Virus record (IMG/VR): IMGVR_UViG_3300021511_000005
Location: 1 to 64,000 of that record
Source of the DNA: a virus
DNA: 64,000 nt
Strand: one strand, 5' to 3'
This document shows, piece after piece, positions 1-64,000 of this stretch (within the stretch, counting starts at the first letter, position 1; every line of letters begins with the position of its first letter). The translations under genes were made by a program, and so were the position numbers. The notes under the pieces were generated by a model. The model saw only the letters and a list, made by a program, of their open reading frames with translations, was not told where the DNA came from and did not search any database.

Positions 1-2310
1 ATGACCGAGTTCCAGGCCACTGGCGCGCCGGGGGTCTACTACTACGCTTGGACTCCTCCAAGCGGCGATGATGACGTCTACGTGGGCTACGTCCGAGACA
101 GCTCCGCCACGGCCAAGAACGTCCCACAGACCTGCGAGGTCTACGTGGGCGGATGGGCCGACCAAATCAACGATATGGACACCCGGCTCCCCAGCGATCC
201 GGCGGATGAGTCGCTGCAGCAGGCGGCCCACGCTGCGACTCAGGCGGACATCGCGGCGCTTAATGACCTGGACCAGGCCGGCGTCCAGGCCGCCTTGACA
301 GCTCAGGGCTACACCGCGGCGCGGGCTCCCAACCTCGATAACCTCGATGCGGCGGTGAGTACCAGGGCCACACCGGCTCAGGTCAAGACACAGGCGGACC
401 AGGCCCTGGTGGATTACGACCCACCCACGGCGGCCGAGCTGAACACCGTGGAGGACAACATCCGCGGCGCCGACAATCGGGATTTGTCCGAGCTGGCGGG
501 TGCGGGTTTCAACGCGGCCACCGACACGTTAGAGGAGATTCGGGACGCGGTGGACGGGATCGCGGTGAGCGGGGATTGGACGACGGCCGAGAAGAACCAG
601 ATCCGCTTCCGCCTGGCGATGGATGGTCCCCAGACCGATCCCACCACGGGAACCGGGACCCTGGAGGACATCTTGGCGGACACGGACGCCATCGATTCCC
701 GGCTTCCCAGCGATCCGGCGGATGAGTCGCTGCAGCAGGCAGCCCACGCCGCAACCCAAGCGGATATCGCGGCTCTGAATGACTTGAGTCAGGCGAATGT
801 GCAGGCGGCTATGTCCGCTCAGGGATACACGGCAGCCCGCGCCCCCAACTTGGACAACCTGGACGCGCCAATCAGCGGTCGCGCGGTGCCCGGGGATGCC
901 ATGACCTTGACTGCTGGTGAACGGTCAGCCATCGAAGCGGCGTTGGCGGCCATCCATGGCGGTGGGAGCTGGGAGACGGCGGTGGCCACAGTCGATTGGA
1001 CGCCAGCTGAGAAGGACGCGATTCGTGAGGCTTTGGGCGTGCCGGGAGCAAAGGCCGGCGCGGCCGGAGGGCATCTCCAGGATGTGCTCACCGATACGGC
1101 CGCCATCGATGGGCGGCTTCCCGTGGACCCGTCGGATGAGAGCAACCAGAACGCGAATCATAACGCTACGCAGCTCCTGATCGCCGCGCTCAATGATCTG
1201 GACCAGGCCGGCGTCCAGGCCGCGCTGACGGCTCAAGGTTATACAGCGGGGCGTGCGGCGGCCTTGGACAACCTGGACGACGCAGTGACGTCACGGGCGG
1301 CTCCTGGGGACGCCATGGCCTTGGTGCCCAATGCTGTGGATTCAACGGCGCTGGCGGCCTCTGCGGCGACTGAGATCGCCAATGAGGTGGAGTCCGTGCA
1401 GGCGGGTGTCCATGGGGGCGGAAGCTGGGAAACGGCCGCGCCGGCGACCGGGGACTGGACCAGTGGCGAGCGGGAGCAGATCCGGGATGCTTTGGGAGTG
1501 GCAGGCGCCAAGACGGCAGCCACGGGTGGTCAGCTCCAGGAGGTCAAGACGGCTGCGGAGGCCGTGGATACTCGGCTGCCGGCGGATCCGGCGGATGAGT
1601 CGCTGCAACAGGCCAGCCACGCCCAGACTCAGGCGGACATCGCGGCGCTGGAAGACCTGTCTCCGGCGCAGGTGGCGGCGGTCTTCAACAGTCAGGGTTA
1701 CACGACGATCCGCGCCGCCGGGCTCGATGATACCAAGGCGGCAGCGGAGGCCGTGGACGCGCGGCTACCGGCGGATCCGGCGGATGAGTCCAACCAGTTG
1801 GCGGCTCATGCGCAGACCCAGGCGGACATCGCGGCTCTGGAGAATCTGAGTTCCGCCCAGGCGGAAGCGGCCTGCGATGCTGCTTTGACGTCGTATGACG
1901 GGCCGACCAAGGCCGAGTTGGACACTGTCGAATCGAATCTTGCCGCGGGCCACGCGACGACTCAGGCAGCAATTGCGGGGTTAGAGGACTTGGCGGCGAC
2001 AGACATCTTCGTGGTCAAGCAGACCTACGCCTACGATAGCGGAGGAGATGTCCTGGTGGGGCTGATCTGGGTAGAGGATGGGTCGGGCGCGATCGTCACT
2101 CCCACCAGTGTCAGTGTGGATCTCAAAGATGCGGATGACACGCTGCTGTTCAATCTGACGGATGCGAGCCCGGATGCTTCGGGCTTCTTCAAGGTGGAGC
2201 AAGCTGCCCCGGGCTTCGCCACGGGCCAGGCCATCAAGGCTGTGGCGGACGTGGTGGTTCCGGTGGTGGGGACGCTGAGCAGCGGATACGGGATGTTCTC
2301 CATTGGCTAG
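1..2310 (+). CDS. Repeat-rich putative virion structural protein (may be 5'-truncated by the window edge)
   Basis: 769-aa Ala/Asp-rich ORF with five copies of DxRLPxDPxDESxQ...TQxxIAALxxL plus other interleaved repeats; lies directly upstream of the neck genes. Confidence 0.6.
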   Translation: MTEFQATGAPGVYYYAWTPPSGDDDVYVGYVRDSSATAKNVPQTCEVYVGGWADQINDMDTRLPSDPADESLQQAAHAATQADIAALNDLDQAGVQAALTAQGYTAARAPNLDNLDAAVSTRATPAQVKTQADQALVDYDPPTAAELNTVEDNIRGADNRDLSELAGAGFNAATDTLEEIRDAVDGIAVSGDWTTAEKNQIRFRLAMDGPQTDPTTGTGTLEDILADTDAIDSRLPSDPADESLQQAAHAATQADIAALNDLSQANVQAAMSAQGYTAARAPNLDNLDAPISGRAVPGDAMTLTAGERSAIEAALAAIHGGGSWETAVATVDWTPAEKDAIREALGVPGAKAGAAGGHLQDVLTDTAAIDGRLPVDPSDESNQNANHNATQLLIAALNDLDQAGVQAALTAQGYTAGRAAALDNLDDAVTSRAAPGDAMALVPNAVDSTALAASAATEIANEVESVQAGVHGGGSWETAAPATGDWTSGEREQIRDALGVAGAKTAATGGQLQEVKTAAEAVDTRLPADPADESLQQASHAQTQADIAALEDLSPAQVAAVFNSQGYTTIRAAGLDDTKAAAEAVDARLPADPADESNQLAAHAQTQADIAALENLSSAQAEAACDAALTSYDGPTKAELDTVESNLAAGHATTQAAIAGLEDLAATDIFVVKQTYAYDSGGDVLVGLIWVEDGSGAIVTPTSVSVDLKDADDTLLFNLTDASPDASGFFKVEQAAPGFATGQAIKAVADVVVPVVGTLSSGYGMFSIG

Positions 2311-2662
2311 CCTCTTCTCATACGGAAGCCGGACTTCCCAGGCTCTTCACCTGACGTCGTCACTGCCGACGGGGACACTTATCGGTGGTGGGGGATGGGT
2401 GGTTCAGCCGTTGCCAGTGCCGGTCTTTGTACCTCCAGATCCGCCGATTCCGCTTCCACCAGGGTTGCGACCGTACATCAGGGATTCTCTGCTCCTGGCC
2501 CCCCGCATTACCGGGACCGAGCCGTCCGAGCCACGGCCGCGTATCAGCGAGTCCCTAGCACTGCGTCCCCGGGTTTCAACGAAGGACGACGGCGACCGTC
2601 CCCGGATCAAGTCCACCCAGAAGCTGGTCCCTCGCATCAAGGGGACCAAGGGCCCTAATTAG
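2303..2662 (+). CDS. Small Pro/Arg-rich hypothetical protein with RPxI..S..LxPR[IV] repeats
   Basis: TTG start overlaps the upstream stop; fills the gap to the next gene; three internal repeats. Confidence 0.55.
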   Translation: MASLFSYGSRTSQALHLTSSLPTGTLIGGGGWVVQPLPVPVFVPPDPPIPLPPGLRPYIRDSLLLAPRITGTEPSEPRPRISESLALRPRVSTKDDGDRPRIKSTQKLVPRIKGTKGPN

Positions 2663-2671
2663 GAGTAGCGG

Positions 2672-3697
2672 ATGGCAACCCCCATCAAAGTCAAGATTGA
2701 GGTGGACGAGCTGGACAACGTCCTCAAGACGTTCGACCGGATCAAGGTCTACCGCTCTATCACGGGCATCAATGGGACCTACGTGGAGATCACCACCGCT
2801 GCGACGAGGATCCAACTTCAGCAGGGCGTCGAGGAGTACGAGTACGATGATCAGGCGGGCCAGACCACCTACTGGTACAAGGTCTCCTATTTCAACAGCT
2901 CGACTAGCCAAGAATCGGAGCTGTCGGATCCGCGACTGGGCGATGACCCCAGCGTGGCCAACGTTCTAACCATCTCCGAGCTGAAGGAGATCTTCCTGTT
3001 CGGGTTGGACTTGACCGACGACGCGGGAAATCCCTTCCCGGACTCCATGTTTGAGTGGGGGATCCGGAGTGCTATCGGCTTCCTGGAGCGGCGGCTGGAC
3101 ATTCGGATCACGAAGACGGTTTTCACGGAGGAGCGCTACGACTACTACCGCGGGGACTATCTCTACTGGACGATCATCAAGCTCCGGGAGTCGCCGGTCT
3201 TGTCCGTCGAGCGGGTGGCGGTCATGTGGCCGAGCAACACGGAGGTCATTGTTTTCCCGGATGAGTGGATTCAGCTCCGTCCTGATGTGGGGCAGGTGAA
3301 CATCGTCCCAACGTCGGGCACGTTGTCCCAGGTCTTGCTCACGGCCGGCGGATCCTTCCTTCCGCTGTTGGCGACGGGCCGCAACTTCGTCCCCAACATC
3401 CTGGAGGTGGACTTCACCGCCGGGTTTGCGGATGGAGAGGTCCCCCAGGAAATCCGGGATACGGTGGCTAAGTTGGCGGCCTTCGCTCCGCTCAACGTCG
3501 CCGGCGACTTGATCGTGGGAGCGGGGATCGCGTCCAAGTCCATCTCGATCGACGGCTTGAGTCAGTCCATCAACACCACCAGCTCTGCGACCAACGCCGG
3601 CTACGGAGCGCGGTTGACTCAGTACGAGAAGGAATTGAAGCGGACGATTCCGGTTCTCGAGAAGTACTACAAAGGCGTCCGCCTGTTGGCGATATAG
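2672..3697 (+). CDS. Head-tail adaptor / head completion protein with N-terminal Fn3/Ig-like domain
   Basis: AGGAG RBS; C-terminal GAGIASKSISIDGLSQSINTT motif resembles SPO1/Twort-like adaptor proteins; N-terminal YEYDD...YWYKVSY beta-sandwich pattern; first gene of the neck cluster. Confidence 0.7.
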   Translation: MATPIKVKIEVDELDNVLKTFDRIKVYRSITGINGTYVEITTAATRIQLQQGVEEYEYDDQAGQTTYWYKVSYFNSSTSQESELSDPRLGDDPSVANVLTISELKEIFLFGLDLTDDAGNPFPDSMFEWGIRSAIGFLERRLDIRITKTVFTEERYDYYRGDYLYWTIIKLRESPVLSVERVAVMWPSNTEVIVFPDEWIQLRPDVGQVNIVPTSGTLSQVLLTAGGSFLPLLATGRNFVPNILEVDFTAGFADGEVPQEIRDTVAKLAAFAPLNVAGDLIVGAGIASKSISIDGLSQSINTTSSATNAGYGARLTQYEKELKRTIPVLEKYYKGVRLLAI

Positions 3698-3706
3698 GAG
3701 GAGTCG

Positions 3707-4537
3707 ATGCCCCCGCTGGTTCCCAGGATCTCGAGCGGCCTTCCGCCGGGCATTAAGCCCAGGCCGCGGAGCGACTTCCGACCGGAGGAGTTCGACAAGG
3801 GCATTTATGAGAAGGGATACCGATTGTGGTGGAGCCGGGCGGCGATCTGTCCGTGTCAGAACAACGAACAGACGGAACAGGCGGATGTTAACTGTCCCCT
3901 GTGTAATGGAGGCCAGTACCTCTATTTCCTCCCGGACCCGGCGCTGCAACAGGGAGGGACCAAGGACGCCTTCGGCAATGACGTGGAGCTGAACGACGCC
4001 GGGGACGCTGTGATGATCCAGGCGATCATGACGAGCTTCACCAAGGACGTACAGGTCTTCGAGCGCTTCGGAGAATGGGTCTTCGGCACCAGCCGGGCCA
4101 CGACTCAGCCGGAGAATCGTCTGGGCTACCGAGACCGCCTGGTGGCGGTGGACAGTTTGATGCCTTGGGCCCAAGTCATCGAGTACGACGGCTCCGCGGA
4201 GATCGTGGTGACCGGCGGCTACAGCAAGAGGGGGCTTCGCTATCCGTTTGTGGAGGTCAACTATTTCCGCAGCGTGGAAACGGTCTTCCGCGAGGGACTG
4301 GACTTTGAGCGGACGGACGATGGGACCCTCCAGTGGCTGGGTTCCGCGGCGCCGGAGGCTGACACGCGGCTGACCATTCATGGAGCTGTGCGGCCCACCT
4401 GGATCTGCATGGACCACATGCACACGTACCGGGACACCCTGGTTGAGCGGAATGCACCGGGACCCACCCGCGCGGACCAATATAAACGGTTACCTCTGCA
4501 GATGGTGGTCAAACTCGACTTCCTTATAGAGGCTTGA
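3707..4537 (+). CDS. Head-closure (stopper) protein with Cys cluster
   Basis: AGGAGG RBS; WWSRAAICPC...CPLCNG motif typical of the second neck gene of SPO1/Twort-like myophages; synteny. Confidence 0.65.
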   Translation: MPPLVPRISSGLPPGIKPRPRSDFRPEEFDKGIYEKGYRLWWSRAAICPCQNNEQTEQADVNCPLCNGGQYLYFLPDPALQQGGTKDAFGNDVELNDAGDAVMIQAIMTSFTKDVQVFERFGEWVFGTSRATTQPENRLGYRDRLVAVDSLMPWAQVIEYDGSAEIVVTGGYSKRGLRYPFVEVNYFRSVETVFREGLDFERTDDGTLQWLGSAAPEADTRLTIHGAVRPTWICMDHMHTYRDTLVERNAPGPTRADQYKRLPLQMVVKLDFLIEA

Positions 4538-4551
4538 TAGGCTGGGACCCG

Positions 4552-5364
4552 ATGCCCCTGATTGACATCGACATCGACGAGCTGATTCCGCCATCCCTGA
4601 AGGGACTCCTGGACCATGCGGACCAGTTGGTTGAGGCTGTCCTGGACGACGTGGCCAACAGCGCCCTGATGAAGTGGCGTCAATTGGCCTCCCGAGAGCT
4701 GCATACGTCGAAAGCGGAATACCTTGATTCCTTACAGGATATCGAGGCCCGGGAGGGGGAGCGAATTTTGTCTCTGGTGGGCTGGCTCGCGGAAGCCGTG
4801 GAGACCGGCCTGGGAGCCTACGATCTGAAGGAAATCCTTCTGGCTCGTGGCGCCCGGAAGTCCGCAGCGGGCTTCAAGTATCGACCGATCCCTTTCCGCC
4901 ACGCCACCCCGGGGGCTACGACAGGGCAGGCGGGGACGGCGATGGGTTCGCAGTATGGACCCGCCAGGGTGGGCTCTTTGGCCACCCCAGGGGCTCTGAG
5001 CCGCGGTCAGGCGCGCGAACTAGGACGGAGGGTACATAGGGAGGCCAAGAAGCTCCGCGGTGGCGCCAGGCTCCGCACAGGCGCCGGAGGGGCGATCAAG
5101 CTCCACAAGCGGCATTCCACGGACCTGTTCTCCGGGATGGTCAAGCGGGCTCAGCCTAAGGCCGGTGGAGGGAAGCAGACCAGTGGCTACATGACTTTCC
5201 GCATGGTGTCGGATAACCCGGCTGTCGCGGTGACAGGTTCTGGGGAGAAGTGGCTCCATCCGGGCATCGACGCCCACAACTTCGCGGACCAGGTGGCGGA
5301 TCACGCGGCGGCGCTGGTGGCACCGGCGCTTCATCAGGCGATCCGCGGGGCGTTGGAGGGCTGA
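4552..5364 (+). CDS. Neck / tail completion protein
   Basis: Basic protein with YMTFRMVSD...WLHPG motif; lies between stopper and terminator; ATG 4552 preferred over TTG 4534. Confidence 0.6.
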   Translation: MPLIDIDIDELIPPSLKGLLDHADQLVEAVLDDVANSALMKWRQLASRELHTSKAEYLDSLQDIEAREGERILSLVGWLAEAVETGLGAYDLKEILLARGARKSAAGFKYRPIPFRHATPGATTGQAGTAMGSQYGPARVGSLATPGALSRGQARELGRRVHREAKKLRGGARLRTGAGGAIKLHKRHSTDLFSGMVKRAQPKAGGGKQTSGYMTFRMVSDNPAVAVTGSGEKWLHPGIDAHNFADQVADHAAALVAPALHQAIRGALEG

Positions 5365-5368
5365 GCCG

Positions 5369-6097
5369 ATGATGATCGAGCGCGTCCTCTACGAGGTGAT
5401 CAACGCCGGCCTGGAGTGGTACAAGGCCGATTCTGCGCGGTTTGAGCGTTTCCTGGTGGACAAGCAGGAGCTGTCCACGGAAGAGGCGGCCAAGGGGCGG
5501 ATCTACTTCGGCGGTGGAACGCTGGAAGACGGGACGGTGGTGGACGCGAAGCCGCCGACCCTGATCCATGGTTACGCGCGGACGGGCGGGCCCTTTCCCT
5601 GCTGGGCGTTGACCCTGGGCGGCGAGGTCATCGAGACCGATTATCTGGGTAAAGACGCCCCCTTCCTGGACAGCGATGGGGAGAACTTCTACGACCCCGA
5701 GACTGGCGACGTGGTGGACCCCAAGGCGCGCCGGATGAAGTACACCTTCAATATTATGGTCCACGCGGATCACCCGGACGTCTGTATCTGGTACTACCAT
5801 CTGCTGAAGACCATCGTGATGGAGAGCCAGGACACGCTCGAGGACCGTGACGTGGAGGACCTGGACTTCACCGGCCAGGACATGGCGCCGGATCCACGCT
5901 ATCTCCCCGCCGATATGTTCACCCGGCTCTTCCAGGTCAACGTCCGCGGGGATGAGGTCTGGTGCGAGCGGAGCTATCCGGCTCCTGGGCCCAAGACGAT
6001 CACGGGGCTCCACATTGATGACGATGGATCCGGGACGCCGGTCGGCGCGACCGGTGGAGAGAAGTCCCTGGTGACCCCATACACGACGGAGAGCTAG
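5369..6097 (+). CDS. Putative tail terminator protein
   Basis: Acidic 242-aa protein two genes upstream of the sheath; synteny-based call. Confidence 0.5.
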   Translation: MMIERVLYEVINAGLEWYKADSARFERFLVDKQELSTEEAAKGRIYFGGGTLEDGTVVDAKPPTLIHGYARTGGPFPCWALTLGGEVIETDYLGKDAPFLDSDGENFYDPETGDVVDPKARRMKYTFNIMVHADHPDVCIWYYHLLKTIVMESQDTLEDRDVEDLDFTGQDMAPDPRYLPADMFTRLFQVNVRGDEVWCERSYPAPGPKTITGLHIDDDGSGTPVGATGGEKSLVTPYTTES

Positions 6098-6100
6098 GCC

Positions 6101-6541
6101 ATGGCCAAGAGAACCAAGAAAGACTCCGATAAGCCCAAGGTGGAGGAGACCCCCGAGGTCATGACGTCTGCGGAGGACATCCCCAAGGACGAGCCCGAGG
6201 CGAAGCCGGAGCCGAAGAAGCCGGAACCGGTGAAGGATCGGCCAGATCTGGTGAAGGCGAAGCAGTATTTGTCCGATTTGAAGGCAGAGCCGGCGAAGCC
6301 GCCACCCCCGCGGCCGCCGGACACCCGCGCGGGCAAGCGTCCACCGCCTCCGAATCAACCGGAGCCCCGGCTGACCGCCCGCCAGTTCGTGAGGGCGCGG
6401 AAGCAGCGGTGGGAGCGTTGTGCCGGCTTCCTGTTGGACATGAAGCGGAAGGTGGGCCCCAACGCCCAGTTGACGATGCTCGAATGGGCGCCCCTGTGGG
6501 ACGCCTTCTGGAAGCGACCTGTCGGCGGCTGCCGGCGTTAG
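6101..6541 (+). CDS. Small hypothetical protein preceding the tail sheath
   Basis: GGAG RBS; Pro/Lys-rich N-half and helical C-terminal domain (CAGFLLDMK...WDAFWKRP). Confidence 0.6.
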   Translation: MAKRTKKDSDKPKVEETPEVMTSAEDIPKDEPEAKPEPKKPEPVKDRPDLVKAKQYLSDLKAEPAKPPPPRPPDTRAGKRPPPPNQPEPRLTARQFVRARKQRWERCAGFLLDMKRKVGPNAQLTMLEWAPLWDAFWKRPVGGCRR

Positions 6542-6556
6542 ACGGAGGACGAGAAC

Positions 6557-8896
6557 ATGGCACCCACATCTATCTTCTTCAACGGCCGGCTGATCAGCAT
6601 CCCGGGTTCGTACACCGAGGTCGATGCTTCCGGGCTCGAGACCGTGGGGCTGGGAGCCTCCGGTATCGTGGCTCTGGTCGGAATGTCGATCGGCGGCAAG
6701 CCCTGGACCGACGTGGGGGAGGGGTCCGTCAAGGACAACCTCCAGGTGGCAACCAACCCACAGCAGCCCTTCACCTACTTCCGCAGCGGTGACCTGAAGG
6801 AAGCCGCGGCCATTGCCTTTGGGCCGTCCAACGATGCAGACGTTCCTGGTGGTGCGGTGGAGGTCGTCTTCGTGAAGGTCAACCCATCGACTCAGTCCAC
6901 GGGGACCTTCAACAACGTGGACGGTGCGGCCTTGGTCGTGACATCTGTGGACTGGGGGTTCCACACGACCCAGATCAACATGGAGATCGGGTCCGGGACG
7001 TCCAAGGGCAAGCTGATCACGATTGTCTTCGAGAGCACCACGGAGACCTTCGACGACGTGGGCGGAGACACGGTCTTCAGTCTGCAGTACCTGTCGACCA
7101 CGCCCGCTGACGGCTTCTTGACCATCACCGCGGAGGTCAGCGCCAGCGCCTTGGTCTGCGCCTTCACGCACAAAACGGATGGCCTGGACGGCGATGTGTC
7201 GAACCAGGTCACCCCGACCCAGGCGATTGAGCTTCTCAGCTCGAGCGCTCTGGACGTGGCGGTGGTCGTGGAGCTGTATGGCACGACCACCGCGGATGCG
7301 ACCCAGCGGGCCCGGTACACGTTGACCGGGACGACCCTGATCACCACCAGCGAGACCTGGAACAGCTTCCACGGCGTCCGCGTGGTGTCCGGGACGTTGG
7401 TGGGCACGTTGACCGTCCAGAACGTTGCCGCTGCCTCCACCATCACCACCATCGCTCCGGCGGGGACGTCGAGCGGGATGGAGCCCATGGTGGACATGGT
7501 CGGCGCCGGCTCTATCGCCACCTACGTGGCGGATGCAGCGTCCACGGCGCGAGTGACCTTGGTGGGTCTATCGGCCTCCGGGACCATCCAGACGGAGACG
7601 GTCCAGCTCAACGGCACCACCCCGGTTCCGGGGACAGCGCTGTGGAGTCGGTTCGACTTCATGGCGGCCGGCGAGCTGGCGGCTGCGCGGGATGTCATCA
7701 TCAGCGGTAACGCGATTAACGCGGTCTTCGCGGGGCTCGACACGGTCCAGAAGTTGGCCGACAACATCAACGGAAAGCTGGGCTTCACCTTGACGGTGGT
7801 GGTCAGCAACCCGGCCACTTACGATCCGGCGGATCTGGATATCGTGGCGACCCCGGTGGACATCCTGTCACCGGCGACGGCGAGCTTCGGAGATGACCTG
7901 ATGGCCATCGTTCGGGCGTTGAACGATGAGTCCAGCTTGGTCACCGCGGCCCGCGGAACCCCGGGCACGGATGCGCCGGACAACACCACGGCGCCGGTCT
8001 TCCTGACGGGAGGCCACGAGGGCAGCTCCACGCCGGGCCAGGAGGCTATCCCCACGGCGTTGGCCGCCGACTGGCAGGGAGCCTTCGACCTGCTGAAGAA
8101 GGTTCGGGTCAACACGATTGTCCCCCTCACCGGTGACCCCGCGGTTCATGCGGTGGCGGATGCCCACGCGGCCTACATGGGCGGCGTAGGGCGGTCCGAG
8201 CGGGACATCTGTGTGGGGATCCAGAATGCGGCGATGGACGATGTCCCGACCAAGACGGAGCTGAAGGCTCAGATCGTCGATCTCAACAGCCGGCACGTCC
8301 GGGCTATCGCCCAGACGATTGACCGCTACAACACGGGCCTGGATGAGGAGACTTTTCAGCCCCCGTTCGCTGCGGTCCTGTTGGCCGGGATGCAGGCGGG
8401 ATCCCCAGTGGGGACCAGTCTCACCCACAAGTTCGCCAACGTCTTGAAGGTGGAGCAGGACTCCTCCTGGAACCCCGCGGATGACGCGGAGGAGCTGATC
8501 AAGGCGGGCTTGGTCATGCTCGAGTCCATCGACGGCGTGGGTCGGCGCGTGGTCCGCAATGTGACCACCTATCTGACGGACAGCAACATCGCCTACACCG
8601 AGGCCTCGGTGAACGAGGCCGCGAATCACGCGGTCTACAACTTCCGGACCACCATGGAACGGATGGTGGGCAAGCGTGGCTTCGCTGGCTCCATCGCGGC
8701 CGCGGAGGGCCTGGCGGTCAACATCCTGGGCCTGTTGGTTGGGGTTTCGCTGGTCACCTGGCGGAGCCTCACCATTGATCTGATCCTGGACGTGCTCGAG
8801 GTGAGCTGTGAGATCGCGCCGGTGCTGCCGATCAACTTCGTCCAGACCACCGTACACCTGGTCAGCGTGCCGCAGTCCGCGGCCGCCGCGGCCTAA
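6557..8896 (+). CDS. Contractile tail sheath protein
   Basis: IPGSYTEVDASGL N-terminus, LTGG..G motif, SLTHK, LIKAGL and PVLPINFVQTT C-terminus are sheath hallmarks; followed by a tube gene. Confidence 0.92.
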   Translation: MAPTSIFFNGRLISIPGSYTEVDASGLETVGLGASGIVALVGMSIGGKPWTDVGEGSVKDNLQVATNPQQPFTYFRSGDLKEAAAIAFGPSNDADVPGGAVEVVFVKVNPSTQSTGTFNNVDGAALVVTSVDWGFHTTQINMEIGSGTSKGKLITIVFESTTETFDDVGGDTVFSLQYLSTTPADGFLTITAEVSASALVCAFTHKTDGLDGDVSNQVTPTQAIELLSSSALDVAVVVELYGTTTADATQRARYTLTGTTLITTSETWNSFHGVRVVSGTLVGTLTVQNVAAASTITTIAPAGTSSGMEPMVDMVGAGSIATYVADAASTARVTLVGLSASGTIQTETVQLNGTTPVPGTALWSRFDFMAAGELAAARDVIISGNAINAVFAGLDTVQKLADNINGKLGFTLTVVVSNPATYDPADLDIVATPVDILSPATASFGDDLMAIVRALNDESSLVTAARGTPGTDAPDNTTAPVFLTGGHEGSSTPGQEAIPTALAADWQGAFDLLKKVRVNTIVPLTGDPAVHAVADAHAAYMGGVGRSERDICVGIQNAAMDDVPTKTELKAQIVDLNSRHVRAIAQTIDRYNTGLDEETFQPPFAAVLLAGMQAGSPVGTSLTHKFANVLKVEQDSSWNPADDAEELIKAGLVMLESIDGVGRRVVRNVTTYLTDSNIAYTEASVNEAANHAVYNFRTTMERMVGKRGFAGSIAAAEGLAVNILGLLVGVSLVTWRSLTIDLILDVLEVSCEIAPVLPINFVQTTVHLVSVPQSAAAAA

Positions 8897-8908
8897 GAGG
8901 AGGAAGCA

Positions 8909-9358
8909 ATGCCTGGTGAGAAGGGGAGAGTCTTCACTGGCGCACGGGCCCGGTTCCTGATCGATGGGAAGAAGGTGGGCTTCGCCACAAATGTCGCTGG
9001 ATCCGAGGAGCTGCAGCTAGACCCCCTGGAGCTACTGGACAACATCGAGGTGGACGAGTTCGTCCCGGTGGCCTACAGGGTCACCTTCACCGCCTCGCTG
9101 GTCCGTATCGTCGGGGAGACCGTCAAGTCGGAGGGCTACTTCCCGAAGTCCGGGACGTCCCCCGACGAGCACCTGACCAACATCCTCCTGATGGGGGACA
9201 TGGTCTGTGTGCTGGAGGACTCGAAGACCGGCAAGAAGGTGATGACCCTCGAGCAAGTCAAGATGGCCAGCCGGAATTTCACCGTGAACGCCAGAGGCGT
9301 CGTGGGAAAGGACGTGACCTTCGTGGCCGTCCGGATGCGTGACGAGAGCGAGGCCTGA
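8909..9358 (+). CDS. Tail tube protein
   Basis: 149 aa, beta-rich (FTGARARFLIDGKKVGFA...), directly after the sheath, GAGGAGG RBS. Confidence 0.88.
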   Translation: MPGEKGRVFTGARARFLIDGKKVGFATNVAGSEELQLDPLELLDNIEVDEFVPVAYRVTFTASLVRIVGETVKSEGYFPKSGTSPDEHLTNILLMGDMVCVLEDSKTGKKVMTLEQVKMASRNFTVNARGVVGKDVTFVAVRMRDESEA

Positions 9359-9387
9359 TTATCAACGGCGGCCTGATTATCAACGGC
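9352..9387. repeat. 18-bp perfect tandem duplication GGCCTGATTATCAACGGC x2
   Basis: Read directly at 9352-9369 and 9370-9387, spanning the tube stop codon. Confidence 0.95.
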
Positions 9388-9468
9388 GGGCTTATAGAGA
9401 TCGCTGATAATCACTGATGACCCCTTATGACGCGCTTTGGCGCGGAGACTCCCAACCGGGAGTTGACA

Positions 9469-9984
9469 ATGACAGCACCCCTGAAGTCCGCCGCGGAGCT
9501 GGTGGCGGAGCATCGCGGAGACGATGAGGACTCCGCAGAGATCCAGACCGACAACCCCAAGGCTCAGAAGACCTACACCTTCAAGTTCGAGCATCGGGAA
9601 TCGGGGACCAACAAGTTACGGCGCGGGACGTTCACGAACAACATCCTGACAATCCGCGGCAAACGCATGGTGGGGGTGATGCAGTCCCAGCTAGCCGGTG
9701 GGATGCCCTGGGGGACCCTGTCTCCCTTCGACCAGAATCTGATCATGATGCTGGCCCACCTGTCGGTGAGCTTGGACCGTGAGAAGCGGCCGAAGTGGGC
9801 CAAGGACCTGGAAGCGCTCTACGATGACGATCTTATCGAGAAGCTCTATGAGGAGGTGGCCGATCACGAGGCCACGTTTCATGGACTTGATAAGGATCAA
9901 GAGGAGGGCGAGGGCGATAGCAGGGAGGAAGATCCCGATGGCGGGCCTGATGGTCTGGCACCGGGAGAAGCATCAGCCCCATAA
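9469..9984 (+). CDS. Tail assembly chaperone (first ORF, G-like)
   Basis: Between tube and tape measure; GGGAG RBS before ATG 9469; PKW...LYD...LYEEV...TF pattern. Confidence 0.75.
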   Translation: MTAPLKSAAELVAEHRGDDEDSAEIQTDNPKAQKTYTFKFEHRESGTNKLRRGTFTNNILTIRGKRMVGVMQSQLAGGMPWGTLSPFDQNLIMMLAHLSVSLDREKRPKWAKDLEALYDDDLIEKLYEEVADHEATFHGLDKDQEEGEGDSREEDPDGGPDGLAPGEASAP

Positions 9985-10297
9985 GGGAGTTCCCTGGGAC
10001 GATCGAACCTTCGGGGACCTGTTGGAGGAGTACTTCTTGGACATTGCCCTGGAAGTTCGAAGTCTCCGGAAGCGTGTCACGGAGCTGGAGCCCGCAGAGG
10101 CTCGCCATCTCGTGGAGCTGGAGGATATGCTCGAGGACGAGCCGGCCTATCTGGCCGAGCTGTCCTCCGAAGAGACGGATGACCTGTGGGAGACCGCTCA
10201 CAGGACCGGGGACCCGCTCGCGGACTATTGGGAGCGCCAGATCGCTAACGGTGAGGTCCCGGACCTGGACCTGACCGAAGTCCCGGAGGACGAGTAG
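9881..10297 (+). CDS. Tail assembly chaperone second ORF (T-like; own ATG or reached by +1 frameshift)
   Basis: Overlaps the first chaperone ORF by 104 nt in the +1 frame and ends immediately before the tape measure ATG. Confidence 0.7.
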   Translation: MDLIRIKRRARAIAGRKIPMAGLMVWHREKHQPHKGVPWDDRTFGDLLEEYFLDIALEVRSLRKRVTELEPAEARHLVELEDMLEDEPAYLAELSSEETDDLWETAHRTGDPLADYWERQIANGEVPDLDLTEVPEDE

Positions 10298-12475
10298 ATG
10301 GCCCGTGATCCCACCGTTAACGTGAAGGTCAAGGCGGATTCCCGTGAGCTGAAGAAGCTTCGAGCGGCGGGCAAGCAGGCCTTCGACAAGAAGACCCTGA
10401 CCGAGTTCACCCGCGCAGCTGGCGACATGGAGAAGCAGCTCGCGGATGTCCTGAAGCGGCAAATCTCGATCGTTGATCGCATGAAGGACCTGAAGAAGGG
10501 GTCCGATACGTGGAAGGAATGGCGGACCCAGCTGAAGGGGGTGAATCAGGAGGCCTCCGAGGTCGAGCGGACGCTGAGTCGGCTGCGTGGGGTTTTGAGG
10601 CAGCAGGATCAAGAGCAGGAGAAGCAGCAGCAGAAGAGGCGGTCCTTCGCCGCTGGGATGGGCCAGGGGCTGGGGGTTGCCCAGTACATCCCGGCCGACC
10701 GGGGGATGGCCGGCCGGATGGCGGGTGCAGCGTTGGGTGGGGGTATCCGGCGTAGTGCGGGAGCGGCGGCAGCTCCGTTCCTTACTCCGGGGATCGGCGG
10801 GATGGCGCAAGCCTTCGGGGCTATTCCGATTGTGGGAGGAATGGCCGCGGGGGCTCTGCAAACGGGAGCAGGGGCCTATCAACAGGCTTCAGCTTTCGCC
10901 CAGACGGCCAGGGGGGCTCTATTTGCCCAGGGACAAGGAATATCCAGCAGGGCAATGGCCCGGCGGAGCGCCTTGGCCGAAGTCCAAGTTCGCAGGGTTC
11001 GTGCGATTGGCAAACAAGACGCGAGGGAGGCCATTAGGCGAAGGGCCCGTCTTGTGAAGCAGGTAGCAGCCCAGAAGGCATCAGCTCGAACAACAACGAT
11101 CGGAGCCGTGATACCCGGGGAGCCGGCGCCTCAGATGGGTGCCGGGGCTGCTTCTGAAGCCATGACCGACCAGATGGATCGGGCCATGCAGGAAGGTGTC
11201 CGAACGCCGGCGGAGTTTACTCAGTGGCTTAAACGCCGCAAGGGACCGGGGACCACACCACCAACTGTTGCGGAGCTGGGGCGGACACCAGAGCAAGTCC
11301 GCCAGCAGACCAAGCAGCAGATCCAGAGCATTCGGGCTCGAGCGAGGCGGCAACCGACAGGACTTCCTGGAGCTGGTGCGGGCGTACAGTTTGGGCTGGG
11401 GCCACAGGAGATGATGCAGGGCTTTACCCAGATGATGCAGGCGCGGGGTGGAACCTACGATGATGTCCGCCAGGGGGAGTTCAAGGGGCAAATGGCGGCG
11501 CAAGTGGCCTATGGGGTCTCGGCCCAACAGGCCGGCCAAGTCGGTCGGATGGGCATCAGGGGCGGCGGTGGGACCGGCATGGGGCAGGGCCTCGCGGGCG
11601 TCCTCCAAGCCGCTGTAGCACAGGGGTTGAGGGGCTCGCAGGTCACTGAGTATCTGCAGACCTTGGTGGGGCTGGGGCAAGCTGCGGAGCGCTCAGGGGT
11701 CAAGATCAACGCCACCGAGTTCACCCGGTCCGCGGCGACTTTGGGAGCTGCGGGGCTTCAAGGGCTCCAAGCTCAGCGAGTTGCCGGCGGGATGCAACAG
11801 GCGGCTATGAACGTCAGCAAGCGGGGGGTCCAGTCTCCTATCGATGTCATGTTGGCCCGAGCCGCTGGTTTCGATCCGAGCCAGGGACCGGAGGGCTACG
11901 CTGCGGCGATGAACAAGATGGCCGGCGGAATGACCACCGACATGATGAACAAGCTCATGGCCAACATGACCAAGGGAGCCGGCGCCGGCGGCTTTGGGCC
12001 GGAGATGCAGGCCCTGATGCTGCGGAGGGCCATGGGCAAGATGGGGGTGGAGGTGGGCCCGGGCCAGGCCACGTCTATGTTGGAAGCTTATCGGCAAGGG
12101 AAGCCCTTTGGGGGTGACAAGTACGGCGAAGAAGAAGGAGCCGAGCAGCGGCTAATCAAAATTGCTAGGGGAAAGGTCCGAAGGGGCGCAGGCTTGGCAG
12201 TCGCTGCCGCGGGGCTCCAAGCGACCCAGATTGACGTTGGATCGCGGATGGCTTCGACTGTCATCTCTTTGGAGAAGGCGAGCTTGAATACGGCTCGAGC
12301 GATCAGTCGGCTGCCTATTAATAAGCTGGCTAGTGCGGTGGAACGGTCTACGAAGGCTCTGGATAACTTCTTTGCGGGTAAAGGTGGATCGGGGATCATG
12401 GGGCTCCTCGAAGACTTGATCCAAGCTGTCCGCGGCGGCGGGGGTACCAAAGGTCCTGCGGGGACGGGGGGATAA
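10298..12475 (+). CDS. Tape measure protein
   Basis: 725 aa, Ala/Gly/Gln/Met-rich and helical, N-terminal VNVKVKADS motif and coiled coil; follows the chaperones. Confidence 0.85.
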   Translation: MARDPTVNVKVKADSRELKKLRAAGKQAFDKKTLTEFTRAAGDMEKQLADVLKRQISIVDRMKDLKKGSDTWKEWRTQLKGVNQEASEVERTLSRLRGVLRQQDQEQEKQQQKRRSFAAGMGQGLGVAQYIPADRGMAGRMAGAALGGGIRRSAGAAAAPFLTPGIGGMAQAFGAIPIVGGMAAGALQTGAGAYQQASAFAQTARGALFAQGQGISSRAMARRSALAEVQVRRVRAIGKQDAREAIRRRARLVKQVAAQKASARTTTIGAVIPGEPAPQMGAGAASEAMTDQMDRAMQEGVRTPAEFTQWLKRRKGPGTTPPTVAELGRTPEQVRQQTKQQIQSIRARARRQPTGLPGAGAGVQFGLGPQEMMQGFTQMMQARGGTYDDVRQGEFKGQMAAQVAYGVSAQQAGQVGRMGIRGGGGTGMGQGLAGVLQAAVAQGLRGSQVTEYLQTLVGLGQAAERSGVKINATEFTRSAATLGAAGLQGLQAQRVAGGMQQAAMNVSKRGVQSPIDVMLARAAGFDPSQGPEGYAAAMNKMAGGMTTDMMNKLMANMTKGAGAGGFGPEMQALMLRRAMGKMGVEVGPGQATSMLEAYRQGKPFGGDKYGEEEGAEQRLIKIARGKVRRGAGLAVAAAGLQATQIDVGSRMASTVISLEKASLNTARAISRLPINKLASAVERSTKALDNFFAGKGGSGIMGLLEDLIQAVRGGGGTKGPAGTGG

Positions 12476-14133
12476 TGGCCAAGGTCGCTCCGCTGAAGGG
12501 CTATGTGGGTCTGGACAACCGTGGTGACGTGCCGCGGGTGTCCCAGAATCTGCGGGTCCGCTTCACCATCTATCCGCAGGCCATGGACTTCGAGGGCCTG
12601 GCGCTCAACGCTGCCGGCGGTAACGCCCTGGCCAAGCGGACGAGCGCCAAGAAGATGGTCCTGGACTGGACATCCCAGTCCCAGATGGGGCTCCAGTTGT
12701 TCGACTTTCACAAGCAAATGGGGCAGCCGAGCGGCGTCTGGTCAGCGATAGCCAAAGAGAAGCGGGGGATCGAGCTGGGGCTGGAGGATGGGCAGATCCT
12801 GGACGGCGACTGGTGCGACGTGTCGATCCTGCGGAACGGTGTGGAGATTCCGCTGTGCCGCGGGGTGATCGACAGCTGCCGGGAGCAGACCATGTCCTCC
12901 GGGGGGTCCACGGTCCGGACCTGGTCTCTATCGGGACGGGACCACGGATCCTTCTTCGAATATCCGATCACCTACTCCAACATCTGGGCGCAGACGCTGG
13001 GGGAGCTGACTCAGGGACTGTTCACAGCCCGCGTGAAGGGCAAGATCGGCGGCCGACCGGACGAGCTGTTCCGGATTCTGGTGGAGGCGACCTTCGCCTC
13101 CGGGAAGCTGTCGGGGCAGTGGGAGCTACCGCAGAGCCTGGCGGATACCACGGGCGGCCAGAAACGGTTACACGACCTTCTGGACATCGTCACCTACTCG
13201 GCGGACAAGACCCTTCGCCAGGGCCTCCGAGGCGCCTACTACAACGAGCCGGCGCTGTGGACGGCCGGCGGGCAGACCCTCCACCAGACTCTCGAGCAGT
13301 GGTGCAACCCGCTGATGAATGAGATGTACTACGACCTGATCCCACCCACGGGCTTTACGCCGCAGAACGGCCAGGGGCAGTGGATCATCCCTCTGCCCAC
13401 GGACACAGACGTCGAGGTCAAGGAGCGGGTGGACAACCTGGGCGGGGTCCTCAAGCCCGGCGGCGCCGAGCTGGACAGTCTCCTGGGCGAGTTCGGGGTC
13501 ATCTCCGCTATCATTCGGGAGCGACCCTTCCCGTCCACCGTGATGGGGCGGGACAGCCTGTGGTTTGATTTGCCGGAGTGGCGGCTTCCCATGTGGGCGC
13601 TGCAGTCCCTGGACCTAGGGCGCGCGGGCCACGAACGCTACAACCTGTTCGAGCTGCTGACCGATTTGTCGATGGGCTCCACCGCGGAACAGCCACCGCA
13701 GGCGCGGCCGACCTGGAACAAGATGGACATCCGCCAGCGCGGGCTCCGGACCTTCAGCCAAACGACGCGCTACCTGGCCCAGCTCAAGTCCGGCCTGGGG
13801 GACTGGTTCGCGGAGCGCTCTACCTGGCAGGCCCTTATCCGGGACTGGTACGCGCCGAGTCCCTATCTCCGCCAGGGACAAGTGGTCTCCAAACTGTTCT
13901 TGCCGGAGGTCCGCATTGGCCAGAAGCTAGTCCTGGACGAGGGCGGCGCCGAATCGGATAACGAGCGGCTCTATATTGAGGGGACCCATCTCCGCTACAC
14001 GGGCCCCGCGGGGCCCAGCAAGCCGCCCGGTGGGATGACCACCTTCACCCTGTCCCACGGCTTCCGCGGGACGGACAAGCAGCACCTGGACGCGGTCAAG
14101 TCGCTGGCCTCGTTCTTCGAGGAGGTCTTTTAA
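12475..14133 (+). CDS. Baseplate hub protein (T4 gp27 / Mu gp44-like)
   Basis: GVID...WSLSGRD, NEMYYD, IIRERPF and PEVRIGQKL motifs; after the tape measure gene. Confidence 0.7.
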   Translation: MAKVAPLKGYVGLDNRGDVPRVSQNLRVRFTIYPQAMDFEGLALNAAGGNALAKRTSAKKMVLDWTSQSQMGLQLFDFHKQMGQPSGVWSAIAKEKRGIELGLEDGQILDGDWCDVSILRNGVEIPLCRGVIDSCREQTMSSGGSTVRTWSLSGRDHGSFFEYPITYSNIWAQTLGELTQGLFTARVKGKIGGRPDELFRILVEATFASGKLSGQWELPQSLADTTGGQKRLHDLLDIVTYSADKTLRQGLRGAYYNEPALWTAGGQTLHQTLEQWCNPLMNEMYYDLIPPTGFTPQNGQGQWIIPLPTDTDVEVKERVDNLGGVLKPGGAELDSLLGEFGVISAIIRERPFPSTVMGRDSLWFDLPEWRLPMWALQSLDLGRAGHERYNLFELLTDLSMGSTAEQPPQARPTWNKMDIRQRGLRTFSQTTRYLAQLKSGLGDWFAERSTWQALIRDWYAPSPYLRQGQVVSKLFLPEVRIGQKLVLDEGGAESDNERLYIEGTHLRYTGPAGPSKPPGGMTTFTLSHGFRGTDKQHLDAVKSLASFFEEVF

Positions 14134-15338
14134 TGGGCGGCAATGGTCCATCCCGCCAGACGGGATTCGAGGTCATGCAGGACCGCGACGGCAATGTCCA
14201 CCAGGCGGGGATTCCTTCTGATCCATTGACACGCCATAGGCCCATTGATCTGGTGGAGCGCCAGCCCGTGGAGTGCGTGGTGGAGGCGCTCTACTACACC
14301 GATGAGGATGATCGGAACAACCTGACCAAGAGCCAACAGCGGACCTTGATGGCGGATATCCGGACGCTGGGCAAGCGGTCCCAGCAGCTCCGCTGGGTCC
14401 CAGTTCTGCAGCGAACCCAGGGCTTGTGGGATGAGGACTTGGTGATCCCGCGGCCAACTAAACTGGACATCGACGGTAACGACTTGTCTATGGGTTCTGC
14501 GGCCAAGGGCGACAAGAAGCCGACGCCGGCGGAGTCGATGGACGGAGACCGCGGTCTGCTGATGTTCTTGGAGGCCGATCCAGCGCGGCCTGTGCTCTTG
14601 CCCTATAGCCAGGGACACCCCAAGACGAATACGCCGCGCAAGGCCGCTGACGGGCGCGTGAAGCGGCTCCGCCACGGTGGGACGCTGGTGGAGTGGAGTG
14701 AGGACGGCAACTGGACACTAGACGCCACAGCGGCCGCCAAGCAGGAGCTGGACTCCAGCGGAAACGAGCAGGCCAACAACGGGACCAGCGGGATCATCAC
14801 CTTGAAGACCAAGGACGGGGGCGGGGCTGAGCTACACCTGGTCTTGGACGAGAACGGAAACGCGGAGCTGCAGGACGGCGGTGGGACGGAGAAGCTCACC
14901 CTAACCAAGTCTGGCAAGATGGCGGAGCTGAAGGCCGGTACGAAGATTTTGGTGGACGCTGGGGCCCAGCTCGAGTTGAAGGCCGGCGCGTCCATGCAGA
15001 CAACGGCGCCGACGCAGGTCAACACCGCGGCCGTGAGCTTCGCCTTGACGTCGCCGGCGCAGACCTTCACGGCGGCTGCCAGCTTTACGGTGGTGGGTCC
15101 CAACCTGATCCTGGGGACGGGACTTCCGTTGCCTGTGGTCAAGCACACTCCTTGGCTGGCGTCATGGATCGCTCTGAATCAGGAGGTGGCTAGCCAGATC
15201 GCCAAGTATGATCCCGGGAATCCGGCGAGGCCGCAGAAGGCCGACGACGTCAACGATTACTACAACCTGTTGTTGAAGGTGAATTCCGTCGCCGCAGCTT
15301 TCGCGGGGACAACAACAACTGCGACCAAGGTGGCCTAG
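14133..15338 (+). CDS. Baseplate central spike (gpV/gp45-like)
   Basis: OB-fold-like N-half (GDRGLLMFLEADPARPVLL) then beta-strand repeats; follows the hub. Confidence 0.65.
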   Translation: MGGNGPSRQTGFEVMQDRDGNVHQAGIPSDPLTRHRPIDLVERQPVECVVEALYYTDEDDRNNLTKSQQRTLMADIRTLGKRSQQLRWVPVLQRTQGLWDEDLVIPRPTKLDIDGNDLSMGSAAKGDKKPTPAESMDGDRGLLMFLEADPARPVLLPYSQGHPKTNTPRKAADGRVKRLRHGGTLVEWSEDGNWTLDATAAAKQELDSSGNEQANNGTSGIITLKTKDGGGAELHLVLDENGNAELQDGGGTEKLTLTKSGKMAELKAGTKILVDAGAQLELKAGASMQTTAPTQVNTAAVSFALTSPAQTFTAAASFTVVGPNLILGTGLPLPVVKHTPWLASWIALNQEVASQIAKYDPGNPARPQKADDVNDYYNLLLKVNSVAAAFAGTTTTATKVA

Positions 15339-17261
15339 ATGGGCGTGAGCATCATTGACGTGGCGATCGAGTCCGCCCGGCAGCTCAAGACGGGGGACGA
15401 GAATTACGCCCAGGTGGGATCCTGGGTCTTCATCCTCAAGGGGCCGTCGATGGAAGGCCCCGTAGGCCCCTTGGGGGAGGTTCAGTTCCCGCTCCCCATC
15501 AACCCGCGGAGCTTCAGCTACACGTTGCCCTTCTCTGCCGAGTTGACTCCGCTTCAGGAGGGCGGCGTGGTTACGGAGGAGAATGGCGTCGTTATTGGGG
15601 AGATCACGATCGAGGGGACCACGGGCTTCAAGCTCCGTCAGATCCGCGATACGTCGGCGGCTTCCGGGGATGGCGAGTTCACCGGGGATTTGACGTCTAA
15701 GGTCATGTCGCCGGTCAGCGCTGGCGACGAGGTCAGCGGACAGTACGCCTTTTGGCGGCTGGCGAATCGCTGCTTCGATGGTTACAGCGCGTTGAAGAAG
15801 GACCCCAAGGCCTCCGCCAAGACGTCTATGGAGCTGCATGTCTCCAAGGACGAGCTGCATTTGGAGGTGGTACCCCGGGAGTTCGCCCTGAGGCGCGATT
15901 CCACCCGTTCGCGCGTGACCTACGAGTACTCTATCCGGTTGGCGGTTATCGGCGCGGCGCAGACCCGGGTCTTCCCGAGTCCGGACGAGGGGCTGCTGAC
16001 CAAGCTCCGAAACACCATCAGCAGGATTCGGACGTCGGTCCAGCAGATTGCCGCGACGGTGGACGACGTGACCCAGGCCCTGGACGAGATCTCTAGAACC
16101 ATCACATCGGTCGCGGGGATCCTCGACGACTTCAAGAGCGTGATCGACGCCCACAATGATCTGCTGGACGGGACCAAGCGGTTCCTGTCCACCCCCAAAT
16201 CCTTCATGAACAACTTGGCGGAGCAAGTTGAATCCGTGGCCGCCATCGCGGTCAACGCGGAGGAGTGGCCCGCGGATGTGGCGCAGAGCTTCCGCAGCTT
16301 AGGCGATGATTTGGACCGCTTGATTGTGGCGGGGACCCAGTTCCACAAGCCCACCTGGGAAGAGAAGGTCAGGGCCTATGAGAACAAGGCGGCCAGCGGG
16401 GACCCCAATGTCGCCAGGCGGACCTTCGCCAGCGGAGGCGCTGTTCCGGACGGGACCAGCGCCAGTTCTGACCAACTTCCCGGAACCGGGACCACGGGCA
16501 AGAAGGTGGTGGATGTTTTCGGCCCCGCTGGCAACAAGCCGGGAGACGCCCGGCGGGCGTTGCTGATTGAGCCGGCGGCTCGACTCAACACCAAAGAGTA
16601 CTCCGGTTTCCAGGAGATCGTGGTGGGCGCCGGCGACACGCTGCAAGCCATCGCGGCCAAGCGGTTGGGGCGCGCCGATAAGTGGCTGGACCTGGCTATC
16701 CTCAATGACTTGAAGTCACCCTTCATCACGGAGAACAAGCTGCCCCAGACGCTGCAGACGGGCTCCAAGATCGTCATCCCGGTGGACACGCCCACAGTCA
16801 ACCCGGACGTCATCACGGGCTCCGGCGTCAAGGTCGGGTCCAGCCAGATGGAGGAGCACTTGGGTCAGGACTTCGAGATGATCCAGACCAAGCGGGCCAA
16901 CGGTCGCCCTTCGGGCCAATTCGGATGGGCCATTGACACGGCCGGCGGCTCCATTGACGTCCGCAAGGTCAAGGGGGTGGCCAACTACGCCCAGGCCCTG
17001 GAGATGCGGTTCCGCACAGAGAACGGCTTCAACATCCTCTACCCGGCCATCGGGCTCCCGCGGCTCGTGGGTCAGCGGGGATTCCGGGATCGACTAGCCT
17101 CCGCCAACTTCGCAGCGCGCCAGCAGCTCCTGGCCGATAAGCGGACGGACCGGGTCTTGTCTTTCCAGTTCCGGGTGGTCAAGGATACTGTCTTCATCGA
17201 GGCGGACGTCCAGCCAGTGGGCTTCAATTCGAGCCGGGTCATCAGTCGGGCTATCACGTAG
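15339..17261 (+). CDS. Fused tube-initiator-like + LysM + gp25-like baseplate protein
   Basis: FPLPINPRSFSY...ITIEGTTG N-domain; VGAGDTLQAIAAKRLG...W..LAILNDL LysM; KVKGVANYAQALEMRFRTE...YPAIG gp25-like C-domain. Confidence 0.72.
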   Translation: MGVSIIDVAIESARQLKTGDENYAQVGSWVFILKGPSMEGPVGPLGEVQFPLPINPRSFSYTLPFSAELTPLQEGGVVTEENGVVIGEITIEGTTGFKLRQIRDTSAASGDGEFTGDLTSKVMSPVSAGDEVSGQYAFWRLANRCFDGYSALKKDPKASAKTSMELHVSKDELHLEVVPREFALRRDSTRSRVTYEYSIRLAVIGAAQTRVFPSPDEGLLTKLRNTISRIRTSVQQIAATVDDVTQALDEISRTITSVAGILDDFKSVIDAHNDLLDGTKRFLSTPKSFMNNLAEQVESVAAIAVNAEEWPADVAQSFRSLGDDLDRLIVAGTQFHKPTWEEKVRAYENKAASGDPNVARRTFASGGAVPDGTSASSDQLPGTGTTGKKVVDVFGPAGNKPGDARRALLIEPAARLNTKEYSGFQEIVVGAGDTLQAIAAKRLGRADKWLDLAILNDLKSPFITENKLPQTLQTGSKIVIPVDTPTVNPDVITGSGVKVGSSQMEEHLGQDFEMIQTKRANGRPSGQFGWAIDTAGGSIDVRKVKGVANYAQALEMRFRTENGFNILYPAIGLPRLVGQRGFRDRLASANFAARQQLLADKRTDRVLSFQFRVVKDTVFIEADVQPVGFNSSRVISRAIT

Positions 17262-17270
17262 GAGAGCGAG

Positions 17271-18698
17271 ATGGGTCAGTTTACGGTCAAGGTCTATGAG
17301 GACATCCTGGACGCGCAGATCGCCAAGGTGGTCGCGCGGACGGACCTGACGGACATCAACGACGGAAGCAGCCTGAAGCAGGTCCTGGCGGCCAGCTCCA
17401 GGTCCGACGATGAGCAGTACTTCCAGATGCTCAATCTCCGGGACCTGTTCGATATCGACAAGGCCACGGACGAGGACCTGGACGATCGGGCCAAGGAGAT
17501 CCAGGGGGCGCTCGAGTTGACTGGGCAGATCACCAGGATAGGCGCCCGGCGAGCCACAGGGGAGGTGGTCTTCTCCAGGACGGGGACGGTGGGGACGGTG
17601 ACCATCCCGATCGGGACGGAGGTCAAGGTCCCGGCCGTGGGCGCGGCAGCGGACATCCTGTTCACCACCACCGAAGAGGGAACCATCGCCGGAGGCTCCC
17701 AGGACTCCAACAACGTGGACATTCAGGCCAACGTGGCCGGCGCAGACGGCAACGCTGCACCGACCACGATCAACGGCTTCGTGACCAAGCCGTCCGGGGT
17801 GGACTCGGTCTCCAATCCCAGTACGTTGACCAACGGTCTGGACAAGGAATCGGATGATGACTTCCGACGCCGTTTGAAGCTGTCCATCAAGGGCCTGGCC
17901 CGTTGTCATCCGGCCGGGCTTGAGGCTGGCGCGGTGGGCGTGGAGGACCCGGGCGGTTCCGGCAAGACGGTGGTCTTCGCCAACGTGGTCGAGGACACCG
18001 TTGATCGCGGTGAGGTCACGCTCTACGTAGACGACGGTTCTGGGACTGCGGAGAGTACGGCCGCGGTGTCTTCGGATACTCTGGGGATCCCCGGAGGCGC
18101 CGCTGGCGGCGAGGTGGACTTGTATACGGCCGACAAGCCCATCAAACCTGGGACCACCTTCACGCTGACCTATGATGCCCTGGGTGGCGGGTCGCCTGTG
18201 GTTCTGACCGAGGGAGTGGACTACACGTTAGATCGGGCCGCGGGGCACATTAAGCTGACCCAGGCGTCCTTCCCAACAGGTCTGACAGCTACGGATGACA
18301 TCGAGGCCGCCTATACCCACTTCACTGGGCTGATTCAGGAGGTTCAGAAAGTCATTGACGGTGATCCGGCGGACCGTTCCAACTACCCGGGCTGGAGGGC
18401 CGCGGGTGTCCGCGTGACCGTTCTGTCCCCCAACATCCTGCAGTTGACGGTAACTGTGAACGTGACCGTCAAGACTGGGTTCGGCCAGGCGGCCGCTATC
18501 AGCTCTGTGGAATCGGCGCTGTCGGGCTACGTCAATAGCTTGGGGATATCGGAGGACGTGATCCTCAACGAGCTTCGGGAGCGAGCGATGGCCGTGGAGG
18601 GGATCTTCGATGTCAGCTTCCAGTTGCCGGCGGATAACACGGTCATCCTGGACAACCAGATCGCTCGCCTGATTGCCAGCAACCTGACAGTCAATTAG
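17271..18698 (+). CDS. Baseplate wedge protein, baseplate J (gp47/gp6)-like
   Basis: TDINDGS, ATDEDLDD, ATGEVVF, IPIGT, GADGN, NGLDKESDDDFRRR and RAAGV motifs. Confidence 0.92.
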   Translation: MGQFTVKVYEDILDAQIAKVVARTDLTDINDGSSLKQVLAASSRSDDEQYFQMLNLRDLFDIDKATDEDLDDRAKEIQGALELTGQITRIGARRATGEVVFSRTGTVGTVTIPIGTEVKVPAVGAAADILFTTTEEGTIAGGSQDSNNVDIQANVAGADGNAAPTTINGFVTKPSGVDSVSNPSTLTNGLDKESDDDFRRRLKLSIKGLARCHPAGLEAGAVGVEDPGGSGKTVVFANVVEDTVDRGEVTLYVDDGSGTAESTAAVSSDTLGIPGGAAGGEVDLYTADKPIKPGTTFTLTYDALGGGSPVVLTEGVDYTLDRAAGHIKLTQASFPTGLTATDDIEAAYTHFTGLIQEVQKVIDGDPADRSNYPGWRAAGVRVTVLSPNILQLTVTVNVTVKTGFGQAAAISSVESALSGYVNSLGISEDVILNELRERAMAVEGIFDVSFQLPADNTVILDNQIARLIASNLTVN

Positions 18699-18706
18699 AG
18701 ATTTCC

Positions 18707-20350
18707 ATGAGCACGTTCATCGTCTACACCGCTCGCTTCAATAAGGACGATCTGTACCAGTTCGACGGGGTTTCATGGGGGCTGTTCCCTACCCCGAAAC
18801 CGACGACAGCGGAGGCGTTCTCGATCCACGGGCAGACCCCCGATGATTTTTGGGTGCTAGAGCCGTCGGCATTGAACCACTGGAATGGGTCGATCTGGAC
18901 GACCTACAATTTCCCCGTGTCGATCGGGGGGAGGGGGTCGGTTCACACCTCGGCCGACGGTGGCGTGTTTGTCGGATGCGGCGATGGTGCATCGTTGCTG
19001 GGGGAGCTATGGCGACTCACTGGCGGATCACTGGTGCAGCTGTGGACTACGCCGTTCGTCGGATTCAACGCAAACTCAGTGTTTCCATGGGTCATCAGCC
19101 AGACCGAGTGCCTGGCTGCTGTCGCTGAATTCAATACCCCGCCACTGTTCAAATGGACCCTTGCTGGCGGAATCGTTCAGCACCCGTCGGGGCTCGGCCT
19201 GCCATATGGGATGGCTGCCGGCATCGCCGTGCTTGGGAGCGAGATCTTCGTACTGTTTACCGACGGTCGCGTGTTTCGGGGGACGTGGGGCGGGACCTGG
19301 ACCCACGACAATCCGACGGATGGACCGTTCACGGGGATCCCGTCTGGCTCGAATACGATTCGCAATTACATAACCCCATCCGCCGACGGACAGAAGCTCT
19401 GCGTCCAAAGCGGCACACCGACGTGGGGGTTCTGGGTCAGAAACGGTCCCGACGACTGGGGGTCCGATCTCGGGCCGACGGGGACCAACATCCCCGGCGA
19501 GCCACAGATGGCGGATGACGTTCTGCTGGCCACGAGTGACAACGCGTTCTGGTCCGACGATGCTGGGGCTACCTGGGCGCAGACCCCCCAGGTCGGAGCT
19601 ACCACCGACGGCTACGGAGCCTGGGCCTATGGGACAGACACGGATCCCCCGATTCTTCAGAACCAGAATCCGCCGGCCAGTTCCACCGGGAACCGCGGGG
19701 ACATGACCCAGTACCTGGAGGTGATTGATCCGGGGAGCGGAGTTAACGCCAGCTCCGTGGAGATCTATTTTGGCGGTGTCCTGGCCTGGGGCGGTAATGC
19801 GCCGGCCGTCGGATGGAGCGGGAGTCGCGGAAACGTGGTCGATGGTTACAGCTATACTCTGATTCCGGATGTCCCGTTGCCCCCGGGGACGATTATCCGG
19901 CGGGTGGTCGCGAGGGACTTGGCTCCGTCGGCCAACCTTTTGGACACTAGCGAGACCTTCAATAACGGTAGCTTCTTGGACGGTGTAGACGTGAGTATCA
20001 TCCCCACCGTGGGGGGGATCAAGATGACGGCTACAGGTCTTTTCAGCTTGGACCCCATGAAGATCCACCTGGGACCGCTGGGGTCCACTGATGATCCGGA
20101 GTGTTACGGGGGCTCGGGGCTGAGTTATTCTCCGATGAGTCTAGACGGCGTGACCGTCGAATTCGCTTCTCCACCGCTGGCCAAGGGGAGCGTTGACCTG
20201 ACCATCGTGGACGGGTCCACGACGTTGAACCTGGCAGCCATCAAGGTGGTGGAGCGCAATTGGCCGGGGCAGGGCTTCAACATGCGGAAGGACCATCCGC
20301 CTTGGGGCGCGGTGGGGGCTAAACGTCTGGAGCTGGAGGACCTGGAGTAA
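18707..20350 (+). CDS. Beta-propeller + Ig/IPT-like baseplate-associated protein (paralog A; putative receptor-binding protein)
   Basis: Trp/Gly-rich repeats (HWNGSIW, SDDAGATW Asp-box) followed by a ~235-aa C-terminal part clearly homologous to the next gene. Confidence 0.6.
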   Translation: MSTFIVYTARFNKDDLYQFDGVSWGLFPTPKPTTAEAFSIHGQTPDDFWVLEPSALNHWNGSIWTTYNFPVSIGGRGSVHTSADGGVFVGCGDGASLLGELWRLTGGSLVQLWTTPFVGFNANSVFPWVISQTECLAAVAEFNTPPLFKWTLAGGIVQHPSGLGLPYGMAAGIAVLGSEIFVLFTDGRVFRGTWGGTWTHDNPTDGPFTGIPSGSNTIRNYITPSADGQKLCVQSGTPTWGFWVRNGPDDWGSDLGPTGTNIPGEPQMADDVLLATSDNAFWSDDAGATWAQTPQVGATTDGYGAWAYGTDTDPPILQNQNPPASSTGNRGDMTQYLEVIDPGSGVNASSVEIYFGGVLAWGGNAPAVGWSGSRGNVVDGYSYTLIPDVPLPPGTIIRRVVARDLAPSANLLDTSETFNNGSFLDGVDVSIIPTVGGIKMTATGLFSLDPMKIHLGPLGSTDDPECYGGSGLSYSPMSLDGVTVEFASPPLAKGSVDLTIVDGSTTLNLAAIKVVERNWPGQGFNMRKDHPPWGAVGAKRLELEDLE

Positions 20351-22071
20351 TGGGAGTACTGTCACTGATCGGCGGCCAGGGCACCCCTGCGCCAGCGTTC
20401 GTCTTGAAGCACGACGGGTCGTGGTCCAGCACGCCAACGATCCCCGTTGGTAGGGTCACGTCGATCTCTGGCACCGCCGAGGATGATCTCTGGGCCGGCA
20501 TGTTCAATGCGAGCACCGGCAACTTTGGCTCGTTGCTCTACCACTTCAACGGTACCTTGTGGACGGCGCAGACGCTGCCGTCGGACATCAGCGACTTCAA
20601 CAGGTCAGTGCGCGTCAAGGCTGTCGACGACCAAGTGGTGTTTGTCGTCTGCAAGGCCAACTCCGGCGGCAACTACCGCGTCTACCGCACAGCGGATGGA
20701 GGGGCTTCGTGGACGGTGTTGAAGTCCGGCGTGTTCAGCCCGGGCAATCACCCCGCGATCACCTTCCTCCCCGTCGGCCCCGAAGAGTTGTACATGTGCC
20801 ACAACGCCGCGTTTCTCAACCCGAGCAAGACCGGCGTGTGGCGCTGGACCCTGAGTGGAGGCTGGGCGACAGAGAGCGGGTCTGTCGGCCTACCTCACGA
20901 CAACGGCGTGGCCGCTTTCACGGGGCTCGCTTGGGACCGTCAGGATCCGAACGACATCTGGATCGTGTACAGCCGCACGTCGGTGACCGCCCGGTTGTAC
21001 CGGGGGAAGTTCGGCGGACCCTGGACGCTGATCGAGACCTTTGACTCGGCGACCTACGGCCTCAACTTGCAGGCCATGGAACACTACTGCTGTTCGATGG
21101 ATACCGACGGCACGATCTCGATCCTGCTGGGCGCCTATGGGCTGGGGAGCAACGTCCGCTGCATGCAGGGCGACCCGACGTCCCTCCCTCTGACCAACGT
21201 TCGAAGCATTGCGGGGTCCCTCACCCACGGCGAGATAGAGACGCTTGGCGGTCGTACTATCTTCGCTGACGCGGCCAACGGGCAGTTCTTCGACGGATCG
21301 ACCTGGAGCGTGCCCCCAAATGGGACCTGGGGACTGGCGACGGGGGCACACCTCATCCAGGGACCGGAGCCGCCCGTTCTCCAGAACCAGAGCCCGGCGC
21401 CCAGCTCTACTGGTAATCGTGGCGATGGCGCGATCTATCTGGAGGTGGTGGATCCTGATAGCGACTTGGCGCCGTCGTCCGTCCAAATTTGGGTGAATGG
21501 GACGCCGGCCTGGGAGGGCTCCGCGGCTAAGATGGGCTTCTCCGGAGGGCGTAGCACGGTGACCGACGGTTACGGTTACACCTTCACACCGAATACGCCG
21601 CTGCCTGTGGGGACACAAACGATCCGCGTTCGAGCAGTGGACCAAACGGGCTTGGTCATGGACGAGTCCTATACCTTTGATACGAGGAGCTACCTGGACA
21701 GCGTTGATCGACTGATCATCCCCACGACAGGCGGGACGCTGATGGTGGCGAGCGGCTTGTTCACCAGGGACCAAGAGCTGGCGGTTCACCTAGGGGCGCT
21801 GGGAACGACGGCGGATCCTCCTTGCTATGGGCTGCAGGGCAATGGCTATAGCCCTCATTCCGAGGACGGGGTGACCGTGGAATTCGCCTCTCCGCCATTG
21901 GCCAAAGGGGCCGCTGACTTGACTATCGTGGATGGGGTGACGACTTTGACCTATACACCGATCCAAGTGGTCGAGCGTAACTGGCCTGGGGTAGGATTCA
22001 TCTCAAGACGCCAGCAGCAGCCCTGGGGCGCCGTGGGGGCGCGGCGGCTCGAGCTGGAAGACTTGGAGTAG
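20350..22071 (+). CDS. Beta-propeller + Ig/IPT-like baseplate-associated protein (paralog B; putative receptor-binding protein)
   Basis: HFNGTLW and RTADGGASW Asp-box repeats; shares the C-terminus ...VVERNWPG...PWGAVGAxRLELEDLE with paralog A. Confidence 0.6.
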   Translation: MGVLSLIGGQGTPAPAFVLKHDGSWSSTPTIPVGRVTSISGTAEDDLWAGMFNASTGNFGSLLYHFNGTLWTAQTLPSDISDFNRSVRVKAVDDQVVFVVCKANSGGNYRVYRTADGGASWTVLKSGVFSPGNHPAITFLPVGPEELYMCHNAAFLNPSKTGVWRWTLSGGWATESGSVGLPHDNGVAAFTGLAWDRQDPNDIWIVYSRTSVTARLYRGKFGGPWTLIETFDSATYGLNLQAMEHYCCSMDTDGTISILLGAYGLGSNVRCMQGDPTSLPLTNVRSIAGSLTHGEIETLGGRTIFADAANGQFFDGSTWSVPPNGTWGLATGAHLIQGPEPPVLQNQSPAPSSTGNRGDGAIYLEVVDPDSDLAPSSVQIWVNGTPAWEGSAAKMGFSGGRSTVTDGYGYTFTPNTPLPVGTQTIRVRAVDQTGLVMDESYTFDTRSYLDSVDRLIIPTTGGTLMVASGLFTRDQELAVHLGALGTTADPPCYGLQGNGYSPHSEDGVTVEFASPPLAKGAADLTIVDGVTTLTYTPIQVVERNWPGVGFISRRQQQPWGAVGARRLELEDLE

Positions 22072-22074
22072 GCC

Positions 22075-24426
22075 ATGCCGGACAACGTGCTGAAGGCCGT
22101 AACAGACGCCATTGCGGAAGAGGACAACGAGATTGGCGGTCAGCTCCAGACGCGGCTTCGCCAGAAGGCCAAGTGGGGGCGCAACGACGGCTTCTTGGAG
22201 ACGGCTAATTCGAACCGGATCAGCGTCCCCACAGGGACCGCCTGGTTCGAGAGCTGGATGGTCGGCTGCGAGATCGACATCATCGTGGAGGCCACCTTCA
22301 AGGGGCGTTACACGGTTCTGACCGTGGACAGTTCCGGGGACTATGCGACCTTCGAGGTCCTGGGGGGTGGCGCGCCGGGTTTCACCGACACCGATCCGAT
22401 CCAGTTCCGCCTGGCCACGCTCCTAGTGGAGACCACCTTCGAGTTCTTGGATCCGTCTACTCACGTCACCGATGACCGGGGGTCCTTGTGGGTGGGGCTC
22501 GAAGAAGAGCGGGTCACCTACGGGGCTGTTCAAGTCGTGGCGGGGGACATGGAGTTCCAGCAGCTGGGCGATCCGGACACGGGCCTGGGCTATCTCCAGG
22601 GAGTCCGACGCGGCGGAATCCTGCATGACCATCCGCCTCTGACGGAGATCACCGAAGCCTCTAAGAGCTACAGTGCCCTGGATCACCTGCGGCGGGCTCT
22701 GCTGGTCGAGTATGCCACGGAGGAGGAGCTGGACCGGGTGGCGCGGAATCTGGCCGTAGTGCGGCCGGTAGGCATGTCTGACGCGGTATTCCGGGAGGTG
22801 ATCAAGGTTCTGGCCTTTCTGCCCAAGGGGACGATCTTCGGGCTCGAGCTGTTGTTGGACGCCATCTTTCCGGGAGGCGGCTGGACCATCTACGAGGACC
22901 TGATCAACGAGAACAACACAGTCTACATCATGCTGCCCGTGATGGAGCCGGGCCAGGACCTGGAAGGGCGGACCTTCATCTCGAGTGAGGAATCCCAGGC
23001 CGCTGCCAGCACCACCACGGTCACGGTGGACCATACCCCCATCAGCGTGTCCTCGATCATCCTGGAGGACGTCGAAATCACCTTGGACATGGCCGTCCTT
23101 CCGAGTGCGGCGACGATCCCCTGGACCTATCAGAACGAAGGCGACGTAGAGGGGACCACATTCTCCATCGTCTCATCCGTGCTCCAGCATGTTCAGGGGC
23201 CTGGGGACGCCCTGGGTGGCCGCTACGAGCGGACGGAGGCTGAGCTGGGGATCGCCTTTCCCCCGGGTTCTTACCGGGAGGACGAGGTCCTGTGGGCCTT
23301 CAACGTCGAGTGGATCGCGGACACGGTGGTCACAGTGGGCGGCAGCCCCTGGATGATGACGGTCCGAGACGGAGTCAAGGAATACACACTCATGTGGAAT
23401 ACCGGCGGGCTGGCTCTGGGGCAGAGCAACGGAACCCAGCATGCCGCCGGCGGAACCGAAGCTCCGGGGACGGCCACCTGGCATCGAATCAGGATCCAGC
23501 GCCGCGGCGATAAGATCGAAGCCTACATGGACGGCCGCTTTCAGATCGCGGAAGACGTGGCCACTTTCTCCGCGGACGCCAACACGGACTTCAGCTTCGG
23601 CTATTGGAACAACGCTCAGAACCAGGACTGGACGGTTCGCTGGGACAACGCGGTGGCCAGGGCCTCCGCCAAGTGGCGCAACTTCTGGAACCTGTATCGG
23701 ACCAGCGGCGCTCTGTCTGTGGCAGATTCCGATCTGGACGACGCCGGCAATCCCTTCGTGGCCGGCGATGACGGGAAGTACGTCCGCGTCTACTCAGACG
23801 ATGGGGAAAACGATGGCCTGTGGTTGGCCGCCTACGTCGCGGCCGGGACAGTGACTTTGGACGGGGTGGAAATGGAGCGGGCCCGGGTCTTCACACCGGA
23901 CCCGGCCACCCCCTCCGAGAGCTTCCTCATCTTGGAGGAGCCTTGGTTCCGCCCGAAGGACGCGGCCAAGAGTGTGGTGATCAGCGGCTCTGGCCTGGGC
24001 AATGACGGGACCTATCCGGCCACCGGCTGGGTTAGCGAGCTGTCGCTTCAGGTGGACGCTAGCGCTCTGGCCGCGGGCTTTGCGGCTGAGTCGTTGTTGA
24101 CCTGGAAGTTCGATCCAAGTTTCGTGAACGAGGCAAGCGTGAGCTACGAGGTGATCGACGCCGGCACTGTGGCGGCCAAGACCTTGACGGTTCACGCCTC
24201 GGAGCCGGGCTGGCCCAACGCAGCTCAGCCGGTGGTGGTTGACTACACCGCGGTCCTGTCGGCCCAGCTGATGCGGAATGAAAGTGTCGAGAACGAGGGA
24301 AGCGGGGGGTCGGCACCCAACGTCTTCTATCCGTTCTATCTCTGGGACGTGGAGCAGGGTATAAGGGATCTGATGGACGAGGTCACAGCCGCCGGAGTGA
24401 TCCCCGAATTTGAGCGTGACTTCTAA
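22075..24426 (+). CDS. Baseplate wedge protein (P2 gpI / T4 gp7-like) with inserted LamG/concanavalin-like domain
   Basis: ATEEELDRVARNLAVVR...SDAVFRE...KGT core and terminal MDEVTAAGV motif; central WHRIRIQRRGDKIEAYMDG lectin-like pattern. Confidence 0.68.
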   Translation: MPDNVLKAVTDAIAEEDNEIGGQLQTRLRQKAKWGRNDGFLETANSNRISVPTGTAWFESWMVGCEIDIIVEATFKGRYTVLTVDSSGDYATFEVLGGGAPGFTDTDPIQFRLATLLVETTFEFLDPSTHVTDDRGSLWVGLEEERVTYGAVQVVAGDMEFQQLGDPDTGLGYLQGVRRGGILHDHPPLTEITEASKSYSALDHLRRALLVEYATEEELDRVARNLAVVRPVGMSDAVFREVIKVLAFLPKGTIFGLELLLDAIFPGGGWTIYEDLINENNTVYIMLPVMEPGQDLEGRTFISSEESQAAASTTTVTVDHTPISVSSIILEDVEITLDMAVLPSAATIPWTYQNEGDVEGTTFSIVSSVLQHVQGPGDALGGRYERTEAELGIAFPPGSYREDEVLWAFNVEWIADTVVTVGGSPWMMTVRDGVKEYTLMWNTGGLALGQSNGTQHAAGGTEAPGTATWHRIRIQRRGDKIEAYMDGRFQIAEDVATFSADANTDFSFGYWNNAQNQDWTVRWDNAVARASAKWRNFWNLYRTSGALSVADSDLDDAGNPFVAGDDGKYVRVYSDDGENDGLWLAAYVAAGTVTLDGVEMERARVFTPDPATPSESFLILEEPWFRPKDAAKSVVISGSGLGNDGTYPATGWVSELSLQVDASALAAGFAAESLLTWKFDPSFVNEASVSYEVIDAGTVAAKTLTVHASEPGWPNAAQPVVVDYTAVLSAQLMRNESVENEGSGGSAPNVFYPFYLWDVEQGIRDLMDEVTAAGVIPEFERDF

Positions 24427-24436
24427 GGAGTGATCG

Positions 24437-26257
24437 ATGGACCTTCCGAATTGGCAATCTCTAGAACGTGTGGGGCGGCCGGACTTCCGGGCGGCCACCG
24501 GCCAGCTCGTCCTGGGCGACTTCATCCGCCATCTGCGGAATCTGATCCTCCCGATGGGGAGGGCGAATGGCGGAGAGACCAACTACGACTCCCGGGTCAT
24601 TCGGGGCTTCGACTGGACCACCACGGTCACGGGGGCCGTGGGGGCGCTGGTCATGAACCGGGGCGTGGGGCTGTTCCCCTATCTGGATCCGGATGACGGC
24701 CAAATAAAGCACGCGATCCTGTTCGCGGATGAAGGGGCGGAGACCATCTCTGTGGACTTCAGCGGGGCCACGGATCCAGGGACCACGGACGTCTTCGTCC
24801 GCCTGGTGCGGACGCCGGCGACCTTCGCGAATCGGGTCTTCTGGAATCCCAGCGGAGCCCCGGCCCAGGAGTACGTGAGCAACATCCCGACGCGGCTGGT
24901 CTTCCAGTGGGAGGTCACCATCCAGGATACTGGTCTGCCAGCTCCGGGGGATGAGTGGGTCAAGGTCTGGGAGATCACCATAGCGGCCGGCAACTTCACC
25001 GGCTCCGAGGATTTCCGACACTTCTACTTCGAGGGCTCCGCCAACTCGACGGACAACTACGACCAAGAGTGGGGCGATGGTGCCAACGACCGGAACAGCG
25101 ATCGGGCGCAGTACGGGGTCAACGATATTCACGAGATCCTGCAGGCCATTCGGCGCCAGCTGGACGATGCGTTTCTGACCGGCGACGGCTGGTATCAGGC
25201 GATCAACGTTGCCTTGGGTCACCTGGCCACCGAGCATCACGGCTATGCTTCGGTTGCGGGGAGCCGTGGCTTCCACAAACTGATCCGCTTAGGGCAGCTA
25301 GCCACCGCGTCGACTACGCGGGTTTGCGAGTTGGACGGAGACGACGCCTTCTTTCTCGTGAAGTTGGCGAACGCGCCAAACGGGCAGCTCGCGGAGATGC
25401 TCCTTCAAGAAGCGGGAGCCGCGGAGGTTCGCTGGGGCGTGGCCCCGCGAGGCGGCGCACCGATGAGCAATGGCGACGAGCTGGTGGGGATCCTGGGTGA
25501 CTACTCGGCCATGGAAGACGTCCAGCTCCGGGTCCAGAAGACGGCCACTACCAGTCATGTAGCTCGCATCACGGCCGGCAACGGGTTGATCAACGGCCTG
25601 GACGTTTACATGGGCACCGCTGCCGCGATCAAGGGATCGGTGTTGCGGGAGGCGGAGAGCGCCTACTATGTCAATCAGCGGCAGGTCTACATCAATTTGG
25701 ACTGGTCCAGCATCGTGACGGATATCGCCGGAAGTCGGCGCTGGCATCTTGATGGGCCGGTCAATGGGGATGTGGGGCTGGGGATCGGTGGTGATGTGAC
25801 CTTGAAGACCATCGGCGCCCGCAGCGGCAATGAACCCCTGTTCCTGGAGTTCAAGGACTTCCCCGACGAGGCCACGTTGGATGCCATCGATGTCACCTGG
25901 TCCCAGGGGGGTGTGGGCGCCGCTAACGAGATGCGGATGTATGCGGCTCGCCACATCCAGACTTGGGCCGAGCCCACCGATGCCCACGATCAGAGTTCGG
26001 ACGAGGCCTTCACCTGGACGACCCAGGTACTCAACAGCGTCCAGAACTACGTCCAGTACGTTCTCAACGTGCAGACGACCCAGACTAGGCGCTTCAAGCC
26101 CAACCAGAACAACACGTCCTGGGATCGCCGGCGGCACAAGCTGGTGCTGGGGATCGTTCCCCCGGACACGTTGGCCCAGACCTGCACCATCCTGAACATT
26201 CGGACCAGGTGGACCTACAGCAACGCGCAGCCCTGGCCACGGCGGACCGCCGCATAG
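24437..26257 (+). CDS. Putative tail fibre / distal baseplate protein
   Basis: 606 aa, AAGGAG RBS, follows the wedge gene; N-terminal NWQSLERV...VIRGF anchor-like region. Confidence 0.55.
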   Translation: MDLPNWQSLERVGRPDFRAATGQLVLGDFIRHLRNLILPMGRANGGETNYDSRVIRGFDWTTTVTGAVGALVMNRGVGLFPYLDPDDGQIKHAILFADEGAETISVDFSGATDPGTTDVFVRLVRTPATFANRVFWNPSGAPAQEYVSNIPTRLVFQWEVTIQDTGLPAPGDEWVKVWEITIAAGNFTGSEDFRHFYFEGSANSTDNYDQEWGDGANDRNSDRAQYGVNDIHEILQAIRRQLDDAFLTGDGWYQAINVALGHLATEHHGYASVAGSRGFHKLIRLGQLATASTTRVCELDGDDAFFLVKLANAPNGQLAEMLLQEAGAAEVRWGVAPRGGAPMSNGDELVGILGDYSAMEDVQLRVQKTATTSHVARITAGNGLINGLDVYMGTAAAIKGSVLREAESAYYVNQRQVYINLDWSSIVTDIAGSRRWHLDGPVNGDVGLGIGGDVTLKTIGARSGNEPLFLEFKDFPDEATLDAIDVTWSQGGVGAANEMRMYAARHIQTWAEPTDAHDQSSDEAFTWTTQVLNSVQNYVQYVLNVQTTQTRRFKPNQNNTSWDRRRHKLVLGIVPPDTLAQTCTILNIRTRWTYSNAQPWPRRTAA

Positions 26258-26265
26258 GAGCCCCA

Positions 26266-26718
26266 ATGTTTGATCCGTCCATCCTCGATCAACTGCCCTA
26301 TTTGCCTGTGACGCAGGTGGGTGAAGTCATGATTGCCCGGCACCGGGAGACTCTGGACCTGGTCCTGATTCTTAATACACCGCGTGGTCCAGTGGCCCAG
26401 ATGATGACTGACGAGATCGGCCAGCAGCTCGCGCTGGAGGTCATCCGTGAGACTGGGCGCCGGTCGGAGCGCACACAAACTGTAACGAACAATCTGGGCC
26501 AGGCGGTCCAACAGGCCCTGGAGCAGTTCCAGGACAAGGAGAGTGGCAATGAAACCCAACAAGGTGAGAATGTTTCTACTGGCGATGATGGCAGCGTTGG
26601 CTCTGTCTTTGGTGGGAACGGCGCAGGGAGCCCCGGACAGCGGGTCAACAGCGGCCTCAGCCCCTGCAGCCCCCGGGATCTCGGACTCCCAGGCACCGAA
26701 GGACGCGAGCCCAGCTGA
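26266..26718 (+). CDS. Hypothetical protein
   Basis: AGGAG RBS 5 nt before the ATG; last 170 nt overlap the next gene. Confidence 0.5.
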   Translation: MFDPSILDQLPYLPVTQVGEVMIARHRETLDLVLILNTPRGPVAQMMTDEIGQQLALEVIRETGRRSERTQTVTNNLGQAVQQALEQFQDKESGNETQQGENVSTGDDGSVGSVFGGNGAGSPGQRVNSGLSPCSPRDLGLPGTEGREPS

Positions 26719-27055
26719 GCCCAAGAAGCCTGAGCCCCCAGAGGACATCGCCGGTGCGGCCAAGCTCGTGGGCGATGGAATCAAGGCGGGCAAGGAGGGG
26801 CGTTGGTGGTACTTGTCGTCCCTGGCCTGCCTGCTGATCATGTTCATTCTGTCCAAGGTCGGGGTCTTCGAGAAGATCGGGCGCTGGAAGTATGCGATCC
26901 TCCCGACCCTGTCGATCGGTTCCGCGCTTTTGGCGGCTTTCCAGGGAGGGGTCTCGGTGGACCACGCCTTGGGGGTCTTCACCAGCTCGTGGGTCATGGG
27001 CATGGTGGAGGAGGCCTGGAATCACGGTGTTCTGAACAAGCCCCACAAGACCTAG
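26549..27055 (+). CDS. Membrane protein with signal peptide and 2-3 TM segments (holin/antiholin candidate)
   Basis: AAGGAG RBS; MKPNKVRMFLLAMMAALALSLVGTAQG-A signal, Pro-rich linker, hydrophobic helices; about 1.6 kb upstream of the spanins. Confidence 0.55.
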   Translation: MKPNKVRMFLLAMMAALALSLVGTAQGAPDSGSTAASAPAAPGISDSQAPKDASPAEPKKPEPPEDIAGAAKLVGDGIKAGKEGRWWYLSSLACLLIMFILSKVGVFEKIGRWKYAILPTLSIGSALLAAFQGGVSVDHALGVFTSSWVMGMVEEAWNHGVLNKPHKT

Positions 27056-27107
27056 ACCCCCACCGAGGCTTCCGGTATGCTCCTGGCATCACCAGGAGGA
27101 GACCAGC

Positions 27108-27683
27108 ATGGGAGCCATGAGCACGCCGATCGTAATCCCCGACCTTGACCCGTCGGAGTTCGCCCACCAGACCCGGGCGATGGCCAGGTACTTCGCGGAG
27201 CTGGCCGCCGTTGAGAAGAATAAGGTTCTATCCGGGGGCATCGTGTCCGATCCCTCGACCCCCAGTGCGCAGTTGACCGGCGTGGGTAACACGACCTGGT
27301 CCTATGATTCGACCCTGTTGGATATCCTCGTGGACGGGGTTCAGGGGGCCATCGCGGCTGCCACTGACGGGGTCATCCATTCCGGGTCTTTTCTGACGGG
27401 CCTGGTCAATGGTACCAGCTGTGTCGCGGCGATCGTCATCAAGAACGCGGCCGGGATCTTGTCGTTGGTCGCGGTCAAGGGGACGCCGGCGACGACCGGG
27501 ACCCAGCGGGGACCGACGGACTCCGAGATCGATACGGCCGTCTCTGACGTCCCGTGGGTGAAGATCGCGGAATGCACGCTCAACAGGACTGGCGATACGA
27601 CCGTCACCGAGTCGCAGGACAACACCGTCCGGCCCGTTCTGGGCGTTTCGGTTGACCCGAATTTCGGGGTATTCACCGGCTAG
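27108..27683 (+). CDS. Putative virion structural protein
   Basis: AGGAGG RBS; Thr/Gly/Val-rich beta protein. Confidence 0.45.
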   Translation: MGAMSTPIVIPDLDPSEFAHQTRAMARYFAELAAVEKNKVLSGGIVSDPSTPSAQLTGVGNTTWSYDSTLLDILVDGVQGAIAAATDGVIHSGSFLTGLVNGTSCVAAIVIKNAAGILSLVAVKGTPATTGTQRGPTDSEIDTAVSDVPWVKIAECTLNRTGDTTVTESQDNTVRPVLGVSVDPNFGVFTG

Positions 27684-27722
27684 CCCGTATCGCAGAATCT
27701 GCGACACGGGGAGGAGTAGGCT

Positions 27723-28622
27723 ATGTCTGGGCGTTTCCCACTTCCGCCGGGGACCTTCGCCCGGCTCGAGCTGCTGACCAATGACGACGGCCTACTGGCG
27801 ATTCTGAATCTACTGGCCAGCGGCTCTCTTGGTGGCGTGGACATGCAGCGGACCCGATGGGTCGGCAAGCATGGCGATGACGACAACAGCGGGCAGACGC
27901 TAGAGACGGCCTTCTTGACCTTCACGGAGGCGCTGGCAGCTGCCAGTTCTGGTGACGTGGTCTGTTGCCTGGACGCGGGATCCTACGAGGAGGAGCTATC
28001 AGTTCCCGCAGGGGTCCACATTTGGGCCCCCAACGCAACCTTGACCACCGCGGCCGGTGGGGCGATCACGAATGCCGCGTTGACATTGGATGCGGACTCG
28101 GACGTGATGGTTCGGGCCATTGTCCCCAAGGGCAATCGGTCCGCAGTCATCCGTGCCAACACAGCGGGGACCGCCCGGATCCGGGCCCAGGTCATCGATT
28201 GTCGGGCCGGTGGAGGAGCCTGCCTATTCAATCTGAGCTTTGCAGGGGGCGGGATCCTGATGTCCGAAGTGGAGCAAGTCCACGTTGGTACGGGCTTCGG
28301 CGTGGGCTCTATCACGGTCAGTACGGGCCACACCCACGTCAACATCGAGGACATCTACATCCACGGAAACAACGGGTTCGGTCTGGCTCAATTCGGGGGC
28401 AACGGGATCGTGGGCCGCGTGACCCATATCCTGGAGTTTGGATCTCCCACGGGTACGGTCGCGATCTTGGTCAACGGTGGGCGGGTCGATCTAATGGCGG
28501 GGGGGATCAGCGCGGATACGGCGTGGACGGTAGGCGGCGCCGGGACTCTGAGCCTGTTCTACAACCAGGCCACGGGGGTCCAGGTCGAAACGGGGACGGT
28601 TCTCAAGTCCACCCCCGCATAG
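27723..28622 (+). CDS. Beta-helix (pectin-lyase-like) protein, possible spike or decoration protein
   Basis: WVGKHGDDDNSG...AFLTFTEALAAASSGDVV...GSYEE is the usual beta-helix cap motif. Confidence 0.6.
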   Translation: MSGRFPLPPGTFARLELLTNDDGLLAILNLLASGSLGGVDMQRTRWVGKHGDDDNSGQTLETAFLTFTEALAAASSGDVVCCLDAGSYEEELSVPAGVHIWAPNATLTTAAGGAITNAALTLDADSDVMVRAIVPKGNRSAVIRANTAGTARIRAQVIDCRAGGGACLFNLSFAGGGILMSEVEQVHVGTGFGVGSITVSTGHTHVNIEDIYIHGNNGFGLAQFGGNGIVGRVTHILEFGSPTGTVAILVNGGRVDLMAGGISADTAWTVGGAGTLSLFYNQATGVQVETGTVLKSTPA

Positions 28623-28630
28623 GAGATTCC

Positions 28631-28951
28631 ATGTGGTATATCATCACAGCCGGCGCCGGTTTGGCGCTGGGAATTGGTCTGATGATCTGGGCTTTGACCG
28701 AGCGGAGCAAGCGCCACGCGGCGGAGCGGGCCGCGGATGCTGCGGAGCAGAAAGAGAAGGCTCAGCGCCAGTTAGCCGCCCAGAACGCCTCCGCCGCCCA
28801 GAACCTGGAGATGCAGCATGGGCGGATGAAGGAGCAGCTGGGGATCCTCCGCGGGCAGCTCGAAGAGACACGGAAGCGTTTGGCGGAGTCCGGGGATCCG
28901 GAGGCGATCAAGAGCTGGCTTGACGATGAGCTGAAGGGCGGGGCAGTATGA
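28631..28951 (+). CDS. i-spanin (Rz-like)
   Basis: AGGAG RBS; single N-terminal TM (MWYIITAGAGLALGIGLMIWAL) followed by a coiled coil; stop overlaps the lipoprotein start. Confidence 0.75.
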   Translation: MWYIITAGAGLALGIGLMIWALTERSKRHAAERAADAAEQKEKAQRQLAAQNASAAQNLEMQHGRMKEQLGILRGQLEETRKRLAESGDPEAIKSWLDDELKGGAV

Positions 28952-29412
28952 TCGAGCAACCATGTGGATCCGACGAGCTTGCTACAAATCCAAGGTTGAC
29001 AGGCGCTGCCCGAGTCGGGCAGGGGGTGCCCGCGGGGTCACGGCTCCGCGGCCTCCTTGACGATCTGCTCTTGTTCCTGTTCCTGGCCTTCCTAGCGGTC
29101 CTGTTCGCGGGCTGTTGCTGGTTCTCCAAACGGTCCTGTTTCCCCGCCTGTCCGCCGCCGACCAAGGTGGTGGTGGAGGTGGAGAAGACCTGCGAGATGC
29201 CTCCTGCGGTGGTCCTGGACGCGGTCAAACGGGCGGAGTGCTCCACGGAGCCCACCTGGGCTTGCTACGCGCCCCAGGAGGCCGGCAAGCTCGCCCGGAA
29301 CCTGGCGGTCATGAAGACGTGGATACGGGAGACACGGGCGCGCTGCGGCCCCAGAGCGGCCTCTCAGCCGTCATCCCAGCCGGCCAGTCGACCAGCCCCT
29401 GATCCTCAGTAA
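28948..29412 (+). CDS. o-spanin (Rz1-like lipoprotein)
   Basis: Hydrophobic stretch ending in lipobox FAG-C; Pro/Cys-rich mature part; immediately after the i-spanin; start codon uncertain. Confidence 0.72.
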   Translation: MIEQPCGSDELATNPRLTGAARVGQGVPAGSRLRGLLDDLLLFLFLAFLAVLFAGCCWFSKRSCFPACPPPTKVVVEVEKTCEMPPAVVLDAVKRAECSTEPTWACYAPQEAGKLARNLAVMKTWIRETRARCGPRAASQPSSQPASRPAPDPQ

Positions 29413-29488
29413 TCCACAGGTTCGATGTAAACAACTCCCGGAGTGGTCTCGATCACTTGGATCGGTCAGTCCACAGGATCCCGTTCTC

Positions 29489-29497
29489 TGTGGATAA
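29489..29497 (-). promoter_or_regulatory. Perfect DnaA box (TTATCCACA on the - strand)
   Basis: TGTGGATAA at 29489-29497; one-mismatch box TAATCCACA at 29410-29418; intergenic. Confidence 0.55.
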
Positions 29498-29517
29498 GTC
29501 CGCGGGATCCAAGAATC

Positions 29518-29547
29518 TTGACAACGGGATCGCGCTTGGGGTATGCC
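29518..29547 (+). promoter_or_regulatory. Candidate sigma70-type promoter TTGACA-N18-TATGCC
   Basis: Perfect -35 and weak -10 in the intergenic gap before the replication module. Confidence 0.4.
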
Positions 29548-29677
29548 TGATCGCTGTGATTGGAGAGTGCAGACCTACATAAACGATGGGCCCCGCCGAC
29601 CTGAATCGACGGGGCCCTGATACCTTCCGCGCTGCCCTGGACTCAAGGAGGGTCACGGCGGCGAGAAAGGCTGACCC

Positions 29678-30238
29678 ATGGAAGATGCACCAGGGCTCCG
29701 GGCCCCGTCAACCCCTTCCTGTTCACACGAGTCCCCTTCTGTACCCACACGACCCCCGGCGGACATTATTCCGGGACCTTGGGCGGTTCCGCCAAGGAAG
29801 CGGACTTACACGCGCCGGGGCTCTTGCTTCTTCCGCCAGAGCACGCGGGCGTGGATGGAGACCTTCTCGGAGATACCCGTCCGCGGCCGGATCAACGGTC
29901 TCAAGGGCTCGAGCAAGGCGGGCCGCTATACGCTGAGCGCTGCGGAGCGCCGGATCCTGCTGCTGCTGGTGGATCACGGGGTCGGTCGGCGGGGGATCCA
30001 CCAGCCTGCGACTATCAAGTGGATTGCTGGTGAGCTGGGCGTAGACCCTTCGTCCACGGGCGTCGTTCTCCGCCGTTTGGGGGTCTGTGGGATCGTCGTT
30101 AACCTGGGTCGCGGACGGTCCATGGACCTGGCCGTCAACGGTGATCTGGACAACCAGTGGGGCTGGGACATGCCCCGATTGATGGAGCTGCGGAAGGTCC
30201 GCAGCCGCCAAATCACGGCGGGGACGCGGAAGTTTTGA
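29678..30238 (+). CDS. Winged-helix DNA-binding protein resembling the lambda O N-terminal (replication initiator) domain
   Basis: LSAAERRILLLL...TIKWIAGELGVDPSSTGVVLRRL...GIV...AVNGDLDNQW pattern; flanked by DnaA boxes and direct repeats; start uncertain. Confidence 0.55.
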   Translation: MEDAPGLRAPSTPSCSHESPSVPTRPPADIIPGPWAVPPRKRTYTRRGSCFFRQSTRAWMETFSEIPVRGRINGLKGSSKAGRYTLSAAERRILLLLVDHGVGRRGIHQPATIKWIAGELGVDPSSTGVVLRRLGVCGIVVNLGRGRSMDLAVNGDLDNQWGWDMPRLMELRKVRSRQITAGTRKF

Positions 30239-30303
30239 AAGGAGCGCAGTTCGATTTGAAAGGAGCGCAGCGGCCATTTGAAAGGGGCGCGCCCCTTTCA
30301 AAT
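30234..30303. repeat. Iteron-like array TTTGAAAGG(A/G)GCGC x3 direct plus 1 inverted, including a perfect 28-bp palindrome
   Basis: Copies start at 30234, 30255 and 30277; ATTTGAAAGGGGCG-CGCCCCTTTCAAAT at 30276-30303. Confidence 0.9.
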
Positions 30304-30368
30304 AGGGGGGTAGAGAAGGGGGCTTCCCCGAAGGGGAGCGGATGCCCCGAAGGGGCGTCCGCGCTAAG

Positions 30369-30399
30369 TGACAATCCATGGAATCCGCGGAAGGGTAAG
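30369..30399 (+). promoter_or_regulatory. Bipartite phage promoter-like motif, copy 1
   Basis: TGACAATCCATGGAATCCGCGGAAGGGTAAG upstream of the SF2 helicase. Confidence 0.65.
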
Positions 30400-30484
30400 A
30401 TCAGGGAGGACGTCGAAGAAACCCTGGGCTATCGCCCAGGGGCACTTCACCGGGTAACACCTTCTAGATCGAGCTGGAGAAAAG

Positions 30485-32002
30485 ATGCCCAAGGCCACGC
30501 TGACCGTCCAGAACGCCAGGTCCAAGATCGAGGGCCTGCGGCCGGAGGCCTTCAAGCTGCTGTCCTACGAGTTGGCCTACCCAGTGGCGGAGCCCGGGCA
30601 GAGGGTCTATCCCCAGCGCGACGGTTCCGCCAAGGTGGTCCACTGGGACGGCTTCGCCCGGTTGTTGCGGAAGACGGGTCAGTTTCCCAGCGGCCTGGTT
30701 CCGCGGGTGATCCGCCTGTTGCGGAAGTGGCGGATCGGCGTGGAGATTCGAGACGCGCGGAAGCGGCCCGCGGAAGCGGTGCCACGGTGGAGCTTCGCGG
30801 ACGGTTTCCAGCTCCGCGACTACCAGGCGGAGGCCTGCGAGCGGGGGATCCAGATGACACGCGGGGTCTTCGATTCCCCGCCGCGGACGGGCAAGACCGT
30901 GATGATGGCCGAGATGGCGCGTCAGGTGGCGGACACCACAGTTATCACGGCCCCCACGGTCCCCATCGCCAAGCAGACCCACGAGAAGTTGCTGGAGCTG
31001 CTGGTCCGCCACGGCGAGGGCTGGAGCAAGGTGGACGCGGACTACGAGATCCAGCTTCTGACCGGCGGGCCGCCCAAAAGCCAGAAGGCACGGCGTCAGC
31101 TCCTGCGGGCGGTGATCACGGTCTGCACCGCGGAGACGGCCACGGCGATGTCGAAGACATGGTGGGGGAAGGTTCGCTGTCTGATGGTAGACGAGCGGCA
31201 CCACCAGGCCGCCCTGAAGACCTACGGCAAGATGAACGACTTGGCGGTGGAGGCCTTCTGGCGCTGGGGTTTCACGGGGACCAACTTCCGCTCCAACCCG
31301 CTCGAGCAGGTGGCGCTGGAGGCATGCTTGGGGCGGACGGTGGCGAGCTACTCGATCGGGGACATGCGCCGGCGCGGCGTCCTGGTCCCGGGGCAGGTCC
31401 GTTTCGTGGCCTTCCAGACCCCACGCATCGGGGCCTCGGTGGACTTTCAGGGAGCCTACGAGCGCGGCGTGACTCGCTGTCAGAGCCGGAACGAGGCGGT
31501 GGCCCGGGAGGCCGTCCAGCTCCAGAGGGAGGGGCGGAAGGTCCTCGTCCTCGTCCAGCGACTCGAGCACGGCGAGCGATTGGAGAATTTGATCCCGGGC
31601 TCGAAGTTTGTCCAGGCGGACGACGGCGACGAGGTCCGCAAGGTGGTGGAGGACCTGGATCGTGGGGAGCTGACCTGCGTGATCGGCAGTCCAGTGGTGG
31701 GGGAGGGCCTGGATATCCCGAGCGCGGATGCCCTGATTTACGCCAAGGGGATGAAGGCGCGCGTCACCCACACTCAGGACACTTTCCGCGTGTTGACGGG
31801 TGGCGCCGGCAAGGAGGACGCGGTGGTGGTGGACTTTCTGGACCGCCACAACGCCAAGCTGATCGAGCATGCGATCGAGCGGATGCGGAATTATCATGCG
31901 ATGGGGATGGAGGTGACCGTTGACAACCAGGGGGGTCAGCAGTCACCATACACCCAATTGGGCTTTGGCCTGGACGGAGGCTCCATGGACAACAACACAT
32001 AA
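30485..32002 (+). CDS. Superfamily 2 DNA helicase (UvsW/RadD-like)
   Basis: LRDYQ Q-motif, PRTGKT Walker A, DERHH motif II, FTGT motif III, GEGLDIP motif V. Confidence 0.92.
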   Translation: MPKATLTVQNARSKIEGLRPEAFKLLSYELAYPVAEPGQRVYPQRDGSAKVVHWDGFARLLRKTGQFPSGLVPRVIRLLRKWRIGVEIRDARKRPAEAVPRWSFADGFQLRDYQAEACERGIQMTRGVFDSPPRTGKTVMMAEMARQVADTTVITAPTVPIAKQTHEKLLELLVRHGEGWSKVDADYEIQLLTGGPPKSQKARRQLLRAVITVCTAETATAMSKTWWGKVRCLMVDERHHQAALKTYGKMNDLAVEAFWRWGFTGTNFRSNPLEQVALEACLGRTVASYSIGDMRRRGVLVPGQVRFVAFQTPRIGASVDFQGAYERGVTRCQSRNEAVAREAVQLQREGRKVLVLVQRLEHGERLENLIPGSKFVQADDGDEVRKVVEDLDRGELTCVIGSPVVGEGLDIPSADALIYAKGMKARVTHTQDTFRVLTGGAGKEDAVVVDFLDRHNAKLIEHAIERMRNYHAMGMEVTVDNQGGQQSPYTQLGFGLDGGSMDNNT

Positions 32003-32008
32003 TCGCTT

Positions 32009-32067
32009 GGACCCTCGCGGGGTCCCGTTCGGGATTCCCGAGCCTCCGCCCCGCGCGGGTCCTTGTT
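32009..32067 (+). terminator. Long GC-rich stem-loop with nested hairpin, possible intrinsic terminator
   Basis: GGACCCTCGCGGGG (32009-32022) pairs with CCCCGCGCGGGTCC (32049-32062) with one mismatch, followed by TTGTT. Confidence 0.5.
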
Positions 32068-32095
32068 CCATGATCCGATAGAGAAGGAGGAAACG

Positions 32096-32605
32096 ATGGC
32101 GTGTAATTGCGGCAAGGATCCCCACGAACCGACGTGTCCGGAGTTCTCTGGGGTGCGGGGGATGGACGACAAGCGGCGGCTGTTGGGATTCTTCGCCCAG
32201 AAGGGACACCACAACTTGGTCCTGCGGGTGGTGGATGTCCTAGATCTGGCGGATCAGACCCAGGCCAACTTGATCGGCATGGTGGCGATCAACCGGGACG
32301 GGGGGCTTCCCGAAGTGCCCGGCGGCGATCTGAAGGGTTGGTGGTTGCAGCAGTATCCGGGCGGCTATATCACCATCCCGATCAACAAGCTCTTGGAGCC
32401 TCTCCCGCTGAAGGAAGTGGCGGTGGTCCAGCAGGTGGTGGCGGAGTATCGAGACGTCCGCATGGGTAAGGGTTCTCCCAGCCGCAAGGACCTGTGCGTC
32501 AAATGCCATGGGAAGGGCTGCAGCGATTGTCACGAGGGCTACGTCTACACCTTTTTGGAGATGGACGAGTACGAGGTGGAGCTGGCCAAGAAGGAGATCG
32601 GATGA
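32096..32605 (+). CDS. Hypothetical Cys-rich (Zn-finger) protein
   Basis: AAGGAGG RBS; CxC...H...C N-terminus and CVKCHGKGCSDCHEG C-terminus. Confidence 0.75.
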   Translation: MACNCGKDPHEPTCPEFSGVRGMDDKRRLLGFFAQKGHHNLVLRVVDVLDLADQTQANLIGMVAINRDGGLPEVPGGDLKGWWLQQYPGGYITIPINKLLEPLPLKEVAVVQQVVAEYRDVRMGKGSPSRKDLCVKCHGKGCSDCHEGYVYTFLEMDEYEVELAKKEIG

Positions 32606-32838
32606 AGCCTGGAGAGAAGACGGCGAAGCAGAACCGGGCCCATAAGCACGCCTTGGGGGATCAGCCCAACAACGTGGCTAACAAGTACTTGTCGGGGCAC
32701 CGAGGTCAGCAGGTGGTGATCTACTTCGGCCGGGAACAAATCTTGGCCGGCGAGCTGGAGGCCTTCGACCTGTACAGCTTCACCGTGGACGGTTGTCTCG
32801 TCTTCAAGGGGCCGGGCGTTTGGATCCGCGCGGTCTGA
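32602..32838 (+). CDS. Hfq-like Sm/LSm-fold protein
   Basis: 78 aa; YLSGHRGQQVVIYFGREQILAGELEAFDLYSF matches the Sm1 pattern and LVFK the Sm2 pattern; AAGGAG RBS, ATGA overlap. Confidence 0.68.
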   Translation: MKPGEKTAKQNRAHKHALGDQPNNVANKYLSGHRGQQVVIYFGREQILAGELEAFDLYSFTVDGCLVFKGPGVWIRAV

Positions 32839-33308
32839 TCAAGCTCTATAACCAGCTCGTTGGCCTGATGGTCGAGGGCAAGTTCCGGCCGAGTTATGGT
32901 CGGCGCGGCGGCTTCAAGCAGTTTACGGCCAAGAACCTGGAGCAGGCCACCGAGCTGCTGGGCTATCTTGAGGACCGCGAGTGGGATCCGCTGGTCTACT
33001 TGGCGGGGGCGTTCGGCTCGCACAACTGGTGCTACCAGCCGAAGTTCGAGCGACTCTTGACGCCCCAGTACAAGAAGCTCTACCACACGAAGGAAACGTG
33101 GGCCTGGTGGTCGCTGTTGAAGCGAGAGGACCGTTTCGCGGACAAACCCGAGGGCGTTCACCCGGGTCACGAGATCATCCGTCAACGCTACTTCGCCACC
33201 CATGGTTCCGCCGGTGGAGAGCTGTGCCACATGGAGGGTTTCGCCGGGCGCTTCGATGCGCGATCCAAGTTCTGTCCCAGCTGTCCACGGAAGGACGATT
33301 GCCGATGA
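32793..33308 (+). CDS. Hypothetical protein upstream of the replicative helicase (C-terminal Cys cluster); start uncertain
   Basis: Fills the gap; CPSC...C motif; ATGA coupling at the 3' end. Confidence 0.65.
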   Translation: MSRLQGAGRLDPRGLIKLYNQLVGLMVEGKFRPSYGRRGGFKQFTAKNLEQATELLGYLEDREWDPLVYLAGAFGSHNWCYQPKFERLLTPQYKKLYHTKETWAWWSLLKREDRFADKPEGVHPGHEIIRQRYFATHGSAGGELCHMEGFAGRFDARSKFCPSCPRKDDCR

Positions 33309-33367
33309 GCGATTGGGCGCGGGCGACGGCGAAGAGGGTAATGAAGATAGATTGGAGCAAGGAGTGA
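33305..33367 (+). CDS. 20-aa mini-ORF (MSDWARATAKRVMKIDWSKE)
   Basis: Start overlaps the upstream stop (ATGA) and stop overlaps the helicase start (GTGA). Confidence 0.45.
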   Translation: MSDWARATAKRVMKIDWSKE

Positions 33368-34773
33368 GCTTCCCCTTTGATTCAGAATTCCAGCGCAAGA
33401 TGATCAAGCTGGCTTTGGAGGATGACGGTTTCTGTTCCCAAGCCCTGAAGCACATTCAGCCGGGAATGTTTGAGTCCGACGGCCTGGCCTGGGCGTGGAA
33501 GATGATCCAACGGGAGCGGGAGGAGGGGCGTGCCCCGTCCATGCTGGTCTTGAAGGATCGACTTCGCGACGTCCAGCAAGTTCTCCAGCCGCGCTACTCG
33601 GCGCTGGTCCAGATGCTCGAGGCGGACCAGCTCCAGGAGGACCGCTTCATCCGTCATCGGCTTGCGGAGTTCATACAGCGCAACATGTTTGTGGCGGCTT
33701 TCGCGGACTCCAAGCGGCTCTACAACATGGAGCGGGTGGACGAGGCCATCGATTTGATGCGTGGTGAGTCTCAGAAGGCTGCCCAGATTACCTTCGATGC
33801 GCCGGACCGCGGGTGGTTCTTCCGGGAGCTGCAGGACCGCCAGCGGCTCCGCCGGCGGATGCAGGATCGGGCCTGGGAGTACACTTTTCCGACGGGGATC
33901 CACATCACGGACCAGGTCTTGGACGGCGGCCTGAGCCGCGGCGAATTGGGCACCTGGATCGCGGACAGCAAGGGTGGGAAATCTCTTTTCCTGGTCCATC
34001 TGGCACTCTATATCGCGCGGGCGCAGATGCAGCCCGTTTTGTTCTGCATCTTCGAGGGCAGCCGGCACCAGACGGAGAATCGGCTCGAGGCGTTGGCCGC
34101 GGGGATGTTCTACCGCGAGATCAAGCGTGGTGAGATCGATCCGGAGACCTTCGAGCGCATCATGGCGGAGTACCGCAGCCTGGCGAACAATCTGGTCACG
34201 CGCGGCTTCACCGACAGCTGGAATTACACCGGCGCCGATATCCGCGCGGAGTTGGACGACCTGCGGAGCCAGCACGGCTGGCGGCCGGTGGCGATCATCT
34301 GCGACTACGGCGACCTTTTGCGGAGCCAGGCCGGCCGCGTCAGCTCAGAGGAGCAGCATCAGAGGGACGCCTTCGGGGACTTGAAGACCATCACGACCCA
34401 GGACGACGGATATGCTCTGTGGACGGCGAGCCAGGCCAGGCGTCCATGGGAGGAGAAGGACGGCGACGACAAGAAGAAGGGTGGCAATAGGATTTGGGGA
34501 CAACGTGTGTTGCGCGCCAAGGATGTGGCCGACTCCTACAACAAGATCCGTCGGAGCGACTTTATCGGCAGCATCAATCAGTCGCCAGAGGAGAAGAAGA
34601 AGGGGGAGGCGCGGCTCTACCACGAGCTGTACCGAGACAACGCGGCCCACCGGATTTGCCGCATCAAGCAGGACCTGAATAAGATGGTCTTCGTTGACCT
34701 GCTGGACCCCTACAACCGGCCCGGCGCGCAGAACGACGGCGACCCGGAGAAGATCCCGGAGCTGGATATATGA
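33364..34773 (+). CDS. Replicative SF4 helicase (DnaB / T4 gp41-like)
   Basis: PTG...DQVLDGGLSRGELG, ADSKGGKS Walker A, ICDYGDLL Walker B, WTASQ, ADS motifs; GTG start with GGAG RBS. Confidence 0.9.
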   Translation: MSFPFDSEFQRKMIKLALEDDGFCSQALKHIQPGMFESDGLAWAWKMIQREREEGRAPSMLVLKDRLRDVQQVLQPRYSALVQMLEADQLQEDRFIRHRLAEFIQRNMFVAAFADSKRLYNMERVDEAIDLMRGESQKAAQITFDAPDRGWFFRELQDRQRLRRRMQDRAWEYTFPTGIHITDQVLDGGLSRGELGTWIADSKGGKSLFLVHLALYIARAQMQPVLFCIFEGSRHQTENRLEALAAGMFYREIKRGEIDPETFERIMAEYRSLANNLVTRGFTDSWNYTGADIRAELDDLRSQHGWRPVAIICDYGDLLRSQAGRVSSEEQHQRDAFGDLKTITTQDDGYALWTASQARRPWEEKDGDDKKKGGNRIWGQRVLRAKDVADSYNKIRRSDFIGSINQSPEEKKKGEARLYHELYRDNAAHRICRIKQDLNKMVFVDLLDPYNRPGAQNDGDPEKIPELDI

Positions 34774-35840
34774 CGGTTTGGTGGCAGGCGGAAGCCCGGT
34801 TTGACTGGGGCGAGTACGTCCGTAACAAGGGCGGGATGCGGTCGCTCCGGGGGCGCGCGGATGAGTACCTTTTGGCGTGCCCGGACTGCCATAAGCCCAA
34901 GCTGGCGGTGAACATCGCCCGGCGGAAGTGGCGCTGTTTCGTGTGCAGTGATGGCGGTCAAGACGCGGCAAGCTTGATCGCCAAGGTGGATCAGCTTCGC
35001 TTTGGGGACGCGTTGCTGCAGGTGATGACCGGCTATCGCGGCGCGGTGGGGCGGATCGATGTCATTGAACAGAGCCTCGACCCCCAGGACGATCGGCGGT
35101 TGGGCTGGATCCCCAAGCCCATTTCGTGGCCGGAGGGCTTCGTGTGGTTGGCTCCGTTCGACCGGCCCAACGGCGGGATGGTCCACCGGCGCGCCGTTCA
35201 ATATGCCATCGGTCGTGAGTGGCCAGAGTATGCGGCTGATGCTATGCGTTTGGGGGTCTGCGAGCGTGGGCGCTTTCGTGGACGGATCATCTTTCCGGCC
35301 TTTGATAGCGGGGACCGATTGATCTTCTTTCAGGGCCGGGCGACGTGGACCCCCGATCCACGGGAGCGCCATGTCAAGACGTTGAGTCCGCGGCGAGACG
35401 ATCCGGAGAATCAGGCCGGGCCGGCGGACTGCTTGCTCAATCTCCACACCGTTATGTCTCAGGGCTTCGACAGTGTGGCCTTGATTGAGGGTCCCACCGA
35501 TTGCATCAAGGCCTGGCCGGACGCGGTGGCGAGTTTCGGCAAGACGATCAGCGCTCGACAGATGGAGCTGTTGATTCGCGCGGGCGTCCGACGTGTGGAT
35601 ATCTGTTGGGACAACGATGTCATCCCGCCAGAGCAACGGGCTCGTGGGGTGATCAGCGGCTACGAGGCGGCGCTGAAGGTGGCGCCGACGATGACGGACC
35701 TGTTCGACGTTCGCGTGGTTTGTCTGCCCCTGGGGAAGGATCCGGGGGAGTTGACCAAGGAACAGCTCGAGGGGTATCGTGCTCACGCTCAGCGGTGGGG
35801 GCATGGCGACCGTTTGAGCCACATCCCGGATACGTTGTAG
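34770..35840 (+). CDS. DNA primase (Zn-binding domain + TOPRIM)
   Basis: CPDC...WRCFVC, RIIFP, FQGR, IEGPTD and WDND motifs. Confidence 0.92.
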   Translation: MTVWWQAEARFDWGEYVRNKGGMRSLRGRADEYLLACPDCHKPKLAVNIARRKWRCFVCSDGGQDAASLIAKVDQLRFGDALLQVMTGYRGAVGRIDVIEQSLDPQDDRRLGWIPKPISWPEGFVWLAPFDRPNGGMVHRRAVQYAIGREWPEYAADAMRLGVCERGRFRGRIIFPAFDSGDRLIFFQGRATWTPDPRERHVKTLSPRRDDPENQAGPADCLLNLHTVMSQGFDSVALIEGPTDCIKAWPDAVASFGKTISARQMELLIRAGVRRVDICWDNDVIPPEQRARGVISGYEAALKVAPTMTDLFDVRVVCLPLGKDPGELTKEQLEGYRAHAQRWGHGDRLSHIPDTL

Positions 35841-35863
35841 CCCTTCGGGGCGGAGGAGGCGCA

Positions 35864-36346
35864 ATGCACGAGTGGTCAAGAGTCGTCTGGGCAGTCTTGA
35901 GACCCCGTTACCGAGCTGCGCGCAGGCTGGGGCTTCATCGTGACGAGCTGGAGAGCTTGGCGGGCATGGCCGCGGTTGAGGCGGAGCTGTCGTGGGTTCC
36001 CGATGGCGGCCGGAGCCTATCCAGCTGGGTCTACCTGTGCGTGGAGTTCGCGGTCAGGAAGCGATTGGCCAAGGTCGCACGGGAGTTTGCGGACGATGAG
36101 ATGGACGAGTGGGTGATGGACCCCGATGAAGGCCCGGAAGCCCGCGTGGTGGTTTCGGAGGCCCTGGTCTATCTTCAGGCCCGGCTCACCCAGGCTGAAT
36201 GGTGGCTGCTGTGGATGTATCACGGTGAAGGCTACAGCGCCAAAGAGTTGTCCAAGCAACTTGGCCTTGCATATGGGACAGTTAGGAACCAATTGTCCGC
36301 AGCCCGTCGGAACGCGATGACAATCCTGAACCACGCGGAAGGGTAA
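35864..36346 (+). CDS. Phage-encoded minimal (ECF-like) RNA polymerase sigma factor
   Basis: GGAGGAGG RBS; region 2 (DELES...W.PDGGRSLSSWVY) and region 4 HTH (EGYSAKELSKQLGLAYGTVRNQLSAAR). Confidence 0.82.
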   Translation: MHEWSRVVWAVLRPRYRAARRLGLHRDELESLAGMAAVEAELSWVPDGGRSLSSWVYLCVEFAVRKRLAKVAREFADDEMDEWVMDPDEGPEARVVVSEALVYLQARLTQAEWWLLWMYHGEGYSAKELSKQLGLAYGTVRNQLSAARRNAMTILNHAEG

Positions 36347-36347
36347 G
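36318..36347 (+). promoter_or_regulatory. Bipartite phage promoter-like motif, copy 2
   Basis: TGACAATCCTGAACCACGCGGAAGGGTAAG at the 3' end of the sigma gene, ending 4 nt before the next ATG. Confidence 0.65.
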
Positions 36348-36350
36348 GAT

Positions 36351-37295
36351 ATGAGCAACGAACCCCCAATTATCGATGATCCGGAGGACGAGGCGGAGGT
36401 GGACCCCGAGGAGCTGAAGCAGCTCCTGGGACAAGCCCACGACCTGGGACTCCACATCAACAGCCGGGATCCCATCGAGATCGCGGCCCTGGTGGCGCTG
36501 GCCCAGCAGGAACGCGGATCGGAGCATCCGGTTCCCTGCTACGGCCTGAGCTACGACCCGACAGACAGGCGCTGCCGTGTTTGTCAGCTCCGCACCAAGT
36601 GCGCAGAGCTGGACCAGTCGCCGCGGGTGGAGGTATCCGACCTGACCCAACTTCAGGCGGTCCCGTGTGATGTGTGCGGGGGGTCGCTGGAGGTCGAGCT
36701 ACTGGACCGAGAACACCAGGAGGTTCGGGACTACGGATGCACCACCACCGGCTGTGCCAACACGTTGGGTGTCCAGTGTGGGTGGGAGACTCGCGCGGCT
36801 GACGTGGTCCGGGACATTGTGTTGCCCAAGGATGAAGTGGCCGAAGCGGAGCCGGAGGACGATTCCGTCCCCCCCTCGGAGGTCCCCCCTCCGGCTCCGC
36901 CGAAGCCCTCCAAGAAGAAGGCCAAGAAGAAGGCCAAGAAGAAGGCCAAGAAGAAGGCCAAGAAGAAGCCGAAATCCGACGCTACGCCCGCTCCCAAGAA
37001 GAAGGTCCAGGTGAAGGTGAAGCGGAAGCCGACCAAGCCAGCCAAGAAGAAGGCCAGCAAGAAGAAGACGGTCACGGTGAAGCCCAAGGGCAACGGCAAG
37101 CCCACGGGGAAACTGGTCTACATCTATGACGGCGAGCCCTACAACACGTTGACCCCGATCGCTGTGGCCATCAGCGGAAGCCGAAACTGGAGCGGCAAGC
37201 GGTTCTTCCGGGTCAAGGGCGAGCTGGAAGCGGGGACCACCCTGGAGCGCGAGTGGGAAGGCCAGACCTACTCCGTCCGCGTCGAGAAGGAGTAG
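36351..37295 (+). CDS. Multidomain putative DNA-binding protein: Cys clusters + histone H1-like KKKA repeats + RAMA/DUF2924-like C-domain
   Basis: CYG...CRVC...C and CDVC...CTTTGC; (KKKA)4; YDGEPYNTLTPIAVAISGSRNWSGKRFF. Confidence 0.7.
   Translation: MSNEPPIIDDPEDEAEVDPEELKQLLGQAHDLGLHINSRDPIEIAALVALAQQERGSEHPVPCYGLSYDPTDRRCRVCQLRTKCAELDQSPRVEVSDLTQLQAVPCDVCGGSLEVELLDREHQEVRDYGCTTTGCANTLGVQCGWETRAADVVRDIVLPKDEVAEAEPEDDSVPPSEVPPPAPPKPSKKKAKKKAKKKAKKKAKKKPKSDATPAPKKKVQVKVKRKPTKPAKKKASKKKTVTVKPKGNGKPTGKLVYIYDGEPYNTLTPIAVAISGSRNWSGKRFFRVKGELEAGTTLEREWEGQTYSVRVEKE
36912..36968. repeat. 12-bp tandem repeat AAGAAGAAGGCC x4.75
   Basis: Read directly; encodes KKKA repeats. Confidence 0.95.
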
Positions 37296-37298
37296 ATC

Positions 37299-37883
37299 AT
37301 GTACGAGGGCAACAACGGCCGGGTGGCAATCGCGATCCCGAGCTTCAACGACATCGTGTCTCGGATTGCCAAGTTCGAGACCTTCCAGGTGGCGGATCGG
37401 CTCTACAGCGCCGACTTGCTGATCCCCCAGCTCACCATCAGCGGTAAGGACCTGATCGCGGAGGCCGCGAGCTGCGCCGCGCTGATCCTCTACTGGGGCG
37501 TGGAGGCCGCGCGTGCGCGGCGTCACGTCGAGAGTGTGGAGGGCTCTTATCGCGGGTGGCGGGATCGGAAGTGGCTGGATCTGAAGTCCACGCCGATTGA
37601 CGACGGCAAGGGCGGGGTGAAGATCCCGTCTGATGCCGTGTGTGATAAGCAGTATCGCACTCACCCAGAGTATGGCGTCTGGCAGCAGCGGAAGGCCGCT
37701 GCTCAGGAGGCCGCCGAGTGTGCCGAAGCGGTCCACGAGGCGTTCAAGGCCAAGAAGGATCTGGTCAAGGTGATGGAAAATCTGATGCGTGACGAGGCCG
37801 GTGGCCCCTATTGGGTCTCGGAGCAACCGTCCGTTGAAGTCCCACGACAGCCCCAACTAGCAGGAGAACAGGCCAATGAGTAA
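37299..37883 (+). CDS. UvsY-like recombination mediator (putative)
   Basis: All-helical; YWG...A, KIPSDAVC...HPEY...AFKAKKDL pattern; adjacent to ssb and recA. Confidence 0.55.
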   Translation: MYEGNNGRVAIAIPSFNDIVSRIAKFETFQVADRLYSADLLIPQLTISGKDLIAEAASCAALILYWGVEAARARRHVESVEGSYRGWRDRKWLDLKSTPIDDGKGGVKIPSDAVCDKQYRTHPEYGVWQQRKAAAQEAAECAEAVHEAFKAKKDLVKVMENLMRDEAGGPYWVSEQPSVEVPRQPQLAGEQANE

Positions 37884-39441
37884 CGGAGATCCGTCCCAGA
37901 ACTATCCACAGCCGGGCCAGGGGCCGGGGGTCCACGGACATGCCCAAGCCGCACCGGACCCACAGCAAGGCTACCAGCAGCCGCAGGGTCAGCCGCAGGG
38001 TCAGCCGCAGGGTCAGCCGCAGGGTCAGCCGCAGTATCCCCAGGGGCCGCCACCGCAGGGCCAACAGGGGTATCCGCCCCAGCAGCCTCCGCCCCAGCAG
38101 CCCCAGCAGCCTCAGCCGTGGTTCGACCAGAATACGGGGCAGTGGGTTTATCCCCAGCAGCCTCCGCCCCGGCAGCCGCAGGGACCAGGGCCGTCGCAGC
38201 TCAGTCAGGCCGAGCTGGACGCCTTGAACGAGACTAAGCAGGAGCTGGACGATCGGACCAAGGACTTCGGGGACGTGGATTACTACAAGCCGAAGCAGCC
38301 CCAGTCCGTGGGTGACACGGTGGATAGCCTGGTCCGTCTGCTGCCGGCTTGGCCGGGCAAGGAGCAGACGGCTCAACCCGCCGGAATGTTCTGGAAGGAA
38401 TATGTTCACTTCATCTGGGTCCCGAGTCAGGAGGATCCGGGGAAGAATACCCGGATGGCCGTTCTCTGTGAGCGGGAGATGACGCCGGCGGGCTACGCGC
38501 CGGCGCCGTGTCCGGTCTGCGATCGGCGCGACTTGGCGGAGAAGGAAGGCGACCAGAAGATGGCTACGGCCCTGTCGGCGCGGCCGCGGTTCCTCTTTAA
38601 CGTGATCGACATGGAGGACAACAACCGTCACTGGAAGCAGGACAAGGCCACAGGGGCCTACACTTGCACCGCGGCGGTCGGCACCTTCGGGCCCGGGCTG
38701 ATGAAGAAGTTGATCAACATTTTCCATCAGCGTCAGAACATCGCGGACATGCGGTACGGTAAGAGCTTGGCCATCAGCACTAGCAAGGTGGGCAAGCAGC
38801 GACGGGATGTCCGTTACGACGCCTTGGACCACGGCGATCCGGGTCCCGTGCCTCAGGGGATGGAGAACATTATTCTGGTGGACCTGTCGCAGGTCACTCC
38901 CAAGAAGGACTACAACGAGGTGGCCGTGGCGATGAGGGTCACCTATCCGCCGCGGGACCAAGCTCCGCCGCCCCAGGGTTATCAGCAGCCTCAGGGTCCA
39001 CCGCCGCAGCAGGGCTATCAGCAGCCTCCGCCCCAACAGGGGCCACCGCCACAGCAAGGTTACCAGCAGCAGGGGCCGCCGCCGCAGCAGAGGCCACAGC
39101 CGCCCTACGGGAACCCCTATCCTCAGCAGGGCGGGCCGCCGCCGCAGCAAGGAGGCTATCAGCCTCCACAGCAGGGCCAGCAGCCTCAGCAGGCCGGCCC
39201 GCCGCCCCAGCAGCCTCAGCAGGCCGGCCCGCCGCCCCAGCAGGGATATCAGCCGCCTCAGCAGGCCGGCCCGCCACAGGGCCAGCCAGGGCCCCAGGGG
39301 GGCCCCCCGCCTCAGCAGGGCTATCAGCCCCCAGGAGGCTACGCCCAGCCGGCGGGGCCTCCTCAGCAGCAACAGCCACAGCAGGGGCAGCAGTCGGTCC
39401 CCTACGGTGAGCAGGGGCAGGATCCGGATGTCCCTTTCTAG
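37876..39441 (+). CDS. Single-stranded DNA-binding protein (gp32-like core) with long Gln/Pro/Gly-rich arms
   Basis: VRLLP...FWKEYVH...C...CPVC...RFLFNVID core; acidic C-terminal tip DPDVPF. Confidence 0.82.
   Translation: MSNGDPSQNYPQPGQGPGVHGHAQAAPDPQQGYQQPQGQPQGQPQGQPQGQPQYPQGPPPQGQQGYPPQQPPPQQPQQPQPWFDQNTGQWVYPQQPPPRQPQGPGPSQLSQAELDALNETKQELDDRTKDFGDVDYYKPKQPQSVGDTVDSLVRLLPAWPGKEQTAQPAGMFWKEYVHFIWVPSQEDPGKNTRMAVLCEREMTPAGYAPAPCPVCDRRDLAEKEGDQKMATALSARPRFLFNVIDMEDNNRHWKQDKATGAYTCTAAVGTFGPGLMKKLINIFHQRQNIADMRYGKSLAISTSKVGKQRRDVRYDALDHGDPGPVPQGMENIILVDLSQVTPKKDYNEVAVAMRVTYPPRDQAPPPQGYQQPQGPPPQQGYQQPPPQQGPPPQQGYQQQGPPPQQRPQPPYGNPYPQQGGPPPQQGGYQPPQQGQQPQQAGPPPQQPQQAGPPPQQGYQPPQQAGPPQGQPGPQGGPPPQQGYQPPGGYAQPAGPPQQQQPQQGQQSVPYGEQGQDPDVPF
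37978..38034. repeat. 12-bp tandem repeat CAGCCGCAGGGT x4.75
   Basis: Read directly; encodes QPQG. Confidence 0.95.
39178..39243. repeat. 30-bp tandem repeat x2.2 (QQPQQAGPPP)
   Basis: Identical units at 39178-39207 and 39208-39237. Confidence 0.9.
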
Positions 39442-39445
39442 GGGA

Positions 39446-39565
39446 GGGGTCTCCACGGCCACCCGTTGGCTCTGACGGGTGGCCGATTTGCCGCGGCCAC
39501 CATAACGACACGGATCGAACCTGCGGTCTGTGTGCCAGGTCGGAGGCGTGCAAGGTGGAGACCCC
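39446..39565 (+). ncRNA. Candidate structured RNA (multi-stem, unknown family)
   Basis: 11-bp closing stem enclosing two 10-bp hairpins, one with G-U pairs; intergenic between ssb and recA. Confidence 0.5.
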
Positions 39566-39648
39566 GCCGGATGCGGGTCCGCCGCCCGTCCCCACAGAAC
39601 ACCCAGCCCAGGACCCCGAGGCCCTGGAACGCATGATGCGAGGTACCG

Positions 39649-40788
39649 ATGGCTAAGTCAGCCACCGCCCAGAAGAAGGCCACTAAGAAGACCACCAAGA
39701 AGGCCACCCCCAAGCGCAAGGGTGCGGGCAAGGTCAGTCCCAAGAAGCGGGCCACCCAGCTCCAGGTGATGGTGGAGGCCCGCGAGTTCCTGCAGCAGAA
39801 GCACGGCAAGGGTGCGGTTCGGATGATGAACGAGGTGGACAGTACCATCCCGGGCTATATCTCCACGCAGTCCTTGGCGTTGGACAAGCTCGTAGGCAAT
39901 GACGGGGTCCCGCAGAGTCGGATGATCGAGATCTACGGGCCGGAGGGGATCGGGAAGTCCACCATCAGCGATCATCTGATTGCCCAGGTCCAGAAGCTCG
40001 ACGGTGTGGCCTATCTGTGGGATACGGAGAACGCGCGGGACCACCGTTACATGGACCAGGTGGGCATCGTCCGCGGCCGCGCTATCCGCGTTGAGGCGGA
40101 CACGGTGGAGGCGGGTTACGCTATCGCTCAGGACACCATCGACTGGCATCTGGCCCATTACCCAGACCGGCTGGGGATCTGGGTCTGGGACACAGTGGCG
40201 GGAACGCCCACTGAAGCGGAGTTGGACCCCAGCAAGTCCAATGAACGCTTCGGGCCGGCGAAGATGATCCGCGGCATGTGCCGTGTGTTGACTCAGAGCC
40301 TCAAGAAGTCCCGCTGGATCTTCGTGGTGGTCAACCAGACCTATATCACGCAGAAGGGGCACTTCCCGGTAGTCAAGACCTACGGCGGTGAGGGGATCCC
40401 CTACTACAGCTCTGTTCGGCTTGAGTGCGGCTACCGGAGTCCGCAGTGGCGGACGACAACGTCCAAGGAGGCCGGCGAGGATCCGATTGGGCAGACCATC
40501 ATAGTCAAGTCGTCTAAGAACAAGACCTTTCCACCGTTGCGGTCAGAGAAGATCTACATCCGCTACGGCGAGGGCATCGATAACGTGTGGACGTTGTATG
40601 ACACGCTGTGTGGTGCCGGGATGATCACTCAGGCTGGGGGCTGGTACGAGCTGGACTGGCCGGAGGTGGCGGGCAAATACCCCAAGTGGCAGAGCGGCTA
40701 CGACGGGTTGAAGCAGCTCTGCTCGGAGAACGTGGATCTGTGGAGAGACGTGATTCTGGGCTATCAGGCGCTGGAGAAGAGGCGATGA
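39649..40788 (+). CDS. recA: RecA/UvsX-family recombinase
   Basis: ISTQSLALD, IEIYGPEGIGKST Walker A, WDTE, VWDTVA Walker B, VNQ, GGEGIPYYSSVRL, KNK..PP, AGGWY motifs. Confidence 0.95.
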   Translation: MAKSATAQKKATKKTTKKATPKRKGAGKVSPKKRATQLQVMVEAREFLQQKHGKGAVRMMNEVDSTIPGYISTQSLALDKLVGNDGVPQSRMIEIYGPEGIGKSTISDHLIAQVQKLDGVAYLWDTENARDHRYMDQVGIVRGRAIRVEADTVEAGYAIAQDTIDWHLAHYPDRLGIWVWDTVAGTPTEAELDPSKSNERFGPAKMIRGMCRVLTQSLKKSRWIFVVVNQTYITQKGHFPVVKTYGGEGIPYYSSVRLECGYRSPQWRTTTSKEAGEDPIGQTIIVKSSKNKTFPPLRSEKIYIRYGEGIDNVWTLYDTLCGAGMITQAGGWYELDWPEVAGKYPKWQSGYDGLKQLCSENVDLWRDVILGYQALEKRR

Positions 40789-41420
40789 GCAACGGACAAC
40801 CGGCGGAGGCCTACCCCCTATATTGGCCGGAGAGCTGGACGAGGACCGCTCCGCATAAGCGTCAGCGAGCCGCCTACAAGGTTAGCCCGGGCCGGGCCAT
40901 GGACGACCTTCAGGCGGAGCTGCGGCGTTTCAACGCACTCTACGTGGTCATCAGCTCCAACATCCCGTTGCGGCTCGATGGGTTGCCCAGGGCCAACAGC
41001 ATGGACCGGCTCTACGATGATCCAGGCGTGGCGGTCTACTTCAGCCGCTACGATGAGACCAGCCGCGAGCACATCCCCCACGTCATGGCCTGTGACCGCT
41101 GGGACCTGGTCCACCACAATATGCGCGCGGTGGGCCAGACCATCGAGGCCATGCGGACCATCGAGCGGACGGGAGCGCTTGAGCTACTCAATCGGGCCTT
41201 CGAGGGCTTCAAGGCTCTGCCGCCGGCGGAGAAGCCGAAGCGGCCCTGGTGGGAGGTCTTCGGTCTGCAGAAGGAAGGGACGAGCCTCCTGGTGGTGGAG
41301 GCTGTCTACAAGGCCCGGGCCCAGGAAACCCATCCCGACAAGGGAGGCGATGAGGATGCCTTCAAGGAGCTGGGTCAGGCCCTGGAGGACGCTAAGGTGG
41401 ATCTCGAGGAGGCCCGGTAG
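40785..41420 (+). CDS. J-domain-containing protein
   Basis: C-terminal WWEVFGL...YKARAQETHPDKGGDEDAFKEL with HPD; N-terminal YPLYWP..W.RT domain. Confidence 0.85.
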   Translation: MSNGQPAEAYPLYWPESWTRTAPHKRQRAAYKVSPGRAMDDLQAELRRFNALYVVISSNIPLRLDGLPRANSMDRLYDDPGVAVYFSRYDETSREHIPHVMACDRWDLVHHNMRAVGQTIEAMRTIERTGALELLNRAFEGFKALPPAEKPKRPWWEVFGLQKEGTSLLVVEAVYKARAQETHPDKGGDEDAFKELGQALEDAKVDLEEAR

Positions 41421-41734
41421 TGACAGATCGCCCCGATATCGTCAGAGAGCTAGTAGGCCCGCACCAGTCGTTGAACCTGATCCAGTCCGCGGTGGACGAT
41501 CTGAAGACCACGCTGGAGGCGTGTCCGAGCCAGGAGGACCCGTTGACCAGCCCCGTCTACAGAACCTGGGACCGTCGCGTCTGCATGAAGTTGGGTGCGG
41601 CTTTCGGCCATATACGCCATGCCCAGGCCTGCGGGCACATCACACCGGACGTCTACCACAAGATTTATCTTGAGCTGCTGGGCATCACGACGCGCCAGGC
41701 CGCGGCCGTGGAGATGGGGCTCCAGAAGCCATGA
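41420..41734 (+). CDS. Hypothetical protein
   Basis: GGAGG RBS; overlaps the genes on both sides. Confidence 0.65.
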   Translation: MTDRPDIVRELVGPHQSLNLIQSAVDDLKTTLEACPSQEDPLTSPVYRTWDRRVCMKLGAAFGHIRHAQACGHITPDVYHKIYLELLGITTRQAAAVEMGLQKP

Positions 41735-41874
41735 AGTGGTTGGCAAGGATAGCTCCCCTATTCATCGGGGCTGGGGCGGTCTTACTCTGGAGCGCCAACG
41801 GCCGGTGGTGGCTTTTGTTGCCGGGCGTGGTTTTGTTCGCGGCCGGGTTGGCCGTTAGTCAGGCGCGTCCATGA
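41731..41874 (+). CDS. 47-aa two-TM membrane protein
   Basis: MKWLARIAPLFIGAGAVLLWSANGRWWLLLPGVVLFAAGLAVSQARP; ATGA overlaps at both ends; below the ORF-track cutoff. Confidence 0.6.
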   Translation: MKWLARIAPLFIGAGAVLLWSANGRWWLLLPGVVLFAAGLAVSQARP

Positions 41875-42182
41875 GTCGTGGTTGGTCTGTCAACCTGTCC
41901 CTGGTGGGTCAGTCCCAGGAGATCGACTTGCCCGCTCCCCCGTTGTTCCAGACGAGCGTGGGGCCAGTGGTGGAGCTGGTCTTCTGGAGCCTGTTGGTGG
42001 AGCGCTGGATGCACGCGGTCAGTGAGCATTTCGAACGCGAGCTGCCATTGGGTCACGTTCAGGTGACCTACGGCGATTTGACCTGGATTCGCCGGGTGGC
42101 GGCTCGATCGGGTATCGAGGGTTTGCGGGAGTGCGTTTCCGATTTGGAGGAGTTCCAGCTCCCGAGCAAGGGGGAGGGATGA
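41871..42182 (+). CDS. Hypothetical protein
   Basis: ATGA-coupled at both ends. Confidence 0.55.
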   Translation: MSRGWSVNLSLVGQSQEIDLPAPPLFQTSVGPVVELVFWSLLVERWMHAVSEHFERELPLGHVQVTYGDLTWIRRVAARSGIEGLRECVSDLEEFQLPSKGEG

Positions 42183-42433
42183 GGCCTCCTGTACAAGTTG
42201 ATGTCCGATACGACGGAGATCCCCATAACGATGAAACTATCTTGAGCACGATGATGTGGGAGGCACCGCGGGCGGGGGAGCATCTGTGGTTGATCCAAGG
42301 AGAGGGCTCTGATCCCTGGCCGCCATTCGGTCATACGTCGTGGACGGTGACGTCTGTGGCCCATTGGATCTCGGAGGGCGGATATCACCACGTTTGCGTG
42401 TACGCCAAGCCGACGGAAGGCGCCGATGGCTAA
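42179..42433 (+). CDS. Hypothetical protein
   Basis: G-rich RBS, ATGA overlap; runs into the polymerase start. Confidence 0.55.
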   Translation: MRPPVQVDVRYDGDPHNDETILSTMMWEAPRAGEHLWLIQGEGSDPWPPFGHTSWTVTSVAHWISEGGYHHVCVYAKPTEGADG

Positions 42434-44489
42434 GCGCAGACCCAAGCCCGGAGCCATGGGCCACATATTCGACCAGGACGTGGACTGGGAGGTGGTCCAG
42501 GACGGCGATCGGCTGGAGAAGGCGCTCCGCGAATTGGAGGATCAGAAGTTTATCGGTTGGGACACGGAGGGCACAGGCCTATCAACTTTCAGGGGGGCGC
42601 GGATCATTGGTCATAGCTTCGCTTGGAGGCAGTCTAACCAGCGGATGAAGGCGATCTATATTCCGATTCGGCATGAGTCGGAGCGAATTGGGCTGTCTCT
42701 CTTCAATGACGAGACCAATATGGACGCGGCTGCGGTTACTGAGGCGTTGAAGCCCGTCTTGGAGGACCAAAGCACCATGAAGGCGGCCCATCACGCCCGG
42801 CATGACATCCACATGGCCCATGCCGATGGTATCAAGCCGGCCGGACGATTCACGGACACGGTTATCGCGTGCAAACTGATAGATGAGACCTGGCATAACC
42901 ACCAGCTCGAGACGTGCCTCAGTAAGGCGAAGTTGCCTCACGATCCCGACTGGAAGAGCACGATGACCGGCGAAGTTGAGCGAGTGGCCAAGCTGATGAA
43001 GCAGGGGCCCAAGGCGCACAAGGAGGAGCACGGTTACAAGTTCGGCTCGATTGGCGTGGTGGGGCGCTACGCTTGTCAGGACGCGGCCTACGAGCTGCGG
43101 TTGGCTGAATGGGCACTGCCTCAAGTAGAGAGCAAGTGGCCGGACATCTGGCGGATGGAGTCGGAGCTGCTGTGGGTCGTGCTGGATATGGAGCGCAAGG
43201 GGGTCCCCATTGATCCAGACAAGCTCCGCCGATTGTCGGAGGTGGCCTTCAAGGAACAGGCGCATCTGGCCCCGCAGGTCTGGGGCGCGGCAGGCTTCGA
43301 GTTCGACCTGGGCAACGATAACGCTGTCCGTGAAGCCCTATTCGAGCGGCTGGGCTTTCCGGTTCTGGGGACGACCAAGCACAAGACCCCCCAGGTGGAT
43401 GACGATACGCTGTGGAAGCTCGAGCTGGGGATCCGCGTCGAGGACAAGGACAAGGAGCGGGTTCGGAAGCTGGTCAAGCCCTTGCGGGAGTGGCGCGACT
43501 TCCAGAAGATCAAGACCACCTACACCTTGGGCTTGATCGAGCTGGCCGACGCCAACAGCATCCTTCATGCTGAGCTGGACCAGGGCGGTGCCAAGACTGG
43601 CCGTCTGTCCTGCCGCAACCCCAACCTTCAGAACATCCCGGTCCGGACCAAGCTGGGTCGCCGCGTCCGCGAGGCTTTCCACGCGCGGGAGGGGATGGTC
43701 CGCTACTGCCTGGACTATTCCCAGGTGGAGCTGCGGGTCTTGGCCCACTTGACCAAGGATCCGCTGTTGCTCAAGGTGTACCGCGAGGGGCTGGACGCCC
43801 ACGCCACCACGGCTATCGAGGCCTTCGGCACGTCGGGCAAGGTCGGAGGCGTGGACATGCGGAAGATCGCCAAGATTCTTAACTTCGGGACCAGCTTCTG
43901 CATGACCGAGGTGGGGCTGATGGGCAACGTCAACAAGGACCTACCCGAGGGCGTCCCGTGGATCACCGAGAACAAGGCCAAGGACTTCCAGGCACGGTTC
44001 TACGCCAAGTACAGCTCCATCATCGGATTCCGTGAGTACCTGTGGCGCTGTGTCGAAGCGCACCCCCAGCATTACTTCGAGAATCTGTACAAGCGGCCGC
44101 GGCGGATGGGGCGGGGCTTTGACTTCGGTGCGCCGAAGTGGGTCCGTCGGATGGTGGAGCGACAGACGATTGCGTCCATGGTCCAGGGCTCCGCGGCGGA
44201 CATGATCAAGTTTTCGATGGTCGAGACGTGGAAGTATCTCAAGTCCCAGCAGGACTGTGAGGCGGACATGGTCCTGATGGTTCACGACGATCTGCAATTC
44301 GATATGATGCCCCGCGGCTCTGCCAAGGTGATCCGGGAGATCAAGGCCATCATGGAGGACACGGGTGTCCGCGAGCTGAAGCGGATCAGCGGAAAGGACT
44401 TCGCGGTCCCGGTGGTGGTGGACGTCGAATACTTCGCGAGTCCGGACGGCAACTGGGCCCACAAGCACAAAATGGAACTTGGAGGATAA
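42426..44489 (+). CDS. polA: Family A DNA polymerase (3'-5' exonuclease + polymerase, no 5'-3' exonuclease)
   Basis: DTEGTG ExoI, YACQDA ExoIII, TGRLSCRNPNLQNIP, DYSQVELRVLAH motif A, RKIAKILNFG motif B, VQGSAAD, VHDD motif C. Confidence 0.95.
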   Translation: MAKRRPKPGAMGHIFDQDVDWEVVQDGDRLEKALRELEDQKFIGWDTEGTGLSTFRGARIIGHSFAWRQSNQRMKAIYIPIRHESERIGLSLFNDETNMDAAAVTEALKPVLEDQSTMKAAHHARHDIHMAHADGIKPAGRFTDTVIACKLIDETWHNHQLETCLSKAKLPHDPDWKSTMTGEVERVAKLMKQGPKAHKEEHGYKFGSIGVVGRYACQDAAYELRLAEWALPQVESKWPDIWRMESELLWVVLDMERKGVPIDPDKLRRLSEVAFKEQAHLAPQVWGAAGFEFDLGNDNAVREALFERLGFPVLGTTKHKTPQVDDDTLWKLELGIRVEDKDKERVRKLVKPLREWRDFQKIKTTYTLGLIELADANSILHAELDQGGAKTGRLSCRNPNLQNIPVRTKLGRRVREAFHAREGMVRYCLDYSQVELRVLAHLTKDPLLLKVYREGLDAHATTAIEAFGTSGKVGGVDMRKIAKILNFGTSFCMTEVGLMGNVNKDLPEGVPWITENKAKDFQARFYAKYSSIIGFREYLWRCVEAHPQHYFENLYKRPRRMGRGFDFGAPKWVRRMVERQTIASMVQGSAADMIKFSMVETWKYLKSQQDCEADMVLMVHDDLQFDMMPRGSAKVIREIKAIMEDTGVRELKRISGKDFAVPVVVDVEYFASPDGNWAHKHKMELGG

Positions 44490-44490
44490 G

Positions 44491-45021
44491 ATGGGTGGAC
44501 GTAACTGGAAACCTGAGCACATCGCGGCTGTGTTGAAGCTCCGGCACTTGTTGGGGAGTCATTGCAATGAGGCCATTATCAAGGTGTTGCGTTGGCAGGA
44601 TCGTGAAATCTTCGGCTATCGGGGGCGAGCGCCTCGGACGGCTGGGGCGATCGATAGTCTGGTCTCGCTGATCAAGAAAGGCGAGCGCCATGCTGCGGTC
44701 TTGAAGCGGCTGGGCGTGGAGCCGGGGACTTTCCGGGGTGTGATGACGATGAACACCCGGGGGCTGGCGGGTTGGCCTGCGACGGAGAAGAAGATCCGAC
44801 GCGAGATAAACAAGTTCAACAAGGAGAGGGGGCGCAAGACTGATCAGATGCCCTTGCCCCAGCTCCGGGCCAAACGGGCGCCGCCTAAGCAGCCGCCGGG
44901 TTTGGGACGGACTCCGGAGCAGGAGGCCCAAGTGGCGTTGGATGATCTGATCAAGGCGCAGGAGCAAGTATCCGCGGCTCGTAAGCGGCTAGATCGGGCT
45001 TACCGGGAGATGAGTGGGTGA
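44491..45021 (+). CDS. Basic hypothetical protein
   Basis: GGAGG RBS; GTGA overlap with the next gene. Confidence 0.65.
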   Translation: MGGRNWKPEHIAAVLKLRHLLGSHCNEAIIKVLRWQDREIFGYRGRAPRTAGAIDSLVSLIKKGERHAAVLKRLGVEPGTFRGVMTMNTRGLAGWPATEKKIRREINKFNKERGRKTDQMPLPQLRAKRAPPKQPPGLGRTPEQEAQVALDDLIKAQEQVSAARKRLDRAYREMSG

Positions 45022-46079
45022 TTATCCTGTCAGACTTGCACTTGAAGGAGGCCAACGAACACCTGGTCTGGGAGGTCCTGGACCGGGTGGAAGAGCTGGC
45101 CGTGGAGGATCCGGACTGCCGGGTGGTCTTCACCGGTGACTGGTGGCAGCTCCGCTATCAGGTCTCTGTCCGCTTGTTGAACTTGGTCCACGAGCGGCTG
45201 ACTCGTTGGGTCGCGCGGGACATCAACGTGGACTTGGTTCCGGGCAACCACGACCAGGTGACGGTCCAGGGCGTTAACGCGTTGGAGATCCTGGCGCGGG
45301 ACGGCGTGGACGTGTGGACGGAGCCGGGGATCAGCGAGGTCCGCGAGGGTTGGCCGGGCCGGTGGTGCGGCTACGTCCCCTACCGCAAGGATCCGGAGGG
45401 GCAGCTGGCCGCGTTGGAGGCGGTCTTGGGGGCGCTCCGGGTCGAGGAGGCGGCGCATCCGGTGGTCTTCGGACACTTCGGGGTCCACGGGGCCTTGATG
45501 AACAACGGACAGAAGGACCGCGGAGGGCTCGAGGCCGGCGATCAAGACAGCTACCTCTTGGTCCTGGGGCATTACCACAAGCACCACGCGCCGGCGCCGG
45601 GGGTGGTCTACGTCGGCAGTCCCTTCCAGCATACCTTTGGGGAGGTCGGTAACCGGACCGGCGTGGGCCGTGTTCTGTGGGTCGATGGGGGCGTGGTCTT
45701 CGATCAAATCGAGCTGGACGTGGGACCGAAGCATTACGTGGTGTCCTGGGACGTCGCGAAGGAGGAGAGGCCGCCGGCGCCGGAGTCTCTGGTCAACGGG
45801 CAGCCGCGGCCGCAGGACAAGGTCCGCGTGGACATCGTGGCCCCGCCGAGCCTGATCAACAAGGACCTGACCAAGCGGCTGATGACGGCCGGCTACGAGG
45901 ACGCCCAGGTCAACGTCCAGCCGGCGCCGGAGAAGCGGGAGCATCGTTTCCCCCTGGTTCCGGGCGAGTCGCTGGTGGAGCTGGCGGAGCGGTTCGTGGC
46001 CCACCGGTTCGAGAAGCAGATCGATCCGGACGAGGATCCGCTGTGCCGCAAGCTTCATGAGTGGGCGGGTGAGCTATGA
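45018..46079 (+). CDS. sbcD: SbcD/Mre11/gp47-like metallophosphoesterase nuclease
   Basis: SDLH, GDW, GNHD, FGH, LGHYH, YVGSP motifs; upstream of an SMC-type ATPase. Confidence 0.92.
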   Translation: MIILSDLHLKEANEHLVWEVLDRVEELAVEDPDCRVVFTGDWWQLRYQVSVRLLNLVHERLTRWVARDINVDLVPGNHDQVTVQGVNALEILARDGVDVWTEPGISEVREGWPGRWCGYVPYRKDPEGQLAALEAVLGALRVEEAAHPVVFGHFGVHGALMNNGQKDRGGLEAGDQDSYLLVLGHYHKHHAPAPGVVYVGSPFQHTFGEVGNRTGVGRVLWVDGGVVFDQIELDVGPKHYVVSWDVAKEERPPAPESLVNGQPRPQDKVRVDIVAPPSLINKDLTKRLMTAGYEDAQVNVQPAPEKREHRFPLVPGESLVELAERFVAHRFEKQIDPDEDPLCRKLHEWAGEL

Positions 46080-48112
46080 GACTGATCGAGCTGGAGCTGG
46101 AGAATTTCCAGACCTATACCGGCGTTCACACGCTGGTCCTGGACAACCGCGGCCTGGTACAGGTCTCCGGCAACAACCTGGACGATCCGGGCAACAACGA
46201 CAACGGCGCCGGCAAGACGACGATCCTGGAGGCGCTGACTTGGTGTCTGTTCGGGGAGGGGCTACCTCGCAGCCAGGGCAACAAGGAGAAGGGCGTCCAG
46301 GCCGATGAGGTGATCCCCGACAACACGAAGGGCCAGACGCGGGTCACGGCCTATCTGATGGACGAGCAATTCGCGCCCACCCATATCGGCGTGGTCCGCT
46401 GGCGCAAGTACAAAGAGGGATCCAAGAAGCGGTCGAGCGGAGTCACTATCCGGGAGGATGGTCAGGACTTCACCTACCTGGACATGTCGGAGGGGAACAA
46501 GCATATCAAGAAGACCCTGGGCATCGACCGGGACATCTGGGTCCGGTCCGTCATCTTTGGTCAGGAATCCGCCTTCAACTTCTGCGAGGCGACGGCCAAG
46601 CAGCGGGCGGACATCTTGACCACGGTGATGGGGCTTGAGGAGCTGGACCGCTGGCTGGGGCGCTGCAGGGACGAGCGGACCAACCTCCGGCCGATCCTGG
46701 CCCGCGCCGAGGGGGCCCACGAGCAGCAGGCCCACCAGCTCGAGCAGGTCCGCGCCGAGAATCCAGCGGAGCGCGTCGAGGCGTGGGAGCAACAACGGCG
46801 GCAGCGGCTTGAGCAAGCCCGAGCCTACCGGGATGAGATCGAAGCCCATGGCAAAGACCAGAAGGCCAAGCTGGACGCGCTGCCGGCGCCGGAGCCTATC
46901 GAGGAACCGGCTCATGGCGTGGACCCCGCGCTGGAGGAGAGACATCACCAGCTCCGGACGCAGCACATCGCAGCGTGCGGTGAGGTGACACAGCGAGAAC
47001 GGACGCTGGCTGAGCTGGTAGGGAGTTTGGACAGCTTGCGGGACTTCAACCAGAAGGCGACGTGCCCAGTCTGTCTCCAGGATATCCAAGAGGAGCACAA
47101 GCGATCCTGTGAGCAAGAAGCAGCGCAGCGGTGCCACAACGCGCAGATTGAATTGGAGGCGGCCAAGGCTGCCGTACCGGTGACGGAGCAGGCCTTCGCG
47201 GCCGCGGACGCGGAGCTGAAGGAGGTCCGCCAGCAGCTGGCCCGGGCGTGCGAGTACTACGACGTCCACAAGGCTCGCAATGCGCGGCTGAGCATGGATC
47301 GGCTCACCCTGGAGCAGGCCGTCAAGCTGGATCGCAGCAACTGGCAAACGGCCAACACACGGGTCCTGGAGATCGAGACCGAAGTGAATCCCCATCTGGA
47401 CCTGGAGCAACTGTGGCGGGCGAAGGTGAGCAGGCTCGAGCAAGAGCGGGCCGCTAGCCAGGCCGCGGTGGATGATCTTCAGGAGCAGATGGGCGTCTTG
47501 GATTGGTGGGCCGCCGAGTTTCCGCGGTTCAAGACCTGGTTGTTCGATAGTGTAGTGGACAGCCTGGCCGCGGAGGCCAATCGCTGGATCAAGGTGATGA
47601 CCGGCGGCGTACTGTGGATCCAGGTCTCGACACAGCGGGAGCTGGCCAAGGGAGCGTTGAAGGACGAGCTAGACGTCCAGCTCTATCGCTGGAACCCGGA
47701 CGGGTCTATCACGAGCCGGCCCTATCGTGTATGGTCCGGGGGCGAGAAGCGCCGGGTGGCGTTGGCGGTGGACCTGGGGTTGTCCAGACTGATGGCCCAG
47801 CGAGCCTCCAAGCCCTATCGCTTCTTGGCGCTTGATGAAGTAGACCGCCATCTGGACACCCAGGGGCGGGAAGGCCTGCGGCAAGTCCTGGAGGAGTTAC
47901 GACGCGAGCGAGAGACCACCTTGGTCATCACGCACGATCCCGAGTTCCGCGCGTCATTCGATCGGGAGATCCGGGTCACCAAGCACGGGGGCTCGAGCAC
48001 AATGGAGACCATCAATCATGGGCAAGAAACGAGAGATCAAGCAGACGCGGACCCGGAAGGTCGCCAAGAGGACGAAGCCGCGCACCAAGAAGCAAGTTCT
48101 CCGCCGGCCTGA
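46076..48112 (+). CDS. sbcC: SbcC/Rad50/gp46-like ATPase
   Basis: ENFQTY, NGAGKTT Walker A, coiled coil with CPVC zinc hook, SGGE signature, LDE Walker B, ITH. Confidence 0.93.
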   Translation: MRLIELELENFQTYTGVHTLVLDNRGLVQVSGNNLDDPGNNDNGAGKTTILEALTWCLFGEGLPRSQGNKEKGVQADEVIPDNTKGQTRVTAYLMDEQFAPTHIGVVRWRKYKEGSKKRSSGVTIREDGQDFTYLDMSEGNKHIKKTLGIDRDIWVRSVIFGQESAFNFCEATAKQRADILTTVMGLEELDRWLGRCRDERTNLRPILARAEGAHEQQAHQLEQVRAENPAERVEAWEQQRRQRLEQARAYRDEIEAHGKDQKAKLDALPAPEPIEEPAHGVDPALEERHHQLRTQHIAACGEVTQRERTLAELVGSLDSLRDFNQKATCPVCLQDIQEEHKRSCEQEAAQRCHNAQIELEAAKAAVPVTEQAFAAADAELKEVRQQLARACEYYDVHKARNARLSMDRLTLEQAVKLDRSNWQTANTRVLEIETEVNPHLDLEQLWRAKVSRLEQERAASQAAVDDLQEQMGVLDWWAAEFPRFKTWLFDSVVDSLAAEANRWIKVMTGGVLWIQVSTQRELAKGALKDELDVQLYRWNPDGSITSRPYRVWSGGEKRRVALAVDLGLSRLMAQRASKPYRFLALDEVDRHLDTQGREGLRQVLEELRRERETTLVITHDPEFRASFDREIRVTKHGGSSTMETINHGQETRDQADADPEGRQEDEAAHQEASSPPA

Positions 48113-48632
48113 GTGGTACCGGCTCGAGGCGCTGTTTCGGGATGCGCCGGCCAACACGGTCAGCCAGGTGGACGGCGGCGATGTCGTCATGTGCGGATTC
48201 TTGCCTCCGGAGAACGAGGTGGCTCTGTGCCTGGCTCCGCCGTCGATCACCCATGAGCAGGGGCTGGCGCTTCAGAAGCTCCTGGAGGCCAACTTCCGCG
48301 CACCCGTGATGATCCTGACCAACAACATTCAGCTGGTTCGCCTGAAGCCCATCACGGAGGCGCTCGCGAACAAGGTGATCGCGGAGACCACTGGCGAGGT
48401 CGTTCAATTCGGACACGATGGAGAAGACGATGGGAGCGAAGTCGGGACCCAAAGGGAAAACGTTCGAGAGGAAAGTTGCCCAGCTGATGAGGGAGATCTA
48501 CGATCCGCCGGAGCTGCTGGCGGAGCTGGCGGACTTGTCGAAACTGGCGGCGAGGGCCGCGAAGGGGAAGAAGGGTCCGCTCCTGCAGACTCATCGGGAG
48601 CTTCAGAAGTCAAGCGCGGTCCGACGTTCTGA
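48018..48632 (+). CDS. Hypothetical protein
   Basis: GGAG RBS; overlaps both neighbours; basic N-terminus and acidic tail. Confidence 0.55.
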   Translation: MGKKREIKQTRTRKVAKRTKPRTKKQVLRRPEWYRLEALFRDAPANTVSQVDGGDVVMCGFLPPENEVALCLAPPSITHEQGLALQKLLEANFRAPVMILTNNIQLVRLKPITEALANKVIAETTGEVVQFGHDGEDDGSEVGTQRENVREESCPADEGDLRSAGAAGGAGGLVETGGEGREGEEGSAPADSSGASEVKRGPTF

Positions 48633-49074
48633 CCAGGGCAAGGGTGCCATAGAGCCCGATGTGGTGATCCGGGAGGGGCTCTGCCCTTGTTGGTTGGAAT
48701 GTCAGGACGCTGCGGGGATCAATTACAGGCCCAAGGCCAAGTACACGCAGGCATGCAGGGATGTGGTGGAGAGTCGGTCTCCGTTGTGGCCGGTGGCCAT
48801 CTGCCACAAGACCGGGGACCAGAAGATCGGCGTGTGGATCGGACTACCCCACCTGGTCCTGCTGGCCAACATGCAGCCGGGCGTTGGGCGGACCTGCGAG
48901 GCCGGACCGCTGAATCGCTGGTCCCAGGGCTTCGAGTTGCGGCAGCCCGTCCGCCTGGACCTGGAGGACTTCCTGTTGCTGCTGCGGGATGACAACTCAC
49001 GCCGCAATGTGCAGAGCAACAATGGGGCCAAGATGCTGGAGCGGCAGAATAACGCGCTGAAGAGGAACCAATGA
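48430..49074 (+). CDS. PD-(D/E)xK nuclease, Holliday junction resolvase-like
   Basis: KGKTFERKVAQLMRE ... EPDVV ... WLECQ ... QA ... PVAICH pattern with a helical insertion. Confidence 0.65.
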   Translation: MGAKSGPKGKTFERKVAQLMREIYDPPELLAELADLSKLAARAAKGKKGPLLQTHRELQKSSAVRRSDQGKGAIEPDVVIREGLCPCWLECQDAAGINYRPKAKYTQACRDVVESRSPLWPVAICHKTGDQKIGVWIGLPHLVLLANMQPGVGRTCEAGPLNRWSQGFELRQPVRLDLEDFLLLLRDDNSRRNVQSNNGAKMLERQNNALKRNQ

Positions 49075-49262
49075 ACGAATTAGGCGATAAGCTTTTCGAA
49101 TTAAGGAAGGCGCTCAAGGAGCAGGCCGAATTGATGAGGCGCTGGGCCGGGGAGTGCAGGATCTTTGGGTGGTCCACCCAGTTGGTGGAGCCGATGCGCC
49201 GCCAGGCGGATCTCCTTGATGAGCTGCTGATTCGCCACAGGCAAGGGGAGTCCGATGGCTGA
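49071..49262 (+). CDS. Hypothetical protein
   Basis: GAGGA RBS, ATGA overlap. Confidence 0.6.
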   Translation: MNELGDKLFELRKALKEQAELMRRWAGECRIFGWSTQLVEPMRRQADLLDELLIRHRQGESDG

Positions 49263-49857
49263 GGACCTGGACAAGGTGAAGGCCCAGCTGAAGGCCGCCA
49301 AGATCAACGAGGTCCTGAATCGGCTGAAGGTCTCCGGGGCGGAGGACTTCTTCAAGGACCACCCCCAGCTCAAGCAGGGCTACGCGATCTACATGCAGCG
49401 GCGGGCGATGCGAGCCAAGGTCGGTGCCGATATGGCCCCGGGTGGTTGTTTCATCCTGGGGGATGCCGCGGTGATCGCCGGCTGCGTGGCGGAGGCCCAT
49501 ACCATGCTGGCGCGGTTGTTGCGGCTTCCCGCGGAGAACATCAAGCTGTCCATCGAGCGTCCGGGGCTCAACACGGGGATCCGACTCAACGCGGACGTGC
49601 AGATCCCGGAGGGCTACATGACACCGGTCCACACACTGGACTCCCCGGAGGCCCAGCTCGACGAGATCGGCAAGTTGACCAAGGACTACCTCGAGGTCTG
49701 CCTGTCCAAGATCAACCCTATCTTCAAGAAGGATCTGACCGAGCGGTTGGCCCACGTTCGTGTGACTCGGCCGGACTTGAACCAGCCGGTGGTCCCCTTC
49801 CGGAAGGAAGTCAGTGGCGAAGAAGAAGAAGAAGAAGGTCGTCCTGGTCCGGAGTGA
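49255..49857 (+). CDS. Hypothetical protein
   Basis: GGGGAG RBS; strong GC3 bias. Confidence 0.7.
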   Translation: MAEDLDKVKAQLKAAKINEVLNRLKVSGAEDFFKDHPQLKQGYAIYMQRRAMRAKVGADMAPGGCFILGDAAVIAGCVAEAHTMLARLLRLPAENIKLSIERPGLNTGIRLNADVQIPEGYMTPVHTLDSPEAQLDEIGKLTKDYLEVCLSKINPIFKKDLTERLAHVRVTRPDLNQPVVPFRKEVSGEEEEEEGRPGPE

Positions 49858-50470
49858 GGCCCAGGAGGCGCGTTCCGCCAAGAAGTGGCAGCGGGAAGAG
49901 GCGCTCCGTAGCGCGGAGGTCGCCTATATCACGGACGAGCAGCAACGGTCCCTGGAATGGTGGTGGCATCAGCTCTGCGACAAGGTGATCGACCTGCGGA
50001 CCTATACGGTCCGGGCGTCGAAGGGCAAGTGGGCCGATCGTCGGGAGAAGTACTGGCGCGGTGTCCAGCAGGCCATCCTTCGCCAGTCCAAGAACCACGC
50101 GATCCGGGATCGTGTCCGAGGGCTTCAGGAGATCCAGAAGGTGAGGGACAACACGCTGGAGTTGATTCAGCCCAAGATCGTGGACGGTCAGAAGTTCTAC
50201 AAGGTCCAGCCCAGCACCTACGAGGGGATGGCCCGGGCCTTCGTGAAGCTCGACGAGCACCTGTCCGCTGAGCGCGACGGGATCCTGTCCATGATTGAGC
50301 CCGACCTGGCCCGCGACGAGCTGGGCGAGGAGCGGACACTATTCCCCCATGACGAGATGACAGCTCTGGCCGAGACCCTGCTGGAGATGCGACGACAGAA
50401 GCAACAGAAGCGGCTCGAAGCCAAGGTGGCCAAGGAGAGTGAAAATGGATCCGAAGACGATCACGATTGA
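49814..50470 (+). CDS. Helical protein, possible terminase small subunit
   Basis: HTH-like region then RASKGKWADRREKY and coiled coils, a pattern common in TerS; no TerL in the window. Confidence 0.4.
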   Translation: MAKKKKKKVVLVRSEAQEARSAKKWQREEALRSAEVAYITDEQQRSLEWWWHQLCDKVIDLRTYTVRASKGKWADRREKYWRGVQQAILRQSKNHAIRDRVRGLQEIQKVRDNTLELIQPKIVDGQKFYKVQPSTYEGMARAFVKLDEHLSAERDGILSMIEPDLARDELGEERTLFPHDEMTALAETLLEMRRQKQQKRLEAKVAKESENGSEDDHD

Positions 50471-51827
50471 GACTGCGGAGGTCCGCGAGGGCCGCCGAGT
50501 CCGCTCTGATCTGGGTGATGTGGATGGCCTCGCGGCCTCCATCCGTGACCTGGGGCAGCTCCACCCCATTGTGGTGACCAACGGGGGGCACGGTCGCTAC
50601 GACCTTGTGGTGGGCGCCAGGCGGCTCCGTGCGTGCAAGAAGCTGAAGGTTCCGGTCCGAGCCGAAGTGGTGACGGTGGAGGAGGCGCTCAAGCGGCTGG
50701 ACATGGAGATGCACGAGAACCTACGCCGTAAGGATCTGGATTTGGCGGAGGAGTCGGAGGCCCACGCACGGCGGAAGGCTCTGTGGGAGAAGGCCCATCC
50801 CGAGACCAAGCGCGGTGCTCCGCTCAAGAAGGGCGACAAGAAGCCGGAGCCTCCCGTGTCGCAGAAACCGCGAGACGGGGAGCCGCCGGAGCCGGTCAAG
50901 CGCTACACGCTGATGGCCGCGGAGGCCCTGGGCTGCAGCGAGCGGCGGGTCCAGGAGCTGCTGGAGATCCAGAAGCTCCCCAAGGACGCGCTGGAGAAGG
51001 TTCTCAAGGGGTGCAAGACAACGACAGAGCGTAATCGGGCCTGTCAGGACTTGCTTCGCCAGGTCCGCCAGAAGCGGAAGGAAGACAAGCTCCAGAAGAA
51101 GGCGGAGGCCAAGAAACAGCAGACGATCGAGGATGTGACCAGGCCCAAGGTTATCTTGCACCACGGTAACTGTATGGAGCTGATGGGGCACGCGGAAGAG
51201 ACCGTGGACCTGTGTATGACAGATCCGCTCTATGACCGGAAGCGAAGTCTGATCACCCACGCGGCCCGGGCGGCCATCGGGGAGGATGTGGACTGGGACC
51301 ACGAGCTGGACCTGGGTTGGATCTTCAAGATGGCGCCCATGTTGAAGAAGGGCGGCCAGGTCTTGGCCTTCTGCCCGCTGGAGGCCGTGGGCTCCTATGA
51401 GGTGGTGATGAAGGCCGCGGAGCTGGAGTACCGGATGACCCTGATCTGGTGCAAGACCAACCCCGGTCCGGCCCACCGGCCCACCTATGTCCATGCTACC
51501 GAGGCCATCGTCTGGGGAGTCAAGCCAGGCAAGGCTCCCTACTTCGAGCCCTGGGGCGACCAGAGCGGCGGTGAGGCGCTCAATTGGATTGAGGGTCCTA
51601 TCTGCCAGGGTAACGAGCGGCTCAATCATCCGACGCAGAAGCCTGAGTGGCTGATCACGAAGCTGATTAACCGCCATAGTCAGGAGGGGGACAACGTCCT
51701 GGATCCCTTCGCGGGCGTGGGGACCACCGGAGCGGTCTGTATGGATCTGAAGCGGGCCTGCACCATGATGGAGCTGGAGCCCAAGTACGTGAAGTTGGCC
51801 CGGATGCGGCTGGAGGCGAGGCGATGA
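50445..51827 (+). CDS. ParB/Srx N-terminal domain + HTH fused to a beta-class amino-DNA methyltransferase
   Basis: LAASIRDLGQLHPIVV...GARRLRA...ENLRRKDL; TDPLY motif IV, HPTQKP, LDPFAGVGTT motif I. Confidence 0.9.
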   Translation: MDPKTITIETAEVREGRRVRSDLGDVDGLAASIRDLGQLHPIVVTNGGHGRYDLVVGARRLRACKKLKVPVRAEVVTVEEALKRLDMEMHENLRRKDLDLAEESEAHARRKALWEKAHPETKRGAPLKKGDKKPEPPVSQKPRDGEPPEPVKRYTLMAAEALGCSERRVQELLEIQKLPKDALEKVLKGCKTTTERNRACQDLLRQVRQKRKEDKLQKKAEAKKQQTIEDVTRPKVILHHGNCMELMGHAEETVDLCMTDPLYDRKRSLITHAARAAIGEDVDWDHELDLGWIFKMAPMLKKGGQVLAFCPLEAVGSYEVVMKAAELEYRMTLIWCKTNPGPAHRPTYVHATEAIVWGVKPGKAPYFEPWGDQSGGEALNWIEGPICQGNERLNHPTQKPEWLITKLINRHSQEGDNVLDPFAGVGTTGAVCMDLKRACTMMELEPKYVKLARMRLEARR

Positions 51828-52015
51828 TCTGGCTCTGGTTTGCGGGGGCTGTGGTGATCTCCTTTAGCGTTGGTTACGCGGTGGGGCACGTCCACGAAGG
51901 TGATTATTGGGAGCGGAGGGCTCGCATTCAGACACCTGTCTGTCACCGAGGGGAGTTCTACTATGTGGTGCCCGAGGCCGCGTATGTGGAGATCAAACGG
52001 GAGGCCAGACGGTGA
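51824..52015 (+). CDS. Small membrane-anchored protein
   Basis: GGAGG RBS, ATGA overlap, N-terminal TM. Confidence 0.6.
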   Translation: MIWLWFAGAVVISFSVGYAVGHVHEGDYWERRARIQTPVCHRGEFYYVVPEAAYVEIKREARR

Positions 52016-52203
52016 GCCGAGTTAAGATCACGGTGACCACGGTGGGGGCGGGCCACGACCAGCTCCCCACCGAGACGATGCGGAAGGCCATCCAGCAGGA
52101 CGTCCAGGCCCAGATCAACGCGGGTCGGACGCTGCGCGCCGGCGTGAGTCGCGGTGGCGCGGTCTACCTGGTCTACGCGGAGAAGGTGAAGGGGGAGCGG
52201 TGA
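52012..52203 (+). CDS. Hypothetical protein
   Basis: GGAGG RBS; GTGA overlaps at both ends. Confidence 0.55.
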   Translation: MSRVKITVTTVGAGHDQLPTETMRKAIQQDVQAQINAGRTLRAGVSRGGAVYLVYAEKVKGER

Positions 52204-52394
52204 TCACTGTCGTCCTGGTCAAAGAGGAGGAGGTCTGGGCCTATGACATCGGCCGCAGGCCTGGGGGTGAGTACGTGGTGGAGACGATCCCCTGTGGGGC
52301 TCAGGCTCACTTGGTCAGTGCGGCGATCAAGAAGCTCGACGGGCATCTGATGACGACGCAGAAGCGGGGCTGTAAGCGGAGGCGGAGACGATGA
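52200..52394 (+). CDS. Hypothetical protein
   Basis: GGGGGAG RBS; coupled at both ends. Confidence 0.55.
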   Translation: MITVVLVKEEEVWAYDIGRRPGGEYVVETIPCGAQAHLVSAAIKKLDGHLMTTQKRGCKRRRRR

Positions 52395-52555
52395 AGTGTG
52401 GGCAGTGCGGCGCGCCGACGTTCTCTTTGGTGGGGGACCGCTGTAAGTTCTGTCGGCGCGAGGGCCTGGTGGCCCGGCTATGGTGGTGGCTCCATCCCGA
52501 CTTGATGCGGCGCGTCCGCTGGCGTCAGAATTTCCGCGCGGGGGGCTGGTGGTGA
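52391..52555 (+). CDS. 54-aa Zn-ribbon / Trp-rich peptide
   Basis: MKCGQCGAP...RCKFC; ATGA overlap; below the ORF-track cutoff. Confidence 0.55.
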   Translation: MKCGQCGAPTFSLVGDRCKFCRREGLVARLWWWLHPDLMRRVRWRQNFRAGGWW

Positions 52556-52556
52556 C

Positions 52557-52847
52557 GTGCCCAAGACAGGCTCCAGGCGATTCATTCGGGTCTGCCACGA
52601 GGACCACTGGTACGAGATCACGGTTCCGCAGTGGCGGGCCTTCGATTTGCTGTCTCCCCAGTGGATGTGGATCAAGTGGAAGGTTATTCACTTCAACACG
52701 CGGCTGGGGCTCGAACGTCAGGGCTGGGCGGAGTTCCGCAATGTCAGTGGAACGTTGCAAGTCCGGCTCACACCGCTGGGGCTTATCATCCGCGACAAGG
52801 TGGAGCTGCGGTTGGCCCAGCGCCGCGATCGGGAGCTGAGACGATGA
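52557..52847 (+). CDS. Hypothetical protein
   Basis: Fills the gap; ATGA overlap at the 3' end. Confidence 0.5.
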   Translation: MPKTGSRRFIRVCHEDHWYEITVPQWRAFDLLSPQWMWIKWKVIHFNTRLGLERQGWAEFRNVSGTLQVRLTPLGLIIRDKVELRLAQRRDRELRR

Positions 52848-53353
52848 TTGTCCGATTGCCTGATGTGCCCCCGATGACCGAAGACGGCGATCCTCCCGAT
52901 CCATTGGCGGTGTTGCTGGGGTCAGCGGGACCTTGGCAGCCCCGGATCGCCAAGGACTTGGGGGCCAAGGCCGGTTCAGCGGGGGCGGTGGTGATGACGG
53001 ATTGCCCTATTCGGGGAGTTCTGCAGACGGAGGGGTATCGTCCGGAGCCCATCTTGGACGCGATTCAGCTGTTGGTGGAAGCCGCGGATGTGGTGATGGT
53101 CTGGATCGATGGGGGTCCTGTGTGGTTGTGGCTTGAGCTGGGGGTCTGGATCGCGGATCGTCGTTTCGTTTGGGGTATCGACGAGTCAGTCCGAAGCCAT
53201 TTTCATCACGTTGGGCATCTCTATCACTTGTTGGTCCGCGAGGGCCGGGCGGTCCGCGCAACTCGTGAAGATACCCTAATAGAGGCCGGGATCCGGCTAC
53301 AGGAGAGACGAGCATGGAGACGCGACACATCCGGTTCTACATCAGCGAGTTGA
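52844..53353 (+). CDS. Nucleoside 2-deoxyribosyltransferase-like protein (divergent)
   Basis: VLLGSAGPWQ ... EAADVVMVW ... WLELG ... FVWGID spacing fits the NDT-like fold. Confidence 0.5.
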   Translation: MIVRLPDVPPMTEDGDPPDPLAVLLGSAGPWQPRIAKDLGAKAGSAGAVVMTDCPIRGVLQTEGYRPEPILDAIQLLVEAADVVMVWIDGGPVWLWLELGVWIADRRFVWGIDESVRSHFHHVGHLYHLLVREGRAVRATREDTLIEAGIRLQERRAWRRDTSGSTSAS

Positions 53354-53829
53354 TCGCGGCGCTCGAGGCCTATGGCAAGCTGCGGCGGCCGTCCATCTCG
53401 GAGGCGTTGACCTACTACTACAACTGGGCCTACGCCCGAGGGTGGCGGATCATCAGCGTCCTGGGGCATGGTGGCCGTCAGAGGATCTGGACGGGGGCAG
53501 GTGACCGGTCTACCCAGCTCGAGATCCAGGAGCTGGACTACGCCTATGAGGTGGTGATGGCCGGCGAGGACACAGACGGGACCTGCGACTTCATCGAGGC
53601 CTTTCCGGTGGTGGTGGCTGTCCGCGATATCGTCGAGGAGCTGGAGGCCCGGGGCTGGGTCATAGACGCCGATCGCGATGGCTACCAGAAGGAAGACGGC
53701 TATCTCTACATCGCGGGCGGACAGATCGCCAAGCTACCCCTGGAGCGGGTCTTCGACTGGGACAGTCCGGAGGGGGTGGCGGAGGCCTGCGATCTGCTGG
53801 AGTCCAACGCCGTTCGGATGGGCATCTGA
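53314..53829 (+). CDS. Hypothetical protein
   Basis: AGGAG RBS; GC3 bias. Confidence 0.65.
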   Translation: METRHIRFYISELIAALEAYGKLRRPSISEALTYYYNWAYARGWRIISVLGHGGRQRIWTGAGDRSTQLEIQELDYAYEVVMAGEDTDGTCDFIEAFPVVVAVRDIVEELEARGWVIDADRDGYQKEDGYLYIAGGQIAKLPLERVFDWDSPEGVAEACDLLESNAVRMGI

Positions 53830-54035
53830 TGGGCTTCAAGCGCCACAGGGAAGCAGGGGAGCCGACCCACGTCCAGGTGATGGAGAGCCACGATTGGGTT
53901 CTCCAGGGGGGCTTCTGGGTCAAGGACATCAACGGGGATCTGCGGAAGCTGTCCGCCGGCCTGGTTCTGCGGCTGTGGGAGGAACAGGGGCCGCGGAATT
54001 TGGAGAGGACGGTCCGTGCCAAGGAGGCCGAGTAG
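53829..54035 (+). CDS. Hypothetical protein
   Basis: TGATG overlap. Confidence 0.55.
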   Translation: MGFKRHREAGEPTHVQVMESHDWVLQGGFWVKDINGDLRKLSAGLVLRLWEEQGPRNLERTVRAKEAE

Positions 54036-54230
54036 ATGCCGCGTCCACAACCTCATGATTTCCGCCTGGAGCGGCTCTGCGCGTCTGGGTGGTTACTGTT
54101 GGACTTCGGGACCCAGCGGGAGATGAACGCCGGCTATCGGGCTCTGACGGGCTCGCTCGAGCTGATTCATGTCCGGTTCCGCGTGTTGCGGCCGGACGGC
54201 AAGACCGAGGTGGATACAGGAGATCGATAA
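54036..54230 (+). CDS. Hypothetical protein
   Basis: AGGAGG RBS; abuts both neighbours. Confidence 0.55.
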   Translation: MPRPQPHDFRLERLCASGWLLLDFGTQREMNAGYRALTGSLELIHVRFRVLRPDGKTEVDTGDR

Positions 54231-54514
54231 TGCCCTTCAAGCAGGACCTACAACAGCTGATGCAGCAGTTCGGCGGGCCGATGAACGCCATGGCGACGGT
54301 CCAGGGGATTGCCGGCGTGGCGATGGCGGTGGTCTACCAGGACCCCGAGGCGAGCGCGGAGGAGCGCAAGGACGAGGTGGCGCTGATCATCGTGCCCAAG
54401 CAGGCCCATATGGAGGACGACGTTATCCAGGTGGCCATCAACGCACTACAGGCGCATCTGCAGACCAAGCAGGCCCAGGACGCCGGCGGCGCTGCTGGCG
54501 GACCCAACAACTAG
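54230..54514 (+). CDS. Hypothetical protein
   Basis: AGGAG RBS, TAATG overlap. Confidence 0.6.
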   Translation: MPFKQDLQQLMQQFGGPMNAMATVQGIAGVAMAVVYQDPEASAEERKDEVALIIVPKQAHMEDDVIQVAINALQAHLQTKQAQDAGGAAGGPNN

Positions 54515-54522
54515 GAGGAGAC

Positions 54523-54762
54523 ATGGACGTCAAGACCGCAGTCGAGGTGTTGGAGCGATTCAAAGCCCACTACAGCATCTTGAAGTACTTCAGGTGGGAT
54601 CATCTTCCCGAGCCTCTACAGGCGGTTTCCAGGTCTTTCGGGATGCTGGCAGCGCGGGCGTTGCTCGACGTAGGTGATACGAAGGCGCCGGCGGAGGTGG
54701 CCGCGGGCCTGCGGAAGCTCCTGGAGGCGAAGGACTGTTTCGTCCGCGCGGCGCTGAAATGA
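54523..54762 (+). CDS. Small helical-hairpin phage protein (YFxxxHLP..LQ...GLRKLLEAKDCxVRA family)
   Basis: AGGAGG RBS; recognisable motif of a widespread phage protein family. Confidence 0.75.
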   Translation: MDVKTAVEVLERFKAHYSILKYFRWDHLPEPLQAVSRSFGMLAARALLDVGDTKAPAEVAAGLRKLLEAKDCFVRAALK

Positions 54763-54977
54763 GCGAGTATCTGTGGAGGGGATTGGCCATGGGGGTGGCC
54801 GAGACCGATTCGGCATTGAAGGCCTGGCCCAGGCAGATCTTCCAAGACTATGATGCTGGCGCGGCGGTGGCGAAGAAGGAGCGTGTGGCGCTGGCTCAGC
54901 TTCTTCGCGAGGCGTTGAAACATCTCGAGCCTGGCGATCTGCGGGAACGCGTCAAGCGGGCGCTATCGGGGGAGTGA
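54759..54977 (+). CDS. Hypothetical protein
   Basis: Coupled overlaps at both ends. Confidence 0.55.
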   Translation: MSEYLWRGLAMGVAETDSALKAWPRQIFQDYDAGAAVAKKERVALAQLLREALKHLEPGDLRERVKRALSGE

Positions 54978-55195
54978 TGATCGGGGCTCTGAAGGACTTG
55001 GTTTGGGCGTTCCTCCACCGGGTCGAGATGACGGTCGATATCTTGGACAAGGCTCCGGCACTGAGCTTCCGCCAAGCGTGGGGGATGGCCTGCCAGACGA
55101 TGCGGCAGGTAGAGCTGGAGGAGCTGGAGGATCTGCGGAAGCAGGTGGCCCGTATGCGGGACCTACGGGACGATTTGCGGAAACGGAGGACTTGA
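54974..55195 (+). CDS. Hypothetical protein with C-terminal coiled coil
   Basis: GGGGAG RBS; coupled. Confidence 0.55.
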   Translation: MMIGALKDLVWAFLHRVEMTVDILDKAPALSFRQAWGMACQTMRQVELEELEDLRKQVARMRDLRDDLRKRRT

Positions 55196-55362
55196 TGCAC
55201 TGGACATGGAAATTCGCGATGGTGGTTGCCGTCATGATCTATGCGAGCCTGGCGATCTGGGGATCGGAGTATATCTGTCGCGGAGCTTTGGCCGGGACCG
55301 CGTTGACCTACGTGCTGGAATTGGTCCCCTGTTGGCGGCGCAGGAGGCACCGATGGACTTGA
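55195..55362 (+). CDS. 55-aa membrane protein
   Basis: GGAGG RBS, TGATG overlap, two hydrophobic segments and an Arg-rich tail. Confidence 0.55.
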   Translation: MHWTWKFAMVVAVMIYASLAIWGSEYICRGALAGTALTYVLELVPCWRRRRHRWT

Positions 55363-55718
55363 AGCTGGTTCCGGGTGACAACGCCCTGATCAACACGGTG
55401 AGGGCGGCTCGCCAGCTCCTGTTGGCGCGGAAGGCCTGGCTGGAGAAGGAGCGGACCCTGTATGTGGAGCGACTCACCAGCAGACACAAAGGCCTCGAGC
55501 CGGACTTGGATCTGATGAACGAGTTGGAGGACGAGCGCTTCCAGGTCCAGGCGGAGGGGTTGTCCTACGAGGCCATGGCGGCAGAGTTGCAGGTCCTGGT
55601 GGACGGCTACGAGATCGTCCGCGAGCGGGGAGCCAACGGTTACCGTGTGGAGATCCGCGTGGAGCCCATTTCCGATTCCAACAACTTTGTGGATCCACCC
55701 GACAAATCGACACCTTAG
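55353..55718 (+). CDS. Hypothetical protein
   Basis: AGGAGG RBS. Confidence 0.6.
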   Translation: MDLKLVPGDNALINTVRAARQLLLARKAWLEKERTLYVERLTSRHKGLEPDLDLMNELEDERFQVQAEGLSYEAMAAELQVLVDGYEIVRERGANGYRVEIRVEPISDSNNFVDPPDKSTP

Positions 55719-55719
55719 A

Positions 55720-55745
55720 CGACACCCCGAAGATCCGCGGAAGGG
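55720..55745 (+). promoter_or_regulatory. Bipartite phage promoter-like motif, copy 3
   Basis: CGACACCCCGAAGATCCGCGGAAGGG in the gap upstream of the beta clamp gene. Confidence 0.55.
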
Positions 55746-55781
55746 CGGAAGGATCGGGGGCGACAGCAAACAGGAGCCGAC

Positions 55782-56837
55782 ATGAGCGAAACTATAGACA
55801 GAATCGTCGCAGTGGCCAAGTTCGCGGACGCCAAGAGCGACATCAACAGCAGCTTCCAGACTGTCCAGTTCACCAAGGGACGCGTGGCCGCTTGCAGCTA
55901 CGAGGGAGGGGCGTCCATGAGTATCGATGTGGACGTCAAGGCTGTGGTGGCCGCGTCCATCCTGCTGAAGGTCTGTAAGGCGATGCCCAACGCGGAGCTG
56001 TCCATGACGGAGCCGGAGAAGGGGTCCAAGGAGCGTCCGCGGCTGCAGCTCCGCCAGGGCGAGTCCGTGGCGGTCATCGACACCCAGCCGGACCAAACGG
56101 CCCCCAGAATCCCCAAGCCAGCCAAGAAGGCTACCTGGCATGAGGTCAGTGGGCTGGACGAGTTGGCGCGTGTGGCTTGGTGTTGCTGCGCGGATCCCAC
56201 GCGGAGGCACATGGCGGGCGTCTACCTGGGCCAGTACGGGATGGCCGCCACGGATGGTCACGCCGCTGTGATGCTGCAGACACCGGGGGACCTGACCAAG
56301 GAGCTGGGGGAGAACGGACAGATCGTTCCGCCGGCGATGATGAAGGGTTTGGGAAGCCCGGTGATGATGACGTCCAGCGGGCGGCAGCTGTTCTTCGCGG
56401 AAGACCCCAGCTCCGGCGATTTCCGTGTGGCCAATTGCTACGACGGACGATTCCCCCCCTTGGACCAGGCGATGAAGGGCGTGTGGAAGCAGCCCAAGAT
56501 GGAGGTCCCACGGGTCGAGTTCGAGGACATGGTCAAGTCCGCCAAGCTCGCGGACAAGAATCTGGTCCTGGCCGTGGAAGGTCAGCGGCTCCGCGTGGTG
56601 GTGGACCGCGGACGGATGGTCCAGACCCTGTTCGACTTCGAATCGGCCGTGAGCTTCGAGGGGAAGGTTCCCCCGGGCTATATCGGGTTCGGCGCTCATC
56701 TGGTTCTTCCGGCGCTCCAGGCCTGTGACAGCGATACGATCCAGGTCTTCCTCAATCCCCACGAGAAGGGGAGCATCGAGCCGATGGGCATCAGGGACGG
56801 TGGATACAAGGTCGTCATCATGCCCACGCGGATGTAG
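55782..56837 (+). CDS. dnaN: DNA polymerase III beta sliding clamp-like protein
   Basis: 351 aa; D..R..M.GVY, MAATDGH, IVP, GRFP.LD and terminal VIMPTRM motifs. Confidence 0.85.
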   Translation: MSETIDRIVAVAKFADAKSDINSSFQTVQFTKGRVAACSYEGGASMSIDVDVKAVVAASILLKVCKAMPNAELSMTEPEKGSKERPRLQLRQGESVAVIDTQPDQTAPRIPKPAKKATWHEVSGLDELARVAWCCCADPTRRHMAGVYLGQYGMAATDGHAAVMLQTPGDLTKELGENGQIVPPAMMKGLGSPVMMTSSGRQLFFAEDPSSGDFRVANCYDGRFPPLDQAMKGVWKQPKMEVPRVEFEDMVKSAKLADKNLVLAVEGQRLRVVVDRGRMVQTLFDFESAVSFEGKVPPGYIGFGAHLVLPALQACDSDTIQVFLNPHEKGSIEPMGIRDGGYKVVIMPTRM

Positions 56838-56840
56838 CCG

Positions 56841-57068
56841 GTGACCGTCCAGGAGCTGCGAGTGGTGCTGGCTGATCTGCCGGCGGAGATGCCAGTGTTG
56901 GTCCCCACGGGGACCAACTGGGCCTTCGTTGTCGAAGCGGGAGTGGAGGTCGTTTCCATCAAGGGAAGACATATCGCGTTGTCCGCAAGCGCGGGGTCAG
57001 GATTGGGAGTGGAGCTGCGGGGTTTGTTCTTGAAGCCTTATGAGGGCGATGGAGACAGGTATCCATGA
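56841..57068 (+). CDS. Hypothetical protein
   Basis: MTVQELRVVLADLPAEMPV N-terminal motif common in small phage proteins. Confidence 0.6.
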   Translation: MTVQELRVVLADLPAEMPVLVPTGTNWAFVVEAGVEVVSIKGRHIALSASAGSGLGVELRGLFLKPYEGDGDRYP

Positions 57069-57274
57069 TGCGTTCGAGCTGGATCTTGAAACTGGTGTCC
57101 GCGGAATGGCAGAAGCGGCCATTGACCAAGGCGGAGGCGGAGCGGTTGGTGATGTACCTGGACCATCTGGACAGCGCGGTGGCGGAAGCTTCTCTGGCGT
57201 TTGGACAGATGGAGGGCCACGCGCGGACGTTCTACAGATGTACTCAGGCCGCTGATGGGCGCGCGGACGAATGA
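57065..57274 (+). CDS. Hypothetical protein
   Basis: ATGA overlap. Confidence 0.5.
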   Translation: MMRSSWILKLVSAEWQKRPLTKAEAERLVMYLDHLDSAVAEASLAFGQMEGHARTFYRCTQAADGRADE

Positions 57275-57301
57275 CATCCGCAGCTCCCCGCGGAAGGGTA
57301 G
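57272..57301 (+). promoter_or_regulatory. Bipartite phage promoter-like motif, copy 4
   Basis: TGACATCCGCAGCTCCCCGCGGAAGGGTAG fills the intergenic gap. Confidence 0.65.
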
Positions 57302-57305
57302 AGGT

Positions 57306-57485
57306 ATGAAGGATCCGACGTTCATGGATTACAAGGACTGGAAGCGCCGCCACTTGAGGGAGTGCCGTTACACGTCCATGGACGCTAGGCGGTCCACGCT
57401 GAGTCGGACGGTCATGTGTGCCAAGTACTTTGTGGGTCGGCGCTGCATGTGGAGGTGGTGTCCCCTGCGGAAGGAAGATCCATGA
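57306..57485 (+). CDS. Small basic Cys-rich protein
   Basis: Four Cys; ATGA overlap at the 3' end. Confidence 0.55.
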   Translation: MKDPTFMDYKDWKRRHLRECRYTSMDARRSTLSRTVMCAKYFVGRRCMWRWCPLRKEDP

Positions 57486-57682
57486 AGTTGACGATCGAGC
57501 TGCCCGAGGTGGACGTGGACGAGGCGATCCGCGCCTTGTATGGGGTTCGTCGGTGGTGTCGGCTGTATTCCGATGAGGGGCTGCGGGAGCCAGAGATGGG
57601 CGATGAGCGGTTGTTGGAGCAGGACGCGTGGAACGTGCTGGAGGTGTTGCGGAAGGCCTTGGAGAGGGGGCGCGGACGATGA
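57482..57682 (+). CDS. Hypothetical protein
   Basis: ATGA overlaps at both ends. Confidence 0.55.
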   Translation: MKLTIELPEVDVDEAIRALYGVRRWCRLYSDEGLREPEMGDERLLEQDAWNVLEVLRKALERGRGR

Positions 57683-58194
57683 AACTGGTCCGATTGATCG
57701 GCGGCAAGCCCGCGCCGGAGGCCAAGTTCGAGGTGACCGTCCACGGCTACTCCATGATGATCAAGTGTCCGTGTGGAACGGTATGGACCACCACGGTCCC
57801 GGGTCCGGGGAGGCAGCGGGAGGAGATGTGCCCCAGCGGCTGTGGACACGGGATTGACGTGGACGCACGCCCGATAATGGAGGTCCAGTGGGTGGATCTT
57901 CCACCGCCGGGGCCCCTGGAGGATGTGCTGCGGAATTTGACCTATCCGGTCCCGGAGGTCTTGCGGAACGCTTTCCGTATTCCGGAGGAGCGTTTCCACA
58001 GGGAGTATCTGTGCGAGCCGGTACCGGCCGGCTTTGACTGGTTCTGCGGGGTCTGCCGGTTGGGTTACTACTCGCCGGACGTGAAACGGTCGGACGCGGA
58101 CAGCAATCCGCTGTGTCGCTGCGGACGGGTCCTGAACGGTTCACACGAACAACCCCCAGGACTGCGCTGGGTAGGAGAAGACGATGGGGACTGA
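57679..58194 (+). CDS. Double Zn-ribbon protein
   Basis: CPCG...CPSGCG and CGVC...CRCG. Confidence 0.65.
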   Translation: MKLVRLIGGKPAPEAKFEVTVHGYSMMIKCPCGTVWTTTVPGPGRQREEMCPSGCGHGIDVDARPIMEVQWVDLPPPGPLEDVLRNLTYPVPEVLRNAFRIPEERFHREYLCEPVPAGFDWFCGVCRLGYYSPDVKRSDADSNPLCRCGRVLNGSHEQPPGLRWVGEDDGD

Positions 58195-59860
58195 CTACTA
58201 TCTGATCGACCCGAAGGCCCGGCAAGTCCTCTACATCGACCGCGCGGGCTCTGACTTCTGCTGCGTCCATCCCGGTCCCGAGCGCCAGAAGGTCCCGGAC
58301 CACGGGACCGTCCGCGTGGTGACCGCGGGAGTCTTGGAGGCAGTGAGGGAGAGCCTGGAGGATGATGGGCCGCACGCGGACTTGCGCACGAAGGACGCCT
58401 ACAATTGGTGCCTGGGGCGGACGCCGGTCCTGCTGGTGGACGACCACAGCTCCGGGGATGAAGTCGCGTTTGCATTCTGCGGTATGGTCTCTGCCGGCGA
58501 GGTGGAGGGCTGGTCCGCGGCGCCGGACGCGGGGACGGACCCCCGTCCGCGGAGCCAGCAGGAGCGGTGGGACAGCGCCATGTTCGAGCTGCGGGAGGCC
58601 GGCGTGGACGTTCCGCGGATGGCCATCGAGCAGGCGATGCGGAACTACGTCCGCCTGGGCCTGGGCAAGGATGAGCGGAAGGCCGCGGACGAGGCGATCC
58701 CCCACCGGATGTCCGCGGAGGGGATGAAGCTCCAGTACGAGCTGGACGTCCGCGACTTCGACGCGGGCGTGGCGGACACGGCCCACACGGTCCTGGTCCT
58801 CCGCAGCAAGGACCCCGGCCACGGTTTCCACCAGCCGGTCTACGGCGCGGTCTTCCAGGAGGAGTGGAACGGCGAGGACGACCCAGAGGCCCAGGGCGTC
58901 CGCATCGGCTACGGGCGGGACGTGCTGTCCGCCATCCAGGACCTGCTGGGCTCGGAGTCCGCGGAGGTGGACGAGGGCGACCTGCCCGGGCGGACCACCG
59001 GCGCGGAGCTTCCGCGGGAGGTGATCTTGGAGGCGGCGCTGGCGGACGCCTACGGACGGATCGAGCAGCTGCTGGAGGAGCGCCGGCCTCTCCTGGACCA
59101 GGCCAACGCGCTGGTCCTGTCCATGGAGCAGCGGGAGGCCATCGGGGAGGACTGGCACCCCTACTACGATCAGTGGCTGCGGACGTTCGCGGAGTGGTGC
59201 GCGCGGATGGGGCCCGAGTACTGGGGTCACCGGGATGCCGCCCACCTGGTCCGCTCCCTGTTCGCCAAGCTGTCGGGCTTCGAGCCCCAGGAGTCGCCGG
59301 AGCCCCGGCCGCTGTTCTACCCGACGATCCGCGGCGGCGAGCCTGAGCGGGACCAGGAGCGCCCGCAGACGTCGGAGCTGGAGAAGGACCCGGACCCCCA
59401 GAACGCCTACTGGGCGCAGCGGCGCGAGTCGGTGGAGGCCGGTCCGCCGGAGTGGCGTCAGCGCCGGCCGCCGCGGACGACGCGCGACAGGAGCGTGACC
59501 CACGAGGTCGTGACCCGCTTCAACGTGGAGACGGGCTACGTCGAGTGGCGCGGCTACCGCATCCTGCTGGGCGCGCTGGAGCCGCTGGACCAGCCCCTTC
59601 TGCAGAGCAACGGCCACCTGTTGGAGGGCGTGATGTTGCTCCACGAGGTCTGGGAGGACATCGCGGAGAAGTTCATGCTGGGCGTCCCGCCGGAGAAGTC
59701 TCTGGCGGACATCCTGACGGGGGACATCACGGAGCGTGTCCGCGCCTACCTCGACCGGATCCCGCGGGTGACGGAGGACGACCTGGCGGACAGCCACGGC
59801 GGGCCGGAGCTGGGCTCCCCGGCCCCCCACAAGCTATGGACAGGAGAGGACGATGGATAA
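58184..59860 (+). CDS. Large acidic multi-module hypothetical protein
   Basis: AGGAG RBS; 558 aa; very high GC3. Confidence 0.75.
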   Translation: MGTDYYLIDPKARQVLYIDRAGSDFCCVHPGPERQKVPDHGTVRVVTAGVLEAVRESLEDDGPHADLRTKDAYNWCLGRTPVLLVDDHSSGDEVAFAFCGMVSAGEVEGWSAAPDAGTDPRPRSQQERWDSAMFELREAGVDVPRMAIEQAMRNYVRLGLGKDERKAADEAIPHRMSAEGMKLQYELDVRDFDAGVADTAHTVLVLRSKDPGHGFHQPVYGAVFQEEWNGEDDPEAQGVRIGYGRDVLSAIQDLLGSESAEVDEGDLPGRTTGAELPREVILEAALADAYGRIEQLLEERRPLLDQANALVLSMEQREAIGEDWHPYYDQWLRTFAEWCARMGPEYWGHRDAAHLVRSLFAKLSGFEPQESPEPRPLFYPTIRGGEPERDQERPQTSELEKDPDPQNAYWAQRRESVEAGPPEWRQRRPPRTTRDRSVTHEVVTRFNVETGYVEWRGYRILLGALEPLDQPLLQSNGHLLEGVMLLHEVWEDIAEKFMLGVPPEKSLADILTGDITERVRAYLDRIPRVTEDDLADSHGGPELGSPAPHKLWTGEDDG

Positions 59861-61820
59861 GCTACAGGCGCTGGAGGAGCGCATCCTTGAGCTGCAGAAA
59901 CGGGAGAAGGTGGTGGCTGCTTTGGAGAAGCGGCTCGCCCAGGTGGAGGGTCTTCTCAGCATGCCCGAGGATCAGGACGAATCCCTGTGGGGTCTGGAGA
60001 AGCGGGTCAGGGCCCTTGAGAGCATCGAGCTGCGGTTGGCCCAGCCCCTGGCGGACCGACAAACGGAGCTGGCTGGGCGGATGTCTGAGCTGGAGGAGCT
60101 GGCCGGGCGGATGTCTGAGCTGGAGGAGCTGGGACAGCGGCTGTTGGGCACGTTGGAAGCGCAGCCCCATCAGCTCTTGAATCTGGCGTCCACAACGAAG
60201 CTCGAGGATCTGGAGGATCGGGGCAAGGCCGGGCTCAAGCGTCTGCAGGCGCTGGAGATGCGATGCTCCAGGATGGAGACGAACACAGATGAGTGGCTGG
60301 CCAAGGTGGGGGACCAGGCCTCGGGGGCTCTGCAGCGGGTGGCCCGTCTGGAGGAGGATCGGGGGGAGATGGAGGCTCTGGAGGCCTTGGCGGACAAGTT
60401 CGATTCGATGGGGGGGTGGTCCCGGCTCCTTGACGACGTCCAGCCCCGGCTGGAGGCCCTGGAGGCCAAGGCGGATCGGTTCCCCGATGGGATGGGGCAG
60501 CAGGCGATGAAGCGGCTTGAGGCGTCGGAGCAGGAGTGGGTGATCTGCCAGGCCCGTATCATGGCGCTGGAGGAGTTCGAGGTGGATGGGCAGCGGCTCA
60601 CTCGAAAGCGTTTCGACGTGCAATTGTTGAGTCGGTTTCAAGAGCTAGAGGAGTTGATGGAGCGGGTCCAGGAGCGGGTGATGGACGGCTTTCGCCAGCG
60701 TCCGCGCTGTGTGGACTGTGGTGCGGCGATTAAGGCTCCAGCATGCCGCTGTCCTCAATGCAGTGGGGGGGAGCCTGTTGGCCTAGCGGCGCGAGTCGCA
60801 GTGTTGGAGGAGCAGGCGCCATGGGCGGACGCTTTCCGCAGTCTGCGGAAGCGAATAGAGGGGTTGGAGGAGGATCCAAGCCTCGCGGGGCTCCAGGGGG
60901 CCATTGACGGCGTGGAGGATGCTGCCGAGCTGGCGCGCGGACGGCTGGAGAAGCGGATCGATTTGTTGGAGACGACGCAGAGCGATGCCGCCCGGGCGCG
61001 GACGGAGATTCGGGAGCATCTGTCCCGGGCGATGAATGTGCCGGGCAAGGCGATCAACGGGTTTGAGCGCCGGCTTCACGCGATAGAGGCAGCGCAAGCG
61101 GGCCAGGTCCTTCTGGACAAGGACCGGGCCGTGGAAGCCCAAGAGCTGAGCCATGGCCTGGCCAACCAGGTGGACGCTTTGAACGCACTGGACGGCCGTG
61201 TGGCTGTCCTGGAGACGATGCCAGACGAGGGTCCGGTGGTGGGCAAGCCCTTCCGCAATACCAAGGACCTGCAGAACGTTTTGAGTGGCACGGTGATGGG
61301 CGGATTCATCCCCAGTCCCCAGGCCCAGGCGGAGGTGAATCAGCATGTCCGGAACCTGCAGGACACGGCCGCCTTGCTGCAGGGGTTGGCGGAACAGCAG
61401 GAGCTGGCCGGGGCCTATCCGGCGAATAGCGAGCTGGCGGGACCTTGCGACTGTCCCCAGATGCCCTGTGAGCATGATAACCTGCCACCGTTGTTCGCGA
61501 ACGGGGAGCGCGCGAACCTGGTCAAGCTTCAAGCCCCGGTCCAGAGTCTGGTCCGTCCAGTCGGGTGGGTGATGACGGACTACGTGGGGGCTGTGACGGT
61601 GGAACAGCGCGGGGAGGTCATCAAGCTCCGCGGCGATTGCCTGGTGACCTGGACCTCCGTGGGGGATGTGTGGGTGGCCGTATTGGGCGACAATGCTATG
61701 GTGTCCGGTAAGGTAAGGGCTTGGGAGGCTGCGGGGGCAAATCCAATGACCTTCGAGTCCAAGCCGGTCTTGGAGGTGGAGGTCATGGAGGTCAAGCGCT
61801 ACGGCGACAAGGCCCATTGA
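59853..61820 (+). CDS. Long coiled-coil protein with a central Zn-ribbon
   Basis: Repeated RLxALE heptads; CVDC...CRCPQC. Confidence 0.8.
   Translation: MDKLQALEERILELQKREKVVAALEKRLAQVEGLLSMPEDQDESLWGLEKRVRALESIELRLAQPLADRQTELAGRMSELEELAGRMSELEELGQRLLGTLEAQPHQLLNLASTTKLEDLEDRGKAGLKRLQALEMRCSRMETNTDEWLAKVGDQASGALQRVARLEEDRGEMEALEALADKFDSMGGWSRLLDDVQPRLEALEAKADRFPDGMGQQAMKRLEASEQEWVICQARIMALEEFEVDGQRLTRKRFDVQLLSRFQELEELMERVQERVMDGFRQRPRCVDCGAAIKAPACRCPQCSGGEPVGLAARVAVLEEQAPWADAFRSLRKRIEGLEEDPSLAGLQGAIDGVEDAAELARGRLEKRIDLLETTQSDAARARTEIREHLSRAMNVPGKAINGFERRLHAIEAAQAGQVLLDKDRAVEAQELSHGLANQVDALNALDGRVAVLETMPDEGPVVGKPFRNTKDLQNVLSGTVMGGFIPSPQAQAEVNQHVRNLQDTAALLQGLAEQQELAGAYPANSELAGPCDCPQMPCEHDNLPPLFANGERANLVKLQAPVQSLVRPVGWVMTDYVGAVTVEQRGEVIKLRGDCLVTWTSVGDVWVAVLGDNAMVSGKVRAWEAAGANPMTFESKPVLEVEVMEVKRYGDKAH
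60065..60132. repeat. 30-bp tandem repeat x2.3 (ELAGRMSELE)
   Basis: Units at 60065-60094 and 60095-60124 differ at one base. Confidence 0.9.
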
Positions 61821-62296
61821 TGCCGATCCTGGATAGTGTGAGGGGGCAGCAGCCTACGATGGGATCGTGGGGGGCGCCGGCGACGGTGGACGGGACGCCG
61901 GCGATGGATACACCTCTATTTCGTCGATGTACGGGCCACTGCTGTCAGTGCTTCTGTCTGGGGGGTATGTCTCTCGAGGACTTCCGCGAGAACCTGCGGC
62001 GCTCGCGACTGCCGGGCGGCTACTTGTCGCAGGGCTGGCCCCAGCGATGTTCCAATGGGAAGTTTCTGCAGGGGCCGGTGGTCGATATCGAGCTGATCGT
62101 GGATATGCTGATTCCATGGAAGGAAAGCGATCCACGACCAGTGAGTCGATCATCAGGGACCCCGGATAGCCTTCCGCGGTTCACCTGCCGGTACCTGGAC
62201 GGGGATCGCTGTAGTATCTACAGTCGGCGGCCGCACTTCTGTCGGAGCTATCCGAATGGGGCGTGTGAATACCGAGATTGCACGAGGGAGCATTGA
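61820..62296 (+). CDS. YkgJ-family (CxxxCC) cysteine-cluster protein
   Basis: CTGHCC ... CRYLDGDRCSIYSRRPHFCRSYP. Confidence 0.78.
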   Translation: MPILDSVRGQQPTMGSWGAPATVDGTPAMDTPLFRRCTGHCCQCFCLGGMSLEDFRENLRRSRLPGGYLSQGWPQRCSNGKFLQGPVVDIELIVDMLIPWKESDPRPVSRSSGTPDSLPRFTCRYLDGDRCSIYSRRPHFCRSYPNGACEYRDCTREH

Positions 62297-62514
62297 CCAA
62301 GGTCAATCTGATCCGCGATCACCCGCTGACCTGGCGGATGGTGAAGGGCGCGCGCAAGGGTGTTTGTCGGTACTACACGGCGCAAGGACGGCCGCCGCGG
62401 CGCGATTCGATTCTGTGTCTGGGGCTCGAGGGCGCGTGGCGGCCATGCCTGGATCGAGAGATCTGCCTAGAAGTGGCACCGGGCCAGCGGCGTGGTGTAG
62501 ACTCGAAACGCTAA
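62293..62514 (+). CDS. Hypothetical protein
   Basis: TTGA and TAATG overlaps. Confidence 0.45.
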   Translation: MTKVNLIRDHPLTWRMVKGARKGVCRYYTAQGRPPRRDSILCLGLEGAWRPCLDREICLEVAPGQRRGVDSKR

Positions 62515-62756
62515 TGGGGCAGCTCACGGACAGTCAGCGGAGGATCTTGGGGATCCTGGTTGTGGAGCATGGATGGTGGGCCAAAGCGACGAGCTTGGCG
62601 TCCATGCTAGGCATCAATCCCCAGGGCTGCGGGATGGCGCTGAAGGGGCTCTACAAGCGGGGGCTGGTGGACCGTCGGCCGCCAGCTCCCAAGGACTCGG
62701 CGGAGTATCGGATCAACGCGGAGGGCATCAAGGAGGCCCAACGCCATGGAGAGTAG
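62514..62756 (+). CDS. MarR-like winged-helix protein
   Basis: LTDSQRRIL...ATSLASMLGI...LKGLYKRGLVDR...YRINAEG. Confidence 0.75.
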   Translation: MGQLTDSQRRILGILVVEHGWWAKATSLASMLGINPQGCGMALKGLYKRGLVDRRPPAPKDSAEYRINAEGIKEAQRHGE

Positions 62757-63045
62757 ATATCGCGTGGACCTGGCAGTCTTTGATCCCCCGGAGGGAGAGG
62801 ACGAGGAGCCGGCCGTGGTTTGCCAGATGACGGCTCACGGGGCCAGTTTGGAGGGCGCCATCGCCAACGCGATCGTGGCGATGGCGCCGCATATCATCCA
62901 CATGGGCTACGAGTTCATGGTGGTGGGCGCGGGGGTCTTCTGCGACGTCCACGGCTGCTACCACGAGATCCGGAATGTTCTGGGCCATGCCGCGGAACAG
63001 CCGGAAGTGGTCTTCGAGGGACCGCCGGAGCCGGCGGTCAATTGA
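62746..63045 (+). CDS. Hypothetical protein
   Basis: AGGAGG RBS. Confidence 0.55.
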   Translation: MESRYRVDLAVFDPPEGEDEEPAVVCQMTAHGASLEGAIANAIVAMAPHIIHMGYEFMVVGAGVFCDVHGCYHEIRNVLGHAAEQPEVVFEGPPEPAVN

Positions 63046-63049
63046 GGCC

Positions 63050-63265
63050 ATGATGGTCCACGAGGTCTTGTTGTTGTGCGAATGGAAGCTGGAGGCCTTC
63101 GAGCAAGCGCTGGGAGTCGAGTGGCCCTACATCCGGTTGGCGCTGCGAGTGTGGCGTCAAGCCCTTGGGCTGTGGCCACGGGGGGTCATCGGTCCGGAGC
63201 GCCAGCTTCCAGCTTACCAGTTCTTCTACGGGCAGCTGTGGCGATTGAAGGGGGTCACGAGGTGA
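63050..63265 (+). CDS. Hypothetical protein
   Basis: GAGG RBS; GTGA overlap at the 3' end. Confidence 0.5.
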   Translation: MMVHEVLLLCEWKLEAFEQALGVEWPYIRLALRVWRQALGLWPRGVIGPERQLPAYQFFYGQLWRLKGVTR

Positions 63266-63519
63266 CGACGATCAAGGAGGCCTTCGCGAAGGTGGCTGTC
63301 GTTTTCACGGATGGCGCGATGGACAAGTTGGTCTACGGGCCGGGCAAGGACGGGGAGCCTGTCCGCATGATGTCCGAGCTGAAGAAGGGAGACCGTTTCC
63401 GCGAGTTCCGGTGGGATGGTCCGATCGAGGTTGCCGGTGGAGACGCTTATCAGATGGACAATCCACCGCCTGGGCCGAAGGGGAAGCTCTGGTGCGTGCC
63501 GATGGACCGGAGTCGCTGA
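63262..63519 (+). CDS. Hypothetical protein
   Basis: Coupled at both ends. Confidence 0.55.
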   Translation: MTTIKEAFAKVAVVFTDGAMDKLVYGPGKDGEPVRMMSELKKGDRFREFRWDGPIEVAGGDAYQMDNPPPGPKGKLWCVPMDRSR

Positions 63520-63776
63520 TGGCGGGCAAGCGGGCGTTGAAGGCCTACCTCGCGGTCCTGGAGGCCTTGTCCACCGGGCCCAAGATGAAGACCGATTTGA
63601 AGCGGGCCTGCGGCTACGACGTCATCCGCGAGTACCCAGCTCTGGATCGTCTGCTTCAGGATATGCGAGTGGCCGGGGTCATTGAGTGCCGCGGCAAGAC
63701 CTGGGTCTTGGCGGAGGGCAAAGAGCTGTGCCCCCAGTGCCATGGCCGGGGGATCTGGGATAAGGAGACGGGTTGA
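63519..63776 (+). CDS. Winged-helix-like protein with C-terminal CxxCxGxG
   Basis: AVLEALSTGPKMKTDLK...LDRLLQDMRVAGVI...CPQCHGRG. Confidence 0.6.
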   Translation: MAGKRALKAYLAVLEALSTGPKMKTDLKRACGYDVIREYPALDRLLQDMRVAGVIECRGKTWVLAEGKELCPQCHGRGIWDKETG

Positions 63777-64000
63777 TGAGCAAAGACAAAGACAAGGATA
63801 CGGGTACAGACAGGGATCTGTTACGGGAGGGGGTGGGTCACCAAAACGATCAGATCGATGAGGCCATGAGGGAAGAGACAAGGGATGATCGAGGGGGCGG
63901 GGATCGCGAGGAGAACGGCAAGTGATGTGGAGCTGGATGAAGGCGAGTCCCTGGACCTTCGCTGTCGGTGGTTTGATTGCTGTTTTGGCGGTGGGTGGTG

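Follow-up and report, generated by a model that had tools for sequence, protein, structure and literature searches.

What is the function of the strongly folded RNA that lies between the ssb and recA genes of this virus? The window analysed here, 64 kb in length, is the first part of a 109-kb uncultured virus record that is about 97% complete. Between the stop codon of its single-stranded DNA-binding protein gene and the start codon of its recA gene are 207 nt, and within these a stretch of 120 nt (39446–39565, plus strand) folds into a three-way junction. A preliminary description took the 207 nt for a gap between genes and saw in the fold a regulatory switch, processing element, ribozyme or small RNA that controls the ratio of SSB to RecA. 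We arrive at a different reading, to which we give a probability of roughly two in three: the end of ssb is a −1 programmed ribosomal frameshifting (PRF) cassette that makes two SSB isoforms, and the fold is its 3′ stimulator.

The folded RNA and its stability

The gene upstream of the fold (ssb, 37876–39441, plus strand) encodes 521 aa in the 0 frame and ends with the stop codon TAG (39439–39441). It was assigned to the ssDNA-binding protein family phrog_1192 (E = 6e-8), and a Pfam search of the gene gave no match. The protein has a gp32-fold core (aa ~125–365) between long P/Q/G-rich arms, and its C-terminus reads …DPDVPF. When an AF2 model of the core (pLDDT 85.5) was compared with known structures using Foldseek, the RB69 and T4 gp32 cores were retrieved (2a1k, 1gpc and 8gme; E = 7.6e-9 to 5e-7, probability 1.00). 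Judged by this model, the upstream gene is that of a gp32-type phage SSB, the gp32 core being an OB fold with a zinc-binding subdomain. The only protein retrieved with the SSB core as query was P0105, which has a comparable C-terminal end (…PPF). The architecture is an unusual hybrid, in which a gp32-type core is flanked on either side by very long low-complexity arms rich in P, Q, G and Y, and the C-terminal DVPF tip is like that of bacterial SSBs. In some SSB orthologues, one of the low-complexity arms contains an additional Cys-rich insert (QWTGT.CSVCGQPQFTSPGGNTC..GHGG). L012, L013 and L015 (e.g., L015:1281–2813) have it in the C-terminal linker and L014 in the N-terminal arm; the SSB of the window is without this insert.

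The gene downstream of the fold (recA, 39649–40788, plus strand) encodes a RecA/UvsX-like recombinase (Pfam RecA, E = 1.8e-34; phrog_97 UvsX-like, E = 1.5e-50). We did not detect a terminator or a promoter between ssb and recA, and the two genes are therefore probably on one mRNA. An intrinsic terminator was considered as an identity for the fold and rejected, as there is no hairpin with a U-tract and there are 0 terminator-like sites in 39000–40000.

To compare the locus with others, RecA relatives were collected first, and metagenome and viral contigs were then scanned for their loci. The layout of ssb, spacer and recA was common to 12 distinct loci, of which the closest one compared (L010) has 78% RecA identity. 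Three hydrothermal-vent metagenome runs carry the stretch or parts of it; the sequence is identical in all of them and has no variants, so that no population covariation can be obtained from these runs. Contigs that are identical over the covered part of 39380–39720 come from three vent metagenome studies (2018, 2018 and 2025), and the whole of this stretch is spanned by the contig of one study only, which may be that of the source sample. The phage seems to recur in the hydrothermal-vent habitat.

The minimum free energy (MFE) structure of 39446–39565 is a three-way junction with −74.8 kcal/mol, compared with −49.4 ± 3.9 kcal/mol for 200 dinucleotide shuffles (z = −6.45), none of which was as stable. 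The multi-branch junction is the one originally proposed, and its four helices are where they had been placed. P1 (GGGGTCTCCAC, 39446–39456, paired with GTGGAGACCCC, 39555–39565) and P2 (39456/7 to 39466/7, paired with 39474/5 to 39484/5) each have 11 perfect bp. P3 (~39487–39494 with ~39546–39554) is present and weaker, and P4 (ACACGGATCG, 39508–39517, with CGGTCTGTGT, 39524–39533) has 10 bp including two G-U pairs. When folding was restricted to the RNA that follows the ssb stop, the pair probabilities were at least 0.88 for P1, at least 0.94 for P2 and at least 0.91 for P4. The minus strand formed a weaker fold (−66.0 kcal/mol), which fits the argument, made earlier from the G-U pairs, that the plus strand is the RNA. 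Two further elements that had been pointed out also exist: a second GGCCACC (39495–39501) and a CAGGT (39536–39540) that is complementary to the P4 loop. The pseudoknot between this loop and CAGGT does not hold up, because a 2-nt linker would have to span the 10-bp stem, which is sterically implausible given known pseudoknot geometry.

We then have to ask if the structure belongs to a known class. No Rfam family was matched at its gathering score in the whole window, and at E ≤ 10 over 39300–39750 only chance-level matches were seen, of which RNaseP-T scored best over the element, with 11.1 bits compared with a gathering score of 60. Scans for terminators and for tRNA or tmRNA were empty at the element, in agreement with the initial observation that it has neither a U-tract nor tRNA arms. 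The minus strand contains a string resembling GGTTCGATCC, which was considered as a T-arm; no T-arm is formed by it. A repeat of the REP/MITE type was also rejected, since the element is single-copy in the 109-kb record and the P1 arm motif is not enriched. A search of viral contigs for an exact match to P4 found none.

The shape of the fold is not conserved among the relatives. RNAalifold on a codon-anchored alignment of their ssb–recA spacers gave about 0 and no consensus structure among relatives from L010 outwards, a scope that stops short of the closest RecA relatives (P0002–P0009, 74–87% identity) and chiefly limits what can be said on covariation. Even L010 is without P2 and P4. What it has in common with the window is a P1-like closing helix alone, and the shared outer 7–8 bp of this helix are identical in sequence and thus uninformative on covariation. 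In a test for long-range pairing, cognate arms differed weakly from non-cognate arms (p = 0.03).

A fold with no shared shape could be incidental, arising where Gly- and Pro-rich codons of a GC-rich sequence are complementary by chance, and have no function of its own. The composition of the region is compatible with this: local GC is 0.62–0.84, compared with 0.54–0.67 in recA, and pairing is favoured where Gly codons lie opposite Pro codons. Since the region is protein-coding, as described below, stability was tested with the peptide held constant. The native sequence of the window was more stable than 60 of 60 recodings sampled from codon usage (z = −4.07) and 60 of 60 in which codons were permuted (z = −3.72), which argues against a mere by-product. 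The family is shifted as well, with mean recoding z values of −1.65 and −1.72 across the 12 loci, compared with −0.13 and −0.25 for 33 control segments from recA (Mann–Whitney p = 0.002). In 9 of the 12 loci, no stretch of recA from the same phage is as stable as the 130 nt that follow the ssb stop, and the fold of the window likewise surpasses all 130-nt segments of its recA. Four relatives (L012, L013, L015 and L029) show no excess stability over their recodings. On balance, we consider a functionless by-product highly improbable. Our reading is that a strong barrier after the slip site is under selection, and that it is provided by lineage-specific structures and not by a conserved RNA family.

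A Cys4 peptide encoded in the −1 frame

Far from being a non-coding gap, the 207 nt are occupied by an ORF in the −1 frame of ssb (39438–39656, plus strand; LGEGSPRPPVGSDGWPIC…QDPEALERMMRGTDG*) that has no start codon and runs for 72 codons, from CUA (Leu) to TAA (39654–39656). None of the codons ATG, GTG and TTG precedes its Cys cluster in the window. The −1 frame is open over 62–78 codons in all 12 loci and contains 0 internal stops, compared with 1–5 in the other frames. Variation is concentrated at third positions (codon-position entropy 0.89, 0.84 and 1.45 in the −1 frame), and the same alignment has 1095 synonymous codon differences in this frame compared with 278 and 181 in the other two. 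We regard coding in the −1 frame as almost certain. The extension is overlooked altogether by gene-calling programs, so that the apparent gap invites misreading as a non-coding RNA.

The encoded peptide has the consensus PFLG..(linker)..PP...DG.P.C[WR]G....DRTC..C.....C...TP..AG.PPV....QDPE.LER.LRG. Its central part is a Cys4 module (C-x10-C-x2-C-x5-C, P.C[WR]G....DRTC..C.....C; 39489–39551) that is encoded inside P3 and P4, and in the alignment of extension peptides the four Cys and the DRT are invariant. The module is a putative metal-binding site (Zn or Fe-S). The C-terminal motif (QDPEALERMMRG, 39609–39644) has L, E, R and R invariant and D, P, E and G nearly so, and synonymous variation is seen here in the codon alignment. 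The last codons of this motif carry the recA Shine-Dalgarno sequence GAGGT (39640–39644), and the recA ATG is located 8 nt inside the end of the ORF. The extension stop overlaps or abuts the recA start in 12 of 12 loci (TGATG, ATGA, TAATG, TAAATG and similar).

When 1.84 billion cluster representatives were searched with a profile of the extension, no more than 15 proteins matched, as is expected if gene callers miss an ORF without a start codon. There is no Pfam family for the extension, and its AF2 model is of low confidence (pLDDT 66). A complex prediction for the extension with RecA scored 0.00, which counts neither way.

The conserved peptide also bears on the proposal of a free-standing non-coding RNA, be it an sRNA, a riboswitch, a ribozyme or a Y-RNA-like molecule. 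It had been suggested by the stable, branched fold of the plus strand and its G-U pairs, but such an RNA is hard to reconcile with a region that codes for a conserved peptide, that has no Rfam match, promoter, terminator or tRNA-like element, and in which neither a conserved structure nor covariation was found. We find it hardly credible, and the non-coding part of the preliminary description is dropped here. The part that stands is a plausible action in cis on the expression of ssb and recA. A link to RecA, if there is one, would come through the overlap of the extension stop with the recA start and not through an RNA switch.

Modules of the same kind were seen in other proteins. In the window, the Cys4 module (P.C[YW]G....DR.C..C.....C) occurs in-frame in a DUF2924 protein (36537–36602, gene 36351–37295), which starts with a DDPEDEAEVDPEELKQLL stretch resembling the QDPEALERMM end of the extension, and it is also C-terminal in another ORF of the replication cluster (33225–33302). 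Two to three tandem C-terminal copies are present in P0090, P0096, P0102, P0097 and P0093, viral proteins of 400–476 aa that have acidic linkers between the copies and belong to no Pfam or PHROG family. The Atlas cluster nearest to the N-domain of P0090 has the gp32 Pfam in 16% of its members, which is a language-model lead only; comparison of P0090 and P0097 with the SSB core by BLASTP and hhalign was not significant. The free-standing forms of the Cys4 peptide (L014:2606–2998 and, as a second one, P0089) have an N-terminal Trp-rich repeat (WDGxxW...). W..NGQWVP or WDG..W motifs are found in the SSB linkers of L014, L016, L022 and L029, and a similar Trp motif (NTGQWVYP) is near the N-terminus of the SSB of the window. 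The Trp-rich motifs may be involved in self-association or docking.

The slippery heptamer and the proposed frameshift

How could ribosomes enter a frame that has no start codon? The last two sense codons of ssb, CCU (Pro520) and UUC (Phe521), are part of a slippery heptamer, C_CCU_UUC (39432–39438, plus strand), which conforms to X_XXY_YYZ. The heptamer is followed by a 7-nt spacer (UAGGGGA, 39439–39445) that includes the 0-frame stop. C_CCU_UUC or C_CCU_UUU is found at the ssb end in 11 of the 12 distinct loci, and L019 has A_CCU_UUU, in which the U_UUU tetramer is kept. In the recA genes of these phages, CCU accounts for 14% of Pro codons and C for 34% of third positions, and the heptamer frequency expected from codon usage at x-Pro-Phe ends is 0.047; as the relatives are not phylogenetically independent, binomial significance figures based on it are overstated. 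All −1 motifs of this type have been measured in E. coli (Sharma et al, 2014; PMC4066793). Those of the form H_HH.U_UU.Y were among the most efficient in E. coli, a ranking that may not be that of the host, C_CC.U_UU.C was named as a high-level −1 frameshift motif, and U_UU.C was second among the tetramers (PMC4066793).

In L010, L012, L015, L017 and L022, a stop in the −1 frame lies 1–2 codons upstream of the heptamer. From the sequences, the general entry to the −1 frame would be from the ssb frame only. A natural control is provided by L014, where ssb ends with T_CCG_UUC_UAA and the −1 frame is closed after 7 codons. In this locus, the Cys4 peptide comes from a separate ORF of 130 aa that starts with ATG (2606–2998) and is located 76 nt downstream.

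This ORF and P0089 show that the peptide exists in free-standing versions, and it might be made in the same way elsewhere, as a separate small protein by non-canonical initiation or by termination-reinitiation, in which case the fold would not be a stimulator. Internal initiation is possible in some of the relatives, as an ATG, GTG or TTG is in frame before the Cys cluster in L012, L018, L022 and L029, and in L015 a TTG overlaps the stop. The other 7 of the 12 loci, however, have none of these codons before the first Cys, and there is no conserved near-cognate start. The peptide is also conserved from the junction on (PFLG, then PP...DG.P). Synthesis as a separate protein would leave unexplained why the rare CCU and the preceding C are kept in 11 of 12 loci, and why the heptamer is lost exactly in L014, the locus with the ATG ORF. 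We therefore think separate synthesis quite unlikely, and expression of the extension by −1 PRF very probable.

The position of the fold relative to the heptamer is that of a classical −1 PRF stimulator, which is expected to begin about 5–9 nt 3′ of the slippery site. Here the distance from the heptamer to P1 is 7 nt, and P2 adjoins P1 without a gap, so that the 5′ side has an uninterrupted run of 22 paired bases. A ribosome whose P and A sites are occupied by CCU and UUC therefore faces this run at its entrance. We are inclined to identify the 39446–39565 fold as the frameshift stimulator, with somewhat less assurance than for frameshifting as such. A strong structure at this place could also be an intercistronic mRNA element, for example a 3′ stabiliser of the abundant ssb mRNA, an RNase processing site or a ribosome brake into recA, that sets the ratio of SSB to RecA without any part in frameshifting. 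An extremely stable structure between two genes of very different dosage needs, probably on one mRNA with no terminator or promoter between them, would suit such a role. Against this, the fold lies inside a translated frame and its 5′ edge is canonically spaced from a conserved slippery site, and the recA Shine-Dalgarno sequence and ATG are about 80 nt beyond the fold and not clearly sequestered. As an account of the fold, we hold an intercistronic element to be unlikely, although the role is compatible with that of a stimulator and the two are not exclusive.

If the fold is a stimulator, the cassette would work as follows. Most ribosomes would read …Pro-Phe and stop at UAG, yielding the 521-aa SSB with a free DVPF tip. 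For a fraction of the ribosomes, the base of P1, backed by P2, would be an obstacle at the mRNA entrance and make them pause while CCU and UUC occupy the P and A sites, and the paused ribosomes would slip to CCC and UUU and go on in the −1 frame for 72 codons. Slippage itself and its rate are what we infer from the elements assembled here. The predicted trans-frame product has 521 + 72 = 593 aa. In this isoform, the DVPF tip would be buried, and a putative Cys4 metal-binding module and the conserved QDPE.LER.LRG end, which is predicted to be a short conserved helix, would be added. Shifted ribosomes would terminate on the recA start codon, and the long isoform and RecA may consequently be translationally coupled; the overlap of stop and start in 12 of 12 loci suggests that ribosomes completing the extension could reinitiate on recA.

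Two additions to the cassette can be envisaged. In T4, gp32-type proteins bind their own mRNA. Free SSB or the phage Hfq-like protein might melt or lock P1/P2, so that the fold would be a tunable switch and not a constitutive stimulator, and pairing of the P2 3′ arm (39478–39484) with the second GGCCACC (39495–39501) could contribute to this. We judge such a switch very unlikely; if it existed, the ratio of long to short SSB and the coupled translation of RecA would track ssDNA in the infected cell. The other addition concerns the 5′ side. A G-rich Shine-Dalgarno-like run (GGGGCAGGA, 39414–39422) is located 9 nt upstream of the heptamer, and stronger runs are present in L017 (GGGAGGTGA) and L019. 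Enrichment of such upstream runs is weak and inconsistent (median percentile 0.105), and the G-rich run may act as a 5′ stimulator of the dnaX type, or it may just reflect the Gly codons of the SSB tail.

Comparison with known recoding systems

Programmed frameshifting in phages is textbook knowledge for tail chaperones and capsid proteins. SSB proteins act through their C-terminal tips as organisers of replication, recombination and repair. If frameshifting occurs as proposed, an exposed, host-like DVPF tip on one isoform and a Cys4-buried tip on the other would split the ssDNA coat between two sets of partners, and the ribosomes that make the long SSB would be delivered onto the recA start. 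Full-text literature searches gave no paper on frameshifting in an SSB gene, and SSB is not mentioned in a 2016 recoding review or in the PRFect paper. The proposed mechanism is a standard −1 PRF cassette; what is new is that it serves a gene of the gp32-type SSB class, that its heptamer is of the GC type and that the junction is large.

The E. coli dnaX cassette consists of the heptamer A_AAA_AAG, an upstream Shine-Dalgarno-like element and a downstream stem-loop, and it makes its isoforms in a fixed ratio. The tau/gamma system resembles the one proposed here in that a replication protein exists in two isoforms, slippage is on X_XXY_YYZ and a stable structure is located a few nt downstream. 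Upstream Shine-Dalgarno-like G-rich runs are a further, weak resemblance that is seen in some of the relatives. The outcome is different: in dnaX, a stop follows the shift almost immediately and the protein is truncated, and the shifted frame of ssb would instead add 72 aa. The elements also differ: dnaX has A_AAA_AAG and a simple hairpin, and the virus has C_CCU_UUC, a 120-nt three-way junction and a gp32-type SSB.

The T7 gene 10A/10B site (G_GUU_UUC) likewise has U_UUC at the A site near the end of a gene and gives a minor, C-terminally extended isoform (PMC5009743). In contrast to the SSB proposed here, the T7 product is a capsid protein, its stimulatory elements are more than 200 nt downstream, and no metal-binding domain is added. 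In the IS3-family orfA-orfB cassettes, the −1 stimulator of IS911 is a three-way junction made up of stem-loops (PMC5009743), and IS911 thus shows that a multi-branch structure can drive bacterial −1 PRF. IS911 has no sequence or structural homology to the element described here, its heptamer is A_AAA_AAG and its product is a transposase fusion. The autoregulation of T4 gp32 is alike in that a gp32-type SSB has a structured element in its own mRNA that is involved in its expression. In T4, this element is a pseudoknot in the 5′ leader, where binding of gp32 controls initiation, whereas the fold described here is 3′ of the stop codon, a position that fits recoding.
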